The translations under genes were made by a program, and so were the position numbers. The notes below the pieces were generated by a model. The model did no database searches. It was not told the DNA's origin and saw nothing but the letters and a program-made list of their open reading frames with translations. Positions 1 through 64,000 of a DNA stretch of 64,000 bases are shown piece by piece (the first letter of the stretch is position 1; each line of letters opens with the position of its first letter). This stretch comes from Ferruginibacter sp. (GTDB taxonomy: Bacteria; Bacteroidota; Bacteroidia; Chitinophagales; Chitinophagaceae), in contig JAXLUF010000008.1 in the NCBI GenBank assembly GCA_046329685.1, positions 7,108 to 71,107 of the forward strand, written 5' to 3'.

Positions 1-195
1 ATTGATCTTTTTATGGGCATGCTCGAGCACTGTTTCCCGGATGCCCTGTTGCCAGGCAAATTCAAATGCATTCATTTCTATGGTACTGAGCAATCCGATA
101 TCCATTTCAATTTCTTCTACAGCAGCGGCGCCCGCTTTCCGGGTTTCTTCCTGCGCAATATCCACGATGCTCATAACAACAGAGAGCTCATGCAT
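1..195 (-). CDS. hypA: Hydrogenase maturation nickel metallochaperone HypA (N-terminal part; runs off the left edge)
   Basis: Not in the ORF track. The reverse strand from ATG at 195 reads MHELSVVMSIVDIAQEETRKAGAAAVEEIEMDIGLLSTIEMNAFEFAW..., the canonical HypA MHE N-terminus. It lies next to the hydrogenase operon. Confidence 0.93.
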   Translation of the reverse strand, partial: MHELSVVMSIVDIAQEETRKAGAAAVEEIEMDIGLLSTIEMNAFEFAWQQGIRETVLEHAHKKIN

Positions 196-197
196 GA

Positions 198-407
198 TCA
201 GAGGCTTTCTTTGCGTTGCCTTTTCCTGTTCAGCGCCTTCACCGTTATAACGGCCAGGCTGACAACTCCCACGAGTGCCACCACATGAATGGGCTCAACA
301 AAATAATGGGTAATGGTAAATCCGTCAGTTTCTCCATGACCCGGGTGGGCAAAAAGACTCAGCGGTGCCGTGGCAAGCAGCGATAAAAAGACAGCAATCT
401 TTCTCAT
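198..407 (-). CDS. Small (69 aa) HupE/UreJ-like membrane protein, possibly nickel-binding
   Basis: Signal-like N-terminus, then AHPGHG...HYFVEPIH and one TM helix, resembling the N-terminus of HupE/UreJ. It stops 2 nt before the hypA start. Confidence 0.6.
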   Translation of the reverse strand: MRKIAVFLSLLATAPLSLFAHPGHGETDGFTITHYFVEPIHVVALVGVVSLAVITVKALNRKRQRKESL

Positions 408-460
408 TTTATAAAATTTTATCGGAGCACTAAAGCTAATAGAATGCCCTGGCCGGCCAC

Positions 461-496
461 ATGATTAATGTCATATCCGGTTCTGAATAATCTCAT
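461..496. promoter_or_regulatory. Two tandem TGA-N6-TCA (CRP/FNR-family-like) sites in the divergent hyp/hya intergenic region
   Basis: ATGAttaatgTCAT (461-474) and CTGAataatcTCAT (483-496), offset by 22 bp. Confidence 0.5.
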
Positions 497-573
497 AAAG
501 GCAGGAAAATCCGGAAAATAATTTTACTGTAGCACATTATATACTTCCTCATCTCCAATTTAAAACCCCGCAC

Positions 574-1707
574 ATGTCAAACGATGCTTTAATGAAAAAA
601 CAACCTACTTATTATGAAGAGGTTGAAAGAAAAGGGTACTCCCGCCGCGAATTTCTCGGATTTGTTACCATGATGGCCGCTTTTATGGGGCTTGAAAAAT
701 CTGCCATCGGGCAGGTGGTAAAAGCACTGGAAACCAAGGCCCGTGTACCGGTAATCTGGCTGCACTTCCAGGAATGTACCTGTTGCAGCGAAAGTTTTAT
801 CCGTTCATCACATCCTATTGTGGCAGATATCCTGCTTGATAAAATCTCGCTTGACTATACCGAAACCCTCATGGCTGCATCCGGCTTCCAGGCCGAAGCC
901 GCGATGAAGGAAACGATGGAAAAACATAAAGGGGAATATATTCTTTGTGTGGAAGGAAGTGTGCCCACCGCTGCCGACGGCGTGTACTGTATGATCGGCG
1001 GTAAAACGTCTTTACAGATTCTCGAAGAAGCTTCTGCCAATGCCAAAGCCGTTATTGCCTGGGGCAGCTGTGCCAGCAATGGTTGTGTACAATCAGCACG
1101 TCCCAACCCCACCGGCGCCACCCCCATTCATAAATTGCTGAAAGGCGGGGCTCCGCTGATTAAAGTGCCGGGCTGCCCGCCCATCGGGGAAGTGATGGCC
1201 GGTGTGATTGTGCACCTGGTGGCCTTTGGCCGTATTCCCGAACTCGACCGGTTGGGCAGGCCCAAAGCATTTTACAGCAAACGGGTACACGATAGCTGCT
1301 ACCGTCGTCCGTTCTACGATGCCGGTCTTTTTGTGGAAACCTTCGACGATGAAAGCGCTAAAAAAGGATATTGCTTATATAAAGTGGGATGTAAAGGACC
1401 CTCTACCTACAATGCCTGCGGCGTAATGAAATGGAATAACGGAACCAGTTACCCGATTCAATCGGGCCACGGTTGTATCGGCTGCAGTGAGGAGAACTAC
1501 TGGGATAATGGCCGTCTCTACGAACGGGCCTCTTCCTTTGCCGGTTTTGGTATCGAAGCCAACGCAGATACGCTGGGAAAAACAGCCCTGGCAGCCACCG
1601 GCGTGGCCATTGCGGCACATGCCATCGCTACCAATATCCGGAAGAAAAAATTGATTACCAACCTCACTAAAGAAGGAAAACAAAGCGAAAAGGAACTGGA
1701 TCAATAA
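574..1707 (+). CDS. hyaA: [NiFe]-hydrogenase small subunit, O2-tolerant group 1d type
   Basis: Tat motif SRREFL; ECTCCSES and GSCASNGCV with both supernumerary Cys; GCPP; HDSCYRR; CLYKVGCKGP; YPIQSGHGCIGC; C-terminal TM anchor. Confidence 0.96.
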   Translation: MSNDALMKKQPTYYEEVERKGYSRREFLGFVTMMAAFMGLEKSAIGQVVKALETKARVPVIWLHFQECTCCSESFIRSSHPIVADILLDKISLDYTETLMAASGFQAEAAMKETMEKHKGEYILCVEGSVPTAADGVYCMIGGKTSLQILEEASANAKAVIAWGSCASNGCVQSARPNPTGATPIHKLLKGGAPLIKVPGCPPIGEVMAGVIVHLVAFGRIPELDRLGRPKAFYSKRVHDSCYRRPFYDAGLFVETFDDESAKKGYCLYKVGCKGPSTYNACGVMKWNNGTSYPIQSGHGCIGCSEENYWDNGRLYERASSFAGFGIEANADTLGKTALAATGVAIAAHAIATNIRKKKLITNLTKEGKQSEKELDQ

Positions 1708-1765
1708 ACGGCTTTGTCAATTCCTGTAAAAAAACCTTTCATTACTAAAATCTAAAAATAACTAT

Positions 1766-3490
1766 ATGAGCACAAGAGTAGTTGTAGACCCCATCACCCG
1801 CATCGAAGGGCATCTGCGCATAGAAGCCGATATCGAGGGAGGAAAAATAAAAGACGCTTATAGCAGCGGCACTATGGTGCGCCTGCTGGAAGAAATACTG
1901 AAAGGGAGAGATCCCCGGGATGCATGGGCCTTTGTGGGCCGGGTATGCGGCGTATGCACCTCCATACACTCACTCACTTCTGTCCGCTGCGTGGAAGATG
2001 CACTGGACATCACGATACCGCCGAATGCCGAACTGGTAAGGAATATCATGTTCTGCACACAATATATGCACGACCATGTGGTGCATTTTTATCACCTCCA
2101 TGCCATGGATTGGGTGGATGTGGTGAATGCCCTGAAAGCCGATCCTAAAAAAACCGCCGAACTGGCACAAAGTATTTCCAAATGGCCCAAAAGCTCCCCG
2201 GGCTATTTCAGCGATATCCAGACAAGGGTGAAGAAATTTGTAGACAGCGGTCAGCTGGGCATTTTTGCCAATGGCTACTGGGGCCATCCGGCTTACAAAT
2301 TACCGCCCGAGGTTAACCTCATCGGGCTGGCACATTACCTGGAAGCCCTGGAATGGCAGAAAGAAATCGTAAAAGTGCACGCCATCTTCGGCGGTAAAAA
2401 CCCGCACCCCAATTACCTCGTGGGCGGTATGGCCTGTGCCATCAGCATCGATGATGTAAGCGGTATCAATGCCGAGCGGCTGGCTTATGTGGGCCAGCTG
2501 ATAAAAGACGGTAAGGATTTTATTGAACAGGTTTATATACCCGACCTGATGGCAATTGCTTCTTTCTATAAAGACTGGGGCGCTATCGGCGGCGGACTGG
2601 GCAACTACCTCGTTTACGGAGATTTGCCCACCAATGGTTACCGCGATACAGCTTCTTATAAATTCCCGGGCGGCGCCATCCTCAACAAGGATATCAGCAA
2701 GGTATACGATGTGGATCTGCGTAAGGAAGAGGAAGTGGAAGAATATATCACCCACTCCTGGTACGATTATAAAGAGGGAAAGAATAAAGGGCTGCATCCC
2801 TGGAAAGGCGAAAGCAAAATCAACTACACCGGCCCGAAACCACCCTTTGAACACCTTGATACCACAAAAGAATACAGCTATCTTAAAACACCAAGATGGA
2901 AAGGCAATGCCATGGAAGTGGGGCCGCTCTCAAGAATGCTCGTGGGCTATGCAAGAGGCCGTGAAGATTTTAAAGCGGTGGTCGACAAAGCCCTCACCGA
3001 TCTGAATGTTCCGGTAACGGCCTTGTTCTCCACCCTGGGCAGAACGGCCGCCCGCGGACTGGAGAGCATTCTGGTTTCACAATGGGGACTTGAGTTTTAC
3101 GATAAGCTGATCGACAATATCAAAAACGGGGATACCCGCATGGCCGAGATGAGCCGCTTTGAACCGGATACCTGGCCCAAAACCGCCAAAGGAGTTGGCC
3201 ATACCGAAGCGCCCCGCGGCGCCCTGGCCCACTGGATAAATATTGCCGATGAAAAGATTGCCAATTACCAGCTGGTGGTACCCACTACCTGGAATGCTTC
3301 GCCAAGAGATAATAAAGGGCAGTTGTCGGCATATGAATCCTCCCTGCTGGAAACACCGGTGGCGGATGAAAAACAACCACTCGAAATCATTCGCACGATA
3401 CACAGCTTTGACCCCTGCATGGCCTGCAGCGTGCACATCTATGACGAGGAAGGAAAACATATCAGTCGCATTAACATACTCGAAGATTAA
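1766..3490 (+). CDS. hyaB: [NiFe]-hydrogenase large subunit
   Basis: DPITRIEGHL; L1 RVCGVC; L2 DPCMACSVH followed by a cleavable C-terminal extension. Confidence 0.97.
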   Translation: MSTRVVVDPITRIEGHLRIEADIEGGKIKDAYSSGTMVRLLEEILKGRDPRDAWAFVGRVCGVCTSIHSLTSVRCVEDALDITIPPNAELVRNIMFCTQYMHDHVVHFYHLHAMDWVDVVNALKADPKKTAELAQSISKWPKSSPGYFSDIQTRVKKFVDSGQLGIFANGYWGHPAYKLPPEVNLIGLAHYLEALEWQKEIVKVHAIFGGKNPHPNYLVGGMACAISIDDVSGINAERLAYVGQLIKDGKDFIEQVYIPDLMAIASFYKDWGAIGGGLGNYLVYGDLPTNGYRDTASYKFPGGAILNKDISKVYDVDLRKEEEVEEYITHSWYDYKEGKNKGLHPWKGESKINYTGPKPPFEHLDTTKEYSYLKTPRWKGNAMEVGPLSRMLVGYARGREDFKAVVDKALTDLNVPVTALFSTLGRTAARGLESILVSQWGLEFYDKLIDNIKNGDTRMAEMSRFEPDTWPKTAKGVGHTEAPRGALAHWINIADEKIANYQLVVPTTWNASPRDNKGQLSAYESSLLETPVADEKQPLEIIRTIHSFDPCMACSVHIYDEEGKHISRINILED

Positions 3491-3507
3491 TTATTAAACG
3501 CTTCATT

Positions 3508-4263
3508 ATGGCAAGTAAATTTTTGCATATTCAACGGCTGCGCCGTGTATATGTATGGGAACTGCCCGTAAGAATCTACCATTGGCTCAATGCGCTGGTA
3601 ATGCTGGCCCTGATTGTTACCGGGTTTTATATCGCGAATCCGCTGGCGCTGATGAGCCAGCGGGAAGCCACCGGCAAATTCACCATGGGATGGGTGCGCT
3701 ATATTCATTTTGCTGCTGCCTATCTCTTCTTCTTTAATTTCCTGTTCCGCCTCTATTGGGGATTTGTTGGAAACAAATATGCCAACTGGAAACAATTCAT
3801 CCCCACCTCCCGTAAGTTTTTCAAGGAAATGTGGCATGTATTCAAAATGGATATTCTGATGCTGAAAGGAAAGGAGCATATGAGTATCGGGCACAATGCC
3901 ATGGCCGGCTTTATATATTTTCTCACCTTCATCGCCTTCCTGGTGCAATGCCTTACCGGATTTGGCTTGTATGCCAGCATGGGCAGCTGGTGGTTCCCCC
4001 GCCTGTTCAGCTGGGTGCCGGCCATGCTGGGTGGTGATATCCTCACCCGCCAGATCCACCACTGGGCCATGTGGTTCTTCATCCTCTTTGTGGTGATACA
4101 TGTTTACCTTGTTTTCTACCATGATTATGTGGAAGGCCGCGGCGAGATCAGCAGCATGGGCGGTGGCTGGAAATTCATTGAGGAAGAAACATTTGAAAAA
4201 ACAGATCAGCATACTCCTAACCCCGAAAAGCAACCCGCTGAAAATGTTGTTGCCGCACAATAA
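3508..4263 (+). CDS. hyaC: Hydrogenase b-type cytochrome subunit
   Basis: VYVWELPVRIYHW, RYIHF, GHNAMAG, RQIHH, IHVY heme-ligand motifs; 4 TM helices. Confidence 0.95.
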   Translation: MASKFLHIQRLRRVYVWELPVRIYHWLNALVMLALIVTGFYIANPLALMSQREATGKFTMGWVRYIHFAAAYLFFFNFLFRLYWGFVGNKYANWKQFIPTSRKFFKEMWHVFKMDILMLKGKEHMSIGHNAMAGFIYFLTFIAFLVQCLTGFGLYASMGSWWFPRLFSWVPAMLGGDILTRQIHHWAMWFFILFVVIHVYLVFYHDYVEGRGEISSMGGGWKFIEEETFEKTDQHTPNPEKQPAENVVAAQ

Positions 4264-4747
4264 GATCCTGGTAATGGGAGTGGGTAATTACCTCATGGGA
4301 GATGAGGGCATTGGTGTGCATGTGGCCGAACGCCTGCAGGAAGCGGGTGTTCCGGAAGGGGTAACGGTAGTGGATGGCGGTACCGGCGGCTTTCACCTGC
4401 TTGAATATTTTGAAAGCTATCCGCAGATCATTTTAATTGATGCCACCCTTGACGATAATCCCAACGGAACCATCCGCCTGATAAAACCCCGCTTCGCGGC
4501 CGATTTCCCCAAAGCCATGAGCACACACGATATCGGTTTGAAAGATATGGTGAGTGCCCTGCAGTTACTGGGTAAAATGCCGGAGATTCATTTGTTCGTG
4601 GTGAGTATCGAAAGCCTGCAGCAGCAGGGCATTACCTTAACACCGGAAGTGGAAAAAACCATTCCTGATTTATTAACCCGGATACAGGGTCTTATCAAAA
4701 AAATCCGCGAAGAAAGTTACCAGCTTTCCACAGCGCCGGTAATGTAA
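4244..4747 (+). CDS. hyaD: Hydrogenase maturation endopeptidase
   Basis: ILVMGVGNYLMGDEGIG, VDGGT and STHDIG motifs. Likely start is ATG 4244, overlapping the end of hyaC. Confidence 0.93.
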   Translation: MLLPHNKILVMGVGNYLMGDEGIGVHVAERLQEAGVPEGVTVVDGGTGGFHLLEYFESYPQIILIDATLDDNPNGTIRLIKPRFAADFPKAMSTHDIGLKDMVSALQLLGKMPEIHLFVVSIESLQQQGITLTPEVEKTIPDLLTRIQGLIKKIREESYQLSTAPVM

Positions 4748-4764
4748 TTGAAATAACCATGGAA

Positions 4765-4799
4765 AAAAAGGCGGACATGATTTTCATGTCCGCCTTTTT
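4765..4799. terminator. Bidirectional intrinsic terminator
   Basis: AAAAAGGCGGACATGA-ttt-TCATGTCCGCCTTTTT perfect stem between convergent operons. Confidence 0.9.
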
Positions 4800-4807
4800 A
4801 GTATTGT

Positions 4808-6349
4808 TTATAAAGGAATATTTCCGTGTTTTTTCCGGGGGCGTTTGAACACTTTATTTTCCAGGATGGCAAATGCCTTGATCAGTTTTTTCCGGGTTTC
4901 CCGGGGTTCAATCACTTCATCAATAAATCCTCTTTCGGCCGCGAGATAAGGCGTTGCAAATTTTTCGGCATATTCGGCTTCTTTTTCTTTCAGCTTTGTA
5001 ACCGGGTCGGCTGCCTCAGCAATTTCTTTTTTGAAGATGATCTCGCTGGCGCCCTTGGCTCCCATCACGGCAATCTCGGCCGTGGGCCAGGCAAAGTTGA
5101 TATCAGCGCCGATATGTTTCGAGTTCATTACATCATACGCACCGCCATAGGCTTTACGGGTAATCACCGTAATACGTGGTACCGTGGCTTCGCTGAGGGC
5201 AAACAGAAGCTTGGCGCCATTGGTGATGATGCCGTTCCACTCCTGGTCGGTTCCCGGCAAAAAGCCCGGCACATCCACCAGTACCAGCAAGGGTACATTG
5301 AAGCAATCGCAGAACCGTGTGAAGCGGGCGCCCTTGCGGGAGCTGTTGATATCCAGCACTCCGGCCAGGCAATTGGGCTGATTCGCCACGATACCGATAC
5401 TGCGCCCGGCCAGGCGGGCAAAGCCCACCACAATATTTTCGGCAAAATCTTTCTGGATTTCAAAAAAACTGTCGGTGTCGCAGATACCGGCAATCACATC
5501 CCTGATATCATAGGGCTGGTTGGTGCTTTCGGGAACGATATGTTCCAGCTGCTCCCTTGTTTCATCACCAAGGGTATAGGGATCTTTCGGTAAAATATCT
5601 TCACAGTTCTGCGGAATATAACTCAGCAGTTTTTTTATCTGCCCGATACACTGCACATCATTGGCGGCTGTTAAATGCGTTACCCCGGATTTAACCGCAT
5701 GGGTACTGGCGCCGCCCAGTTCTTCGGCGCTTACCTCTTCGTTGGTAACGGTTTTCACTACGTTGGGGCCCGTTACAAACATATAACTGGTATTTTCCAC
5801 CATCAGGGTAAAATCGGTAATGGCAGGAGAATATACCGCACCGCCGGCACAGGGGCCCATGATGGCGGATATCTGCGGAATCACGCCGGAGGTCAGCACG
5901 TTGCGGTAAAAAATATCTGCATAGCCTCCCAGCGAGCGCACACCTTCCTGTATACGGGCGCCACCGGAATCGTTGAGGCCGATGAGCGGCGCGCCGGTTT
6001 TCATCGCCAGGTCCATGATCTTACATATTTTTTCGGCATGTGTTTCAGAGAGGGCGCCGCCAAAAACGGTGAAATCCTGCGCAAACACATAGGCCAGCCG
6101 GCCATTGATACTTCCATAGCCGGTTATAACACCATCACCATAATACTGCTGATCTTCCATGCCGAAGTCTTTGGTGCGGTGCAGCACCAGGGCACCTATT
6201 TCTTCAAATGAACCCGGATCCATCAGCAGGCTGATTCTTTCCCTGGCTGTCAGTTTTCCTTTTTTATGCTGGGTGGCATTGCGTTCGGCGCCGCCGCCCA
6301 TTTTACCGGTTTCTATTTTTTCCCTGAGTATTTCTGATTTTGATTTCAT
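4808..6349 (-). CDS. pccB: Acyl-CoA (propionyl-CoA) carboxylase carboxyltransferase subunit
   Basis: [55 protein letters not shown]. Confidence 0.92.
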
Positions 6350-6385
6350 GGGATCCCTGTTTAAACTGAATAATCGTTAATAATA

Positions 6386-7858
<1,473 letters not shown>

Positions 7859-7880
7859 ACGGTTGTGTTTAATGATTAGC

Positions 7881-8372
7881 TTATTCAAACCCGATCAGTA
7901 CCTGTCCTTTTTCCACTACCTGCCCGGCTTTCACATGGATCTTTTTCACCACGGCATTGGCAGGGTTGGTGATACTGTTTTCCATTTTCATGGCTTCCAG
8001 CACCAGCAGTTTATCGCCTTCGGCAGATTCCTGTCCTTCTTTCACATTTATTTCGAGTACCAGGCCGGGCATCGGCGCTTTGATCTCTTTAACATGTTTT
8101 GCCGGAACGGCATTCAGTCCCATTTTATCCAGCATCATATCCAGCTCGTCCTGAATTTCGATCGCGAAGGTTTCGCCTTCAATTTCGATCGTCATTTTTT
8201 TGGCGGCCAAATCCGACTGCAGGATGCGGGCATTTACCGAGCGGTGTGCCTGAAGAATATTATACAATTGCGGAGATACCGCAACCAGGTCGGCCTTGTC
8301 AATTTCTTCCCGGGTGAAGCTGAATTCAAATTCATTGACTTTTACTTTGTAGCCGGAAGCTGTGTTATCCAT
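7881..8372 (-). CDS. Biotin carboxyl carrier protein
   Basis: APMPG and EAMKM biotinylation motif. Confidence 0.92.
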   Translation of the reverse strand: MDNTASGYKVKVNEFEFSFTREEIDKADLVAVSPQLYNILQAHRSVNARILQSDLAAKKMTIEIEGETFAIEIQDELDMMLDKMGLNAVPAKHVKEIKAPMPGLVLEINVKEGQESAEGDKLLVLEAMKMENSITNPANAVVKKIHVKAGQVVEKGQVLIGFE

Positions 8373-8486
8373 AGTACTCGTTTTTTGTTGAAAACTGCAC
8401 CCGTGGTGGCGGGTAGTGGCTATAAAAACGCCTGTAAAAGAAATATATATAGTGCAATGTTTTATTGACTTTCATTGTACACAGGG

Positions 8487-8500
8487 ATGATAAAAGTCAT
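8487..8500. promoter_or_regulatory. TGA-N6-TCA palindromic site upstream of the carboxylase operon
   Basis: ATGAtaaaagTCAT, nearly identical to 461-474. A minus-strand TATATTTG -7 motif lies at about 8552-8559. Confidence 0.45.
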
Positions 8501-8698
8501 AGATCAGAAATGGCGCTGTTCATAGCTTTGCTGTAATATAGCGGGTGCGCACAAATATATTTTCCGGGCAAACCGGCATTTACCCGGAAGGGAAAATATA
8601 CCTGCCTGAAAACTCCGCTGCCGGAACTGCTTTATCCGCATAAATCCCATGCCTCCTGATAAAAAAGTTGCATTCCAAAAGGATGGCTGCCAGCTGAA

Positions 8699-9070
8699 TC
8701 AGCTGCCAGACTGTTGATTTTTTTGAGGATCGGGAAAGGCTTTCTTGTGAACAAAGGAGTTAAAAAAGGAGAGCAGCACACTGAATACCAGGGCATGCCA
8801 GAAACTGTCTACTTTAAAGCCATGAACAAAATGAGCATCCAGCAGGATGATACAGGCATTGATCACAAACAGGAAAAGGCCGAGGGTAAGGATGGTGACC
8901 GGCAGTGTAAATAATATCAGCAGGGGTTTGATGAAACCATCCAGCAGGGAAAGCACAATGGCCACAATAATGGCGGTAAAAAAATCAACGATTTGTATGC
9001 CGGGCAGGATGTAGGCCAGGATAAAAACATTCACCGAGCAAACGAGTATCTTCAGCAACCATTTATTCAT
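8699..9070 (-). CDS. YvlD / holin superfamily IV-like 4-TM membrane protein
   Basis: IKPLLILFTLPVTILTLGLFLFVINA signature. Confidence 0.85.
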   Translation of the reverse strand: MNKWLLKILVCSVNVFILAYILPGIQIVDFFTAIIVAIVLSLLDGFIKPLLILFTLPVTILTLGLFLFVINACIILLDAHFVHGFKVDSFWHALVFSVLLSFFNSFVHKKAFPDPQKNQQSGS

Positions 9071-9074
9071 GTTA

Positions 9075-10355
9075 TCAAATTACAACTAATTCGTAAAAAT
9101 CACCGGGTACCAGGTATTTTTTAGCTAAACTTTGTAATTCCTCCGCCTGTATAGTTTTTATTTCCCGGATCGAGTTATAGAAGTAACTTTTGTCGAGTCC
9201 GTTGAGGATGATATTTTTCCAGCGGCCCATGATCTGGAAGGGGCCGTCGAGGTCGCCCAGGATGGATCCCATCAGGTAGTTGCGCACCAGCAGCAGTTCC
9301 TCTTCGTCAACCGGTTCTTCCCGCAGGCGCTGCATTTCTTTGTATACCTCTTCAATCGTGGCCTCACAAACATCCTTGCCCGCTTCGGTGCTGATCATCC
9401 AGGCCGATTGCTGGATATGATTCTGTACATAGCTGTGAATACCGTAGGTATAGCCTTTATCTTCCCGGATATTACTCATCAGCCGCGAACCGAAGAAGCC
9501 GCCGAACAGGGTATTCAGCACCATTACTTTCATAAAATCGGGGTCATGGCGGTTGGGGAAAGGCCGGATAATGCGGATTGAGCCCTGCACCCCGTCGGGG
9601 TCGTTGCTGATGCGGTATTTTTTTTCGGTGGCCGGGGTAACCGGGATGGGCTCCACGGCAAAGGAAGGCTTGCCCAGGGGCAGTTTTCCAAAATGTTCGT
9701 TGAGTTGTTTTTCAAAACCGGCCGGCACCAGTCCTGAAACAAAAATTACACAGCGGCCGCGCTGGTAGTATTGCGCAAAATACTCTTTCAGCAGGCCGGT
9801 ATGCAAGGCATCAATATCTTCAAAATTGGTGTAGCGGCCATAGGGATGCTGTTCGCCATACACATAGGCATCCGACAGGCGGGCCGCTACAAAATCGCTT
9901 TTCTTCAGGTTCACGCTCAGGCGTTGCCGGCTGTTTTGTTTATATATATTCAGCTCTTCCTCGGGAAAAACCGAATCGGTGATCATTTCGGTGAGCAGGG
10001 GCAGCAGCGCCGGAACATGTTTGCTTAATGCCGAAAGCGATACCACCGCCGTTTCGTTATAGCAGCCCCTGTTGCAGTAGGCGCCATAATACTCAAACTC
10101 TTCATTGATCTGAAAAGCGGTTTTGGAGGAGGTTCCGTTTTTCAGCATGAAATTGGTGGTGGCGGCAACATTTTTCTGTGCCTCAAACCAGTTGCCGGCA
10201 TAAAATACGAGCTCCAGCTGCAGCACTTCCTGTGCACCTGCGCTGACACAGTAAACCGGCACGCCGTTATCCAGCGTAAATAATTCATAGTCTTTTAACT
10301 GCAGATCAAAATCCACCGCATCCTTTATAACAGGCGCCGTTTTTCTATTTAGCAT
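9075..10355 (-). CDS. M16 (pitrilysin) family peptidase, non-catalytic subunit
   Basis: LDNGV start, no HXXEH, SRLMSNIREDKGYTYG R/Y motif. Likely start 10355. Confidence 0.88.
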   Translation of the reverse strand: MLNRKTAPVIKDAVDFDLQLKDYELFTLDNGVPVYCVSAGAQEVLQLELVFYAGNWFEAQKNVAATTNFMLKNGTSSKTAFQINEEFEYYGAYCNRGCYNETAVVSLSALSKHVPALLPLLTEMITDSVFPEEELNIYKQNSRQRLSVNLKKSDFVAARLSDAYVYGEQHPYGRYTNFEDIDALHTGLLKEYFAQYYQRGRCVIFVSGLVPAGFEKQLNEHFGKLPLGKPSFAVEPIPVTPATEKKYRISNDPDGVQGSIRIIRPFPNRHDPDFMKVMVLNTLFGGFFGSRLMSNIREDKGYTYGIHSYVQNHIQQSAWMISTEAGKDVCEATIEEVYKEMQRLREEPVDEEELLLVRNYLMGSILGDLDGPFQIMGRWKNIILNGLDKSYFYNSIREIKTIQAEELQSLAKKYLVPGDFYELVVI

Positions 10356-11016
10356 GTTGTTGTTTTTTGGTTTTGGTTGCAAACCGGTTCCGGAGGTTTA
10401 AGAAAGCGGCCGGCAGTAATCCCCAGATGGAATGCTTCATGGAAATAAATGAAATTAAAAACACAAGCAGCATACTGCCTGTCAGCACCAGTAATTTCCT
10501 TTCAAAATCATTTTTGCCGGCCTCTTCCATGGGATAGGAACAGGAAGGATATATTTTCATCACCAGCCAGTAAAAATAATACAGGGAAATACCGGCAAAA
10601 ATATTGTTCAGCACAAAAAGCTGGTAAGGGAGGGCGGCGGCGGCTTCATTCACACCCAGGCTTTCGTACAAAAAAGAAGTGGTAAACGGGAAAAATATAA
10701 TGGGTAATAAACTAAGCATGTTGGCCATCACAATTTTCCGGTTATAGTCATGCACGTGCTTAAACAGCCCGTGGTGCCGTATCCAGTAATTGACGATGAG
10801 CGAAAAACTGAGTAATACGGAGGCAAATTTATACTTCATACCCAACAGCTCGTGCCAGAGCTCGCTTTCGCTGGTGGAACGGGTTACTTCGGGCGCTTTA
10901 AACTCTATTACCAGCAGGGTAATGGCAATGGCATACACAGCATCGCTGAAAAAAGCAATGCGTTCAACCTGGAAGTCCTGCTTGGGATGTTTGGGTTCGT
11001 GATGGGCTACCTTCAT
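10345..11016 (-). CDS. TMEM175-family (DUF1211) K+ channel-like protein
   Basis: RIAFFSDAVYAIAITLL (RxxxFSD motif), YWIRHH, PFTTS; about 6 TM. The start overlaps the upstream stop codon. Confidence 0.85.
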   Translation of the reverse strand: MKVAHHEPKHPKQDFQVERIAFFSDAVYAIAITLLVIEFKAPEVTRSTSESELWHELLGMKYKFASVLLSFSLIVNYWIRHHGLFKHVHDYNRKIVMANMLSLLPIIFFPFTTSFLYESLGVNEAAAALPYQLFVLNNIFAGISLYYFYWLVMKIYPSCSYPMEEAGKNDFERKLLVLTGSMLLVFLISFISMKHSIWGLLPAAFLNLRNRFATKTKKQQHAK

Positions 11017-12257
11017 CAGTTTTGATTGGAAAGATAATACAGGGTATTGCAATTATTTTTATCAAAAATGATGCGGCTTTCATCGAGTAATTGCCGGGCG
11101 GTTACAGCCTGGTAGCGGTCGAGTTCCTTATTGATAAGGTCGGCATCGCCCAGGAGTTCATACATGGCGAGGCTGGCGGCCCGGCTCATGATGCTCATGT
11201 CTTCAAAAGCAATCATGCTCTCGGTTTTGTTCTTGATTTTTTCCAGCTCCCGCTGGCTGATGCCCTCCTGCTGCAGTTTCAGCAATTCTTCTTCCACTGC
11301 GGCTTCGGCTTCTTTTATATTTACGCCTTTCACCAGTTTACCTTCGATGGTGAGCAGGCCCGCATCCGTGCTGCCCAGGTGATAACACTCAATATTGCTG
11401 AAAAGCTTTTTTTCCTTTACCAGCGACTGGAATAAACGGGAAGAGCCGCCACCGCCCAGCACTTCGGTGATCAGGTCGGCCACATAATACCGCATATCCG
11501 TACGCGGATAAATATGCCAGCATTTGTACAAGGCATCCAGCGGTACATTGGCGCTAACTTCTCTCGAACGGGGTGCCGTCTGGCGGGGCTCCTGCGGCAG
11601 ATTGCGAACATATTTTTCGCCGGCCGGAATGGGACCAAACCATTTTTCGGCCAGCTCCCTCACCTGGCTGGTGCTGGTATTTCCGGCCACCACCAGGATA
11701 GCGTTGGAAGGAGTATAATGTTTGAAGAAAAAATTCTTTACATCATCCAGGGTGGCGTTTTCAATATGGCTCAGCTCGGCGCCGATCGTCATCCAGCGAT
11801 AAGGATGCACGGTATAAGCCAGTTCCCGCATTTTATGCCATACATCGCCATAGGGCTTATTGATATAATGTTCTTTGAATTCTTCGCAAACCACTTTGCG
11901 CTGCACATCCAGGCTTTTTTTACCAAAGGCCAGCGACAGCATGCGGTCGCTTTCGAGCCAGAAAGCTGTTTCAATGTTCTCGGCCGGGAGCTGGCAGTAA
12001 TAATTGGTAAGGTCATTGGTGGTGTAGGCATTGTTTTCGCCGCCTGCCAGCTGCAGGGGTTCATCATATACCGGTATATTGACACTGCCGCCAAACATCA
12101 GGTGTTCAAACAGGTGTGCAAAGCCTGTTTTGCCGGGGTCTTCATCACGGGCCCCCACATCATATAAAACATTTACCACCACCATCGGGGTGCTTTTATC
12201 TTCCTGTACCAATACCCGGAGGCCATTGGCCAATACAAATTTTTCGAACTGGATCAT
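11016..12257 (-). CDS. M16 family zinc peptidase, catalytic subunit
   Basis: GFAHLFEHLMFGGS (inverted HXXEH), NAYT, LESDRM. Confidence 0.92.
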   Translation of the reverse strand: MIQFEKFVLANGLRVLVQEDKSTPMVVVNVLYDVGARDEDPGKTGFAHLFEHLMFGGSVNIPVYDEPLQLAGGENNAYTTNDLTNYYCQLPAENIETAFWLESDRMLSLAFGKKSLDVQRKVVCEEFKEHYINKPYGDVWHKMRELAYTVHPYRWMTIGAELSHIENATLDDVKNFFFKHYTPSNAILVVAGNTSTSQVRELAEKWFGPIPAGEKYVRNLPQEPRQTAPRSREVSANVPLDALYKCWHIYPRTDMRYYVADLITEVLGGGGSSRLFQSLVKEKKLFSNIECYHLGSTDAGLLTIEGKLVKGVNIKEAEAAVEEELLKLQQEGISQRELEKIKNKTESMIAFEDMSIMSRAASLAMYELLGDADLINKELDRYQAVTARQLLDESRIIFDKNNCNTLYYLSNQN

Positions 12258-12383
12258 GCTGCAAATGTACGTAGCGAAACAATGCCAAGCGGAACTCTCC
12301 GGAGCCCCCTTGCCAGAACGGGCATTGCATGCTGCAGCCCGGTTTACGATCCGGCAGTGCCGGTCATAATTCAGCCGGATGCA

Positions 12384-13571
12384 CTAGCGGATGCTTTCGG
12401 TATAGATATATAGCTGCTGCAGACTGCCGTTGCGGCGGATGGTTACTTTCAGATCCTGCCCGGGGGTTTGCAGGATGTTTTTATAGGTTTGAATATTACC
12501 GGAGATATTATTTCCCACGCCCAGGATTTCATCACCGGATTTAAAATGGGCCCTGTCACCCGGCGATCCCGGTATCACATCTTCCACTATTATTTTGCCG
12601 TCGATGACATAGATGCCCAAACCGGTATAACCATAATCAAAGCTTTCGTAGAAATGGCTGTTGGGGTGCAGGTGAATTTCGTGAACGGGATAATTGAGGA
12701 TGATATTGAAACGGCGCAGCAGGTCGTTTCCGATAAGTCCGCCCACATAGGGATACGAGGTTACATTATAATCATCCTTGTACAGGTAGGTGGGCACATG
12801 CTTGAAACGGTAGGGCCCGATCTTCAGCTCCTTCACCACCGTCAGCCGCATCTGCAGCTTTCCGCCCATGCCTTCGGCCTGCGTGATTACGGGCTTGCGC
12901 TTGCTCATCAGCACACTGCTGTCGGCAGCATATTTTTCACTCATCAGGAAACAGAGCCCGGCCCCGGTATCAAAATAAAAATTAAAACCCATCCGCTGGC
13001 GGTCTTTAATACGCAACCACTGGATGGGCAGGGAGGTGAAAACCGGGTGCAGAATATGGCCGTCTTCGGGGTATTTAATGCGGCCCGGACTGTAAACGGC
13101 AATCCGGTTGCTGTCGAAATCAATTTTTACGATATAACGGCTCAGGAAACTGTAGCCGATGATCCCATCGATCTTTTCCCCGTAAACACTGGTGAGAACT
13201 GAATAATCATTTACATGAAAATTGAGGTGCTCCACGGTAAGTCCCGGAAAATGCAGCTTCCGGTCGAATGCAAAAGGAACCCGCCGCACGCCCCCGATGC
13301 CTGTAACGGTGGAGTCGGTGGAGGTGATGGGGATAGTAAACTCGGCACAGGTGGCCGAGTCGAGTGAAATACCGCCACTGCCCGTGTCCAGGATGAAGTT
13401 GAGCGAATCCGGGATATTCTCAAAACGGGCTTTGAGCATGATGACTCCCCCGCTGAACTGCCGGAACGGAAACTCTGTGATAAACCGGGCTTCGGGCTGC
13501 GACAGGATTTCCTGTGCGGCAGCCCCCAAAGAGGCGGCCAGCAAGACGAAAAGGGAGATAATTCTTTTCAT
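12384..13571 (-). CDS. Secreted aspartyl protease (tandem retropepsin-like domains) with C-terminal PDZ domain
   Basis: Signal peptide; FILDTGSG and FYFDTGAG; GIIGYSFL and GLIGNDLL; PDZ segment VIPGSPG..GDEIL. Confidence 0.82.
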   Translation of the reverse strand: MKRIISLFVLLAASLGAAAQEILSQPEARFITEFPFRQFSGGVIMLKARFENIPDSLNFILDTGSGGISLDSATCAEFTIPITSTDSTVTGIGGVRRVPFAFDRKLHFPGLTVEHLNFHVNDYSVLTSVYGEKIDGIIGYSFLSRYIVKIDFDSNRIAVYSPGRIKYPEDGHILHPVFTSLPIQWLRIKDRQRMGFNFYFDTGAGLCFLMSEKYAADSSVLMSKRKPVITQAEGMGGKLQMRLTVVKELKIGPYRFKHVPTYLYKDDYNVTSYPYVGGLIGNDLLRRFNIILNYPVHEIHLHPNSHFYESFDYGYTGLGIYVIDGKIIVEDVIPGSPGDRAHFKSGDEILGVGNNISGNIQTYKNILQTPGQDLKVTIRRNGSLQQLYIYTESIR

Positions 13572-13823
13572 TCGGTTACTACTAAGTTACGGTTTCTGAA
13601 GATTGATGCTGCGGGAAGCCGGATTTCATATTTCAGCAATCGGAAAAATCAAAAAGAAAGCGGCGTCGGGCAAAAGAATGGCGAAAAGGCTGTTAGGGGC
13701 AGTTACCGGGCCGGCCGGATATAATAATAACCCGTATATGCCCGACAATAAGAGCCGGAAAAAGAACAAGTGCAGGGATGCTGCAGATTCGTGTAACTTT
13801 ACACCCCGTTTAATAAGATTTGT

Positions 13824-14948
13824 ATGATGTTAGCTGAACTTTACCAGAGAGCCCTTCGGTTTGACTTTTTAAGCGTTGAAGAGGGTATGTTTCTTTTCGA
13901 AAAAGCTCCTTTGCCCGGGCTGATGTATGTAGCCGATGAACTGCGTAAAAAGCAGGTGCCCCATGGAAAAGTTACCTGGCAGATCGACCGCAATGTTAAC
14001 ACCACCAATGTTTGTATTGCCAACTGTAAATTCTGTAATTTTTACCGGGTGCCCGGCCATCCGGATACCTATATCACTGATTTGGAAACCTACCGGCAGA
14101 AAATAGAGGAAACCATCCGCTATGGCGGGGATCAGCTGTTACTGCAGGGCGGACATCACCCCGAACTGGGATTGCAGTTTTATGTGAAACTTTTCCGGGA
14201 ATTAAAATCGATGTTTCCCAATATCAAGCTGCACACACTGGGCCCTCCCGAAATTGCCCATATCACCAAACTCGAGAAAAGCACCCACCGCGAAGTGCTG
14301 ACAGCCCTGAAAGAAGCCGGGCTGGACAGCCTGCCAGGGGCAGGAGCGGAAATCCTTACCGACCGGGTGCGCCGGCTCATCAGCAAGGGCAAATGCGGGG
14401 CGCAGGAGTGGCTGGATATTATGCACGAAGCGCATAAGCTGAATATCACCACTTCGGCCACGATGATGTTTGGCCACGTGGAAACGCTTCGCGAACGGTT
14501 TGAACACCTGGTAAAACTGCGGGAGGTGCAAAGCCGGAAGCCGGAAGGAGCCAAGGGCTTCCTGGCTTTTATTCCCTGGACTTTCCAGGATGTGGATACC
14601 CTGCTGGCCCGTATCCGGGGTGTTCATAATCTCACTACCGCTGAAGAGTATATCCGAATGATTGCCCTCAGCCGCATCATGTTACCCAATATAAAAAATA
14701 TTCAGGCCAGCTGGCTTACCGTGGGAAAACAGGTAGCACAGCTCTGCCTGCATGCCGGCGCCAACGATTTCGGAAGTATCATGATTGAAGAAAACGTGGT
14801 GAGCGCCGCAGGGGCACCCCACCGGTTTACCAGCAAAACAATCCAGGCCGCTATCCGGGAAGCCGGATTTGAACCGCAATTGCGTAACCAGCAGTACGAG
14901 TGGAGGGAACTGCCGGCTGCCATTGAAGAACAGGTGATCAATTATTAA
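13824..14948 (+). CDS. mqnC: Cyclic dehypoxanthinyl futalosine synthase (radical SAM, futalosine menaquinone pathway)
   Basis: TNVCIANCKFC (CxxxCxxC), LLQGGHHP, PGAGAEIL, NIQASW, GANDFGSIMIEENVVSAAG. Confidence 0.88.
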   Translation: MMLAELYQRALRFDFLSVEEGMFLFEKAPLPGLMYVADELRKKQVPHGKVTWQIDRNVNTTNVCIANCKFCNFYRVPGHPDTYITDLETYRQKIEETIRYGGDQLLLQGGHHPELGLQFYVKLFRELKSMFPNIKLHTLGPPEIAHITKLEKSTHREVLTALKEAGLDSLPGAGAEILTDRVRRLISKGKCGAQEWLDIMHEAHKLNITTSATMMFGHVETLRERFEHLVKLREVQSRKPEGAKGFLAFIPWTFQDVDTLLARIRGVHNLTTAEEYIRMIALSRIMLPNIKNIQASWLTVGKQVAQLCLHAGANDFGSIMIEENVVSAAGAPHRFTSKTIQAAIREAGFEPQLRNQQYEWRELPAAIEEQVINY

Positions 14949-15069
14949 GTAAGGATATAGCTTTTATTGTGCTGAGCCATACGGGAATTCCCGTATGGCT
15001 TTATTTATTAATAACCATAGAAACCCCAACATTTTACTATAAATTTGAAACATACAAAGACAATCCTTT

Positions 15070-16386
15070 ATGAACCCAAAATCAACAGGCATGCGCATTT
15101 TGTTTGCTGGCCTGGCAATTATATGCACGCAAATACCCGTAAGGGCGCAGGACAAAGCCAAAACCCTGCACGATTTGAACACCTTGCTGGTGAATACCGT
15201 AATGGAAGACCTTTTTACGCCCCCGGTGGCCAGCAGAATTTATGCTTATCCCAATATTGCTTTTTATGAATGTATCCGTAAGGACGACCCCAGCCTGCCC
15301 TCGGTTCAGGGTAAAATAAACGGGTTAAAAAATCTGCCGGCCGTTCCGGCCATTTCCACGGATGCCTTTCTTACCGCCTGTTTCTGTTACAGCTATGTGG
15401 CGCAAAGCCTGGTCGGCTCCGAATATAAATTTGAAAACTGGCGGAAGGATTTTGCCGATTCTGTATTTCAGCATACGGATACGGTTTTGGCCAGGGCCTC
15501 GATGCGTTATGGAAAACTGATGGCCGACAGTATTATTGCCTGGACCAAAAGGGATAATTATTTTAAATCGCGGGGCCTTAACCGCTATGTATTATCCAAA
15601 GCCCCCGGCGCCTGGCAACCCACCCCGCTGGATTATGCCCCGGCCATTGAACCCCACTGGAATACCATCCGGCCCCTGCTGATGAAAACCGCCTCACAAT
15701 TCTCCCCAAAAGAGAAACTGGTGTACAGCGCTGCCAAAAACTCTATGTTTTATAAAACGATGATGGAGGTTTACAATATCGGCATCCACCTCGATTCGGC
15801 CCAGAAGGCCACAGCATTGTACTGGGATGATAATCCGAATGTGGCCGCCAATATCGGGCACCTCAGTTATTTCATTCATAAAATATCACCCGGCGGCCAC
15901 TGGGTAATGATTGCCCAGCAGGCCTGCGTTGCCAAAAACGTACCGGTAACCAAAGCGGCACAGGTATACGCCCTGACGGCCACAGCTATCTTTGATGCGT
16001 TTATCAGTTGCTGGGATGAAAAATACCGTATCAGCCTGATCCGGCCGATTACCATTATCAACCGGCTGGTAGATAAAAACTGGCAACCCTTTATTCAAAC
16101 GCCTCCCTTCCCCGAATTTACCAGCGGCCACTCAGTAACATCCAATGCGGCGGCTACGGTACTCACGGGTTTGCTGGGAGATAATTTTGCTTTTACTGAT
16201 AAAACCGAAATACCCTTCGGACAGGGAACCCGCTCGTTTGCTTCGTTCAATGAAGCCGCCAGGCAGTCGTCCGACAGCCGCGTATTGGGCGGTATCCATT
16301 ATCCCGAAACCGCCCGCATCAGCATACTTCAGGGAAGAAGCATCGGCAATAATGTACTGGCCATGCTGAACCCATCACCGAAATAA
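15070..16386 (+). CDS. Secreted vanadium-dependent haloperoxidase / PAP2-superfamily protein
   Basis: K-x6-RP (KYRISLIRP), PFPEFTSGHS, SRVLGGIHY; signal peptide. Confidence 0.85.
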   Translation: MNPKSTGMRILFAGLAIICTQIPVRAQDKAKTLHDLNTLLVNTVMEDLFTPPVASRIYAYPNIAFYECIRKDDPSLPSVQGKINGLKNLPAVPAISTDAFLTACFCYSYVAQSLVGSEYKFENWRKDFADSVFQHTDTVLARASMRYGKLMADSIIAWTKRDNYFKSRGLNRYVLSKAPGAWQPTPLDYAPAIEPHWNTIRPLLMKTASQFSPKEKLVYSAAKNSMFYKTMMEVYNIGIHLDSAQKATALYWDDNPNVAANIGHLSYFIHKISPGGHWVMIAQQACVAKNVPVTKAAQVYALTATAIFDAFISCWDEKYRISLIRPITIINRLVDKNWQPFIQTPPFPEFTSGHSVTSNAAATVLTGLLGDNFAFTDKTEIPFGQGTRSFASFNEAARQSSDSRVLGGIHYPETARISILQGRSIGNNVLAMLNPSPK

Positions 16387-16391
16387 ATATT

Positions 16392-19300
16392 ATGAAGAGA
16401 AGCAGTAAGCGCATTTTCTCCATTGTTATCGGACTGATCACTATTGGAACCCCGAAACTGGAAGCACAGCAAACAACTTCCAACGCCCTCAAACAATTTA
16501 CCCTGCTGGCTCAAACAGTTACCGGGGTAGATTTTAAAAATGATATCACGGAGGATGCCAACATGTTCCTGTACCTGTACGAGAACCTGTATGTGGGCGG
16601 CGGCGTCAGCGTGGGTGATATCAATAATGACGGACTGCCCGACCTTTATTTTTCCTCCACCCGCGGTTCCAACAAACTCTACCTGAACGAGGGTAATATG
16701 CATTTTAAGGATATTACCGTTTCGGCAGGGGTGAGCGGCGGCGAAGGTATTAAAACGGGGGTGAATATGGTGGATATCAACAATGATGGCTACCTGGATA
16801 TTTTTATCAGCAAATCGGGCTTTAAAGACCCCCGCCTGCGCACGAAAATTCTCTACATCAATAACCACAATCTTACGTTTACCGACCAGGCCGCCCAGTA
16901 CGGACTGGATGATGCCAGCTTTACCATCCAGTCGTATTTTTTTGATTACGACAATGATGGCGACCTGGATGCCTTTTTTGTAGACCATCCGGATGATTTC
17001 AGTAAAACCATGACGGTGAATGTGACCCGGCAGCCCGATGGCAAACTGGTTAGGGTAGACGATACGGTTACTGTGTATACCAGCGACCGGCTCTATGAGA
17101 ACCGTAATGGAAAATTTGTGGATGTAACCCGGAAAGCCGGGCTGATTGATCATGCATTTGGTCTCAGCGCCTCCATCAGCGACCTCAACAATGATGGCTG
17201 GCCCGATATTTATGTGGCCAATGACTTTAACAAACCCGACTTTATTTATATAAACAACCGGAACGGCACTTTTACCGATCGTATGCAGGCCTGCATCAGC
17301 CATACCTGCTTCTCGGCCATGGGCTCCGATATCGGGGATATCAATAACGACGGGCTTGAAGATATTTACGTGGTAGACATGGCCAATGACGATCCCTACC
17401 GCCGCATGCAGCTGTTTGCGGTGAACCAGAACTATGATAAATTTCAGTTACTGGTGGATTATAACCTGTATTACCAGTATCCCCGCAACTCCCTGCAGCT
17501 GAACAATGGTAACGGCACCTACAGCGAAATCTCCAATTATGCCGGCGTATCGGCTACCGAATGGAGCTGGGCGCCCCTGATTGCAGATTTTGATAATGAT
17601 GGCTGGAAAGATATTTATGTGGCCAATGGCCTGAAAAGAGATATCACCGACTGGGATTATAAGGTGTTTGTGCTCGACTCGATCATGAACCAGATGCAGC
17701 GGGGCCAGTCGGTTGACCTGAACGCCTGGTTAAAAGCCATCCCCACAGTGCGCACCAAAAACTATTTCTATCATAACAACGGTACCCTTAAATTCGATAA
17801 CTACTCGGATACCTGGTGCGATTATCCCGGGTCGATATCAAATGGTGCCGCCTATGCCGACCTGGATAATGACGGCGATCTGGACCTGGTGGTAAACAAT
17901 GTGGATGACCCGGCCTTTATTTATAAAAACAATGCCCATGAAATGGGCAACTCGCATTTTCTCCGGTTTAAATTTTTCAAAAACCATAACTCCCCGCAGG
18001 AAGTATATGGCGCTGTAGTGAAACTTACCGATGCCAACGGAATGATACAGGTGCAGCATTATGATCCGCAACGCGGTTTTATCTCCACCTGCGAACATGC
18101 GCTGCATTTTGGCACCGGCAAAGAAACATTGATTCCGAAAGTGGAAATCACCTTTCCCGGCCTGAAGCAATTGGTAATGGAGAATGTAAGCGCCGACCAG
18201 GTGCTGAGCGTATACGAAGCCGATGCAAAGCCTGTTACAGCTCCGGCCCCTGCCCTAACGAATACCGTTTTCAGGGAAGTAAGCAAGGAAAGCAGCTTTA
18301 AATATACCCAGGCTGAAAATAATTTTATCGACTTCAAACGCGAACCGCTCATACCCTATAAGTGCAGCCGCAAAGGCCCCTACTATGCCCTCGGTGATGT
18401 GAACGGCGATGGCACACCGGATATCTTTATCGGCGGCGCCGCCGGCTTTGAGGCAAAGCTGATGCTGCAAAGTGCTGATGGAAGCTTTACAGAGAAAAAA
18501 CAGGCCGTATTTACAGCGGATAAAGCCTATGAGGATATGGCGGCTGTGTTTTTTGACGCAGATGGCGATGGCGATAATGATCTATATGTGGTGAGTGGCG
18601 GTGCCGAATTTACTGCCGGCAGCCCGCAATACCAGGATCGCCTCTACCTGAATGACGGCAAAGGCAATTTCAGCAAGGCCAATGGCGCCCTGCCTCCCGA
18701 AACCTTCAATGGTTCCTGTGTGGTGGCGCTTGATTTTGACGGAGATGGCGACCAGGATCTTTTTGTGGGCGGCCATGTACTGCCGGGTAAATTTCCGCAG
18801 CCCGATAAATGCCTGCTGCTGCAAAACAACAAGGGCCGCTTTACAAATGTTACCGATCAGTTTGCCAAAGCACTGCTTACGCCCGGCATCGTAAACCAGG
18901 CCGCCTGGGCTGATATGGACGGGGATGGTAAAAACGAACTGGTTATCTGCGGAGAGTGGATGGCGCCCCAGATTTATGCAATACAGAACGGGCAGTTTGT
19001 TAAAACACAAAATACTGTAAGCCTGAATATCGGGAAAGACACCCTTATCAGTATGGATGATCTCAGCGGTTCCTGGTACACCGTTACGGCCGAAGATGTT
19101 GACGGCGATGGCGACCTTGACATGGTGCTGGGCAACCGGGGACTCAACTCTTCTGTCACCGGGGATTTTGATCATCCCTGTACGATTTATGCAAAGGATT
19201 TCGATAACAACGGCAGCTATGACGCCGTGCTGGGCTATTATAACCACGGGCAGTGCTACCCGCTCTATAGCCGGGATCAGCTGATAGACCAGATGCCGAT

Positions 19301-19772
19301 GATGCGGAAAAAATTCATCCGGTATAAAAATTATTCGGGCACCACACTGGACAACCTGTTTTCGGCCGAGCAAAAAAAGGGAATGGATACCTATCTCTGC
19401 CGCTGTTTCCAATCCGGCGTTCTGCTCAATGAAGGAAAGGGCGCTTACCGGTTTATTCCCTTCCCCGAAAAAGCTCAGTTATCCAATATCAATGACCTGG
19501 TGGTGGCCGATTTTGATAAGGATGGTAAAAAGGATGTTCTTGCCTGCGGCAACAGCAACGATCCGGCGGTGATGGTGGGTAACTATGATGCAATGGCCGC
19601 CATTTTCCTGAAGGGAGATGGTAAAGGAAATTACGAGGCGGTAAGTATACCGGCATCCGGCCTGAATGTAAGAGGGGAAGTGCGGAAAATCATTTACCAG
19701 CGTTCGGGAAATAACGGATGGGTGGCCCTGCTTAAAAACAGCGCTGCCGCACAAGTGTTTATCACCCGCTGA
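16392..19772 (+). CDS. FG-GAP/VCBS-repeat protein with ASPIC/UnbV domain (CRTAC1-like)
   Basis: Many DxNxDGxxD Ca-binding repeats; HFGTGK/VEITFP UnbV-like segment; signal peptide. Confidence 0.88.
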   Translation: MKRSSKRIFSIVIGLITIGTPKLEAQQTTSNALKQFTLLAQTVTGVDFKNDITEDANMFLYLYENLYVGGGVSVGDINNDGLPDLYFSSTRGSNKLYLNEGNMHFKDITVSAGVSGGEGIKTGVNMVDINNDGYLDIFISKSGFKDPRLRTKILYINNHNLTFTDQAAQYGLDDASFTIQSYFFDYDNDGDLDAFFVDHPDDFSKTMTVNVTRQPDGKLVRVDDTVTVYTSDRLYENRNGKFVDVTRKAGLIDHAFGLSASISDLNNDGWPDIYVANDFNKPDFIYINNRNGTFTDRMQACISHTCFSAMGSDIGDINNDGLEDIYVVDMANDDPYRRMQLFAVNQNYDKFQLLVDYNLYYQYPRNSLQLNNGNGTYSEISNYAGVSATEWSWAPLIADFDNDGWKDIYVANGLKRDITDWDYKVFVLDSIMNQMQRGQSVDLNAWLKAIPTVRTKNYFYHNNGTLKFDNYSDTWCDYPGSISNGAAYADLDNDGDLDLVVNNVDDPAFIYKNNAHEMGNSHFLRFKFFKNHNSPQEVYGAVVKLTDANGMIQVQHYDPQRGFISTCEHALHFGTGKETLIPKVEITFPGLKQLVMENVSADQVLSVYEADAKPVTAPAPALTNTVFREVSKESSFKYTQAENNFIDFKREPLIPYKCSRKGPYYALGDVNGDGTPDIFIGGAAGFEAKLMLQSADGSFTEKKQAVFTADKAYEDMAAVFFDADGDGDNDLYVVSGGAEFTAGSPQYQDRLYLNDGKGNFSKANGALPPETFNGSCVVALDFDGDGDQDLFVGGHVLPGKFPQPDKCLLLQNNKGRFTNVTDQFAKALLTPGIVNQAAWADMDGDGKNELVICGEWMAPQIYAIQNGQFVKTQNTVSLNIGKDTLISMDDLSGSWYTVTAEDVDGDGDLDMVLGNRGLNSSVTGDFDHPCTIYAKDFDNNGSYDAVLGYYNHGQCYPLYSRDQLIDQMPMMRKKFIRYKNYSGTTLDNLFSAEQKKGMDTYLCRCFQSGVLLNEGKGAYRFIPFPEKAQLSNINDLVVADFDKDGKKDVLACGNSNDPAVMVGNYDAMAAIFLKGDGKGNYEAVSIPASGLNVRGEVRKIIYQRSGNNGWVALLKNSAAAQVFITR

Positions 19773-19858
19773 AATATCTCTTTCTGAAATCGTAACCGCA
19801 GGAACTGCGGTAACCGCTATTTTTGCAGTTTACGGCTTTTTATGAGCCTTGTTACCGC

Positions 19859-21976
19859 TTGACCAAAAGAGTAAATATCGCCTTAGTAGGAAACCCCAAC
19901 AGTGGAAAAAGCTCCCTGTTCAATGCCCTTACGGGATTAAAACAACAGGTAGGTAATTTCCCCGGGGTTACGGTAGATAAAAAAACAGGCGTTTCGGCTA
20001 TTACGGCCAACCAGGAAGCTTTGTTGATTGATCTGCCGGGCACTTACAGCCTCTATCCCAAACGCGGTGATGAATGGGTGGCTTATAAAGTGTTGCTCAA
20101 CCAGGATGAACATATCCGGCCCGACCTGGTTTTACTGGTGGCGGATGCCAGTAACCTCAAACGGAATCTCCTTTTCTGTTCACAGATTATCGACCTGGGT
20201 TTTCCCGTTGTGGTGGCGCTTACCATGATGGACCTGGCCCGTCATAAGGGGGTACAGATCGATATTCCCGGACTGGCCCGCGAACTGGGGGTGCCGGTAG
20301 TGCCGGTGAATCCCCGCAAAAACAAGGGAATTGATGTACTGAAAAAAACACTGGAGCAGGCTATCGAAAATAATTTTTCGGCCCCCTCCCGGGAATTTGT
20401 CCCCAGTAAGGAGCTGGCCGGCGCCGCCATCAGCGATGTGAAAGAACATCTTCCTGCCATCAGCGATTATGCAGCGATCCACTACCTGATCAACCACGAA
20501 AATTTTACGCTGAGTGATGAAATGCAGGACTGCATCGAAAACATTGAGATAAAGAACAAGTTCAATCCCACTAAAACACAGGCCGAAGAAATTATGATGC
20601 GGTATGGCCGCATCCGCCATATCATGCAGCAAACCGTGGTGGAGAGAGACCCGCTGCAAAAAGCGCTCTTCAGCGAAAAGCTGGATGAAATACTGCTGCA
20701 CCGCCGCTGGGGTTATCTTATTTTACTGGCTGTGCTCTTTCTGCTTTTCCAGAGTGTTTTCTGGATTGCCAATTACCCGATGGATGGCATTGAATGGCTT
20801 TTTGGCCGGTTGAGCGGCTGGCTGGGAGGAGTGTTGCCGGCATCCTGGTGGAGCGATCTGCTGATTAACGGGGTGGTGGCAGGCATGAGCGGCATCATGG
20901 TTTTTGTACCGCAGATTATGATCCTCTTCGGGTTAATCACCCTGCTGGAAGATACCGGCTATATGGCCCGCATCAGTTTTTTAACGGATAAGCTTATGCG
21001 AAAAGCCGGACTGAATGGCAAAAGCGTTATGCCTATGATCAGCGGCTTTGCCTGTGCCGTACCGGCCATCATGAGCGCCCGGAATATCGAGAATAAAAAA
21101 GAACGGTTGCTTACCATACTCATTACACCGCTCATGAGCTGCAGTGCCCGCCTGCCGGTGTATACCATCCTGATTGCCCTGGTGGTACCCTCCAAACTGG
21201 TCTTTGGTGTGCTGAGCCTGCAGGGCCTTGTGATGATGGGATTGTACCTGCTGGGAACTGTACTGGCCCTGGTAGTGGCCTGGGTGATGAAATGGTTTAT
21301 CAAAAGCACAGAGCGCAGTTTCTTCATACTGGAGCTGCCCATGTACCGGAGCCCCCGCTGGAAAAATGCGCTCACCACCATGTTACAAAAAGCCCGCATA
21401 TTTGTTTTTGATGCCGGAAAGATCATTATGCTGATCAGTTTATTGCTGTGGGGGCTGAGTAATTACGGTCCCCCTGCCAAAATGAAGGCCCTGCAGGAAA
21501 AATACGCCAGCCTGAAAGCGGCGAATGCCAGCCAAACCGAAGAACTCAACCGGGCATATAAAACCGAAAAACTCGAAAGTTCATTTGCCGGGATCCTCGG
21601 AAAATCCATTGAACCGGTGATCAGGCCGCTGGGCTACGATTGGAAAATTGGCATTGCTTTGATTACCTCATTCGCGGCCCGTGAAGTTTTTGTGGGTACT
21701 ATGGCCACCCTCTATAGTGTGGGAGAAGAATCAGATGAAGGCAGCACCCTGCGCCAGAAAATGGCGGCTGCTTTAAAACCGGATGGTTCAAAAGTATATG
21801 ATACGGCTACAGGTGTATCGCTGATGATTTTTTATGTGCTGGCGATGCAATGTATGAGCACCCTGGCCGTGGTGAAAAGGGAAACCCGCAGCTGGAAATG
21901 GCCCCTGCTTCAGCTGGCCTACATGACGGTACTCGCCTACAGCTTCAGCTGGCTGGCTTATATGCTGCTTAAATAA
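19859..21976 (+). CDS. feoB: Ferrous iron transporter B
   Basis: GNPNSGKS, VGNFPGVTVD, DLPGTYSL, GFACAVPA, MSCSARLP. Start is uncertain (TTG 19859 or 19823). Confidence 0.95.
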   Translation: MTKRVNIALVGNPNSGKSSLFNALTGLKQQVGNFPGVTVDKKTGVSAITANQEALLIDLPGTYSLYPKRGDEWVAYKVLLNQDEHIRPDLVLLVADASNLKRNLLFCSQIIDLGFPVVVALTMMDLARHKGVQIDIPGLARELGVPVVPVNPRKNKGIDVLKKTLEQAIENNFSAPSREFVPSKELAGAAISDVKEHLPAISDYAAIHYLINHENFTLSDEMQDCIENIEIKNKFNPTKTQAEEIMMRYGRIRHIMQQTVVERDPLQKALFSEKLDEILLHRRWGYLILLAVLFLLFQSVFWIANYPMDGIEWLFGRLSGWLGGVLPASWWSDLLINGVVAGMSGIMVFVPQIMILFGLITLLEDTGYMARISFLTDKLMRKAGLNGKSVMPMISGFACAVPAIMSARNIENKKERLLTILITPLMSCSARLPVYTILIALVVPSKLVFGVLSLQGLVMMGLYLLGTVLALVVAWVMKWFIKSTERSFFILELPMYRSPRWKNALTTMLQKARIFVFDAGKIIMLISLLLWGLSNYGPPAKMKALQEKYASLKAANASQTEELNRAYKTEKLESSFAGILGKSIEPVIRPLGYDWKIGIALITSFAAREVFVGTMATLYSVGEESDEGSTLRQKMAAALKPDGSKVYDTATGVSLMIFYVLAMQCMSTLAVVKRETRSWKWPLLQLAYMTVLAYSFSWLAYMLLK

Positions 21977-21981
21977 AGATC

Positions 21982-23130
21982 TTACCAGTTTACCGCTCCT
22001 GCAATCCCGTCTTTCACACGCGGATAAATTCTCCTGTACAATTCTGCCATCACTTCCTCCTGCCGCGGCTCGGTGTAACGGCTGTTATTGATGATACGCC
22101 AGTCGTTATCAGTGAGGGCCCGCTCATCACCGGAATACGAAGCATGTTCTTCCTGCCAGGAATAATCTTCCGTGTAAGAGCGGTTACTGATTGTTTTTCG
22201 TGTATCCGATTCTGTTATTTCAACCGACATTTCGATACGTGCCGTGATGGATTGCCGTACGATATTGAGGCGGGCATATACATTCTGGTAAATTTCATGG
22301 CCGGCCGTATCGTATCCCACCACCACACGGCTCATCCGGTTCTGACTCAGGTTCTGGGTACTGGGCCTCGGCTCATCCAGGTTACGCAGGGTAATATTCA
22401 CAATTACATCCGGCCGGATATTCTCCTGGCTGATCTGCCAGTCGGTATAAAACCGGGCCGGGTAACGGCTGGCATCCTTTCCCCCCAGGTCTCTTACGAG
22501 GTTTTGCTGAAATTGCTGGTTAATATAGTTGTTATTAAAATTGTTCCAGCCGCTGCTGTAATAAAAACTGTTATCGGTGATCGGGTTTACGAGCACGTTC
22601 CAGGTGGCGGCTTCAAAGGCTGTGGCCATTTTTGTCCGGCTGTCGCGGTAACCCGGAATGATCTTGTCGGCTTTCTTGTAATAGTTATAGGCCTCTTTGG
22701 CGCTTGCCCGGAGTCCCTGGTCCAGCTTTTCGGTGGCGGCCTGGTAATAATCGGCAGCGGCCGATTGTTTACTAACCTCCAGGCTGTCGGCAAAACTCCT
22801 GGCATTTACCAGCTGCCTGGCGGCGGCTGATTGCGTAACCGTTTCATATAATTTCTGAAGAGCACTGTATTCGGCAATGATTTTATCCCAGCGGCTCAGG
22901 ACATTGCTGCTATGGTAACTGTGGATATTGCCCAGGTGTTTTTGCAATGCGGCCTCATATAACAGGGGAACTGCATTGGCTGCGCTGCTGTCATCCGCTT
23001 TTTTATCAAGCGCCTTCACGGCATCAGTAACGGCTTTGTCATCACCCGAACGGGATAAATAATCGCGGCTCGAACGGCAGGAAGCCATTCCGAAGAGGGC
23101 TGGTAAGAGTAAAAAGAGTAATCGTTTCAT
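21982..23130 (-). CDS. Hypothetical lipoprotein
   Basis: MKRLLFLLLPALFGMASC lipobox; helical/TPR-like N-terminal half. Confidence 0.75.
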   Translation of the reverse strand: MKRLLFLLLPALFGMASCRSSRDYLSRSGDDKAVTDAVKALDKKADDSSAANAVPLLYEAALQKHLGNIHSYHSSNVLSRWDKIIAEYSALQKLYETVTQSAAARQLVNARSFADSLEVSKQSAAADYYQAATEKLDQGLRASAKEAYNYYKKADKIIPGYRDSRTKMATAFEAATWNVLVNPITDNSFYYSSGWNNFNNNYINQQFQQNLVRDLGGKDASRYPARFYTDWQISQENIRPDVIVNITLRNLDEPRPSTQNLSQNRMSRVVVGYDTAGHEIYQNVYARLNIVRQSITARIEMSVEITESDTRKTISNRSYTEDYSWQEEHASYSGDERALTDNDWRIINNSRYTEPRQEEVMAELYRRIYPRVKDGIAGAVNW

Positions 23131-23417
23131 GGTAATCTCCTCTAAAATGGCTGCAAAGCCAGTACCAAAGGTAACCGGCCGGCACGGGGATTCAAATTTT
23201 AACAACCTTCCGGATATCCCGATCTTTTATATACTGGATATATCAGCCAAGCAGGTTTGTTCCGGGCCATACTCTGAATTTACCATTTAACATCATTTTA
23301 GGCCACACATCAAATCATTATTAATGAATTAATTTTTATTATAATTGTAAATAACACATAATCAATTAAATGTACTTTGCAAGCTATTATTTAGCGCCCG
23401 CTACTGTAAAAAATATG

Positions 23418-23457
23418 GTATTATGTGTTGCATAGTACTAAAATTTATCTATCTTTG
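23418..23457 (+). promoter_or_regulatory. Putative PadR operator overlapping the promoter of the padR-pspC operon
   Basis: Inverted repeat GTATTATG-tgttg-CATAGTAC (23418-23438), followed by the -7 motif TATCTTTG (23450-23457). Confidence 0.6.
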
Positions 23458-23618
23458 TGTCAGAAAGGAGAAAAAGGGTGTAGTTGATGAAACCGGTTCT
23501 TCGCTGCTCTCTTACTCTTCTTCCTGCCAAGTATAGCCATGAATAATTTTTGAAAAAGTCCTGATGCGCCACCTCTCCCCACCGGAGGGGTGGCCCGAAA
23601 GGCAAAAACATTGAAGCC

Positions 23619-23981
23619 ATGAATATTGAGAACACAGCCAGCCAGATGAGAAAAGGGGTACTGGAATTCTGTATCCTCTCGGTGATAAAACAGGGCGAGG
23701 CCTATCCTTCTGATATCATTGATAAGATGAAGGCCGCCAACCTGAACATCCTGGAAGGAACCCTTTACCCCCTGCTCACCCGGCTGAAGAACGCAGAACT
23801 GCTGACCTATCGTTGGGTGGAAAGTAACAGCGGTCCTCCAAGGAAATATTTTTCGCTCACCGAAAAAGGCGCCGAGTTTTATAAGGAACTCGAAGCCACC
23901 TGGTTCGAGCTTGCCAACGCCGTAAAAGCACTCACCGATGCCGGTCAGCCTGATTTTAACAACAACTTCAACCAGCTCTGA
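23619..23981 (+). CDS. PadR-family transcriptional regulator
   Basis: QMRKGVLEFCIL, EGTLYPLLTRL, GPPRKYFSLT. Confidence 0.93.
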   Translation: MNIENTASQMRKGVLEFCILSVIKQGEAYPSDIIDKMKAANLNILEGTLYPLLTRLKNAELLTYRWVESNSGPPRKYFSLTEKGAEFYKELEATWFELANAVKALTDAGQPDFNNNFNQL

Positions 23982-24042
23982 TAAAGTATAGCAATCGCCG
24001 GGCATCCGGCAACCAACTAATGAAACAAAACATTTAAATGCC

Positions 24043-26211
24043 ATGAAACAAGTTATAAACATAAACTTCCAGGGACGCGTAGTTCCGATAGAAGTAACTG
24101 CTTTTGATATACTGAAAGAATATACGGGCAGTCTGAACCGTCACTTTGCCAACGAAGAGGGCAAGGAAGAAATCATCAATGACATTGAAAGCCGCATTGG
24201 TGAACTGTTCCAGGAGCGCCTGAAAAACGGATCTACCTGTATTACGGAGGAAGATGTAAATGCCATCATCAACAGTATGGGCCGCCCCGAAGATTTTGAA
24301 ACGGAAGAGAACAGCCAGCCGGCAGGGGATAACACCCAGCAAACCGGCTCTGCCCAGTCTTCCTATTACAATAACAGCGGCCCCAAACGTCTTTACCGCG
24401 ATGAAGAACACAAAATACTGGGTGGTGTTTGCGCCGGCCTGGCCAACTATTTCAACATTGATCCGGTAATCGTGCGCATCATCTTTATCGTCGCCTTTGG
24501 CCTGGCCTTCCTGCCCTATCTTATTTTGTGGATGGCGGTACCGGGTTCTGCGGCCAGTGTAATCGGGGGCACCCGCAAAAAACTTTACCGCGATGGCGAA
24601 GACAAACTCATTGCCGGTGTATGCAGCGGTATCGGAAATTATTTCGGCGTAAGCGCCTGGATTCCCCGGGCCCTGTTCCTCCTGCCCTTCCTTACCTTCA
24701 TTTTCCGCTGGGGTCATTGGGGTTACTGGGATTTCCCCAGCTTCCTCCGCATCGGATTTAGTCCTACCGCCTTTATTGTTTATATCATTCTCTGGCTGGT
24801 GATTCCCGAAGCGTCCACTACGGCCGAAAAACTGGAGATGAAGGGAGAGAAAGTGGATATCGACTCTATCAAAAATTCTGTGATGGAAGAGATGAAAGCC
24901 GTACAGCAACGGGTTCATAAATTTGGGAAAGAAGCCGCCGGTATGGCCGCCGATAAATCAAAAGCATTTGCTGCCGAAGCCACCGCTGCCACCCGCCGGA
25001 CCAGCCGCTCATTCGGGGATGTGCTGGTGGTGATAATGAAAATGTTTGCTTATTTTATTATCGGCAGTGTAGGACTGGCACTAGTGGTGGCCCTCTTTGC
25101 CGCCGGTATTGCCGCGGTGGGTATTTTTCCGCTGAAAAACTTCCTGATTGGCGGCGACTGGGAAAATGCCTATGCCTGGGGAACACTGATATTCTTTATC
25201 GCCGTACCCATCATTGGTATCCTTACCTGGATCATCCGCAAGCTCACCCGTTCCAAAGCCAACAGCAAAACCCTTACGCTTACCTTCACCAGTTTATGGA
25301 TCCTGGGCTGGGTATGTTTTATTATGCTGATCTCCAGCATCAGTCACGAATTCCGCTACAGCAATAAAAACCTTGCCGAAACGGAGATCGCTCTGAATAA
25401 CCCCAAAGTGAATAAACTGGAAATAACTTCCGTAACCCAGATCGAAAAATTCACCCGCAACCGCTGGCTCAATTTCTCTCCCTTTGAAGATGTGGATGAT
25501 GATACGGCCTACGTAAAGAATTATGACGTGAAAATCCTGAAAGCCCCTAATGACAGTTTCCGTGTTACCATGATCAAAATGGCCAGCGGCAGCTCCCGGG
25601 CGATTGCCGAACGCAATGCTGCTGCTATCGGCTTCAGCGGGGTACAGAAGGATACGGTGCTCCTGCTTGATAAAGGAATTGCCATCAACAAAACCGATAA
25701 ATTCCGCAATCAGCACCTCGTGATACTGATTTATGTACCTGTGGGCAAACATATCATGATCGACCGCAGCGTGGCCTGGTATAATGATAATATTCATTTC
25801 GGCACCTCATGGGATGATAACTCCTGGAATTATGATTTCAACGGGGAAGCCCACGATTGGAGCGCAAACGTAGAATATGAAATGAGGGCTGATGGGAAGC
25901 TGTATAATATGAACGGGGTTCCCGCCGGTCAGCACACCCCTTCCCGCTTTGAAAAGAATAGTACCCGGGTAACGGTTACCTCCGGCGATGGCGATGATTA
26001 CCGCTACGATAATACCACCGCACCGCTGAATAAAGTGGACTCTTTAAAACAAAAGCTGGAGAAGGAAAAACAAAAACTGCGCGACTCGCTCGAAAAAGCA
26101 AAGGATAAGATCGATAAGCAACTGGAGAAAATGGATAACACTGAGGCCCCCGACCCGGTAACGTATTATCATATGCCCGGCAGCGATGCGGTGATGACCA
26201 CAATCAATTGA
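24043..26211 (+). CDS. pspC: PspC-domain envelope-stress protein (N-terminal helical domain, two PspC domains, TM region, extracytoplasmic beta domain)
   Basis: EIINDIESRIGE; KRLYRD..LGGVCAGLANYF and KKLYRD..IAGVCSGIGNYF; EKLEMKGE. Confidence 0.85.
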   Translation: MKQVININFQGRVVPIEVTAFDILKEYTGSLNRHFANEEGKEEIINDIESRIGELFQERLKNGSTCITEEDVNAIINSMGRPEDFETEENSQPAGDNTQQTGSAQSSYYNNSGPKRLYRDEEHKILGGVCAGLANYFNIDPVIVRIIFIVAFGLAFLPYLILWMAVPGSAASVIGGTRKKLYRDGEDKLIAGVCSGIGNYFGVSAWIPRALFLLPFLTFIFRWGHWGYWDFPSFLRIGFSPTAFIVYIILWLVIPEASTTAEKLEMKGEKVDIDSIKNSVMEEMKAVQQRVHKFGKEAAGMAADKSKAFAAEATAATRRTSRSFGDVLVVIMKMFAYFIIGSVGLALVVALFAAGIAAVGIFPLKNFLIGGDWENAYAWGTLIFFIAVPIIGILTWIIRKLTRSKANSKTLTLTFTSLWILGWVCFIMLISSISHEFRYSNKNLAETEIALNNPKVNKLEITSVTQIEKFTRNRWLNFSPFEDVDDDTAYVKNYDVKILKAPNDSFRVTMIKMASGSSRAIAERNAAAIGFSGVQKDTVLLLDKGIAINKTDKFRNQHLVILIYVPVGKHIMIDRSVAWYNDNIHFGTSWDDNSWNYDFNGEAHDWSANVEYEMRADGKLYNMNGVPAGQHTPSRFEKNSTRVTVTSGDGDDYRYDNTTAPLNKVDSLKQKLEKEKQKLRDSLEKAKDKIDKQLEKMDNTEAPDPVTYYHMPGSDAVMTTIN

Positions 26212-26227
26212 TTTAAAATACAGCTGC

Positions 26228-26605
26228 ATGAAAAACAAAATCACGCTGTCGTTATTCCTTTGGGTGATGCTGCTGATGAGCTCCTGTTTTCATGTTCATC
26301 GCACCAGCATCAATATTAATGATGATGCAGAGGAATTCAGGATCAGGGCCCGGTACGAACGCAGTCAGGCCTTCCGGATCAAACAGTACCTGCACGAATT
26401 ATTACAGGAAGATTATGACGCATGTGTGAACCACAATGGCCGCATTGATGCCACGGTTACACTGGAAGACAATACCCGGCTTTATATCAACGCCCGTCCC
26501 GGAGAGCTGCTGCTTGATATGGATAAAGAGGAGAATTCCGTAGCCTCCTGCGAACGGATGCGGGAAATAGGAGAAGATATCAAAGCAATATTAGCCGGGA
26601 GATAG
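26228..26605 (+). CDS. Hypothetical lipoprotein, third gene of the padR-pspC operon
   Basis: Hydrophobic leader ending LMSSC; 16 bp after pspC. Confidence 0.7.
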   Translation: MKNKITLSLFLWVMLLMSSCFHVHRTSININDDAEEFRIRARYERSQAFRIKQYLHELLQEDYDACVNHNGRIDATVTLEDNTRLYINARPGELLLDMDKEENSVASCERMREIGEDIKAILAGR

Positions 26606-26654
26606 TCCCTGCATTCAAGTTGTTTCAATAGTTGAGTTGAAGTTGAAACCCTGC

Positions 26655-26687
26655 AGTCCTGCCATTTCTGGCGGGACTCTTTTTTTT
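26655..26687 (+). terminator. Intrinsic terminator
   Basis: AGTCCTGCCA-tttc-TGGCGGGACT followed by a T-run. Confidence 0.8.
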
Positions 26688-26700
26688 ATCTTTACATCTC

Positions 26701-27441
26701 ATGAAAGATAATTTCTCGCAGCAGGCCCAACAGTATGCCCAATTCCGGCCCCTCTACCCGGAGGCCCTGTATTACTATATTCTGGAACAGGTACCCCGCC
26801 GCCAACGGGCCTGGGATGCCGGTACAGGAAACGGGCAGGCTGCCAGGGTTTTGCGGAATTATTTTGCAGAAGTGGTGGCAACGGATATCAGTCTCAACCA
26901 GCTGGCCCACGCAAAGGAACTGGCTGGTATCAGCTATCGTAATGAACCGGCCGGGCATACCTCGCTGGAAAACGGGAGTGTTGACCTGGTTACTGTTGCA
27001 CAGGCGGTGCACTGGTTCGGTTTTGAAAAGTTTTATGCGGAGGTGAGAAGGGTGGCGGCCCCCGGTGCCATTATTGCCGTATGGGGCTACAGTTTGCTGC
27101 GCATTGATCCGTATCTGGATGCCCTGATAGATGTCTATCATTATGATACCCTTGCCCCTTACTGGGATCCCGAACGCCGGTATCTGGATGAAGCGTACCG
27201 CACGATCCCTTTTCCTTTTGAAGAACCGGCATCTATACCTCTCTTTACCATTGAACAGGAATGGGGCCTGCCTGAGCTGGAAGGTTATTTTTCTACCTGG
27301 AGCGCCTTGAAGAAATTCAGAACAAGCAAGCACACAGATCCTTTACCCGCACTGATGAGCCAGCTGGCGGCCCATTGGCCGGCCGGTACCCGGCGTAAAA
27401 TTGTTTTTCCCCTTCACCTGCGGCTTGGCCGTATTACATAA
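26701..27441 (+). CDS. Class I SAM-dependent methyltransferase
   Basis: [28 protein letters not shown]. Confidence 0.9.
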
Positions 27442-27493
27442 AGAAGGTATTACCTTTGCTGGCATTCTTTTTACAACCAATCAACGATTGTTA

Positions 27494-28579
27494 ATGAAAA
27501 ATACGCCTTTTACCAGTAAACACATTGCACTGGGTGCCAGGATGGCCGAATTTGCCGGCTACAATATGCCCATCTCTTACAGCGGGATTAATGATGAACA
27601 TGCTACCGTACGCAACAATGCCGGTGTGTTTGATGTGAGTCATATGGGCGAGTTTATACTGAAGGGCGAAGGAGCGCTCGACCTGATTCAGCGGGTTACA
27701 TCCAATGACGCTTCTAAACTCACTGATGGCAAGGCCCAGTACAGCTGCCTGCCCAATAAGGAAGGTGGTATCGTGGATGATCTGCTGGTATATTGTATTG
27801 AAACCAACAAGGTGTACATGCTGGTGGTGAATGCCAGCAATATCGAAAAAGACTGGAACTGGATCCGGCAATTCAATGATAAAAATGTGGAGATGCACAA
27901 TATCTCCGATAAAACCTGCCTGCTGGCTATACAGGGGCCCAATGCCACAAAAATTCTGCAGCCCCTGACGGAGTTGGATATCCTTAACCTGAAGTATTAC
28001 ACCTTTGTGAAAGGAAACTTTGCCGGCGTGGAAAATGTACTGGTTAGTGCCACCGGCTATACCGGTGCCGGCGGCGTGGAGATTTATTTTGAAGACAAGG
28101 ATGGCGCGGCCGATAAAATCTGGGATGCCATTTTTGCGGCGGGCGGTCCGCAGGGCATGAAGCCCATCGGGCTCGGCGCCCGCGATACCCTGCGCCTGGA
28201 AATGGGATTCTGTCTTTATGGTAATGATATTGATGATACCACTTCGCCCCTCGAAGCTGGTCTGGGCTGGATCACCAAGTTCACCAAAGATTTCACCAAC
28301 CGCGCCTATCTCGAAAAGCAAAAAGAAGAAGGCCTCAGCCGCAAGCTGGTGGGTTTTGAAATGATTGAAAAAGGAATTGCCCGCCACGGATATGCTATCA
28401 AAGACTTTGAAGGGAACCCGATTGGCACGGTAACATCGGGCACCCAGTCGCCCTCCCTGGGAAAAGCTGTGGGCATGGGGTATGTAAACACCACCCATTC
28501 GGCACTGGATACCGAAATTTATATCAGCGTGCGTAATACATTGCTGAAAGCCAAAGTGGTGAAAATGCCTTTTGCCTGA
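27494..28579 (+). CDS. gcvT: Glycine cleavage system aminomethyltransferase T
   Basis: [30 protein letters not shown]. Promoter motif TACCTTTG at 27451-27458. Confidence 0.96.
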
Positions 28580-28681
28580 TCGCTGATCGGATTTGAATTG
28601 TAATTCTCAACAGATTCTCCGGCCCTGAAGAATTATTATTTTTTCATTCTTACGTATTCATTCCCGAAGGGGTAAAGCCAG

Positions 28682-29155
28682 ATGCCATCCATTCATCTTA
28701 CCACGTATATTGCAGCCCCGGCCGAACGGGTTTTTGATCTTTCCCGGAGCATCAGTCTGCACAAAATTTCAACCGCAGATACGAATGAACGGGCCGTGGC
28801 CGGTGTAACAAACGGTCTGATCAGCCTGGATGAAACCGTTACCTGGGAAGCCCGGCATTTTTTCAAACAACGGCAGTTTACGTCCCGTATAACGGCAATG
28901 GAAAAGCCGCTGCACTTCAGGGATGAAATGATAAAAGGTGATTTTAAAAGTTTCGGGCATGATCATCATTTCAAACCGATAGAAAACGGTACGATCATGA
29001 TCGACCAGCTGCAATTTGAAACGCCCTATGGTTATATTGGCCGCCTGCTCAACCGTTATTACCTGCACCGGTACCTGGAAAATCTTTTGCAGAAACGGAA
29101 TGCTGTGATAAAAGAATATGCCGAAACTGAAAAATGGAAGGCCTTATTGAAGTAA
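28682..29155 (+). CDS. SRPBCC-family ligand-binding protein
   Basis: VFDLSRSISLH, VTWEARHF, FRDEMIKGDF, HDHHF. Confidence 0.8.
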   Translation: MPSIHLTTYIAAPAERVFDLSRSISLHKISTADTNERAVAGVTNGLISLDETVTWEARHFFKQRQFTSRITAMEKPLHFRDEMIKGDFKSFGHDHHFKPIENGTIMIDQLQFETPYGYIGRLLNRYYLHRYLENLLQKRNAVIKEYAETEKWKALLK

Positions 29156-29164
29156 TTTTGAACG

Positions 29165-29899
29165 ATGGCTGCCAGCAAACCCACACTATATACCAGTCTT
29201 TCTCCGGCCCTGCTGCACTTATATGATGTAAGCAACAGCATTGTGGTGATCATTGACGTGCTGAGGGCCACGTCTACTATTGCTACAGCTCTGTACAACG
29301 GTGCCCAATGCATTATCCCGGTAGACAGTGTACCCGAGTGCATCCGTATCGGAAAAGAAATCAATGGCATTACTGCCGGGGAGCGGGATGGCAGGATTGC
29401 CGAAGGGCTTTCGTACGGAAATTCGCCCTTCGAGTACCCCCGGGAGTTTATTGAAGGTAAAACACTGGTGCTTACCACTACTAACGGCACCCGCCTGCTG
29501 CACATGGCGCTTGAAAAAAATGCCAGGGGCATTCTTACCGGTTCTTTTGCCAATCTTTCGGCTGTTTGTGATTATCTCATTGCACAAAACCAGCATGTGA
29601 TCCTGGGATGTGCCGCCTGGAAAGACCGCGTAAACCTTGAAGACACAATTTTTGCGGGCGCCGTGATCAGCCGCATCGGCGAACATTTTTCCATCAACTG
29701 TGATTCTTCAAAAATCGCACATGCCTTGTACGAAGAAGCCCGGCCGGACATTTATGAGTTTATGAAAGCGAAAAACGCCTCCCATTACCAGCGGTTAACC
29801 GGTTTCGGACTGGAAAAGGATATCCGGTATTGTCTTAGCGCCGACCAGGCCAATGTGCTGGTACAGTACCGGGAAGGCAGGCTGGTGATTGCTTCCTGA
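29165..29899 (+). CDS. comB: 2-phosphosulfolactate phosphatase-like (ComB family)
   Basis: IDVLRATSTI, GER, GNSP, TTTNGT, LEDTIFAG. Confidence 0.88.
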   Translation: MAASKPTLYTSLSPALLHLYDVSNSIVVIIDVLRATSTIATALYNGAQCIIPVDSVPECIRIGKEINGITAGERDGRIAEGLSYGNSPFEYPREFIEGKTLVLTTTNGTRLLHMALEKNARGILTGSFANLSAVCDYLIAQNQHVILGCAAWKDRVNLEDTIFAGAVISRIGEHFSINCDSSKIAHALYEEARPDIYEFMKAKNASHYQRLTGFGLEKDIRYCLSADQANVLVQYREGRLVIAS

Positions 29900-30032
29900 T
29901 AAAGATCCCAGCAGGATTAACAAAAAATTTCTCCACAAACTTTCCTTGAAAGGCCGGCCCCTCATTTATTTTCCTTTACTTTTGCAAATTGCCCTTTTCG
30001 GAACGGGCCTTGATCACTAAAACAACAGGACT

Positions 30033-33000
30033 TTGGCATTACCGCACCTTATCAAATACGTATACAACAACGGGTCAGAGGAAGTAATCCGCCGCGGAAA
30101 AAAAATCCAGGCCCAGGGTTTTGTAGAGATGATCGAACACGATGAACTGATGTCAAGCATTGTGTTCAGGGTGAAAGACGACAGCTACAGCACCTTCTAC
30201 AAGGTTTACATTCAGAAATACAACGATCCCAAGACCATCACGGTACGGTGTACCTGCCCGTACAACCTGGGTGATATCTGCCGCCACGAGGCCGCCGCCA
30301 TGCTGCGGCTGCAGGAGATGGTGGATAAGAATATGCTGGGGAATGCCAACATGGAATACAACCAGCGGCATACCGTTGCCAAGATGAAGCATATTGACCT
30401 GAAAATGATCAAACTGCTTTCTTCTCCTTCCATCTATGCAGCCGCAGAAGATATCCTGCGCCAGACAAAAGCCAATATCATTAAAGCCGCGGATGAACGG
30501 GTGGAAGCAGAGCTTACCTATGAAGGGGAAGTATATCCCCTGGTAATTCAGAAAAATGAGGAACGGAATTTCGATACCTCGTGTAAATGCGGCGAATCGG
30601 AGCACCCGCTTTGTGCCCACAAAACAGTGCTTTTCCTGCAATTGCTGAATGCTTTCGGCCCCTTTTATTTTGATACGATCCGGAACTGGGATAAGGAAAA
30701 AAATAAATTGCTGCAGATATATGGTTACAGCCTCGATGACGACCTGGAAGGGAAGTTTGCGTTTACCTACAAAGAGGGCAAACCCTTTTTAAAGGTACTG
30801 GATACCTCCATCAAACGGGTAACCCCCTCCGGCCCGCCGGCGCCCCGGCCGGCTCCGGTACTGCTAAACCAACCCGTTCCGGAAACGCCAGCTGCCGGCA
30901 ATCCTCCACCGGTTCCGCCGGCAAAAAAACTGGGGATCGTGGTAAATTTTAATGCCGGCACCTATCCCAATTTTATCATCGATGCCATCCAGGGGGAGGC
31001 AGATGAAGACAGCAAAAAATTTACAGGCAAAATTGAAAAACTGGACCTGGCAAAATTTGTAAACACCGAAGTGTTCGGAGAAGAGGATAAAATGCTGCTG
31101 CAGCAGGTACGCAAACTGCAACCCGCCGAGATCAACAAATACCTCGACCGCAACTCTCCCTTCAGCGGCATCTGGGAAAATATTATTCATACCGACGGAG
31201 ATGAACTGCCCGAAGAAACCAAGGCCCTGATTGCCGAATACCTGCAGCCAAAACTGAGGAAGCTGTTCGAAGAACAGGCCGCGAATCCTTTTATCTATTA
31301 CCTGCCCGAAAAGAAACCGTTCAAAACGGAAAACCTAAAAGACGCCGAACTGAGCAGCCAGTTTGTGTCACCTTTGTTTAAAGTGCTTCCGGTGAACAAT
31401 CACTTCGAGATTGCCTGCCTGGTAAAGATGCAGTCTGCCGCTGTTCCTTATGCCGACAATGAGTGTAACAGCAGTCTTTTGTTCCTGCACGATCATACAC
31501 TTTATCTCTGGCAGAAGCCGGAAGATGTGATACAGGCAGAAAAATTTCAGCGGGAAGGGAATGTGAAACTGACAAGGAGCGACTGGACAGAAAAAATGCA
31601 GAAAGTGATCATGCCGCTCACACGGGAATACCAGGTGGAGTTTGATAAAGCCCTGGTGAAAGAAGTGAAAAGCGGCGAACCGGATGTAAAACTGCAGCTG
31701 CTGGAAAAAGGCGACTACCTTGTATTCCAGCCCATTTTTTCGTACAAGGGTTTTGAAACCCGGCCCTCCGATAAAGACACCATCACCATTCCGGATGGCG
31801 ATAAAATACTGATCATTAACCGGAACAAAGCCGCCGAAGAGCAATTTATCCAAAAGCTTGAAGCCCTTCATTCGCAGTTCATTCGCCCCGAAAACCAGCA
31901 AAGCCTGGTACTGCGGGGTGCGGATGTGCTGCGGAATAACTGGTTCTTTCTTTTTGTGGATGCGATGAAAGAAATGAAAGTGCCGGTATATGGTTTTGAA
32001 GCGCTTAAAAATTTCCGGTTTAATACAGCCCGTCCGAGCACCCATATCCATGTAAGCAGCGGCCTTGACTGGTTTGACGCCCGGGTGGAAATTGATTTTG
32101 CCGGGCAGCGGGTAGGTATTGATGATATCAAGAAGGCGCTTGTCAACAAGCAATCTTTTGTACAGCTGAACGACGGCACATTGGGCATTCTGCCCGATGA
32201 ATGGCTCAAGCGTTACGCGTTGCTTTTTAAAGTGGGGGATGGCCGCAGTAACCAGCTGCGTCTTTCGAAATACCACATGAGTGTGATCGATGACCTGTAC
32301 GAAAACCGGGATGAAGCAGAACTCAGTTTTGAACTGGATGAGAAATACGAACGGTTAAAAGAGTTCAAGCATATTCCCGAAACCGTGCCGCCGGCCAACC
32401 TGCTGCCGGTGCTGCGCCCTTACCAGGCCTCGGGATATCAGTGGCTCAACTACCTGAATGATGTGGGCTGGGGCGGTATCCTGGCGGATGATATGGGTTT
32501 GGGAAAAACCGTTCAGGCGCTGAGTATGCTGCAGCATTACCGGGAACAGAACGACCAGCTGATTGCATTGGTGGTTTGCCCCACCACCCTGATCTATAAC
32601 TGGAGAAACGAGGTGGAGAAATTCACCCCGTCCCTGAGCTGGCACATTCATCATGGCAGCACCCGCAGCCGTACGGCTGATGAGCTGATAAATTTTAATA
32701 TCATTATCACTACTTATGGCACCCTGCGCAGTGATATCCAGTTATTGCTGAAGATGAAATTTGATTATATCATTCTGGATGAAAGCCAGGCAATCAAAAA
32801 CCCCTCTTCCAAAGTTACCAAGGCGGCCTGCCTGCTCAATGCAAAAAATAAATTGTGCATGAGCGGTACACCCCTGCAGAACAATACTTTTGATGTGTAT
32901 GCCCAGATGAATTTCCTGAACCCCGGCTTGCTGGGTTCGGTAGAATTCTTCCGCAATGAATTTGCCACACCCATTGATAAGTTTGGTGAGGAGGAGCAGA

Positions 33001-33800
33001 AGGAACACCTGCGTAAACTGCTCTATCCTTTTATCCTGCGCCGCACCAAGGAGCAGGTGGCGAAAGATCTGCCCGAAAAAACAGAAACGATCCTGTTTTG
33101 CGAAATGGATAAGGAACAGCGTAAAATATACGAGGCTTACCGTAACAGTTACCGGGATAAGATCCTGGGTTCGATTGATGAACAGGGAATTGATAAATCG
33201 CAGCTCACCATTTTACAGGGGTTGATGAAACTGCGCCAGATCTGCGACAGTCCGGCCATCCTCAATGAAGAAGAAAAATTCCCGAATCACTCGATAAAAC
33301 TGGAAGAACTGGCCCGGGAAATTGAAGAAAATATCGGCGATCACAAAGCGCTCATCTTCTCCCAGTTCCTGGGAATGCTGTCGCTGATCAAACAAAAACT
33401 TACAGAGGATAATATTCCTTTTGAATATTTCGACGGCAGTACTACGGCGGCTGAGCGGGAAAGGGCGATCCGCAATTTTCAGGAGAATGACAGCTGCCGG
33501 GTGTTCCTGATCTCCCTGAAAGCCGGCGGCGTGGGTTTGAACCTGACCGCTGCAGATTATGTATATATTGTGGATCCCTGGTGGAACCCGGCGGTGGAGC
33601 AACAGGCCATTGACCGTACCCACCGTATCGGGCAGACAAAAAATATTTTTGCCTACCGCATGATCTGCATCGATACGATTGAAGACAAAATACTGCAATT
33701 GCAGGAGCGTAAACGGAAACTGGCCAGCGAGCTCATTGCTGACGATACCGGATTTGTGAAAGCACTCAGTAAGGCAGATGTGGAATACCTCTTCAGCTAG
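30033..33800 (+). CDS. SWIM-domain SNF2-family helicase/ATPase
   Basis: Two SWIM-like motifs (CTCPYNLGDICRH, CKCGESEHPLCAH); LADDMGLGKT, DESQ, SGTP, LKAGGVGLNLT, QAIDRTHRIGQ. Confidence 0.93.
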   Translation: MALPHLIKYVYNNGSEEVIRRGKKIQAQGFVEMIEHDELMSSIVFRVKDDSYSTFYKVYIQKYNDPKTITVRCTCPYNLGDICRHEAAAMLRLQEMVDKNMLGNANMEYNQRHTVAKMKHIDLKMIKLLSSPSIYAAAEDILRQTKANIIKAADERVEAELTYEGEVYPLVIQKNEERNFDTSCKCGESEHPLCAHKTVLFLQLLNAFGPFYFDTIRNWDKEKNKLLQIYGYSLDDDLEGKFAFTYKEGKPFLKVLDTSIKRVTPSGPPAPRPAPVLLNQPVPETPAAGNPPPVPPAKKLGIVVNFNAGTYPNFIIDAIQGEADEDSKKFTGKIEKLDLAKFVNTEVFGEEDKMLLQQVRKLQPAEINKYLDRNSPFSGIWENIIHTDGDELPEETKALIAEYLQPKLRKLFEEQAANPFIYYLPEKKPFKTENLKDAELSSQFVSPLFKVLPVNNHFEIACLVKMQSAAVPYADNECNSSLLFLHDHTLYLWQKPEDVIQAEKFQREGNVKLTRSDWTEKMQKVIMPLTREYQVEFDKALVKEVKSGEPDVKLQLLEKGDYLVFQPIFSYKGFETRPSDKDTITIPDGDKILIINRNKAAEEQFIQKLEALHSQFIRPENQQSLVLRGADVLRNNWFFLFVDAMKEMKVPVYGFEALKNFRFNTARPSTHIHVSSGLDWFDARVEIDFAGQRVGIDDIKKALVNKQSFVQLNDGTLGILPDEWLKRYALLFKVGDGRSNQLRLSKYHMSVIDDLYENRDEAELSFELDEKYERLKEFKHIPETVPPANLLPVLRPYQASGYQWLNYLNDVGWGGILADDMGLGKTVQALSMLQHYREQNDQLIALVVCPTTLIYNWRNEVEKFTPSLSWHIHHGSTRSRTADELINFNIIITTYGTLRSDIQLLLKMKFDYIILDESQAIKNPSSKVTKAACLLNAKNKLCMSGTPLQNNTFDVYAQMNFLNPGLLGSVEFFRNEFATPIDKFGEEEQKEHLRKLLYPFILRRTKEQVAKDLPEKTETILFCEMDKEQRKIYEAYRNSYRDKILGSIDEQGIDKSQLTILQGLMKLRQICDSPAILNEEEKFPNHSIKLEELAREIEENIGDHKALIFSQFLGMLSLIKQKLTEDNIPFEYFDGSTTAAERERAIRNFQENDSCRVFLISLKAGGVGLNLTAADYVYIVDPWWNPAVEQQAIDRTHRIGQTKNIFAYRMICIDTIEDKILQLQERKRKLASELIADDTGFVKALSKADVEYLFS

Positions 33801-33810
33801 GGAACTGGTT

Positions 33811-33939
33811 TCAGGAAGAGATAAAATCTTTCAGTCGCCTGAAATCCCTGTCGGCTCCCGAACGAAAAAAATTCAGCAGGGCCCGCCAGCTCTGCCGTAA
33901 CAGCAGGGTAATAATAACCGGGGATGTAGATTTTTTCAT
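33811..33939 (-). CDS. Putative small protein (42 aa, MKKSTSPVIITLLLRQSWRALLNFF...)
   Basis: Hand-translated; amphipathic; possible TAATCTTG promoter variant at 33953-33960. Confidence 0.3.
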   Translation of the reverse strand: MKKSTSPVIITLLLRQSWRALLNFFRSGADRDFRRLKDFISS

Positions 33940-34037
33940 GCTATCGGATTTACAAGATTAAAAATACAGTTTCATCACCGCCGTTGAAAGCGGGTATTTG
34001 CTGATTTTGAGGGCTGGTAAATTCCGAAAGGGGATGT

Positions 34038-34190
34038 TTATTTTACGAGGGGGCCTTGCCAATGCCTGCGGAAACGTTTCCCTTTTTTATAGTACCGGAT
34101 CGGGTAAACCTCAGGGTGCTGGCGCAGCTTTTCAACTAAGTTCCGCAACACCTGCAGTACCGGGTGGGTGGGGGTACCGGCTTTTTTCAT
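34038..34190 (-). CDS. Putative small basic protein (50 aa, MKKAGTPTHPVLQVLRNL...)
   Basis: Internal ATG of a track ORF with an AT-rich upstream context. Confidence 0.3.
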   Translation of the reverse strand: MKKAGTPTHPVLQVLRNLVEKLRQHPEVYPIRYYKKGKRFRRHWQGPLVK

Positions 34191-34269
34191 AAAATATTGT
34201 TTAGCATCAGTTATAACGCCCGGTTTGCACAAATATTGTTCAAACTCCGCTCCCGCAACAGGGTGCTGG

Positions 34270-34392
34270 TTACATTCCCAGTGAGTTCACCGGCGGCAGG
34301 GGCACAAAGAACGCGGCTGTAATCCAGCACAGTACCAGTATAAAGATGACGGTTTCGGTGGCGTTCATTTCTACAATTGTTTGCTTTTTCAT
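34270..34392 (-). CDS. Putative small single-TM protein (40 aa, MKKQTIVEMNATETVIFILVLCWITAAFFVPLPPVNSLGM)
   Basis: Hand-translated; one clear hydrophobic helix; AT-rich leader. Confidence 0.4.
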   Translation of the reverse strand: MKKQTIVEMNATETVIFILVLCWITAAFFVPLPPVNSLGM

Positions 34393-34575
34393 GACAGTAG
34401 ATTTAGGTTTAAAAATTTTGTTTATTTACAAGGATAGACGGGACCCCTGAGAAAAAGTTTAACCCTTTTGGTGAATGGCCTGTTAACCGCTGTTTAATCC
34501 TTTGATAAAATTTAACCGGCAGGATAGCGCCGTTCTGCTGTCTTGATTACCTTTGTACCACTCAAATAATCAGCT

Positions 34576-36222
34576 ATGCAACGTTTATTATGGCTCCTGG
34601 TTTTCACCACTCAACTGCTGTATGCACAGAAAACAAAAAAGAAAAACAACCCGGATGATATGCTGCTTGCCAGCCTGCGCACGCACATCGGTTTTCTGGC
34701 CGATGATAAACTGGAAGGCCGCCGGACCGGTTCGCCCGGCGAAAAACTTGCTTACCAGTATATCAGCGATCAGTTTGTGGCAGCCGGCGTGGCGCCCAAA
34801 GGGGATAACGGCGGTTTTATCCAGGAGTTTGAAGTAAACGAAGGCAAACAAATCAATAAAGGAACAGCCCTCAGCATCAACGGGTTTAACCTGGTGGCCG
34901 AAAGGGATTTCTTTCCCTTTGTATTCAGCGCCAACGGCAGCGTGGAAGGTACACCCACCATGGCCCTGCAGGAGAGCGGCTCTATCTGGTTCTGGGACCT
35001 GAAAGACAAGCTGGAAGAAAATAAAAATAATCCCCACTTTGACCTGGTGGATGCCATTAAAACCCGGGTGGCGGATGTGGCCGGCAAAGGCGCCACCGCT
35101 CTGATTATTTACAACAGTTCTTCTATTGCAGATGAACTTAAGTTTGAGCCGAAGGCGAAAACCGAAACGGCGAAAATACCGGTTTTATATATCACGAATG
35201 CCATGCGCACCCGTTTCCTTAAAGACGAAGCGGCATCAGCTGCAGTAAAGCTGACGGTAGATATCGGCGATAAAAAAAGAATGGGGCACAATGTGGTGGG
35301 TTATATCGACAACGGGGCTGCCAATACCGTGATCATCGGGGCGCATTATGATCACCTCGGTTACGGGGAAGACCATAATTCGCTGTATACCGGCACCACG
35401 CCACAGATTCATAACGGAGCCGATGATAATGCCAGTGGCACGGCGGCCCTGATTGAGCTGGGAAAACTGCTGAAAGGGGCGTCTTTCAAAAACAATAATT
35501 ACCTGCTGATCTCTTTTTCGGGAGAAGAACTGGGGCTGTTCGGAAGCAAGTATTTTGCCGAACACCCAACGGTGAGCCTGAGTAATATAAACTACATGGT
35601 AAATATGGACATGGTGGGCCGCCTGAGCGATAGCACGCATGGATTGAGTATCGGTGGCTATGGCACTTCGCCCGCCTGGGGCGAGCTGATGAAGGAAAAA
35701 GATGATTACTTCACCATCAAATTCGACAGCAGCGGCACCGGCCCCAGCGACCACACTTCTTTTTACCGCAAAGACATCCCGGTATTATTCTTCTTCACCG
35801 GGGTGCACAGCGATTACCATAAACCTACGGATGATGCGGATAAAATCAATTATTCCGGCGAACTGAAAGTGATCCGCTATGTTTATAATTTGATAGGGGC
35901 GGCCGATACCAGGGGCAAACTGGCCTTCAGCAAAACCCGCGAAGCGCAAACCAGCGCCAAGAGCAGTTTTAAAGTTACCCTGGGTATCATGCCCGATTAC
36001 ACTTTCAGCGGTGGCGGCGTAAGGGTGGATGGCGTAAGCGAAGGCAAGCTGGCGCAACGCGTGGGCATTAAAACCGGCGATGTGATAACACAGCTGGGCG
36101 ATCATAAATTCTCGGATGTGCAGGGTTATATGGAAGCGCTGAGCAAGTTCAAAAAAGGCGATGCCACAAAAGTTAAAGTGAAACGCGGTACCGAAGACCT
36201 TGATTTTGATATTGTATTCTGA
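34576..36222 (+). CDS. M28-family aminopeptidase with PA and PDZ domains
   Basis: GAHYDHLG, NGADDNASG, GEELGL, NMDMVGR, SDH, YHKPTDD; C-terminal PDZ. Confidence 0.92.
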   Translation: MQRLLWLLVFTTQLLYAQKTKKKNNPDDMLLASLRTHIGFLADDKLEGRRTGSPGEKLAYQYISDQFVAAGVAPKGDNGGFIQEFEVNEGKQINKGTALSINGFNLVAERDFFPFVFSANGSVEGTPTMALQESGSIWFWDLKDKLEENKNNPHFDLVDAIKTRVADVAGKGATALIIYNSSSIADELKFEPKAKTETAKIPVLYITNAMRTRFLKDEAASAAVKLTVDIGDKKRMGHNVVGYIDNGAANTVIIGAHYDHLGYGEDHNSLYTGTTPQIHNGADDNASGTAALIELGKLLKGASFKNNNYLLISFSGEELGLFGSKYFAEHPTVSLSNINYMVNMDMVGRLSDSTHGLSIGGYGTSPAWGELMKEKDDYFTIKFDSSGTGPSDHTSFYRKDIPVLFFFTGVHSDYHKPTDDADKINYSGELKVIRYVYNLIGAADTRGKLAFSKTREAQTSAKSSFKVTLGIMPDYTFSGGGVRVDGVSEGKLAQRVGIKTGDVITQLGDHKFSDVQGYMEALSKFKKGDATKVKVKRGTEDLDFDIVF

Positions 36223-36235
36223 TAAATCCTGAAAG

Positions 36236-36682
36236 ATGGCAGGAGGCCTGAAACTCAAGATTGATAATGAAGCACTTGCTGAAGAATTCTTCGGGGATGC
36301 CGTGTTGCTGGGAATCGTGGCGCCGGTGAAAGATTATATGTTTTGCTGGCAGATCAACCAGTCGCTGGGGATTGATTTCCGGGTTAACAACGATATTGAA
36401 ATTCAGCTGACGAAAAAGAACCGCAAGTATTTTTTTTCCATTTACGAATATGCGGTGCCGGCGATCAAGCGCATACACTACCTGTATAATAATGAAGATG
36501 ACGGGGAGTACCTGTTACCCGAATTCAAGCACCTCGATTTCCTCTGGCTCATCAAGGGAGAAGGGGTGGGAGCCGAAGACCTCAAGTCACTGATACAGTC
36601 TATCCGCCAGATTCCCGGCGTACAGCTGGTTACAGAGATGACAAATGAAAAAATAAAGAACAAGCAACACTTAATTTTTTAA
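36236..36682 (+). CDS. IPExxxVDY-family protein
   Basis: [10 protein letters not shown] motif; C-terminal KNKQHLIF. Confidence 0.8.
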
Positions 36683-36684
36683 TC

Positions 36685-36918
36685 ATGTGGGAAGAAACCG
36701 GCCATCGGCTTTACCGCGAATTTGTCTTTGCTGATTTTTCAGCCGCCTTCGCTTTTATGACAAGGGTGGCGCTTGCTGCCGAAAAAATGGAGCATCATCC
36801 CATCTGGACAAATACGTATAATAAAGTGGAAATCTGGCTGAGCACGCATGATGCCGGCGATGTGGTTACTGCCAGGGATTATGAACTGGCTGCCATTATC
36901 GACCAGCTGGCGGGTTGA
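36685..36918 (+). CDS. phhB: Pterin-4-alpha-carbinolamine dehydratase
   Basis: [22 protein letters not shown]. Confidence 0.9.
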
Positions 36919-36945
36919 GTAAATGCCCTGCGGGCAGCTCTGCCT

Positions 36946-37560
36946 TTATTTCGTTTTAATTTCCTTCAGGGTAAGAAAAAAGCCGTTTCGCATCTGTAGA
37001 ATGACCGGCATCCTGCCATTATTGGAAAACGAAAAACTTACCTGGTCTTCAGGCGCTGCATTTGAAGAGAGCTCCGCTTTTGCTGTAAACATTTCCACGG
37101 TTTCTTTTTCGCCGTTTACTATCAGCTTCAGTTCAGTGGGGTCTTCCTGGCTAACCACCATCTTTTTCGGCTCTTCATTTGTATTCATTTTCAGCAGCTG
37201 GGTTTTGGCGCCCTTAGTAAGTGCGTTAAAAGCACTTTTGCTGATCCACACACTGAGGGTATAATCATCCAGCGTTTTTTCGCCCGGCGAAAAATAATTG
37301 TAAAGTGTATTGGCGCCGGCCATTGCGGCGGCGGTATGGGTGATGGTACCACTGCTGTTATTGGAATTGGTCATTTTCCAGTCGAATACCACTGCAGGTA
37401 CCAGGGCCTTTACAGTAACAATAAAATCATATTGCTGTTCACCGGCTTCAACGCCATAAATAAGCTGAGTGCCGGGCTTTATAACAGCCTGCAGGTTTAC
37501 CTGTGCAAAGGAGAAGAGGCTTACTGCCAGGAATTGCAGCACGAGTATTGTCTTTTTCAT
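36946..37560 (-). CDS. Hypothetical secreted protein
   Basis: Signal peptide ending SFA-Q; beta-rich. Confidence 0.7.
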   Translation of the reverse strand: MKKTILVLQFLAVSLFSFAQVNLQAVIKPGTQLIYGVEAGEQQYDFIVTVKALVPAVVFDWKMTNSNNSSGTITHTAAAMAGANTLYNYFSPGEKTLDDYTLSVWISKSAFNALTKGAKTQLLKMNTNEEPKKMVVSQEDPTELKLIVNGEKETVEMFTAKAELSSNAAPEDQVSFSFSNNGRMPVILQMRNGFFLTLKEIKTK

Positions 37561-37633
37561 ATGAGTTTATTTAGCAGAGAAATCACTTTGGGTGCTGTTT
37601 TTAGCCGGCACTTATTGCAGTAAAACGGGCCTG

Positions 37634-38713
37634 CTACGCTAACACCATGACCGTTTTTTCATTTTGTCCGGTAAGTTCACCGATAGGGTTTGTAAATGCA
37701 TCCAGGCCATTTTGCTGCAGCAGCAATTTTACATCCGCAGCAGCTTCTTTAGCCACGGCGATAAGCAGTCCGCCATTGGTTTGCGGGTCGGGCAGCAGGT
37801 TGAAGGCTTCCATCACATTCACGCCCTTTTCAAAACCAGTTTTTTGGCTGTAAGCATTCCAGTTGCGGTAGGTGGCATCCGGAACAATGCGCTGCTGCAG
37901 GTACGCACGGGCGCCTTCTGTTACGGGTAAGGCATTGTAGTGAATCTGTGCGGATAAGCCGCTTCCCTCTGCCATTTCAACCAGGTGGCCCAGCAGGCCA
38001 AAGCCGGTAACATCTGTCATAGCATGCACGCCCTCCAGCTTACCCAGCTCCTCCCCGATTTTATTCAGCTGTGTCAGTTGCTGAATCAGCGGGCGGAGGT
38101 GTTCTTCTTGCAGCGCACCTCTTTTTTGCGCTGTGGAAAGGATCCCTACTCCCAGCGGTTTGGTAACGAAAAGTAAATCGCCGGCCCGTGCCGTGTTATT
38201 TTGTTTGAGATTTTTAATGGGCAGCTGACCGGTTACGGCCAGTCCGAAGATAGGCTCTGTGGTATCAATGCTGTGCCCGCCGGCCAGCGGGATTCCGGCT
38301 TCTGCGCAGATTGCCCTGCTGCCTTCCAGCACCTGTTGTGCCAGGCTCACCGGTAATTTTTGAACGGGCCATCCTAAAATGGCAATGGCTACCAGCGGCT
38401 TTCCTCCCATGGCATATACATCACTGATGGCATTGGCGGAAGCAATCCTTCCGAAATCATAAGCATTATCCACGATCGGCATGAAAAAATCGGTAGTGGT
38501 AATGATGGCGGTACCATCGCCCAGGTCGTAAACGGCAGCATCATCCTTACTGCTGTTGCCCACCAGGAGTTTATTGCTGACGGGCAGGAGCGTGTTGCTT
38601 TGCAGAATTTCTTCGAGCACCTGGGGCGCAATTTTGCAGCCGCAGCCGCCTCCGTGAGAGTATTGCGTGAGACGGATTTCCTCCGGAGCGGAAGGCGTAG
38701 TAGTGTCAGACAT
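37634..38713 (-). CDS. selD: Selenide, water dikinase (Cys form)
   Basis: LTQYSHGGGCGCKI, DDAAV, TTDFFMP, NAISDVYAMGG, GGHSID, DPQTNGGLL. Confidence 0.96.
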   Translation of the reverse strand: MSDTTTPSAPEEIRLTQYSHGGGCGCKIAPQVLEEILQSNTLLPVSNKLLVGNSSKDDAAVYDLGDGTAIITTTDFFMPIVDNAYDFGRIASANAISDVYAMGGKPLVAIAILGWPVQKLPVSLAQQVLEGSRAICAEAGIPLAGGHSIDTTEPIFGLAVTGQLPIKNLKQNNTARAGDLLFVTKPLGVGILSTAQKRGALQEEHLRPLIQQLTQLNKIGEELGKLEGVHAMTDVTGFGLLGHLVEMAEGSGLSAQIHYNALPVTEGARAYLQQRIVPDATYRNWNAYSQKTGFEKGVNVMEAFNLLPDPQTNGGLLIAVAKEAAADVKLLLQQNGLDAFTNPIGELTGQNEKTVMVLA

Positions 38714-38820
38714 GCATGTAGGGATCTTGATTCATCAAAATTAAGTCAATATCAGCAGCCGTGCAGGAGAATTCTGTAAACCAATCCGGTTGCCTGGCCT
38801 TTTACTCCAGGGGGGCTGTC

Positions 38821-40107
38821 TTACTTTCTTCTTCTGAAAATAATCGCCGCATTCTTTTTATAGTCGCCGCTGAAACGGATTTCGTAAGTGTCTTCACCAT
38901 CATGCACCACCAGCAGGCCGGTATTGGGCGGGATACTGCCCAGGTTCTCGGCATACATTATCAGCTGAATACTGTCGGGCATATCAGGCGTAATGTAGAT
39001 GGTTTTGCGGATGGCCCGGGTGCTCAATCCCACTTTGGGCATAATCACCTGGCCATTCATCAGCACACTTACTGTATCACCGTCCACTTCCCCGTTATCG
39101 TATAAGGTTAATTGTAAGCTGTCGGATTTGAAATATACTGATTGGATGGTTTGAATCGTGCGTTTGCCAACCTCACTGGCCACATCCGCTGTAACCGGTG
39201 TCACGGTGTTTTGCGGAATCACCGCCGGTGCTGCTTTAACCGGTGCCGGATTCACCGGCTGATTACTTGCCACGGCCGCAGGGGTTGCAGTGGTAACAGG
39301 AGCGGCGCTTACCGGTGCGGGCCTGGGTTTGGGAGCAGCAGCAACGGGCTGGGTAGCCGGCTGACTGGCCGGGGTGACAGCCGGTTTTTTAACCGGAGCC
39401 TGCTGCACAGCTACCGGGGCCGCGGCAACGGGTTGTGGTTTGGCTGCCGCCGTATCCACTTTTAATTGTATATCGGCCGCCTGGTGCTGTTTGATGATCA
39501 GGTTGGCATTATTGTTACTGGTTAAGGCATTAACCGGGATGGCATATACTTCGGGTTCAGCAACTGAACTGATCTCCGCGATATTTTCCTCTTCAGGTTT
39601 TACAAAGGAAAGATCTTTACTGAGGCCAAGTTCTTCGAGATGGGGTAATAAAGCCGATTGCCGGTAGTTGAGTTTTCGTTCCACAAAAACTGAACCCGTA
39701 AGCGGATGGTATTCCCGTGTGCGGTTGGTGGTAAAAGGACCTGCCAATACCATCGCACTGTCTTTCATCCCGAGCGTAAGAACATCAAGCTGGTGTACAC
39801 CCTTAGCAGGCGGAATGGGGTAGTTGTTAGAGAGGAGCTCCACTTCCTGGATGATAATCTTATCGTCTTCCCTGCGCACCTTCACCCGTTTTACACCAAA
39901 ATATTCCCTGTCATCAACGATAAAAAATGTGTGCGAAAAACCGCTGAGCTTTCCCTTGTTTTCGCTGATCGCTAATTCGTAGCGCAGGTTTTTTCCGGTG
40001 GTATCATTATGAAGATAACCCTTCCAAAGGCCGGTAATATCCTGGGCCGGTACTATCACCGGGATACTCAGCAGCAAAACTAAAGAGAGGCAGAAACGGA
40101 AACGCAT
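38821..40107 (-). CDS. Hypothetical secreted two-domain protein with a Pro/Ala-rich linker
   Basis: Signal peptide; low-complexity PAV linker; C-terminal YDNGEVDGD...AENLGSIPPNT domain. Confidence 0.75.
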   Translation of the reverse strand: MRFRFCLSLVLLLSIPVIVPAQDITGLWKGYLHNDTTGKNLRYELAISENKGKLSGFSHTFFIVDDREYFGVKRVKVRREDDKIIIQEVELLSNNYPIPPAKGVHQLDVLTLGMKDSAMVLAGPFTTNRTREYHPLTGSVFVERKLNYRQSALLPHLEELGLSKDLSFVKPEEENIAEISSVAEPEVYAIPVNALTSNNNANLIIKQHQAADIQLKVDTAAAKPQPVAAAPVAVQQAPVKKPAVTPASQPATQPVAAAPKPRPAPVSAAPVTTATPAAVASNQPVNPAPVKAAPAVIPQNTVTPVTADVASEVGKRTIQTIQSVYFKSDSLQLTLYDNGEVDGDTVSVLMNGQVIMPKVGLSTRAIRKTIYITPDMPDSIQLIMYAENLGSIPPNTGLLVVHDGEDTYEIRFSGDYKKNAAIIFRRRK

Positions 40108-41204
40108 GATAACAGTTTTTGGATATTGACAGCAGTATCAACGCTTTGGCAGGGTATTTTATTTAAAATCGACGAAATATTTTCGCGGTTGAACAGGGCT
40201 TTGCCGTACCATTTATCATAGTATCGCAGCAGGATACGGAAAGCTTCGGTATAATTATCTTCCACCAGCAAGCCGACGGCATTTTTGGTATCGAGGCCGC
40301 CGAGGCGTTTCTGAATGCGGATAACGGCATTTACCAGTTTTTCCTTCGGCAGGTTTTTATATTCGGCCGTTATATACTGCAGGCGTTCTTCAAAGGGAAT
40401 GTCGAGGAAGCATACGGGGCTTTGGCGCATGGTGCCCCAGAGGGGCATGGGTATCTGCAGGTTGCCAATGCGCTGCGACTCGTCTTCGAGCCAGATGGGG
40501 GCTCCTTCCAAACCCTCTGTGCCGGGTGCGGTTTTCGAAGCGGCCGCTTGTTCAAAAAGTGCTTCTGCCAGCATATTTTCAAACATCTCCTGCCGGGGCT
40601 GCGGGCCAAGGCCGCCAAAGGCAGAACCCTTGTGGTTGGCTAATGCCTCCAGGTCGATCACCGGCCTGTTGATTTTTTTCAACTCATCGATAAGAAGCGT
40701 TTTGCCGCTGCCAGTATAACCACCGAGAATCGTAAAACGGTATTCTTTTTCAAACTGATCCAGTACCCATTTCCGGTAAGCTTTGTAACCACCAACGAGC
40801 GTATATACCCTGAATCCATACAGATCCAGCAGCCAGGCTACGGCAGCGCTGCGCATGCCCCCGCGCCAGCAATGCACCAGCAGTGAGTGCCCGGCCTTCT
40901 CTCCTGCGCCTGCAGTCATTTGATCACGGTTACCGGCTGCCGACTTAATAATCTCTTCCGCCTGTTCCACCATCGGCCTCATTTTGGGACCGAAATAATC
41001 CAGCCCGGTTTTAATGGCCGTCTCCCGGCTTTTTTGTTTATAGTTGGTGCCCACCTGTTTTCTTTCTTCATCACTGAAAAGCGGGAAACTGATGGCGCCG
41101 GGAATATGCGCCTGCTGGTATTCGGCCGGACTGCGAACATCCAGTACGGGAATTTGTCTGGCCAGTGCCAAAAATTCGGATATGGCTAGTTTTTGAATGG
41201 CCAA
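40080..41204 (-). CDS. selU: tRNA 2-selenouridine synthase (SelU/MnmH)
   Basis: Rhodanese DVRSPAEY, CWRGGMRS; P-loop GYTGSGKT; ANHKGSAFG; EDES. Confidence 0.95.
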   Translation of the reverse strand: MAIQKLAISEFLALARQIPVLDVRSPAEYQQAHIPGAISFPLFSDEERKQVGTNYKQKSRETAIKTGLDYFGPKMRPMVEQAEEIIKSAAGNRDQMTAGAGEKAGHSLLVHCWRGGMRSAAVAWLLDLYGFRVYTLVGGYKAYRKWVLDQFEKEYRFTILGGYTGSGKTLLIDELKKINRPVIDLEALANHKGSAFGGLGPQPRQEMFENMLAEALFEQAAASKTAPGTEGLEGAPIWLEDESQRIGNLQIPMPLWGTMRQSPVCFLDIPFEERLQYITAEYKNLPKEKLVNAVIRIQKRLGGLDTKNAVGLLVEDNYTEAFRILLRYYDKWYGKALFNRENISSILNKIPCQSVDTAVNIQKLLSCVSVSASL

Positions 41205-41205
41205 G

Positions 41206-41697
41206 CTATTCTTCTTTTTTAATCTTTTCGTTATCTGAAAGGTTGAGCAGGTATCCTTTCCGGGTTTTTACCAAACCGGGCAGATCTGTGGTTTTCCCTT
41301 TAATCGTTACGGTTACGCCGCAATGCACGGCATCCTCCTCCGAATCCCAGGTATCGTAAACTTCGTAATCAATGCCATTGTTGGTAAAGGTCAGGAAAGC
41401 ATAGCTCATGGCTGCATTGGCCTTTCCGCCGCCGCGGTTATAGCCCCTGAAACTGAACAGTTGCCAGGAACTTTCGCCGGGGTTTTTCGGGTACTCCAGC
41501 TCCAGTTTCGCCGGCAGGCCAAAACGGTATACGATGTATTGGCCGTCTTTTTCCATCGCAACGGTTACCCGCTTCTTGTTTTTTAACAGGAAGGTAAAAA
41601 CCAGTTCTTCATCCGGCTTCAGCAGCTGGGGGTTTAGCTGTGCCAGTACCGGCAGGAAAATGCCAATGGCCAGCAGCAGCAGAAAAACCTTTTTCAT
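41206..41697 (-). CDS. Hypothetical secreted protein
   Basis: Signal peptide; YRFG..LELEYP, RGGGKANA; ends 1 nt before selU. Confidence 0.7.
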   Translation of the reverse strand: MKKVFLLLLAIGIFLPVLAQLNPQLLKPDEELVFTFLLKNKKRVTVAMEKDGQYIVYRFGLPAKLELEYPKNPGESSWQLFSFRGYNRGGGKANAAMSYAFLTFTNNGIDYEVYDTWDSEEDAVHCGVTVTIKGKTTDLPGLVKTRKGYLLNLSDNEKIKKEE

Positions 41698-41791
41698 ACC
41701 CTGATATTTGTTATCAAAGCTAAGCAGATTTACAGGATGTTGAAAATTATCCGTTGCCTTCCGGATTATCCGTCAGCCGGTATAATAAAAT

Positions 41792-41818
41792 AAAAAGCCG
41801 GTGAGTACTCACCGGCTT
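41792..41818 (-). terminator. Intrinsic terminator after rho
   Basis: Palindrome AAGCCGGTGAG-TA-CTCACCGGCTT with an A-run on the left. Confidence 0.8.
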
Positions 41819-41837
41819 ACCTGTTTGGTATAATGTA

Positions 41838-43451
41838 TTATCCGTTCATGGAAGTAAGGAACTCGGCATTGTCTTTTGTTCCTTTCATGTTCTTCAGCAG
41901 GAGGTTGATAGCTTCCTCGCTGTTCATGTCGGCGATATGCTTGCGCAGCACCCACATGCGCTGGAAGATATCCTTATCCAGCAACAGATCGTCGCGGCGG
42001 GTGGAAGAAGCCACGATATCAATGGCCGGGTAAATGCGGCGGTTCGACAGTTTGCGATCGAGCTGCAGTTCCATATTACCGGTTCCCTTGAATTCTTCAA
42101 AGATCACTTCATCCATTTTACTGCCGGTATCCACCAGGGCGGTAGCAAGGATGGTGAGGGAGCCTCCGTTTTCAATTTTACGGGCGGCACCAAAGAACTG
42201 TTTGGGTTTTTGCATGGCATTGGCTTCCACACCACCGCTTAATACCTTACCGCTCGAAGGCGCTACGGTATTATGGGCGCGGGCCAGCCGGGTGATGGAA
42301 TCGAGCAGGATTACCACATCGTGTCCGCATTCCACCAGGCGCTTGGCCTTTTGCAGGGCTATGCTTGAAACCTTTACGTGTTTTTCGGCGGGCTCATCAA
42401 AGGTGGAGGCGATTACTTCGGCCTTTACGCTGCGCTCCATATCGGTAACCTCTTCCGGGCGTTCATCCACCAGCACTACCATCAGGTAGCATTCGGGGTG
42501 GTTTTCGGCGATGGCATTGGCCACTTCTTTCAGCAGCATGGTTTTACCGGTTTTGGGCTGGGCCACAATCAACCCGCGCTGGCCTTTACCAATCGGGGTA
42601 AACAGATCCATGATACGGGTGCTGTAATTATCCGATTTGGTGCAGAGATTTAATTTCTCGTAAGGGAATAACGGGGTCAGGTAATCGAAAGGAACGCGGT
42701 CGCGGACCTCTTCGGGTGATTTACCGTTGATGGTTTCCACTTTCAGCAGGGCAAAATACTTTTCGCCTTCTTTGGGAGGGCGTACGCTGCCATAAACCGT
42801 ATCGCCGGTTTTCAAACCAAATAATTTGATTTGCGAGGGGGATACATAAATATCATCGGGAGAAGAGAGGTAGTTATAATCGCTGCTGCGCAGGAAGCCG
42901 TAGCCATCGGGCATCATTTCCAGCACACCTTCGCCCAGGATCACACCGTCAAATTCGATATTAAAGGCAGGCTGCTGATCGCGGCGCTGCGGGTATTGTT
43001 TGGGTTGCAGCTGGGCTTCGTCCAGTATCAGCTCGGGTTGCTGAATGTCTTCTTCCTGCAGCATCTGGGCAATGGCCGGGGGCACCGTGCTTTCTCTTTC
43101 AGAAAGAGCCTGGATATCGTCGGATTCTTCGGCTGCCGGTTTCTTGTGCAGGGGTTTCTTTTCGTGATCCGTTTTTTTGTGCCGTACCGGGGCCGCTTCT
43201 TTTTTGGAAGGAGCTTCCTGTACCACTTCCGCTTCTTCCGTGGTATTGGCAGTGCTGGCTTTTACAATGCGTTTGCGTTTGGGTTTTGCTTCTTCGGTTT
43301 TAGCGCCGGCATTCATGATGGATTGCTTGTCCAGGATTTTGTAGATGAGATCCTGTTTGTTGAGTTTCTTGGCATTAGGGATTTGCAACTGTTCAGCAAT
43401 ATCCAGCAGCTCAGGAACGAGCAGGTCGTTCAGTTGTAAGATGTCGTACAT
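41838..43451 (-). CDS. rho: Transcription termination factor Rho
   Basis: [49 protein letters not shown]. Confidence 0.98.
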
Positions 43452-43796
43452 AAATAACAGAGAATGATTTCTTCAAAAAATCGTAGATAAAAAATCTTGA
43501 AAAATGGTAAAAAATGAGAATTTATATTGATAGGAAAAGCCCGTTGATAAAGAGAATGATTGGATAAACTTATCAGCAATTCCTTCGGCAAAATTAGGCT
43601 TTTTTTGAGAAAATGCAATTTTTTTTAGCAGTTGAGCGCTATTCATTTGTTAATGCAGGGGTCAGGATTTTCAGCCATCCCGCCGCTTACCGCGACTTCT
43701 ATTTTCCTGAAAATCACGGCCCTGCAAAGCCTTTAAGCCTTTAGTAGCCGGGCCTTTGCGGGGCTTGTCGTATATTTGCCGGCACAACAATGAAAT

Positions 43797-45242
43797 ATGT
43801 TTAATACAAGAACCCGTATCAAGGAATTATTAGCCGGAGATAAAACCAACTACCCGGCAACGGTGATGGGTTGGGTGCGCTCGTTCCGCAACAACCAGTT
43901 CATTGCAGTAAATGACGGAAGCACGAATACCAACCTGCAGGTAGTGGTGGAGCTGGGTGTACTGGATGAGGAAACCCTGAAACGCATCACCACCGGCGCC
44001 AGTATCAAGGCCACAGGGGAGATTATCCCTTCCATGGGCAAAGGACAAAAAGTGGAATTGAAAGCCGCCACGGTTGAAATCCTGGGCGATTGTGATGCCG
44101 AAAAATTCCCGCTGCAGCTGAAAAACCGGCCCAGCCTCGAATACCTGCGTGAGATTGCGCACCTGCGTTTCCGTACCAACACATTTGGCGCTGTATTCCG
44201 CGTTCGCCATGCCCTGGCCTATGCGATCCATAAATTTTTTAATGACAAGGGCTTTGTTTATTTACATACACCGATCATTACAGCCAGTGATGCCGAAGGA
44301 GCCGGTGAGATGTTCCGGGTAACCACCCTGCCGGTGGATGGAACGGCTCCGCGGAATGAAGACGGTACTGTTAACTTCAGGGAAGATTTCTTTGGCCGCA
44401 GCACCAACCTTACGGTAAGCGGACAGCTTGAGGGTGAACTGGCCGCAATGGCCTTCAGTGATATCTACACTTTCGGTCCCACTTTCCGTGCCGAAAACAG
44501 TAATACCACCCGTCACCTGGCTGAGTTCTGGATGATTGAACCGGAGATGGCTTTTTACGATCTGGAAGATAATATGAACCTGGCCGAAGAATTCATCAAA
44601 TATGTGATCCGCCATGCTATGGAGCACAATGCCGAAGACCTGGAATTCCTGGCCAAACGCCTGGAAGAGGAAGAAAAGCAAAAACCCCAGCAGGAGCGCA
44701 GCGAGATGGGACTGATCGAGAAACTCAGCTTTGTGGTGAACAACAGTTTTGAGCGGCTAACCTATACCGAGGCTATCGAAATCCTGAAGGAGAGCAATCA
44801 CAACAAGAAGAAAAAATTCCAGTACCCGATCGAAGGGTGGGGCATCGATCTGCAAAGTGAACACGAACGTTACCTGGTGGAGAAGCATTTTAAAAAACCC
44901 GTGATCTTAACCAACTATCCCAAAGACATCAAGGCGTTTTACATGCGCCAGAATGATGATGGCAAAACCGTGGCGGCTATGGATATCCTGGCGCCGGGTA
45001 TTGGCGAGATCGTGGGCGGCAGTCAGCGGGAAGAAAGGCTGGATAAACTTACCGAACGTATGGAACAGATGCATATACCCGTGGAGGAAATGTGGTGGTA
45101 TATGGATACCCGGAAGTTTGGCGCTTGTCCGCATGCGGGGTTTGGACTGGGCTTTGAGCGGCTGGTACAATTTGTTACGGGCATGGGTAATATCCGCGAT
45201 GTGATACCCTTTCCGCGTTTTCCGAAAGGAGCGGAGTTTTAA
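43797..45242 (+). CDS. asnS: Asparagine--tRNA ligase
   Basis: [49 protein letters not shown]. Promoter motif TATATTTG at 43771. Confidence 0.98.
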
Positions 45243-45268
45243 TTTGAAAATTTGCCAATTTGAAAATG
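45241..45268. repeat. Short direct repeat AATTTGAAAAT x2
   Basis: aatttgaaaat-ttgcc-aatttgaaaatg immediately after the asnS stop. Confidence 0.5.
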
Positions 45269-45483
45269 TGAAAGCGTATGCGTTAATCTGATCATGCAAC
45301 TGTTTATAAAAAATAGTGGAACCGGGGCAAAGGCTTCGGTTCTTTTTTTACCCCGACAGTGGTCTTCAACCCTGCCGTTGGCCGGAGCGGGAAAGAACAA
45401 CAGTTCAGATGAACAAGGAAGTATGAATATTGAAAAAAATCCGGCATTGTAATTTGAGAAAATTGTCTTTCCTGCTTCCCGCC

Positions 45484-45510
45484 AAAAAAAAGCGGAGGCA
45501 TCGCCTCCGC
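45484..45510 (-). terminator. Intrinsic terminator of the vWA gene
   Basis: GCGGAGGC-atc-GCCTCCGC preceded by A8. Confidence 0.8.
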
Positions 45511-45538
45511 CTGCAAAAATCAACTGGCACCACTACAA

Positions 45539-46723
45539 TCAGTTTATTTTCATATTGTAACGCTTTGCCTGTTCACGTATAATCTTTTCCACTTCCGTTT
45601 CCAGGGTGGCATCGGCATTGCGGACCGCATTCTTTTTTTTCTGCTCAGCGATATAAGCCTCCCGCTGTGTGTTCACAGCTTCAATTTCTTTCTGGATATT
45701 GCCCCGCTCCTGTTGTTTGGCAGCCACCACTTTTGTGATTTCTTCACTGCTCTTATTCCGGAGGCTGTCGGGCAGGGTATTTTTATCCAGGTTTTTAAAA
45801 AATGATTTTGCTTCTTCCGGACTGGCATTGGCAGCCCTGTCAACCAGGTCCCAGCTGTCATTGCGATAAAGGGCGCCCTGGCTCTTTACAGCCACTCTTT
45901 TTACGGCAGCGGTTTTATTCGCCGCATAATTTTTCTGGTCCATCTCGGCCTGCAGGGCTTTTTTACCGGCGCCGGCATAACCATAAGCGATATACGTATT
46001 ATTCAGCTTATCGTTGAGAGTGTATAAGATGCTGTCGTACGGAGTGGGAATCTCTTCAATCTTTGCATCCGAATTGATATTGGTGAAACTGCCGGTACCG
46101 CATTCAGCATTGAGGTTCCAGTGCTCCCGGATACCATCCGCCTTGCTGCCGCAATAAATTGTATTCACCACCACCCCTTTGTTTTTGGCTTCGGCACAGG
46201 CTTTTGTATAAGGCAGTTTGCCCTGTAAAAAATCTTCATTCCCGGCGATAAAAATCACTTTATAATTATTGGGGCCGGTATCCCATTTCAGGTCCTGTAA
46301 GGAGGTATAAATTACCTGCCCGCAATACTCATCCCCGCCATTGGTACTGAGGCCGAAGAGATCATTGGATAATTTATCAAGATCGGTGGTAAAGGGGCTG
46401 ATCTGTTTAACATAGCCGGTTGCCATATCATTGGTGCTGCGGCCGTATTCATACAGGGCAATCTCTACCCGGGGCGCTACATCATTATCGCATTTGGCCT
46501 TGCCCATAACGGATACCATGTTCCAGAGCTGGGCCTTGGCCTGTTCAATGAGTCCGTCCATGCTGTTGCTCACATCCAGCAGGATGGCGGCCTGAATTTT
46601 ACGGGTTTCGGTTGCCTTTGCCGGTTTTTCAGGCGCAGGATGGGGCCGGCTGATAAAAGACATAAAACCGAAAGCGGCCGCCAGTACTAAAAAAGCTACG
46701 AAGGGTTTGCATACAGGTTTCAT
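45539..46723 (-). CDS. Secreted/anchored von Willebrand factor A domain protein
   Basis: MIDAS motif LLDVSNSMDG; TNGGDEYCG; IFIAGNE; C-terminal coiled coil. Confidence 0.85.
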   Translation of the reverse strand: MKPVCKPFVAFLVLAAAFGFMSFISRPHPAPEKPAKATETRKIQAAILLDVSNSMDGLIEQAKAQLWNMVSVMGKAKCDNDVAPRVEIALYEYGRSTNDMATGYVKQISPFTTDLDKLSNDLFGLSTNGGDEYCGQVIYTSLQDLKWDTGPNNYKVIFIAGNEDFLQGKLPYTKACAEAKNKGVVVNTIYCGSKADGIREHWNLNAECGTGSFTNINSDAKIEEIPTPYDSILYTLNDKLNNTYIAYGYAGAGKKALQAEMDQKNYAANKTAAVKRVAVKSQGALYRNDSWDLVDRAANASPEEAKSFFKNLDKNTLPDSLRNKSSEEITKVVAAKQQERGNIQKEIEAVNTQREAYIAEQKKKNAVRNADATLETEVEKIIREQAKRYNMKIN

Positions 46724-46925
46724 AATTCAATAGTTTCCATTATGGATGCAGGCATCTGAATTTTTGCACAGGGGCACAGGCCGGAGGCCGTTGCTTTTAC
46801 GATATTTTAACAAAAGCGCTTTGTTGCCTGCCGCCGCCAGACTTCACAGTGCAACGCAGGTTTGGGCGCTCAGCGGTAAACCCTTAAAAGTGCTACCTTT
46901 ACTGCCTCAATAACCGCTCTCTTTT

Positions 46926-48920
46926 ATGCAATTCTACCGGCGCGACCTCCGCAACGAAGACCTGGTCCGATTTTACAGAAAGCTACTGTTACCGAGGATG
47001 ATTGAAGAAAAAATGCTGGTGCTGCTGCGCCAGGGTAAGATATCCAAATGGTTCAGCGGTATCGGGCAGGAAGCCATTGCCACCGGCGTCACCCTGGCAC
47101 TGGAGCCGGATGAGTGGATCATGCCGCTGCACCGCAACCTGGGTGTTTTTACAGGAAGAGAAATGCCGCTCAGCAAACTGTTTATGCAGTGGCAGGGTAA
47201 TAAAGAAGGTTACAGCAAGGGCCGGGAGCGCAGTTTTCATTTCGGGTCGCGGGCACATCATATCTGCGGTATGATCTCGCACCTGGGCCCCCAGCTGGCC
47301 ATCGCCGATGGCGTTGCCCTGGCATATAAGCTCAGAAACGATAAAAAAATATCGGTGGCGTTTACCGGCGACGGCGGCACCAGTGAAGGCGACTTTCATG
47401 AAGCGCTCAATACCGCTGCCGTATGGGAACTGCCTGTCATCTTTATTATTGAAAACAATGGCTATGGCCTGAGCACTCCGGTTAATGAACAATACCGCTG
47501 CGAAAGCCTGGTTGATAAGGCAAAAGGATATGGCATGGAAGGTGTCCGGATCGATGGCAATAATATCCTCGAAGTATATGATACGATAAAAGGCGTACGT
47601 GAATACTGTATACAGAATCAGAAACCCTACCTGGTGGAATGCATGACCTTCCGTATGCGGGGCCACGAAGAAGCCAGCGGCACGAAATATGTTCCACCGG
47701 CACTTTTTGAAGAATGGGCGAAAAAAGATCCTGTAAAAAATTTTGAGCAATGGCTGGTAGAACAGCATGTTCTTACCGGGCTGAATATTGCCGAAATCAA
47801 AAACGAGATCCGCGACTATATCGAATCCGAACTGAAGACAGCCTATGAGGCCAAAACACTGCTACCGGATACCGGGGAAGAGCTGGCAGATATTTATGCC
47901 CCCCGGAATCTGAACGAACAAAGCAGCAGCTTGCCTGCAGCAGGTTTAGAGGCGGGCCCCGAAAAGCGGTTTGTTGACGGGATTAAGGAAGGCCTCTATC
48001 AGTCCATGCAAAAGCATCCCAATCTTATTTTGATGGGACAGGATATCGCCGAATATGGCGGCGCCTTTAAAATCACCGAAGGATTTGTAAATGAATTTGG
48101 CAAAACCCGTGTGCGTAACACACCGCTTTGCGAAAGCGCCATCGTGGGCACAGCCATGGGGCTGAGCCTGGAAGGATACAAGAGCATGATGGAAATGCAG
48201 TTTGCTGATTTTGTAACCGTGGGCTTCAACCAGATCGTGAATAATCTTGCCAAGATTCATTATCGCTGGGGACAAAATGCCGATGTGGTAATCCGTATGC
48301 CAACAGGCGGCGGCGTTGGGGCGGGTCCCTTCCACAGCCAGAGCAATGAGGCCTGGTTTGCCCATACGCCCGGATTAAAAGTTGTTTATCCCTCCACCCC
48401 TGCAGATGCCAAGGGCTTGCTCATTGCCGCCATCAACGATCCCAACCCGGTGATGTTTTTTGAGCACAAGGCCCTGTACCGGAGTATCAGCGGACCGGTT
48501 CCTGAAGAATATTATGAAGTGGAAATCGGCAAGGCCCGGGTGGTACAGGAAGGAGATGATATCACCGTGATCACCTACGGAACCGGTGTGCACTGGGCAC
48601 TGGATTATGCCCGGAATCACCCGGATCTTTCTATGTATATCCTCGACCTGCGGTCTTTACTGCCGCTGGATTATGAGGCCATCCGGACAGCGGTTGCCGC
48701 TACGGGTAAGGTTTTGCTACTCCACGAAGACACGCTTACCGGTGGTATGGGCGCCGAAATCGGTGCCTGGATTGCAGAACATTGTTTTGCCATGCTGGAT
48801 GCCCCGGTGATGCGCTGCGCTTCCCTGGATAGCCCCGTTCCCTTCAATACAGATCTCGAAAAGAATTTTATGGCATACAGCCGGCTTGATACAGTGGTGG
48901 AAAAACTGTTGGGGTTTTGA
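46926..48920 (+). CDS. 2-oxoacid (probably branched-chain) dehydrogenase E1, fused alpha/beta
   Basis: GDGGTSEGDFHE...NN TPP motif, RMRGHEEASG, EMQFADF, GPFHSQS. Confidence 0.92.
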   Translation: MQFYRRDLRNEDLVRFYRKLLLPRMIEEKMLVLLRQGKISKWFSGIGQEAIATGVTLALEPDEWIMPLHRNLGVFTGREMPLSKLFMQWQGNKEGYSKGRERSFHFGSRAHHICGMISHLGPQLAIADGVALAYKLRNDKKISVAFTGDGGTSEGDFHEALNTAAVWELPVIFIIENNGYGLSTPVNEQYRCESLVDKAKGYGMEGVRIDGNNILEVYDTIKGVREYCIQNQKPYLVECMTFRMRGHEEASGTKYVPPALFEEWAKKDPVKNFEQWLVEQHVLTGLNIAEIKNEIRDYIESELKTAYEAKTLLPDTGEELADIYAPRNLNEQSSSLPAAGLEAGPEKRFVDGIKEGLYQSMQKHPNLILMGQDIAEYGGAFKITEGFVNEFGKTRVRNTPLCESAIVGTAMGLSLEGYKSMMEMQFADFVTVGFNQIVNNLAKIHYRWGQNADVVIRMPTGGGVGAGPFHSQSNEAWFAHTPGLKVVYPSTPADAKGLLIAAINDPNPVMFFEHKALYRSISGPVPEEYYEVEIGKARVVQEGDDITVITYGTGVHWALDYARNHPDLSMYILDLRSLLPLDYEAIRTAVAATGKVLLLHEDTLTGGMGAEIGAWIAEHCFAMLDAPVMRCASLDSPVPFNTDLEKNFMAYSRLDTVVEKLLGF

Positions 48921-49041
48921 TAAACTTGCCCAGTGGCTGATTTCCTGGCAGCTTTATCATCAACTCACAACCGCTTAACATCAGCCCGGCTGATTATCTG
49001 CTAGTTTTGCGGCCTATGCGGTCAGTAAGTAATATGGATCG

Positions 49042-51207
49042 ATGAAATCTATTCCTTTCTTTTTCCTGATGTTTTTGGCCGGAACCCTGATGGCTCAAAA
49101 CAGGTTCAGTTGTGTGGTGGAGGATACCGCCACGCACGAAAAACTGCCGTCGGTTTCAGCCATCATTCCTTCTTTGAATAAGTCGGCTGTATCAGACAGC
49201 AATGGCCGCATCAATTTCAATAGCCTTCCGTCCGGTGCACTGCTCATCAATTTTTCTTTTGTGGGATATGAACAGATGAGTATAACCATCCGTATTCCGC
49301 AGGATAACGGGATCATCATTTCACTAAAAAGAAAAGAAGACCAGGAGGAGGCGATTATTGTAACGGCTTCGCGTACCAACAGCCGTATCGAGGATCTTCC
49401 TACCAAGGTGGAAGTGCTGGGAAGTGAAGAAGTGGGTGAGGAAAACGGGATCAAGCCCGGAAATATCGCCAGTTTATTAGGTGATGTGGCAGGGATACAG
49501 ATACAGCAGTCGAGCGCCATTACCGGCAATGCGGAGGCCCGGATACAGGGCCTGCCGGGGAAATACACGCAGCTGCTGCGGGATGGGATGCCCTTGTTTG
49601 GCGGCTACAGCGGCAGTTTCAGTATTTTACAGATTCCGCCGCAGGATCTGAAACAGATTGAAATCATCAAAGGATCCAACTCCACGCTTTATGGCGGCGG
49701 CGCCATTGCAGGGATGCTTAATCTTGTTTCAAAATCACCCCGGCAAGGTCATGCTGAAAAAAGTATTACCCTTAATCAGTCGTCGCTGAAAGAATCCAAC
49801 CTCAATATTTATTTCTCGGGCAGAAATAAGAAAGCGGGGTATACGCTTTTTTCGGGGGGTACTTACCAGCGGGCGGTGGATGTAAACAATGACGGCTTCA
49901 GCGATGTACCCGATCTGAAAACTGTTTTCTTTCATCCCCGTTTGTTTATTTATCCCGGCACCCGTTCAACAATAACGGCGGGCTATAACCTTACGTACGA
50001 GGATCGTAATGGCGGGGATATGCAGGTAATACATCATGAGGCGGATGCACAGCACCAGTTTTTTATTCAAAATAAATTGCTGAGAAACACCCTGGATGCC
50101 GGCTGGAATTATTCTGTTAATAAAACAGATAAACTCAGTGTAAAAGGCACGGTGAGTTTTTTCAGCCGCAATATCACTACCAGTGTTTTTGGTATGCGGG
50201 CAGGGCAAACATCCTGGTTTTCGGAAATCAATTATGTTAAGAAGCTGCCTGCGCATGCAATTGTGGCCGGACTGAATTTCACCGGCGAATATTTTCATAA
50301 AAAGCAGCCCGACTCCACCCTTTTTGCCAATTACAGACAAACTACAACCGGACTTTTTTTGCAGGATGACTGGACCCTCGGGAAAAAGTTTATTGCCGAA
50401 GCCGGCCTGCGGCTGGATCACCATAGCAGCTACGGAAATTTTGTATTGCCGCGGATATCGCTGCTTTACCGGATCAGTCCGGCCTTTACCACCCGGCTTG
50501 GCGGCGGTCTGGGATACCGCAGCCCCGGCTACTTCGAAACCGATCTGGATGAACGCAGTCTGCCCCGTGTGGTGCCGGATGAAAACCTGCATGCCGAACA
50601 ATCAGCCGGGCTCAACTGGGATATCAATTTCAAAAAAATGATCAATGGCTGGCACCTCACCGTCAACCAGCTGTTTTATATAACGGATATCCGCAGGCCC
50701 GTGATCGACAGTACAGACGGGGCTGGCAAAATCCGGTTTTACAATGCAGGGAAACCCCTCAATACGAAAGGTTTTGAAACCTATGTTGCTGCCACGCAGG
50801 GGGCACTGGAACTATACCTCGGGTATACGTACACGCTTGCCCGGCAATTGTATGACCCGGCGCAGCCCAATGTGAGCCTGAGTGCCCGCAACAAACTGGC
50901 CATGGTGCTGGCCTATGAATTCGCGCCTCATTTCCGGGCCGGTGTAGAGGCGGCCTATACCGGCAAACAATACCTGGATAATGGCAGTACCACACCCGGC
51001 TATCTTTTTGGGGCGGCCATGGTCCGGTATGATATCAGCAGGGTTTCCCTGGTATTGAATTGCGAGAACCTTTTTGATTACCGGCAAACACGGAAAGAAT
51101 CAATCGTGTCGGGTCTTCCGCAGAATCCTTCCTTTAAGCAGCTTTGGGCACCCATTGACGGACGGGTGATTAATTTATCAGCTAAAATAGATCTGTCGGC
51201 ATTCTAA
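49042..51207 (+). CDS. TonB-dependent receptor
   Basis: Carboxypeptidase-regulatory-like N-terminal domain, IIVTASRT, plug RIQGL..YTQLLRDG, IEIIKG, beta-barrel, C-terminal F. Confidence 0.9.
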   Translation: MKSIPFFFLMFLAGTLMAQNRFSCVVEDTATHEKLPSVSAIIPSLNKSAVSDSNGRINFNSLPSGALLINFSFVGYEQMSITIRIPQDNGIIISLKRKEDQEEAIIVTASRTNSRIEDLPTKVEVLGSEEVGEENGIKPGNIASLLGDVAGIQIQQSSAITGNAEARIQGLPGKYTQLLRDGMPLFGGYSGSFSILQIPPQDLKQIEIIKGSNSTLYGGGAIAGMLNLVSKSPRQGHAEKSITLNQSSLKESNLNIYFSGRNKKAGYTLFSGGTYQRAVDVNNDGFSDVPDLKTVFFHPRLFIYPGTRSTITAGYNLTYEDRNGGDMQVIHHEADAQHQFFIQNKLLRNTLDAGWNYSVNKTDKLSVKGTVSFFSRNITTSVFGMRAGQTSWFSEINYVKKLPAHAIVAGLNFTGEYFHKKQPDSTLFANYRQTTTGLFLQDDWTLGKKFIAEAGLRLDHHSSYGNFVLPRISLLYRISPAFTTRLGGGLGYRSPGYFETDLDERSLPRVVPDENLHAEQSAGLNWDINFKKMINGWHLTVNQLFYITDIRRPVIDSTDGAGKIRFYNAGKPLNTKGFETYVAATQGALELYLGYTYTLARQLYDPAQPNVSLSARNKLAMVLAYEFAPHFRAGVEAAYTGKQYLDNGSTTPGYLFGAAMVRYDISRVSLVLNCENLFDYRQTRKESIVSGLPQNPSFKQLWAPIDGRVINLSAKIDLSAF

Positions 51208-51246
51208 AATCCTGACAGATCTATACGGAATGCCTACTTTTGCAGC

Positions 51247-52173
51247 ATGCAAAAACCAGTTATCTGTATTGGCGCCTCTTTGGTGGACGAACTCTTTCAT
51301 GCCACCGAAACCATGCTCCTGGCCACCACCAATAATGCCACTGTAACCAAAACTGCCGGCGGCGTAAGCCGCAATATCGCTCACCAGCTGGCGCTGCTGG
51401 GGGTACCGGTACAGCTGATCAGTGTTTTTGGAAATGACAGTGATGGCGACTGGCTGAAACAAATTTGCCTTGCTGCCGGAGTGAAACTGGATGCCAGTAT
51501 CACCAAGGAAGGACTGACGGGAAAATATACCGGTATCCTGGATGCCGACGGATCACTGTTTTCTGCATTCCTTACCAATTCGGCCAATCACCTGATTACA
51601 CCCGAACATTTATCAAAGCATACCGACCTTTTATCCAGTGCGGCTTATTTATTGGCCGATGCCAATATTAATGTGGATACGGCGCACTGGCTGCTGGATT
51701 TCAGCCGGGCTACCGGTATTCCTTTTATCATCGAACCCGTATCGGTGCCCCCGGCACAAAAATTCAGGAATGCCAACCTGCAGGGTCTTCATCTTATCAC
51801 CCCTAATGAAGATGAACTGCCGGTGCTTTGTTCCGAATCGGCCTTTCTTACCCAGCTGCAGGTGGAGGAGCTGCTGAACCGTGGCGTGGAGCATATCTGG
51901 CTGCATAATGGGAAACATGGATCGGCACTGTATTCAAAAGAAAAAGCGATAACGCTGCATGCGCCCCTGATAGAAGTGGTGGATTGCACGGGGGCCGGTG
52001 ACGGGTCCCTTTCGGGCTACCTCCTGGCCCGCTACCTCGGCCGTGAGGGAATGGATTGCCTGAAGCTGGCGCATACGCTTTCGGCAGAGATCCTGCAGGT
52101 GAATGGCGCTATCGCCACCCATCTTAACCAGGAAAAACTGCTGCAACTGGTTCACAAATATTATCCCGATTAA
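51247..52173 (+). CDS. psuK: PfkB-family kinase, probable pseudouridine kinase
   Basis: GGVSRNIA, TPNEDE, DCTGAGD; adjacent to psuG. Confidence 0.8.
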   Translation: MQKPVICIGASLVDELFHATETMLLATTNNATVTKTAGGVSRNIAHQLALLGVPVQLISVFGNDSDGDWLKQICLAAGVKLDASITKEGLTGKYTGILDADGSLFSAFLTNSANHLITPEHLSKHTDLLSSAAYLLADANINVDTAHWLLDFSRATGIPFIIEPVSVPPAQKFRNANLQGLHLITPNEDELPVLCSESAFLTQLQVEELLNRGVEHIWLHNGKHGSALYSKEKAITLHAPLIEVVDCTGAGDGSLSGYLLARYLGREGMDCLKLAHTLSAEILQVNGAIATHLNQEKLLQLVHKYYPD

Positions 52174-52335
52174 GAATCGCTCCCGGGAATGATCAGCGTG
52201 TAATTATGGAGGAATGATAATACCGTTTCATTTCAGCGTAACGATCCGGGAACCGAATTGGAGTTTACAGTAGTACTGAAGTTTAATCACTGCTGTCCCC
52301 GCAAACGGGGTAATAATTGTCAGGGGCCTTTTTTG

Positions 52336-52363
52336 GTACTTTTTTGGGCAAGCAAAAAAGTAC
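52336..52363. repeat. REP-like perfect hairpin
   Basis: GTACTTTTTTG-ggcaag-CAAAAAAGTAC. Confidence 0.55.
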
Positions 52364-52399
52364 AGGAAAAATGTCTTGCTAACCGTAAGCTACAGAATA

Positions 52400-53305
52400 A
52401 TGAATGCTTTCCTGGAAATTTCTGCAGAAGTAAAAGAAGCCCTGCAAGCCGGCCGGCCGGTAGTGGCCCTCGAATCCACGATCATCTCTCACGGTATGCC
52501 CTACCCTCGGAATGTGGAAACCGCTTTGGCGGTGGAAGCGGTGGTTCGGGAAAACGGAGCCGTGCCCGCCACCATCGCCATTATGCATGGTAAATGTTAT
52601 GTGGGATTAACCTCCGAACAAGTAGCATATTTTGGTCAGGCGCCCGATGTGTGGAAAGTGAGCCTGCGGGATATGCCGTATGTGATCAGCCGGAATTTAT
52701 ATGGCGCCACCACCGTGGCGGCCACCATGCGTATTGCTTCCATGGCGGGAATACAAATTTTTGTTACGGGTGGCATTGGCGGTGTGCACCGGGGCGCCGA
52801 AACCAGTATGGATATTTCGGCCGATCTCACCGAAATGGCACAAACCTCTGTAGCCGTAGTATCGGCCGGGGTAAAATCTATTCTTGATATCGGGTTAACG
52901 CTGGAGTATCTCGAAACAAAAGGTATACCGGTGATCAGCTTTGGCCAGGATGCTTTTCCCAGTTTTTATTCCCGGCAGAGCGGGTTTGCTTCACCCTTAC
53001 GGCTGGATACGGCTGCGGAGATTGCGGCCTTGCTGAAAGCCAAATGGGAGCTGGGTCTGGAGGGCTCGGTATTGATCGCCAACCCGGTGCCCGCCGAATT
53101 TGAGATCGATGCTGCGGAAATGGAAATATATATCCGCCAGGCACTGGCGGCGGCCGATGAAAAAAAGATCCGTGGAAAAGATATCACACCTTTCTTATTG
53201 CAATATATCGCTAACCACACAAAGGGCGAAAGCCTGGATGCCAATATCGCGTTGATTAAACACAATGCCAAAGTGGGAGCAGAGATAGCTGCGGCGCTTC
53301 GTTAA
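52400..53305 (+). CDS. psuG: Pseudouridine-5'-phosphate glycosidase
   Basis: VALESTIISHGMPYP, ATTVAATM, TGGIGGVHRG, DISADL, KSILDI, GKDITPFLL. Confidence 0.95.
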   Translation: MNAFLEISAEVKEALQAGRPVVALESTIISHGMPYPRNVETALAVEAVVRENGAVPATIAIMHGKCYVGLTSEQVAYFGQAPDVWKVSLRDMPYVISRNLYGATTVAATMRIASMAGIQIFVTGGIGGVHRGAETSMDISADLTEMAQTSVAVVSAGVKSILDIGLTLEYLETKGIPVISFGQDAFPSFYSRQSGFASPLRLDTAAEIAALLKAKWELGLEGSVLIANPVPAEFEIDAAEMEIYIRQALAAADEKKIRGKDITPFLLQYIANHTKGESLDANIALIKHNAKVGAEIAAALR

Positions 53306-53389
53306 TTTCCTTTCTCGTAAACCGAATTCCTGATTCTATAAACAAAGGGGTTTTTAGCAGGGCATCTTTGCGCAACCAAAAACAAACAC

Positions 53390-53929
53390 ATGTTGCCATT
53401 AAAAGATGCCACAGCGGCAAAACATAAGATCGCCGAACGCATGCCCTTTAACATACGTATGTTCAGTGGCCGGCTGGATAAGAACAATTACCTGCTTTAT
53501 CTTGTACAGCAGTTAGAGATATTCAGCAGTATAGAAAAAAATGAGTTACCGCATCCCTCCCTGAACAGGGTGGAAGCTATCCGGGCCGATATAGCCGAAC
53601 TGGAGGCCCAGGGCTGCAAAACCACCGCCGTGCTGGATGCCACAACAGCTTATTCCGGCTATCTCCGGAACCTTTCTCCGGATGAATTACTACCGCACAT
53701 TTATCTGAACTATCTCGCCATCATGTTTGGCGGACAAATGATGAAAACGAAGGTGCCCTCCTCCGGACGCTTTTACGATTTTGAAGATATGCCCGCTGCG
53801 CTTGCAGCGGTGAGGGCCGTTCAGAAAGATGAATGGGCCGGTGAAGTAAACAAAGGTTTTGATTTTACAATCGGAATTTTTGCCGACCTGGAAAACACCA
53901 TTATCAATCATGAAAAGGCAATGGCATAA
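53390..53929 (+). CDS. Heme oxygenase-like protein (short, biliverdin-producing type)
   Basis: LKDATAAKHKIAE (proximal His) and HIYLNYLAIMFGGQMM (distal GGQ helix). Confidence 0.8.
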   Translation: MLPLKDATAAKHKIAERMPFNIRMFSGRLDKNNYLLYLVQQLEIFSSIEKNELPHPSLNRVEAIRADIAELEAQGCKTTAVLDATTAYSGYLRNLSPDELLPHIYLNYLAIMFGGQMMKTKVPSSGRFYDFEDMPAALAAVRAVQKDEWAGEVNKGFDFTIGIFADLENTIINHEKAMA

Positions 53930-53934
53930 ATAAA

Positions 53935-54108
53935 ATGGGGATACTAAAAAATATCGGGCTCGCCGGTTTTCTCTTCTTTCTCATCAAAGGATTATTATGG
54001 ATACTGCTGGCAGTACTCGTGTATTACGGTGTACTGAGTAAACAGCAGCTGAAGCGCTGGAAGGCAAAGTTGTTTTTTTGGAAAAAGGGAAGAACTGTCA
54101 GGTCTTGA
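53935..54108 (+). CDS. Small membrane protein (57 aa)
   Basis: Not in the track. MGILKNIGLAGFLFFLIKGLLWILLAVLVYYG...; starts 5 nt after the heme oxygenase stop. Confidence 0.65.
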   Translation: MGILKNIGLAGFLFFLIKGLLWILLAVLVYYGVLSKQQLKRWKAKLFFWKKGRTVRS

Positions 54109-54128
54109 GAAGCCTCACAGTTCTGGCC

Positions 54129-55463
54129 CTACAATTTCTTCAGCCGCATCTCCACCCTCCTGTTTTTTGCCCGGTTGGCTTCGGAATTATTAGGCGCTAC
54201 GGGGCGGTCGGGTCCGAAGCCGATGGCAATGATCCGGTCTTCGCCCACGCCTTTGGATACGATATATTCCTTGCAGGCTTTCACCCGCTGGTAAGAGAGG
54301 GATTTGTTGTAATTTCTTTCTCCTTCGGAAGAGGTATGGCCTGATAATTCGATTTCGGCAGTTCTGTTCGTTATCAAAAAGGCTACCAGTTTATCCAGTG
54401 TTGCTTTTGATTCGGGTTTGATATCAGCCTTACCCTGGTCGAACAGGATATTGTCGAGCGTAATGCTTTGCCCCACGGTTAGGGTCTGGTCGTTGAACTT
54501 TGCCGATCTTCCTCTTTCCAGGTAAATCACCAGCTCCGGATTTTCGTCTCCCTGGCCGATATCGGCCGTACCAGCTCCGTCGGTAAAGCCGCTGGCGGAT
54601 GCGCTGATCACTTCAAAGCCTGTGGGAATGTCTTTGAGGGTGAATTCGCCTTTCTCATTGGTGGTAACAAGCGTGTTGTTATCAGCCGTGGAAACTTTTG
54701 CATTGGGAACAGCTGTTTCAGTCCCTTTGATCAGCACTTTACCATGGATGGTGCCCTTGCAGCTGTTTTCTCTTTTGCGGTTAATAAGCAGGCGCAGGAA
54801 ATCAATGGCAAAACCATCTGAAGCGCCTTTGGCTTCATCAATCAGAACCGATAATTCTCCGCCTGCGGCGAGAACAGGATACAAATCTTCGGTGAGGGGT
54901 ATGGAGATGAGTTTGCCCACGGGCCCGGTTTGGTCGATGGCATTCAGTATTTTTTCGCCCTCTACAAAATGTTTCCCGTTGATGAAAAGCTGAAACTGTG
55001 AGCAAAAAGTAGGCGCCTGGAAATCATCAATAAACAACTGCAGCCAGGCATTTTGAATCGTCATCTGCCGGGCGGCTGCCAGCGGTACATTCCAGGTAAC
55101 GGGTTTGCTTTTTACTTTATCAAAGGCGGCGGTATAGCCATCGCTGCCGCAGGGATGATCGTGCTGAAAATTGAATTTTGAAGAGAGCAGGATGCGGTCG
55201 AACCCCGGCAGATCATTATCGGCGGGTTGCCAGGGAAAGCTGTGTGCTTCCGTCATACGCCCGCAGAAGGGATCAAAATTTTCGGGCCAGCCAAAGCCCA
55301 GATTGTCTACGTCGCCGATGCGGATGATGCAATCGGCTTCCGTACTGTTTTTTACCACGACCTCCTGTTTGGCCCAGTCTTTATCGGCAGTTATGCTATT
55401 TACCTGGGCGAGGACCGGGAGGCAGAGGGAGATGGCTAAAAAAGCGAGTGCTGTCTTTTTCAT
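54129..55463 (-). CDS. OmpA-family protein (unknown N-terminal domain, carboxypeptidase-regulatory-like domain, OmpA C-terminal domain)
   Basis: Signal peptide; TTNEKGEFTL; ILFDQGKA, GHTS..N..LS..R, NRRVE. Confidence 0.85.
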   Translation of the reverse strand: MKKTALAFLAISLCLPVLAQVNSITADKDWAKQEVVVKNSTEADCIIRIGDVDNLGFGWPENFDPFCGRMTEAHSFPWQPADNDLPGFDRILLSSKFNFQHDHPCGSDGYTAAFDKVKSKPVTWNVPLAAARQMTIQNAWLQLFIDDFQAPTFCSQFQLFINGKHFVEGEKILNAIDQTGPVGKLISIPLTEDLYPVLAAGGELSVLIDEAKGASDGFAIDFLRLLINRKRENSCKGTIHGKVLIKGTETAVPNAKVSTADNNTLVTTNEKGEFTLKDIPTGFEVISASASGFTDGAGTADIGQGDENPELVIYLERGRSAKFNDQTLTVGQSITLDNILFDQGKADIKPESKATLDKLVAFLITNRTAEIELSGHTSSEGERNYNKSLSYQRVKACKEYIVSKGVGEDRIIAIGFGPDRPVAPNNSEANRAKNRRVEMRLKKL

Positions 55464-55613
55464 CGGTGTGTTTTTTAAAGCAGCAGGAAAATTAGTGATT
55501 AAAAAGTCAAAAGCAAAAAGCAAAAAGGGTGAAGTGCTTACAAACCCGTAGCCTTTAACCCGTAACGAAACATTCTCTGCATAATCTCTGCTCCTCTCTT
55601 CGCTGCGGTTACA

Positions 55614-56600
55614 CTAACACTCAAACACAAATCCCGGTACTGGTCCTCTTACATACCTGAACAATATCCGGGAGGGAAAATCATTAATACCCATGTGTTG
55701 GTTCATACTATAAGGAAGGGTAAGACTGGATTCATTTACCTCCAGCCGGTGTTGTTTATAAATGGTAAGATCCGTGAGCAGCAGCAACCTTTTAAAACGC
55801 TCATCATAACGGGCGGGAACATTTACTACCACACCCTGTTGGAAGATTGCCGGACATTGGTCAGGCTGGTTAAACAGGCGGCCGCTGTCAGCACTAAGAC
55901 TGAGCAAGGTAGCCAGCAGCTGGTAATGGTGCCCGTTATCGTACGGGTTGGTATAAAGCGCAACCGAAACGTTCACCTGCTCCGGTATCATAATAGCATC
56001 GGGGCATTGTGGCGCCAGGTTGGCATAAATATTTACAATGGGCTCCCTGACCAGGGCCTGCAGCATGGTTTCGGAGATGATCATATCCGGAATAAAATCA
56101 TCGGGCACTTTGTATTGCGTGGCATCGGCGTGGATGATGCTATGCACATAGTCCTGCATGCCAAATGCGTGGATGGTTTTTCGGAGCAGGCCGATGCTGA
56201 TCTCGTTCAGGTCGAGCAGTTGGGCCATAAATTCTTCTGGCGAAAACAGCGTGGTAAGTGGAGTAAGCAGCGTGGCGAAAGGTCCGCAGCCCGCATAGAG
56301 GATGCGCACGGGCCGCTCCGGGTGTTGGCTGCGCACATGTGCAATCGCCTCGGCAATACCTTGCAGGAACACGCGGGTGCGCATGTAATCGATGATGCAG
56401 ATGGCGGCCGAAACTGTGCTTACGGCCCGGCCGCGATCGGTTTCGATATGGGAGATCGTGGCCGGTGTTTCATCAAAATCAACGGCTTCTTCAAAAAGAT
56501 CTTTAAGTGCAAAAGCAGCTTCCCTGCATGGCACATATGCCAGCGGCTCAGCCATGAGCTGCTGCGTGCAGGTAAAAAGCCGGTCGCGGAACCCTGTCAA
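55614..56600 (-). CDS. SAM-dependent methyltransferase with a PRMT-like double-E loop
   Basis: ILYAGCGP motif I, HADAT, DMIISETMLQALVRE, MIPEQV. Confidence 0.7.
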   Translation of the reverse strand: MTGFRDRLFTCTQQLMAEPLAYVPCREAAFALKDLFEEAVDFDETPATISHIETDRGRAVSTVSAAICIIDYMRTRVFLQGIAEAIAHVRSQHPERPVRILYAGCGPFATLLTPLTTLFSPEEFMAQLLDLNEISIGLLRKTIHAFGMQDYVHSIIHADATQYKVPDDFIPDMIISETMLQALVREPIVNIYANLAPQCPDAIMIPEQVNVSVALYTNPYDNGHHYQLLATLLSLSADSGRLFNQPDQCPAIFQQGVVVNVPARYDERFKRLLLLTDLTIYKQHRLEVNESSLTLPYSMNQHMGINDFPSRILFRYVRGPVPGFVFEC

Positions 56601-56799
56601 GTTTTTTCAGGAAGTTAGGGGATGTGCAGGAAACTAAAAAAAATTATATAGATACGCCTGGCAGGTTGAAAAATGCTTTTCAGCCCTGTCATTCATTTGA
56701 AACTGCGGAGGAACGGGATGCAGGAAGGATCTCTTCACAGCACCAAAGACTTTTCGAAAATCAGCAAGAATCCTTTTTGAAAGGTTCAAATCTTTATTA

Positions 56800-58449
56800 T
56801 TACTCCAGACCGCTCAGCACAAATGCGTTTCCGTTCCATTGAATATATTCCCGGTAGCTGTTAAATCCCCGCCCTTTGCATTTAACACATTTCTTTTGAA
56901 CCACCACTTCCCGCTGGCTGTCGGGTTCTTTTACTTCCACCGTTTCGGTAGTGGTAACCGGCCTGGTTGTTTTTACCCACTCATAGCTGTTCGTTGCAGG
57001 GTTCCATACTCTTTCCTGTTCAACTTTTTTAGAGGTGTTTTTTACCGTTTTATAACTCACCTTACCCTCCACCTTTTCTGTTTTGGTTTCACTGATATAG
57101 CCCACCCCCTTGCATAAGGTGCAGCGGCTGGAATCTGACCGTTCGAACCGGATATCGGCGGGGTTATTGAATTTGACCAGCGAATAAAGATTATTCCTGA
57201 ACTCAACAGCATAATTTTTAAACCGGAAGGGCAGGGCCATCCGTTTGCCGTTGAGACCATTCACGAGTACCAGTGTATTGGCACTGTCGGTAAGCACGGT
57301 GGGTACGGCCATCTTTTCTCCCGGCCAGGGAGCATTGCTCATCTGCAGCCGGATATAGTTTTCGGCGGGCAGGAGATCGTAATGAAATTCCACAGCGCTG
57401 GTGCCGGCATTGAAATACATTTTGGTTTCTTTCTCGCCGTAAAAAATATCAATGCCCTGGGTGAAAAAATCATAGTAGCCATCCATTTTTCTGAATGCAA
57501 AATTCACCGGCTTTCCGTTTACCTGCAGGATCCTGCCCGAGCCATCTTCCCTGAACTCAGCCTCTATAAACTGATGAAGGGTTTTACGGGTGAGGGCAGC
57601 GGTATTGGTTTGCTGTTGATTGACATTTTTTATTATTACGGCAGCCTGATCCGGGGGCAGGAGGAGATTTCCTACCCTCACCTCCCTGCTGCCATCGGGC
57701 AGGGTGCCGATCACATAGGAGTAACTGTTATCATTGGTTTTGCCTGTTTCTTCGATGCTGGTATACTTCGGGTCTACCGATACAGCCGCACCAATGGTAT
57801 AGCCCTTCAGGTTGCCGGCACCCTGGGTGATCACCAGTTTATCAGCGGCGTTTTTATAGTGGCCCGGTTCAATCAGCCGGTTCCCCTGGTTATCTAAGAG
57901 GCCGGTGCCTGCCGCCGTTTGTACCAATACATAATTATCATTGTCCTGGAATTTGCTGAGCACCGGCGGTTGTGCGTACTCCGCTTTAACTGTTTTATAA
58001 TCATAGGAGTCATAGGGCCGGTCCCAATAAATAAAGCAGCCCCATTTTCCGTTTGATTTATAAGCGAAGAAATTTTTCATGGTGGCTTCATCCTTTACCT
58101 GGATTTCGGTTACATCGGTTGCCACCACGTTGAATTTATAAAACGGACTGGCAGCAGAGCGGAAATACCGGGCGATATCATAGGTTGAATCCTTCCAGCA
58201 TTTGTAATAAAGTGGAAATTGTTTTCCGCCGAAGTCAATGGCCGTTATTTTGTTGTAAACGGGCTTTACAAACCATTCCTTCCATTGTTTTACCGATTCG
58301 TTGATGAAGCCATATTTGTCGTTTTCCGTTTTGATCACAGACCGTATCTCCCGGGAAGGTTTAGCGTCGGTTTGTGCGTAAGTAAGTGCCGGCATGCCTG
58401 TTAAAGCAGTGCATAGCAAGAGCAGGTGAAGCAGGTGTTTGTTTTTCAT
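56800..58449 (-). CDS. Hypothetical secreted protein with WG-like repeats and a C-terminal CxxCxGxG pair
   Basis: Signal peptide; KYGFIN, GKWGCF, GLLDNQG; CTLCKGVG...CVKCKGRG. Confidence 0.7.
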   Translation of the reverse strand: MKNKHLLHLLLLCTALTGMPALTYAQTDAKPSREIRSVIKTENDKYGFINESVKQWKEWFVKPVYNKITAIDFGGKQFPLYYKCWKDSTYDIARYFRSAASPFYKFNVVATDVTEIQVKDEATMKNFFAYKSNGKWGCFIYWDRPYDSYDYKTVKAEYAQPPVLSKFQDNDNYVLVQTAAGTGLLDNQGNRLIEPGHYKNAADKLVITQGAGNLKGYTIGAAVSVDPKYTSIEETGKTNDNSYSYVIGTLPDGSREVRVGNLLLPPDQAAVIIKNVNQQQTNTAALTRKTLHQFIEAEFREDGSGRILQVNGKPVNFAFRKMDGYYDFFTQGIDIFYGEKETKMYFNAGTSAVEFHYDLLPAENYIRLQMSNAPWPGEKMAVPTVLTDSANTLVLVNGLNGKRMALPFRFKNYAVEFRNNLYSLVKFNNPADIRFERSDSSRCTLCKGVGYISETKTEKVEGKVSYKTVKNTSKKVEQERVWNPATNSYEWVKTTRPVTTTETVEVKEPDSQREVVVQKKCVKCKGRGFNSYREYIQWNGNAFVLSGLE

Positions 58450-58566
58450 ACGCAATGAGTGCAGTCGGTTAAGCAATCAATGGCAAAAATAAAAAGGCAG
58501 GTTTAAAAAGACAAAAGATTGGCAATCAACTGTCAGGGCACTGCTGATAACAGCTGCTCCCATTCC

Positions 58567-58821
58567 CCGCAGAGTCTCCCCCCGGGCAATGAGCGTGGCC
58601 GGGACTCTGCGGCAACGCAATCCCAATAACACCCATAAAATTAATCAGCACTAAATCCTAACTTCAGGGACACAAATGGCTGTCCGTACCCAAATCACAG
58701 AAAATAATGGAATTTATTTCATCAACATCATCTGGAGCAAGAGGAAATTAACCTGACATAATTTGGGAACCCGATACGCAGAGTCCCTGGCCACGCACAT
58801 GGCTAAGGAGGAGACTCTGCG
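58567..58821. mobile_element. Collapsed REP/RAYT (REPtron-like) remnant: two inverted REP-like hairpins flanking a truncated transposase-like ORF
   Basis: CGCAGAGTC...GACTCTGCG hairpins at 58567-58612 and 58777-58821 are inverted copies of one unit. Between them is the 26-aa ORF MAVRTQITENNGIYFI... (58676-58756). Confidence 0.6.
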
Positions 58822-58896
58822 AAGAAGCGAAATTCAAAAGGCTGAAGAAGAAAAGGGGGGAAGGCGTATGCTCCGAATTTTATTGCTGATCATCTC

Positions 58897-60027
58897 TTAA
58901 TGCTTTTTTTTGTCCAGCAGGATGTAATATGCCATCAGCATTAGCAGGATTACAGCGCCAATAATTGTTAATTGCAAGTCGTTGCCAGTATATTTATCGC
59001 CTTTCAGGAAGAAGATTCTTTCAATAACCTTTATAACAACATAGGATACGATCGATGAAATAAACATCAGCTTCGTCATGTTAACGGCTTTCATGGAATT
59101 TTCATTATCATTCGTTTCTTTTCTGCCGCCCAGCAGGGTGATTCTGGTGCTCAGCTGATAATAATTAAAAAAGCCGAAAATGATGAAAAGCGGAAGCAGG
59201 TAAAGAAAAATGTGCTCAGCCGTTTTTAAAATCTGAGTCTCTTCTTCCAGTTTTGATGTTCCGGAATCACCCAGGTGTGCCGGAACGCCTGTTTTAATAA
59301 GGGAACCCCAGACCGTCATCACAATATTCCACAAGGAATAGCTCATGGCGGCAAAAAGGAGGATATAGAAGCCGATGAAAATAAACTTATCGATTAACCG
59401 ATTGCTGTTATCCCTGATATATTCCCATATTTCATGAAGATGGTACTGAAGACTTTGCGTGTTTTGCGGGGTGATCGTTAATGGGGTCACGGACTGAGCG
59501 GTGCCCTCTGTTACCGCAACGGGGGTTTCAGCTGCAGCGGCTTCCCTGGGTGCCGCAGCCGCTTCACGCGATTGCAGCTTCAGCAAATTCTTGATTATTT
59601 TGGCAAGATCATTCGGAAAATTCCGCACACCGCGATCATATTTACTGAACGGGATTATTTTATCAACCCGTGAACCCACAAACTGATCAGATATTTCGGT
59701 GTTTGAAATCAGTATTATATAAAAGTCATCAAACCGGTTTGAAGCCACATACTTGGCAAATTCCAGGCCAATCCTGTCACTATCGTTTAACAGGTAAACA
59801 TCAATGATATATAAATTGATATGCTTGTAAGCTTCCAGTACACCTTTAAAATCACCCTCAATAAGTTTTCCGAGCAGGTAATTATTGTTGTTAAAAGACT
59901 CGTCGTTGTCGGAAAGCGATTTTGGGAATACCTGAATATCATTCTTGAAATGAGCTTCCAGGGTGCTCTTGATTGCAATGAAATGATCTGTGGTGTTCTC
60001 AATCAGTAATATGCTTTTTGGGCTCAT
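58897..60027 (-). CDS. Response-regulator receiver domain fused to a 4-TM membrane domain
   Basis: ILLIEN (beta1), YIIDVYL (phospho-Asp), RIGLEFA, IILISN, FSK; Ala/Pro/Thr linker; four hydrophobic helices at the C-terminus. Confidence 0.75.
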   Translation of the reverse strand: MSPKSILLIENTTDHFIAIKSTLEAHFKNDIQVFPKSLSDNDESFNNNNYLLGKLIEGDFKGVLEAYKHINLYIIDVYLLNDSDRIGLEFAKYVASNRFDDFYIILISNTEISDQFVGSRVDKIIPFSKYDRGVRNFPNDLAKIIKNLLKLQSREAAAAPREAAAAETPVAVTEGTAQSVTPLTITPQNTQSLQYHLHEIWEYIRDNSNRLIDKFIFIGFYILLFAAMSYSLWNIVMTVWGSLIKTGVPAHLGDSGTSKLEEETQILKTAEHIFLYLLPLFIIFGFFNYYQLSTRITLLGGRKETNDNENSMKAVNMTKLMFISSIVSYVVIKVIERIFFLKGDKYTGNDLQLTIIGAVILLMLMAYYILLDKKKH

Positions 60028-63000
60028 TTTCAGCTTTTTTTAGTGTTAATATCAGGGTAAAATCCTCCGCCGTATCGGAGGTCTTGATGGTTCCGATTTT
60101 TGAGTTCTCCAGTATATTCCGGATCATACCCAGACCGCCGCTGGTTGTTTTTCGCTGACTGGAATAATTGACGATACTGGCTTTCCTGTTCTTAAAGAAA
60201 AATGTATTTGTGTCGGCCAAATACTCGATTTCGAGCCGGCGGTCTCCGTACCGGGGTGAATACTTCTTCATATTCCGGATCACTTCCGGAATGATCACTT
60301 CTTTTACAACCTTGCTCATGGCGAGATGCTGAAAACTAAATCCGGTAAGGGTTACTTTTTCAAACGGAATCTTATAAGATCCCACCCGGGTTGATTCGAA
60401 GAGCAGGCGGATGGTCTTTACAATTTCCACCTGCGAATAGCGCACCTGCTTCCTGATATTGTCGGAGCTTTCTACCTGTAATAATTGCCCTTTAATAGCA
60501 TTTATAATGATATTAAAAAGCTCTGTTTTGTCTTCACTGATTTTCGACTCCTGGTTGATTTCATCAAACAGGTACTCGAGGTGATCGGTGTATTCAGATA
60601 TGCCATGCCGCAAACTGCTCTGATAATTGTTTGCATTACGCCTTTGCAGAACGTCAATAAAGGCATCATTGTCAAACTGTTTTTGGAGATAGGCCAGGAG
60701 CTCGGTTTTCAGCAATAAAACCAGCCGCACCTTCTCATTGCTGACGAATTCCCAGAAACTGGTTTTGGGGGCATTGTTTTTGGGAACAATAACCAGTACT
60801 GCCTGGCCCTCTATCCTGAGCCCGCTGCTGGCTTCCGGACTTATTTCAAAATTGGCAAACCGGAATAACATAGCCATCCGGGCATGATCAAGCAATTTCA
60901 GGCCGGTGCCGGTTTCTTCATTAAAATGATCCTTCTTGAGCATTTCCTCAAACGTCTCATGCCGCACTTCATTTTCCAGCTTAAAATAATATTTCTCTGC
61001 AAATGAAACAGGGGCAGCGTTATCCGCTTTGTAGCAGGCCAGGAACGACTGCACATTCCTGCAATCTTTATCATCATACAGGCCATAAAGCAGCCGGTAC
61101 AGTAACCCCTGGGGGTTTAACATGAGGTTACGCTGATTTTTTTTGGATGGGTCGTTCGTGATGGCATAGATGTTTTCGGAACCCCGGTCGTATTTGCTTT
61201 TCTTCCGGTACTCTACAAAAAAGGCGTAATCAAAACCACTCGTATCCTTTAAAAAGGTGGAGGGAACCTGCGGACTGCTCTTTCCCTGATCTCTCCAGAA
61301 CTCCTGCTGCTCGGGCGCCAGGATTTTCAGCAGGGAGGTTATTATTTCATTCAATTCAATATCAAGATCAAAATCGGCCCTGTGAAAATCTTTCCGGTTC
61401 TTTTTACGTTCCAGCAGGCCGGCGGTATACAGCATGTTGCAAACAGAGTATTTTAAACCCAGGAACGCTTCACTGGTAAGGCCGGCAGCAGCATATCTTG
61501 AATGACTGATCAGCTTGAGGGCACTCAATATGATGGGATCATTTTTCTTCTTCTTGAAATAATACGACAAAATGCTGCGCCGGGAAATAAGGTGCTCCGG
61601 CAGCTCATCTCCTGAAAACTGCAGTAATTGTCTTTTAACATTTTGCTGATGCAGTTCCTTCAGCGAAGTGAGAAGAATGCTGTTTTCGGCTTTCAGCATC
61701 CCTGTAAAATGGAAATAGGGGCTCGAAAGTATATGGGAAATGCCGGCATCATTTTCTGCAAAGGAGCTCCGGTCTATCGGCAATAAGGTGGCTGAGTTCA
61801 GCAGGCTTTCGAGCCGGATAGACCTGTTGGGGTTTCTGACAGACAGTTCCTTGAACTGCATCAGAAGAAAGCGGAAATACCTTTCCACCTGGCTTTGCTT
61901 GTAAGTAATATTATTAACGGCCGTCCGGTGCAGCGCTGCCGAAATTTTGTTTTCAGACCTGAGCGCATCCAGTTTTGCGAGCAGCCGGGAATAATGTTTT
62001 TTGATCTGCACATTCCTGCTTTTGTGATATTGCACCTTGATGCAGCTTAAAAACCGCTCAGAAATAATAAAGTTGGAATTAAGGTCCACAAGCCGCTTTA
62101 TGTAAAACTTCAGTTGCCTGAAAATGTGAAAGGAATGAAGCCCGTCTTTTTCAATCCCCTTATGAATTTGCATAAGCCGGTAAGAACAGTAGCCGAAAAT
62201 GGCAGTGAAGATGTTTTTGTAATAGGTAAAGGGGTAGCGGGAAAGAATTTTTACAATGGTGTCATGGACAATCTCTTCTTCAATTTTCAGGTTACGCAAA
62301 GGAGAGGATTCGGCTTCTTCCCTGACAAAAAACCTGAATACCGAATTCCTGATTTTGTTTTGAATCTTAAAAATTATTTCCACAATAAGCCCCTTAGGAT
62401 CATCCTGGTGTTTTTCAAAAAATCCAATCTTCCCGTATTCTTCTTTGGCGAGCTCCGAATTCAGTTCGTGGGTAAGAAACAGTTTTAACAAATCACTTTT
62501 ATCTCGGGCCAGGTAATGAGAATAAACCTGCAGGCATTCTTCATTGAGGGTTACTTCAATGTCGGAAAACGGGAAATAGTTAAAGGTGCTGCCGGGCCCT
62601 TTCGAGCGGTCGAGTTCGGGAAGAAGTTTCGGATGCTGTAAAATCAGTTCCTCACAAAAGCCCGACCGGACCGTATCCAGGTAACATTGCATTTGCAGCC
62701 GCTGCAGGTCGCGAATGCGCCGTTTGGGCGGGTCGCCCATATGGGTGGCCGAAATGATCGGCACATTTAATTTATAAAAGCAAATAAAGCGGCTGGCATT
62801 TGCTTCCTCATTGTTGTTTTTTTCGGAATGCAGCTTTTTGAGGATTTCATCATATGTAAACAAAGGTGTTCTGTCTACCAGTGTTAACACAAGGTCAAAG
62901 CCGTGGCGTCCCACCTTGTTCGGGGATTCTTTTTTGGCGTGTTTCAGATAATTGCTGATGAGCTTGAATGTTTTCCCGGCCGACATCACATCTTCAAAAT

Positions 63001-64000
63001 AGATCACTTTGATACCCGGGGTGGAGATGGAATTACTGTGGAGGGAGATGAAATTGTCCACAAATTCATTGGATGGCTCAAACGGCAGAATGGTAATCGA
63101 CTTACCCAACAGCGCTTCCGAGATGGAGATGTCTTCAATAAACTTTGAATTATGCTTATTCTCGGCTGTTATAAAAATGATCTCTGTATCCTCCGTGCGC
63201 AGATGCTGTTTCAGCTGATCATTAAAATAGGCCAGGATGGCCGGCTTGTTTTTTTCATAAAAGGCATTACCCCTTATGTAGTTGGTATAGCTGCTTTTAT
63301 TAACCGTTATATGACCATAGAGGTGAGTGCTGCCATACCGTTCATCGGAGGAAAATATGGTATAAAAATCACTTTGTTCCTTTACCCGGCTGAAATTAGG
63401 AAACCCAAAAATCAGGTTGGGGGTTTCATAATTGTCGTGCGTGGGGAATAAGGGTTTTTCATTTTCCTGGCCTCTTATTTCGGGAAAACAGAGCGGGCAT
63501 GACTCGGGCAGGTACATTTCCGAATAGAGTTTCACAATCGGATTGGCAAAATATTCCTTGCCTTCATTATTGTTGAACAGGATCTGGTTGGCCTGTATCT
63601 GCGTCCAGTTAAAAGCCGAATATATCTGGTAAATATTCCGCATTTTTTCATCACTGGCATCCTTATGATCGCTGATAACCACTTTTTCGTTTTCCAGGGG
63701 CTGCAGGGCTTTTTCCAGTATCAGGAAGATATTGATAAACTGATCTTCTACTTCAATATCCGGCCGGTTGAGGTGCGTCCGGACATAATCAAGAATAAAT
63801 TTCCGGAGTTTTATGTACGTGGAACAGGTGCAGGTTACCGGCAGAATAATCAGCAGCTTGTTTTTCAGGATCGGTAAATGCTGCCATACAAACTCGCTGC
63901 CCTCCTGTTCGATGATGGCATAATTATACTTTTCGGATTTTGCCACCACCTTATTAAGAAAGAGCCCTGAGTAGTTCCGGAAACCAATCAAGGTGGTGGC
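59999..64000 (-). CDS. Giant (>1330 aa) protein: tandem phosphoribosyltransferase-like domains, helical region, and C-terminal histidine kinase-like module (N-terminus beyond the window)
   Basis: Frame open at 64000. YLPESCPLC, LYGHIT, VIYFEDVMSAGKT and LVDRT (PyrE-like PRTase); LRHGISEY H-box, EVIRNMKKYS N-box, TSGGLGMI G2-box. Confidence 0.7.
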   Translation of the reverse strand, partial: ATTLIGFRNYSGLFLNKVVAKSEKYNYAIIEQEGSEFVWQHLPILKNKLLIILPVTCTCSTYIKLRKFILDYVRTHLNRPDIEVEDQFINIFLILEKALQPLENEKVVISDHKDASDEKMRNIYQIYSAFNWTQIQANQILFNNNEGKEYFANPIVKLYSEMYLPESCPLCFPEIRGQENEKPLFPTHDNYETPNLIFGFPNFSRVKEQSDFYTIFSSDERYGSTHLYGHITVNKSSYTNYIRGNAFYEKNKPAILAYFNDQLKQHLRTEDTEIIFITAENKHNSKFIEDISISEALLGKSITILPFEPSNEFVDNFISLHSNSISTPGIKVIYFEDVMSAGKTFKLISNYLKHAKKESPNKVGRHGFDLVLTLVDRTPLFTYDEILKKLHSEKNNNEEANASRFICFYKLNVPIISATHMGDPPKRRIRDLQRLQMQCYLDTVRSGFCEELILQHPKLLPELDRSKGPGSTFNYFPFSDIEVTLNEECLQVYSHYLARDKSDLLKLFLTHELNSELAKEEYGKIGFFEKHQDDPKGLIVEIIFKIQNKIRNSVFRFFVREEAESSPLRNLKIEEEIVHDTIVKILSRYPFTYYKNIFTAIFGYCSYRLMQIHKGIEKDGLHSFHIFRQLKFYIKRLVDLNSNFIISERFLSCIKVQYHKSRNVQIKKHYSRLLAKLDALRSENKISAALHRTAVNNITYKQSQVERYFRFLLMQFKELSVRNPNRSIRLESLLNSATLLPIDRSSFAENDAGISHILSSPYFHFTGMLKAENSILLTSLKELHQQNVKRQLLQFSGDELPEHLISRRSILSYYFKKKKNDPIILSALKLISHSRYAAAGLTSEAFLGLKYSVCNMLYTAGLLERKKNRKDFHRADFDLDIELNEIITSLLKILAPEQQEFWRDQGKSSPQVPSTFLKDTSGFDYAFFVEYRKKSKYDRGSENIYAITNDPSKKNQRNLMLNPQGLLYRLLYGLYDDKDCRNVQSFLACYKADNAAPVSFAEKYYFKLENEVRHETFEEMLKKDHFNEETGTGLKLLDHARMAMLFRFANFEISPEASSGLRIEGQAVLVIVPKNNAPKTSFWEFVSNEKVRLVLLLKTELLAYLQKQFDNDAFIDVLQRRNANNYQSSLRHGISEYTDHLEYLFDEINQESKISEDKTELFNIIINAIKGQLLQVESSDNIRKQVRYSQVEIVKTIRLLFESTRVGSYKIPFEKVTLTGFSFQHLAMSKVVKEVIIPEVIRNMKKYSPRYGDRRLEIEYLADTNTFFFKNRKASIVNYSSQRKTTSGGLGMIRNILENSKIGTIKTSDTAEDFTLILTLKKAENEPKKHITD

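Follow-up and report, generated by a model that had tools for sequence, protein, structure and literature searches.

The gene pair at the window edge

Two genes and a repeat lie near one end of the window, that is, the whole stretch of 64,000 nucleotides that was analysed:

59999..64000, minus strand: kinase gene (in-window part), an ORF open at the window edge that encodes a large, soluble product
58897..60027, minus strand: partner gene, an ORF of 376 amino acids (product P0002)
58563..58826, no strand: imperfect inverted repeat (58563-58603 and 58786-58826) with 41-nt arms, 78% complementary and 182 nt apart

An earlier note on this DNA had described the kinase as a protein of more than 1330 residues without an obvious transmembrane (TM) segment and had asked for the upstream sequence. 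With that sequence retrieved, the gene closes at an ATG at window-equivalent position 64258, 258 nt beyond the window, and its product (P0004) is 1419 amino acids long; residue r of P0004 corresponds to residue r-86 of the window ORF. No TM segment was found in it (maximum 19-residue Kyte-Doolittle mean of 1.32). The ORF coordinates bear out the described 29-nt overlap between the two genes (60027-59999+1), and all of the motifs placed by the note were recovered at the same positions upon re-translation. The block is indeed richer in AT than its surroundings, with a GC content of 0.433 for the gene pair compared to 0.491 for positions 1-58476 of the window (mean 0.489, sd 0.012 in 5-kb windows). 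The inverted repeat bounds the cassette on its 3' side.

Domain organization of the kinase protein

The domains of P0004 are listed here from the N-terminus to the C-terminus:

63482..64000, minus strand: phosphoribosyltransferase (PRTase)-fold unit 1, P0004 residues ~13-259, of which the first 86 residues of the protein lie beyond the window (AF2 model and VIA)
62759..63361, minus strand: PRTase-like unit 2, residues ~300-500, in which the PRPP-loop motif is intact and the profile match weak
61364..62731, minus strand: conserved middle region, residues ~510-965 (conservation profile)
60782..61240, minus strand: α/β sensor-like domain, residues ~1007-1159 (predicted model and Foldseek)
60479..60766, minus strand: helical hairpin of the DHp domain, in which His1218 (codon 60605-60607) is the predicted phospho-acceptor
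60026..60457, minus strand: CA (Bergerat-fold ATP-binding) domain with the N-box residues E1325 and N1329 (N codon 60272-60274), N1357 and the G2 box GGLGM (G1375)

Unit 1 has the fold of a PRTase, with a core of five parallel strands and a hood, as judged by structural comparison. The AF2 model that contains it (mean pLDDT of 80) matched 4paw in VIA with a Z-score of 14.5 and an rmsd of 2.9 Å over 191 aligned residues, and OPRT, PurR, APRT and XPRT chains followed with Z = 10-13.7, all on model residues 13-259. Unit 1 thereby superposes on the PRTase domain of B. subtilis PurR (1p4a and 7rmw, Z = 11.9-12.2) as well as on the enzymes OPRT, APRT and XPRT. Unlike type I PRTases, however, it lacks the acidic residues of the PRPP loop and has no family membership at the sequence level. 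Its loop is degenerate, with LP in place of the acidic pair and TCTCST in place of TGxT; since the acidic pair is absent from the motif LIILPVTCTCST (63818-63853), unit 1 does not display the PRPP-binding loop pattern. The sequence YLPESCPLC is found at 63488-63514, and the CxxC at residues 254-257 is invariant. The previous description of a degenerate PRTase-like first unit is thus supported by the fold.

The complete PRPP-loop pattern (a hydrophobic strand, two acidic residues and T/S-x-G-x-T) is present in unit 2 only, where the motif VIYFEDVMSAGKT is intact at 62969-63007 and is followed by LVDRT. The acidic pair reads DD in distant family members. When unit 2 was compared with 26 PRTases of related genomes by hhalign, the match was weak (E = 1.1e-4, probability 54-56%, 115-117 columns), with an alignment that runs from β1 through the PRPP loop into the strand after it. 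In the AF2 model, this region has a β-α-β topology, which fits the PRTase fold, and the VIA matches listed all fell on unit 1. In Foldseek, PRPP synthetase, which consists of tandem PRTase-like halves, was aligned across both units over 412 columns. Pfam PF00156 did not match P0004 in either unit. Of the second PRTase unit proposed previously, the loop and the LVDRT motif therefore stand, and the profile match that accompanies them is weak.

Type III retrons, ShosTA, PsyrTA and Ophion have been described as defence systems with a PRTase effector (bioRxiv 10.1101/2025.09.30.679545), and the cassette shares with these (the type III retron effector, ShosT, PsyrT and Ophion OpnC) a PRTase-fold domain within a system found in defence islands. 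We considered the possibility that unit 2 is likewise a working enzyme which, once activated, uses up PRPP or produces a nucleotide that is aberrant or serves as a signal, as is reported of ShosT-type defence PRTases, and that the kinase-receiver-membrane part regulates, localizes or quenches it. The retained acidic pair and S/T-x-G-x-T loop would fit such an activity. However, the N-terminus of a sensor kinase is normally its input, phosphate runs from kinase to receiver, and the terminal component, linked in every case, is the receiver-TM protein; furthermore, unit 2 matches PRTase profiles weakly, and residues of a base-binding hood were not evident in it. Unlike the retron, ShosT, PsyrT and OpnC proteins, which are single-domain effectors or toxins, the predicted PRTase folds here are arranged in tandem at the N-terminus of a kinase, and the PADLOC retron and ShosTA models did not match the kinase protein. 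We consider an enzymatic role of unit 2 improbable.

A long helical region between the PRTase units and the kinase core had been described before and is supported by the fold and profile evidence. The conserved middle region (residues ~510-965) had no match in Pfam or the PDB and no match to any family. The sensor-like domain that follows was modeled with strands and helices at model residues 50-200 (pLDDT mostly 80-94 for residues 100-180), and the Foldseek alignments to phytochrome, YF1 and VicK (300-320 columns) reach upstream of the DHp. An untyped α/β domain is thus present where the earlier note had seen a possible GAF-like segment, and it may at best be called PAS/GAF-like.

The C-terminus of P0004 folds as a DHp and CA pair, consistent with the previously proposed H-, N- and G2-boxes. 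LRHGISEY (60590-60613) includes H1218, which is located on a long helix (model residues 239-277), and the VIA alignments to YycG, AgrC, HK853 and DivL begin at model residues 238-262. EVIRNMKKYS (60257-60286) and TTSGGLGM (60125-60148) represent the N- and G2-boxes. No substitution was seen at H1218, N1329, N1357 or G1375 in 30 homologues, whose identities go down to 16-20%, so the motifs are more than chance resemblances. The CA domain could be superimposed on SrrB, ThkA, AgrC, YycG and HK853 with Z = 12-13 and an rmsd of 2.6-3.9 Å over 120-190 residues, and the best 50 VIA matches of the C-terminus were all to kinase CA domains, nearly all from histidine kinases. Foldseek matched the same region to histidine kinases (E = 4e-8 to 1e-5, probability 1.0), and hhalign matched it to the kinases of the same genome (92-93%, E = 3-5e-7) with the N- and G2-boxes aligned.

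The canonical G1 box (DxGxG) and F box were not found, with no conserved Asp or Gly at the G1 position of the CA domain, and ATP binding and kinase activity are therefore not assured. The invariant N1357 is located on the strand that precedes the disordered lid, and a Glu (E1325) is found four residues ahead of the N-box Asn. AgrC-type kinases likewise depart from the canonical G1 box, and AgrC (HPK10-like) has a similarly compact CA domain with N- and G2-boxes (6e95, Z = 12.9; 4bxi, Z = 12.4). Unlike the cassette kinase, AgrC senses a peptide as a membrane receptor and has a LytTR regulator under its control. The divergence is also apparent in sequence searches: Pfam HisKA and HATPase_c had no match at E up to 1 in 35 family members, and the kinase locus is also missed when all six frames of the genome are searched with PF02518.

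The receiver-membrane partner and its pairing with the kinase

P0002 consists of three parts:

59578..60027, minus strand: receiver domain, P0002 residues 1-150, with E10, D76 (codon 59800-59802), S108 and K129
59416..59577, minus strand: variable linker rich in Ala, Pro and Thr, with poorly aligned, length-variable columns
58897..59415, minus strand: four-TM output domain, P0002 residues ~205-376 (hydropathy and alignment)

The receiver domain aligned with 12 receivers encoded by its own genome in hhalign (95.7%, E = 9.4e-9), which places D76 on the phospho-accepting Asp and K129 on the conserved Lys. Both residues are invariant in 14 sequences, down to 16-21% identity, and E10 is at least 90% conserved. 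The domain shows the expected residue pattern, with an Asp at the end of β3, a Lys at the end of β5, an acidic residue after β1 and a Ser/Thr after β4, where S108 lies within IIIIS. The D76-S108-K129 spacing of 32 and 21 residues is close to the equivalent spacing in CheY (30 and 22), and a family-specific insert of ~20 residues is located between β1 and β3. The majority of the matches in a PDB profile search with the receiver were response regulators, all of them weak, and Pfam PF00072 (Response_reg) did not match it.

The output domain has four hydrophobic segments at residues ~213-237, 270-290, 319-341 and 354-371 by hydropathy and, together with the hhalign result, these support the receiver-4TM assignment made previously. 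Its conserved polar residues are E271, K319, K333 and E336, and no relative of the domain was found in Pfam, PADLOC or the PDB. The linker is the point at which other lineages split the gene into two ORFs, and the TM part is either fused to the receiver or is the next ORF, depending on the locus. The stand-alone receiver in loci L069, L071, L072, L083 and L084 is the split-off receiver of the partner and not an extra one.

A receiver homologue was found directly downstream of the kinase in all 24 loci (23 distinct) in which the sequence reaches past the 3' end of the kinase gene. This obligate pairing is in favour of the reading in the earlier note, which would have been refuted by homologues that do not co-occur with the receiver-TM gene. 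Prediction of a complex between the DHp-CA region and the receiver gave a score of 0.76, compared to 0.01 for the best control, a mark that 58 of 80 solved complexes attain, as against 2 of 110 mismatched pairs, although the pass may reflect a likeness to kinase-regulator complexes, which have been solved. At least 61% of the contacts were common between runs, and the pLDDT of the partner was 82 or higher.

In the modelled complex, the contacts predicted with confidence involve the CA domain rather than the surroundings of His1218. This would be consistent with a GHKL-type domain that serves as an ATPase or pseudokinase scaffold, with the receiver left unphosphorylated and the pair acting through ligand-driven protein-protein binding. 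The missing G1 and F boxes, the Glu four residues before the N-box Asn, and the failure of Pfam HisKA, HATPase_c and Response_reg to detect either protein point in the same direction. However, His1218 on the DHp helix is retained in all 30 sequences, and receiver D76 and K129 in all 14, at such low identity, and the best structural matches were kinase CA domains throughout, including that of the divergent AgrC. We therefore regard a pure scaffold as improbable.

Distribution, genomic setting and possible function

The kinase has 33 close homologues and belongs to a family of ~336 clusters at 50% identity, none of which has a Pfam domain. Neither protein had a match in Pfam, NCBIfam, PADLOC or PDB sequence searches, no defence-system model of PADLOC v2 (v2.0.0) matched any of the 31 members tested, and a pattern-limited scan of IMG/VR viral contigs found no relative. 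A search of 60 congeneric genomes did not recover the cassette; one distant match was found among 150 genera of the same family, and in a phylum-wide sample of 400 further genomes, 2 (~0.5%) carried it. The hosts include Chitinophagaceae, Kordia, Flavobacterium and Dyadobacter. The cassette is thus patchily distributed and island-borne, rather than part of a vertically conserved core.

The low-GC tract that carries the cassette also contains a type I restriction-modification (RM) system, a Gp49/HTH_3 (HigBA-like) pair, a tRNA-Asn, NADAR and PRTase-CE, Mrr (PADLOC PDC-S02/mREase_IV) and FRG-TPR (PDC-S15). Elsewhere, the flanks of the cassette differ between loci, with RM genes adjoining it in L004, L067 and L071 and an integrase in L006. 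In L003, L005, L068 and L070, there were only housekeeping neighbours and no defence genes within 8-10 kb, and the enrichment of cassette homologues in defence islands is therefore suggestive.

These four contexts would also be expected of a physiological, non-immune system, in which the PRTase module reads PRPP, a nucleotide or (p)ppGpp and the receiver gates a small channel or transporter for ion or metabolite flux. PRTase folds are established metabolite sensors, the matches of unit 1 include ligand-bound PurR (PRPP or ppGpp) and XPRT (ppGpp), and the membrane domain resembles no known toxin family. However, such a role is difficult to reconcile with the extreme patchiness of the cassette, its low GC content, and its variable flanks with adjoining RM systems and integrase, and no conserved transporter or metabolic gene accompanies it in the loci examined. 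A housekeeping function thus appears unlikely.

On balance, we favour the view that the gene pair is a self-contained, horizontally acquired phosphorelay, most likely directed against phages or other mobile elements. In this scheme, the pair of PRTase folds would form the input of the cytoplasmic protein, in which unit 1 has lost its PRPP loop and unit 2, which keeps the PRPP/ribose-5-phosphate loop, probably takes a phosphoribosyl compound as its ligand, be it PRPP, a nucleotide or an alarmone. The signal would pass through the conserved middle region and the PAS/GAF-like domain to the divergent DHp-CA core, which would autophosphorylate at His1218 and transfer the phosphoryl group to Asp76 of the partner. 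Phosphorylation of the receiver would switch the four-helix membrane domain, probably to an ion-leaking or membrane-disrupting state, and halt growth of the infected cell with no transcription step. More tentatively, the entire superfamily, which numbers at least 336 clusters when grouped at 50% identity and includes forms of 2000-2300 amino acids, may use a tandem PRTase-fold module in immunity to sense metabolites of the phosphoribosyl type that infection perturbs (PRPP, nucleotides or alarmones) and to act directly, by His-Asp phosphotransfer, on a new four-helix membrane effector. If so, both the sensor class and the effector class would be new to bacterial immunity.

The closest parallel is Detocs, in which a kinase-to-receiver-effector phosphorelay defends against phage; it comprises the sensor histidine kinase DtcA, the stand-alone receiver DtcB and the receiver-effector DtcC, and variants with TM effectors exist, one of which, a TM α/β hydrolase, protects E. 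coli (Rousset et al., bioRxiv 10.1101/2023.01.24.525353). Because Detocs established defensive two-component phosphorelays, TM effectors included, the statement in the earlier note that no characterised system with this architecture was known to it was, as a claim that nothing comparable exists, too strong. As in Detocs, a cytoplasmic histidine kinase is found beside a receiver fused to a non-transcriptional, presumably cell-damaging effector that does not bind DNA (here the four-TM domain), and the two systems share the defence-island setting and patchy distribution. Unlike the TPR repeats of DtcA, the predicted sensor here is a tandem module of PRTase-like units, and its N-terminus had no TPR match in Pfam. 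The cassette has two genes, without a DtcB buffer receiver that could restrain a toxic output, and its putative effector, made up of four TM segments alone, belongs to no known family. Its kinase and receiver are so divergent that Pfam and the PADLOC models do not detect them. Unlike in sensors of the PurR and PyrR type, the PRTase folds are joined to a histidine kinase rather than a DNA-binding domain, and we found no description of a PRTase-fold input for histidine kinases in the literature.

If the cassette is a defence system, it would constitute a second, independent lineage of phosphorelay immunity after Detocs, and would tie infection sensing to the PRPP and nucleotide economy through a PRTase-fold receptor. 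It also offers a compact two-gene system in which to study how a membrane protein can be gated by receiver phosphorylation with no transcription involved. The family, several hundred clusters in size, escapes current annotation pipelines, because Pfam, NCBIfam and PADLOC are blind to both proteins; profiles built from the family alignments would make it findable.

Gene layout and visibility to sequence databases

The window (G000:C8:7108-71107) breaks off within the large kinase gene. The upstream sequence was retrieved, and the gene was found to continue for 258 nt beyond the window, so that the called protein (P0004) has 1419 aa. The cassette and the gene directly downstream of it are laid out as follows:

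59999..64000, minus strand: large kinase ORF, 1333 codons in the window, open at the right edge (open-frame call)
58897..60027, minus strand: partner gene, 376 codons (open-frame call)
56800-58476, minus strand: ORF for a 558-aa protein without a Pfam or PADLOC match

The start region of the partner gene overlaps the end of the large ORF by 29 nt. The overall observation of the earlier note (ORFs, overlap and motifs) was confirmed, and upon re-translation each of the motifs that it had quoted was found where it had been placed. Hydropathy analysis showed no hydrophobic segment in the large protein, as had been proposed, and four in the partner. The cassette is also AT-rich, as described previously, with a GC content of 43.3% compared to 49.1% in the remaining window, a difference far beyond the variation among 5-kb windows (sd 1.2%). 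Directly 3' of the cassette is an imperfect inverted repeat of 41 nt, and the intergenic sequence upstream of the kinase gene (7480-7680 of L002, the host contig past the window edge) contains a GC-rich stretch with an obvious hairpin, GGGCCCCCGCAAGGGGGGGGCC. The cassette is thus flanked on both sides by GC-rich palindromic elements.

Neither cassette protein had a match in Pfam, NCBIfam or PADLOC at E-values up to 1, nor was there a Pfam match among 26 family members and nine distant ones, or a PADLOC match among 31 family members. The families covered without a match included PDC-M65 of PADLOC and PF22561/PF22563 and PF19191/PF19192 of Pfam. In the PDB, phmmer and full-length profile searches found no match for the cassette proteins; profiles of single domains gave weak matches for the receiver (best natural match, E = 0.0067) and for the DHp-CA part (VicK, E = 0.011), and none for PRTase-like unit 2 or the transmembrane (TM) domain. 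When the genome was searched in six frames with Response_reg, HATPase_c and Pribosyltran, dozens of ordinary genes were picked up and the cassette locus was missed. Since neither protein is recognized by the databases, the domain calls were tested by structure and by profile–profile comparison. A word-based search yielded 33 homologues of the large protein, none of which is annotated or has a Pfam domain, while an exhaustive profile search covering 1.84 billion representatives yielded 336 clusters at E < 1e-3 and 152 at E < 1e-30. The clustered homologues are all long proteins, some with 700–1100 additional N-terminal residues.

Domain structure of the two proteins

AlphaFold models of P0004 were made from the family alignments. 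The model of residues 1–560 (mean pLDDT 80) resembled type I phosphoribosyltransferases in Foldseek, and upon re-alignment the top-ranked structural matches all fell on residues 13–259, corresponding to unit 1, which therefore has a PRTase fold. The best match was 4paw (Z = 14.5, RMSD 2.9 Å over 191 residues), with Z = 10–13.7 for OPRT, APRT, XPRT and the PRPP/ppGpp-sensing domain of PurR. The earlier description of this unit as a degenerate PRTase holds: in the PRPP loop, the acidic pair is replaced by LP, and comparison with PRTase profiles in hhalign gave E = 0.06–0.6, a match at the level of the fold only. In unit 2, the PRPP-loop motif and the motif of the following strand are intact, the β-α-β order in the model agrees with that of a PRTase, and hhalign matched the unit to 26 PRTases of related genomes (E = 1.1e-4, probability 54–56%, 115–117 columns). 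From these motifs, the modeled strand order and the profile match, unit 2 is likely to have a PRTase fold. That a catalytic PRTase is the true effector of the cassette seems to us quite improbable. No internal duplication was detectable between units 1 and 2 (hhalign, E = 0.58).

Unit 2 is followed by 450 residues without a family match and then by an α/β domain upstream of the DHp, in a position typical of PAS or GAF domains. The model of residues 960–1419 (mean pLDDT 77) resembled histidine kinases only; Foldseek returned phytochrome kinase modules, WalK, YF1, VicK, SrrB, HK853 and CpxA at E = 4e-8 to 1e-5. For the DHp-CA part, VIA gave Z = 12–13, and the best 50 matches were all kinase catalytic domains. 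In hhalign, the C-terminus matched the genome's own kinases at 92–93%, and the alignment brought the N and G2 boxes into register. Residues His1218, Asn1329, Asn1357 and Gly1375 are unchanged in 30 sequences with identities down to 16%. Fold and catalytic residues thus bear out the H-box, N-box and G2-box kinase C-terminus proposed before. This domain lacks the canonical G1 (DxGxG) and F boxes, a genuine difference from typical kinases.

The partner (P0002) aligns over its full length with 14 homologues. Its N-terminal 150 residues matched receiver domains of the same genome in hhalign (95.7%, E = 9.4e-9), placing the invariant Asp76 on the phospho-acceptor column and the invariant Lys129 on the β5 lysine; an insert of ≈20 residues in the receiver is specific to the partner family. 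The C-terminal half contains four TM helices, in agreement with the receiver-4TM gene of the earlier note, with conserved charged residues E271, K319, K333 and E336, and this membrane domain had no relative in Pfam, PADLOC or the PDB. The linker between the two halves (window 59520-59570, P0002 residues ≈153–170) contains a tandem duplication in the DNA, with 17-nt copies 21 nt apart, yielding AAAAPREAAAAE. The linkers of the partner homologues are unrelated in sequence and have other lengths.

Pairing of kinase and receiver

A receiver homologue starts at or overlaps the kinase stop in all 24 loci (23 distinct) that reach past the 3' end of the kinase gene, consistent with the coupling suggested previously. 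The membrane part is fused to the receiver in most loci, and several lineages encode it in an adjacent ORF of its own (homologous loci L069, L072, L083 and L084, the last two from Kordia genomes). The presence of the split in two independent Kordia assemblies points to a natural three-gene form rather than a sequencing error. Thus, the unit comprises a kinase, a receiver and a membrane protein, the last two of which are fused in the branch to which this cassette belongs.

The predicted complex between DHp-CA, given as a monomer, and the receiver scored 0.76, compared to 0.01 for the best control. Among solved complexes, 58 of 80 reached this mark, as did two of 110 mismatched pairs. At least 61% of the contacts were common to the runs, and the pLDDT of the partner was at least 82. 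The pass may reflect likeness to solved kinase–regulator complexes. The confident predicted contacts link the active-site loops and the insert of the receiver with the CA domain rather than with the helix that carries His1218. These contacts, together with the missing G1 and F boxes, would suit a scaffold that does not phosphorylate; however, the invariance of His1218, Asp76 and Lys129 argues against such a scaffold, which we consider very unlikely.

Distribution, genomic neighbourhood and proposed role

The kinase gene was not found in 60 further genomes of the genus, of which 41 are ≥90% complete. It had one distant relative in 150 genera of the family and was found in two of a further 400 genomes drawn from across the phylum, a patchy distribution rather than that of a vertical core. 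The named hosts are Chitinophagaceae, Segetibacter, Parafilimonas, Pseudobacter, Dyadobacter, Kordia and Flavobacterium, and the genes flanking the cassette differ at every locus. A pattern scan of viral contigs revealed no relative. An empty site was sought in congeners via the flanking 558-aa protein, but the protein itself was missing from the 40 genomes searched, and may therefore belong to the accessory region.

In the host genome, the low-GC tract extends over ≈25 kb and includes the following features:

L002 8121-9595 (C8:72120-73594), just outside the window: GNAT acetyltransferase; HTH_3 protein overlapping a Gp49-like (HigB-type) ORF, a HigBA-like pair; tRNA-Asn (GTT)
Low-GC tract of the cassette contig: type I restriction–modification (RM) system
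L073 (further host-contig sequence) 903-2625 (C8:79902-81624): overlapping NADAR protein (PADLOC PDC-M42C-like, E = 4e-12) and PRTase-CE protein (Pfam PF24390, E = 1e-41)
L073 2934-3869: Mrr-type restriction enzyme (PDC-S02 / mREase_IV)
L073 6138-7949: FRG-domain protein with TPR repeats (PDC-S15)

The GNAT gene, the Gp49/HTH_3 pair and the tRNA-Asn separate the cassette from the RM system, with low-GC sequence on both sides of the tRNA. The Mrr-type enzyme and the FRG-TPR protein round off the defence island. A search for an att-like repeat, in which the tRNA-Asn 3' end would recur in direct orientation at the border of an integrated element, found none. Among the homologous loci, RM genes are neighbours of the cassette in L004, L067 and L071, an integrase lies beside it in L006, and four contexts contain nothing defence-like. 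The association of the cassette with defence genes is suggestive. A physiological sensor of nucleotide status would be in keeping with those four contexts, but the patchy spread, the adjoining RM genes and the integrase make this alternative unlikely.

On balance, we lean towards a horizontally mobile phosphorelay whose most likely role would be to defend the cell against phages or mobile elements. The PRTase-fold input would control the divergent histidine kinase, which would phosphorylate the receiver of the partner, and the phosphorylated receiver would then switch the membrane effector. The architecture proposed earlier is supported by folds, profiles and pairing, while the defence function is one that we infer. 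A precedent for phosphorelay defence is Detocs, in which mutants of the His and Asp abolish protection and some operons carry TM effectors (bioRxiv 10.1101/2023.01.24.525353). With a kinase relay and TM effectors already present there, the earlier claim of novelty was too strong. The cassette would work in like manner, a likeness of features rather than demonstrated membership; unlike Detocs, it has neither the TPR sensor nor the DtcB buffer. No PADLOC v2.0.0 defence model matched it. Full-text literature searches found no described system in which a PRTase-kinase is paired with a receiver-TM protein.

The NADAR and PRTase-CE pair constitutes a second PRTase-containing candidate conflict module in the same island. 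Kinship between its PRTase-CE protein and the PRTase units of the kinase was rejected, as only the PRPP loop aligned (E = 0.06). A 341-aa ORF without a family lies between the Mrr-type enzyme and the FRG-TPR protein. Beside the homologous cassette of L006 (14400-18400), precomputed Pfam matches indicate a tyrosine integrase and a run of toxin-like genes, with DUF4123, phospholipase-like, guanylate-cyclase and Anthrax_toxA-like domains.
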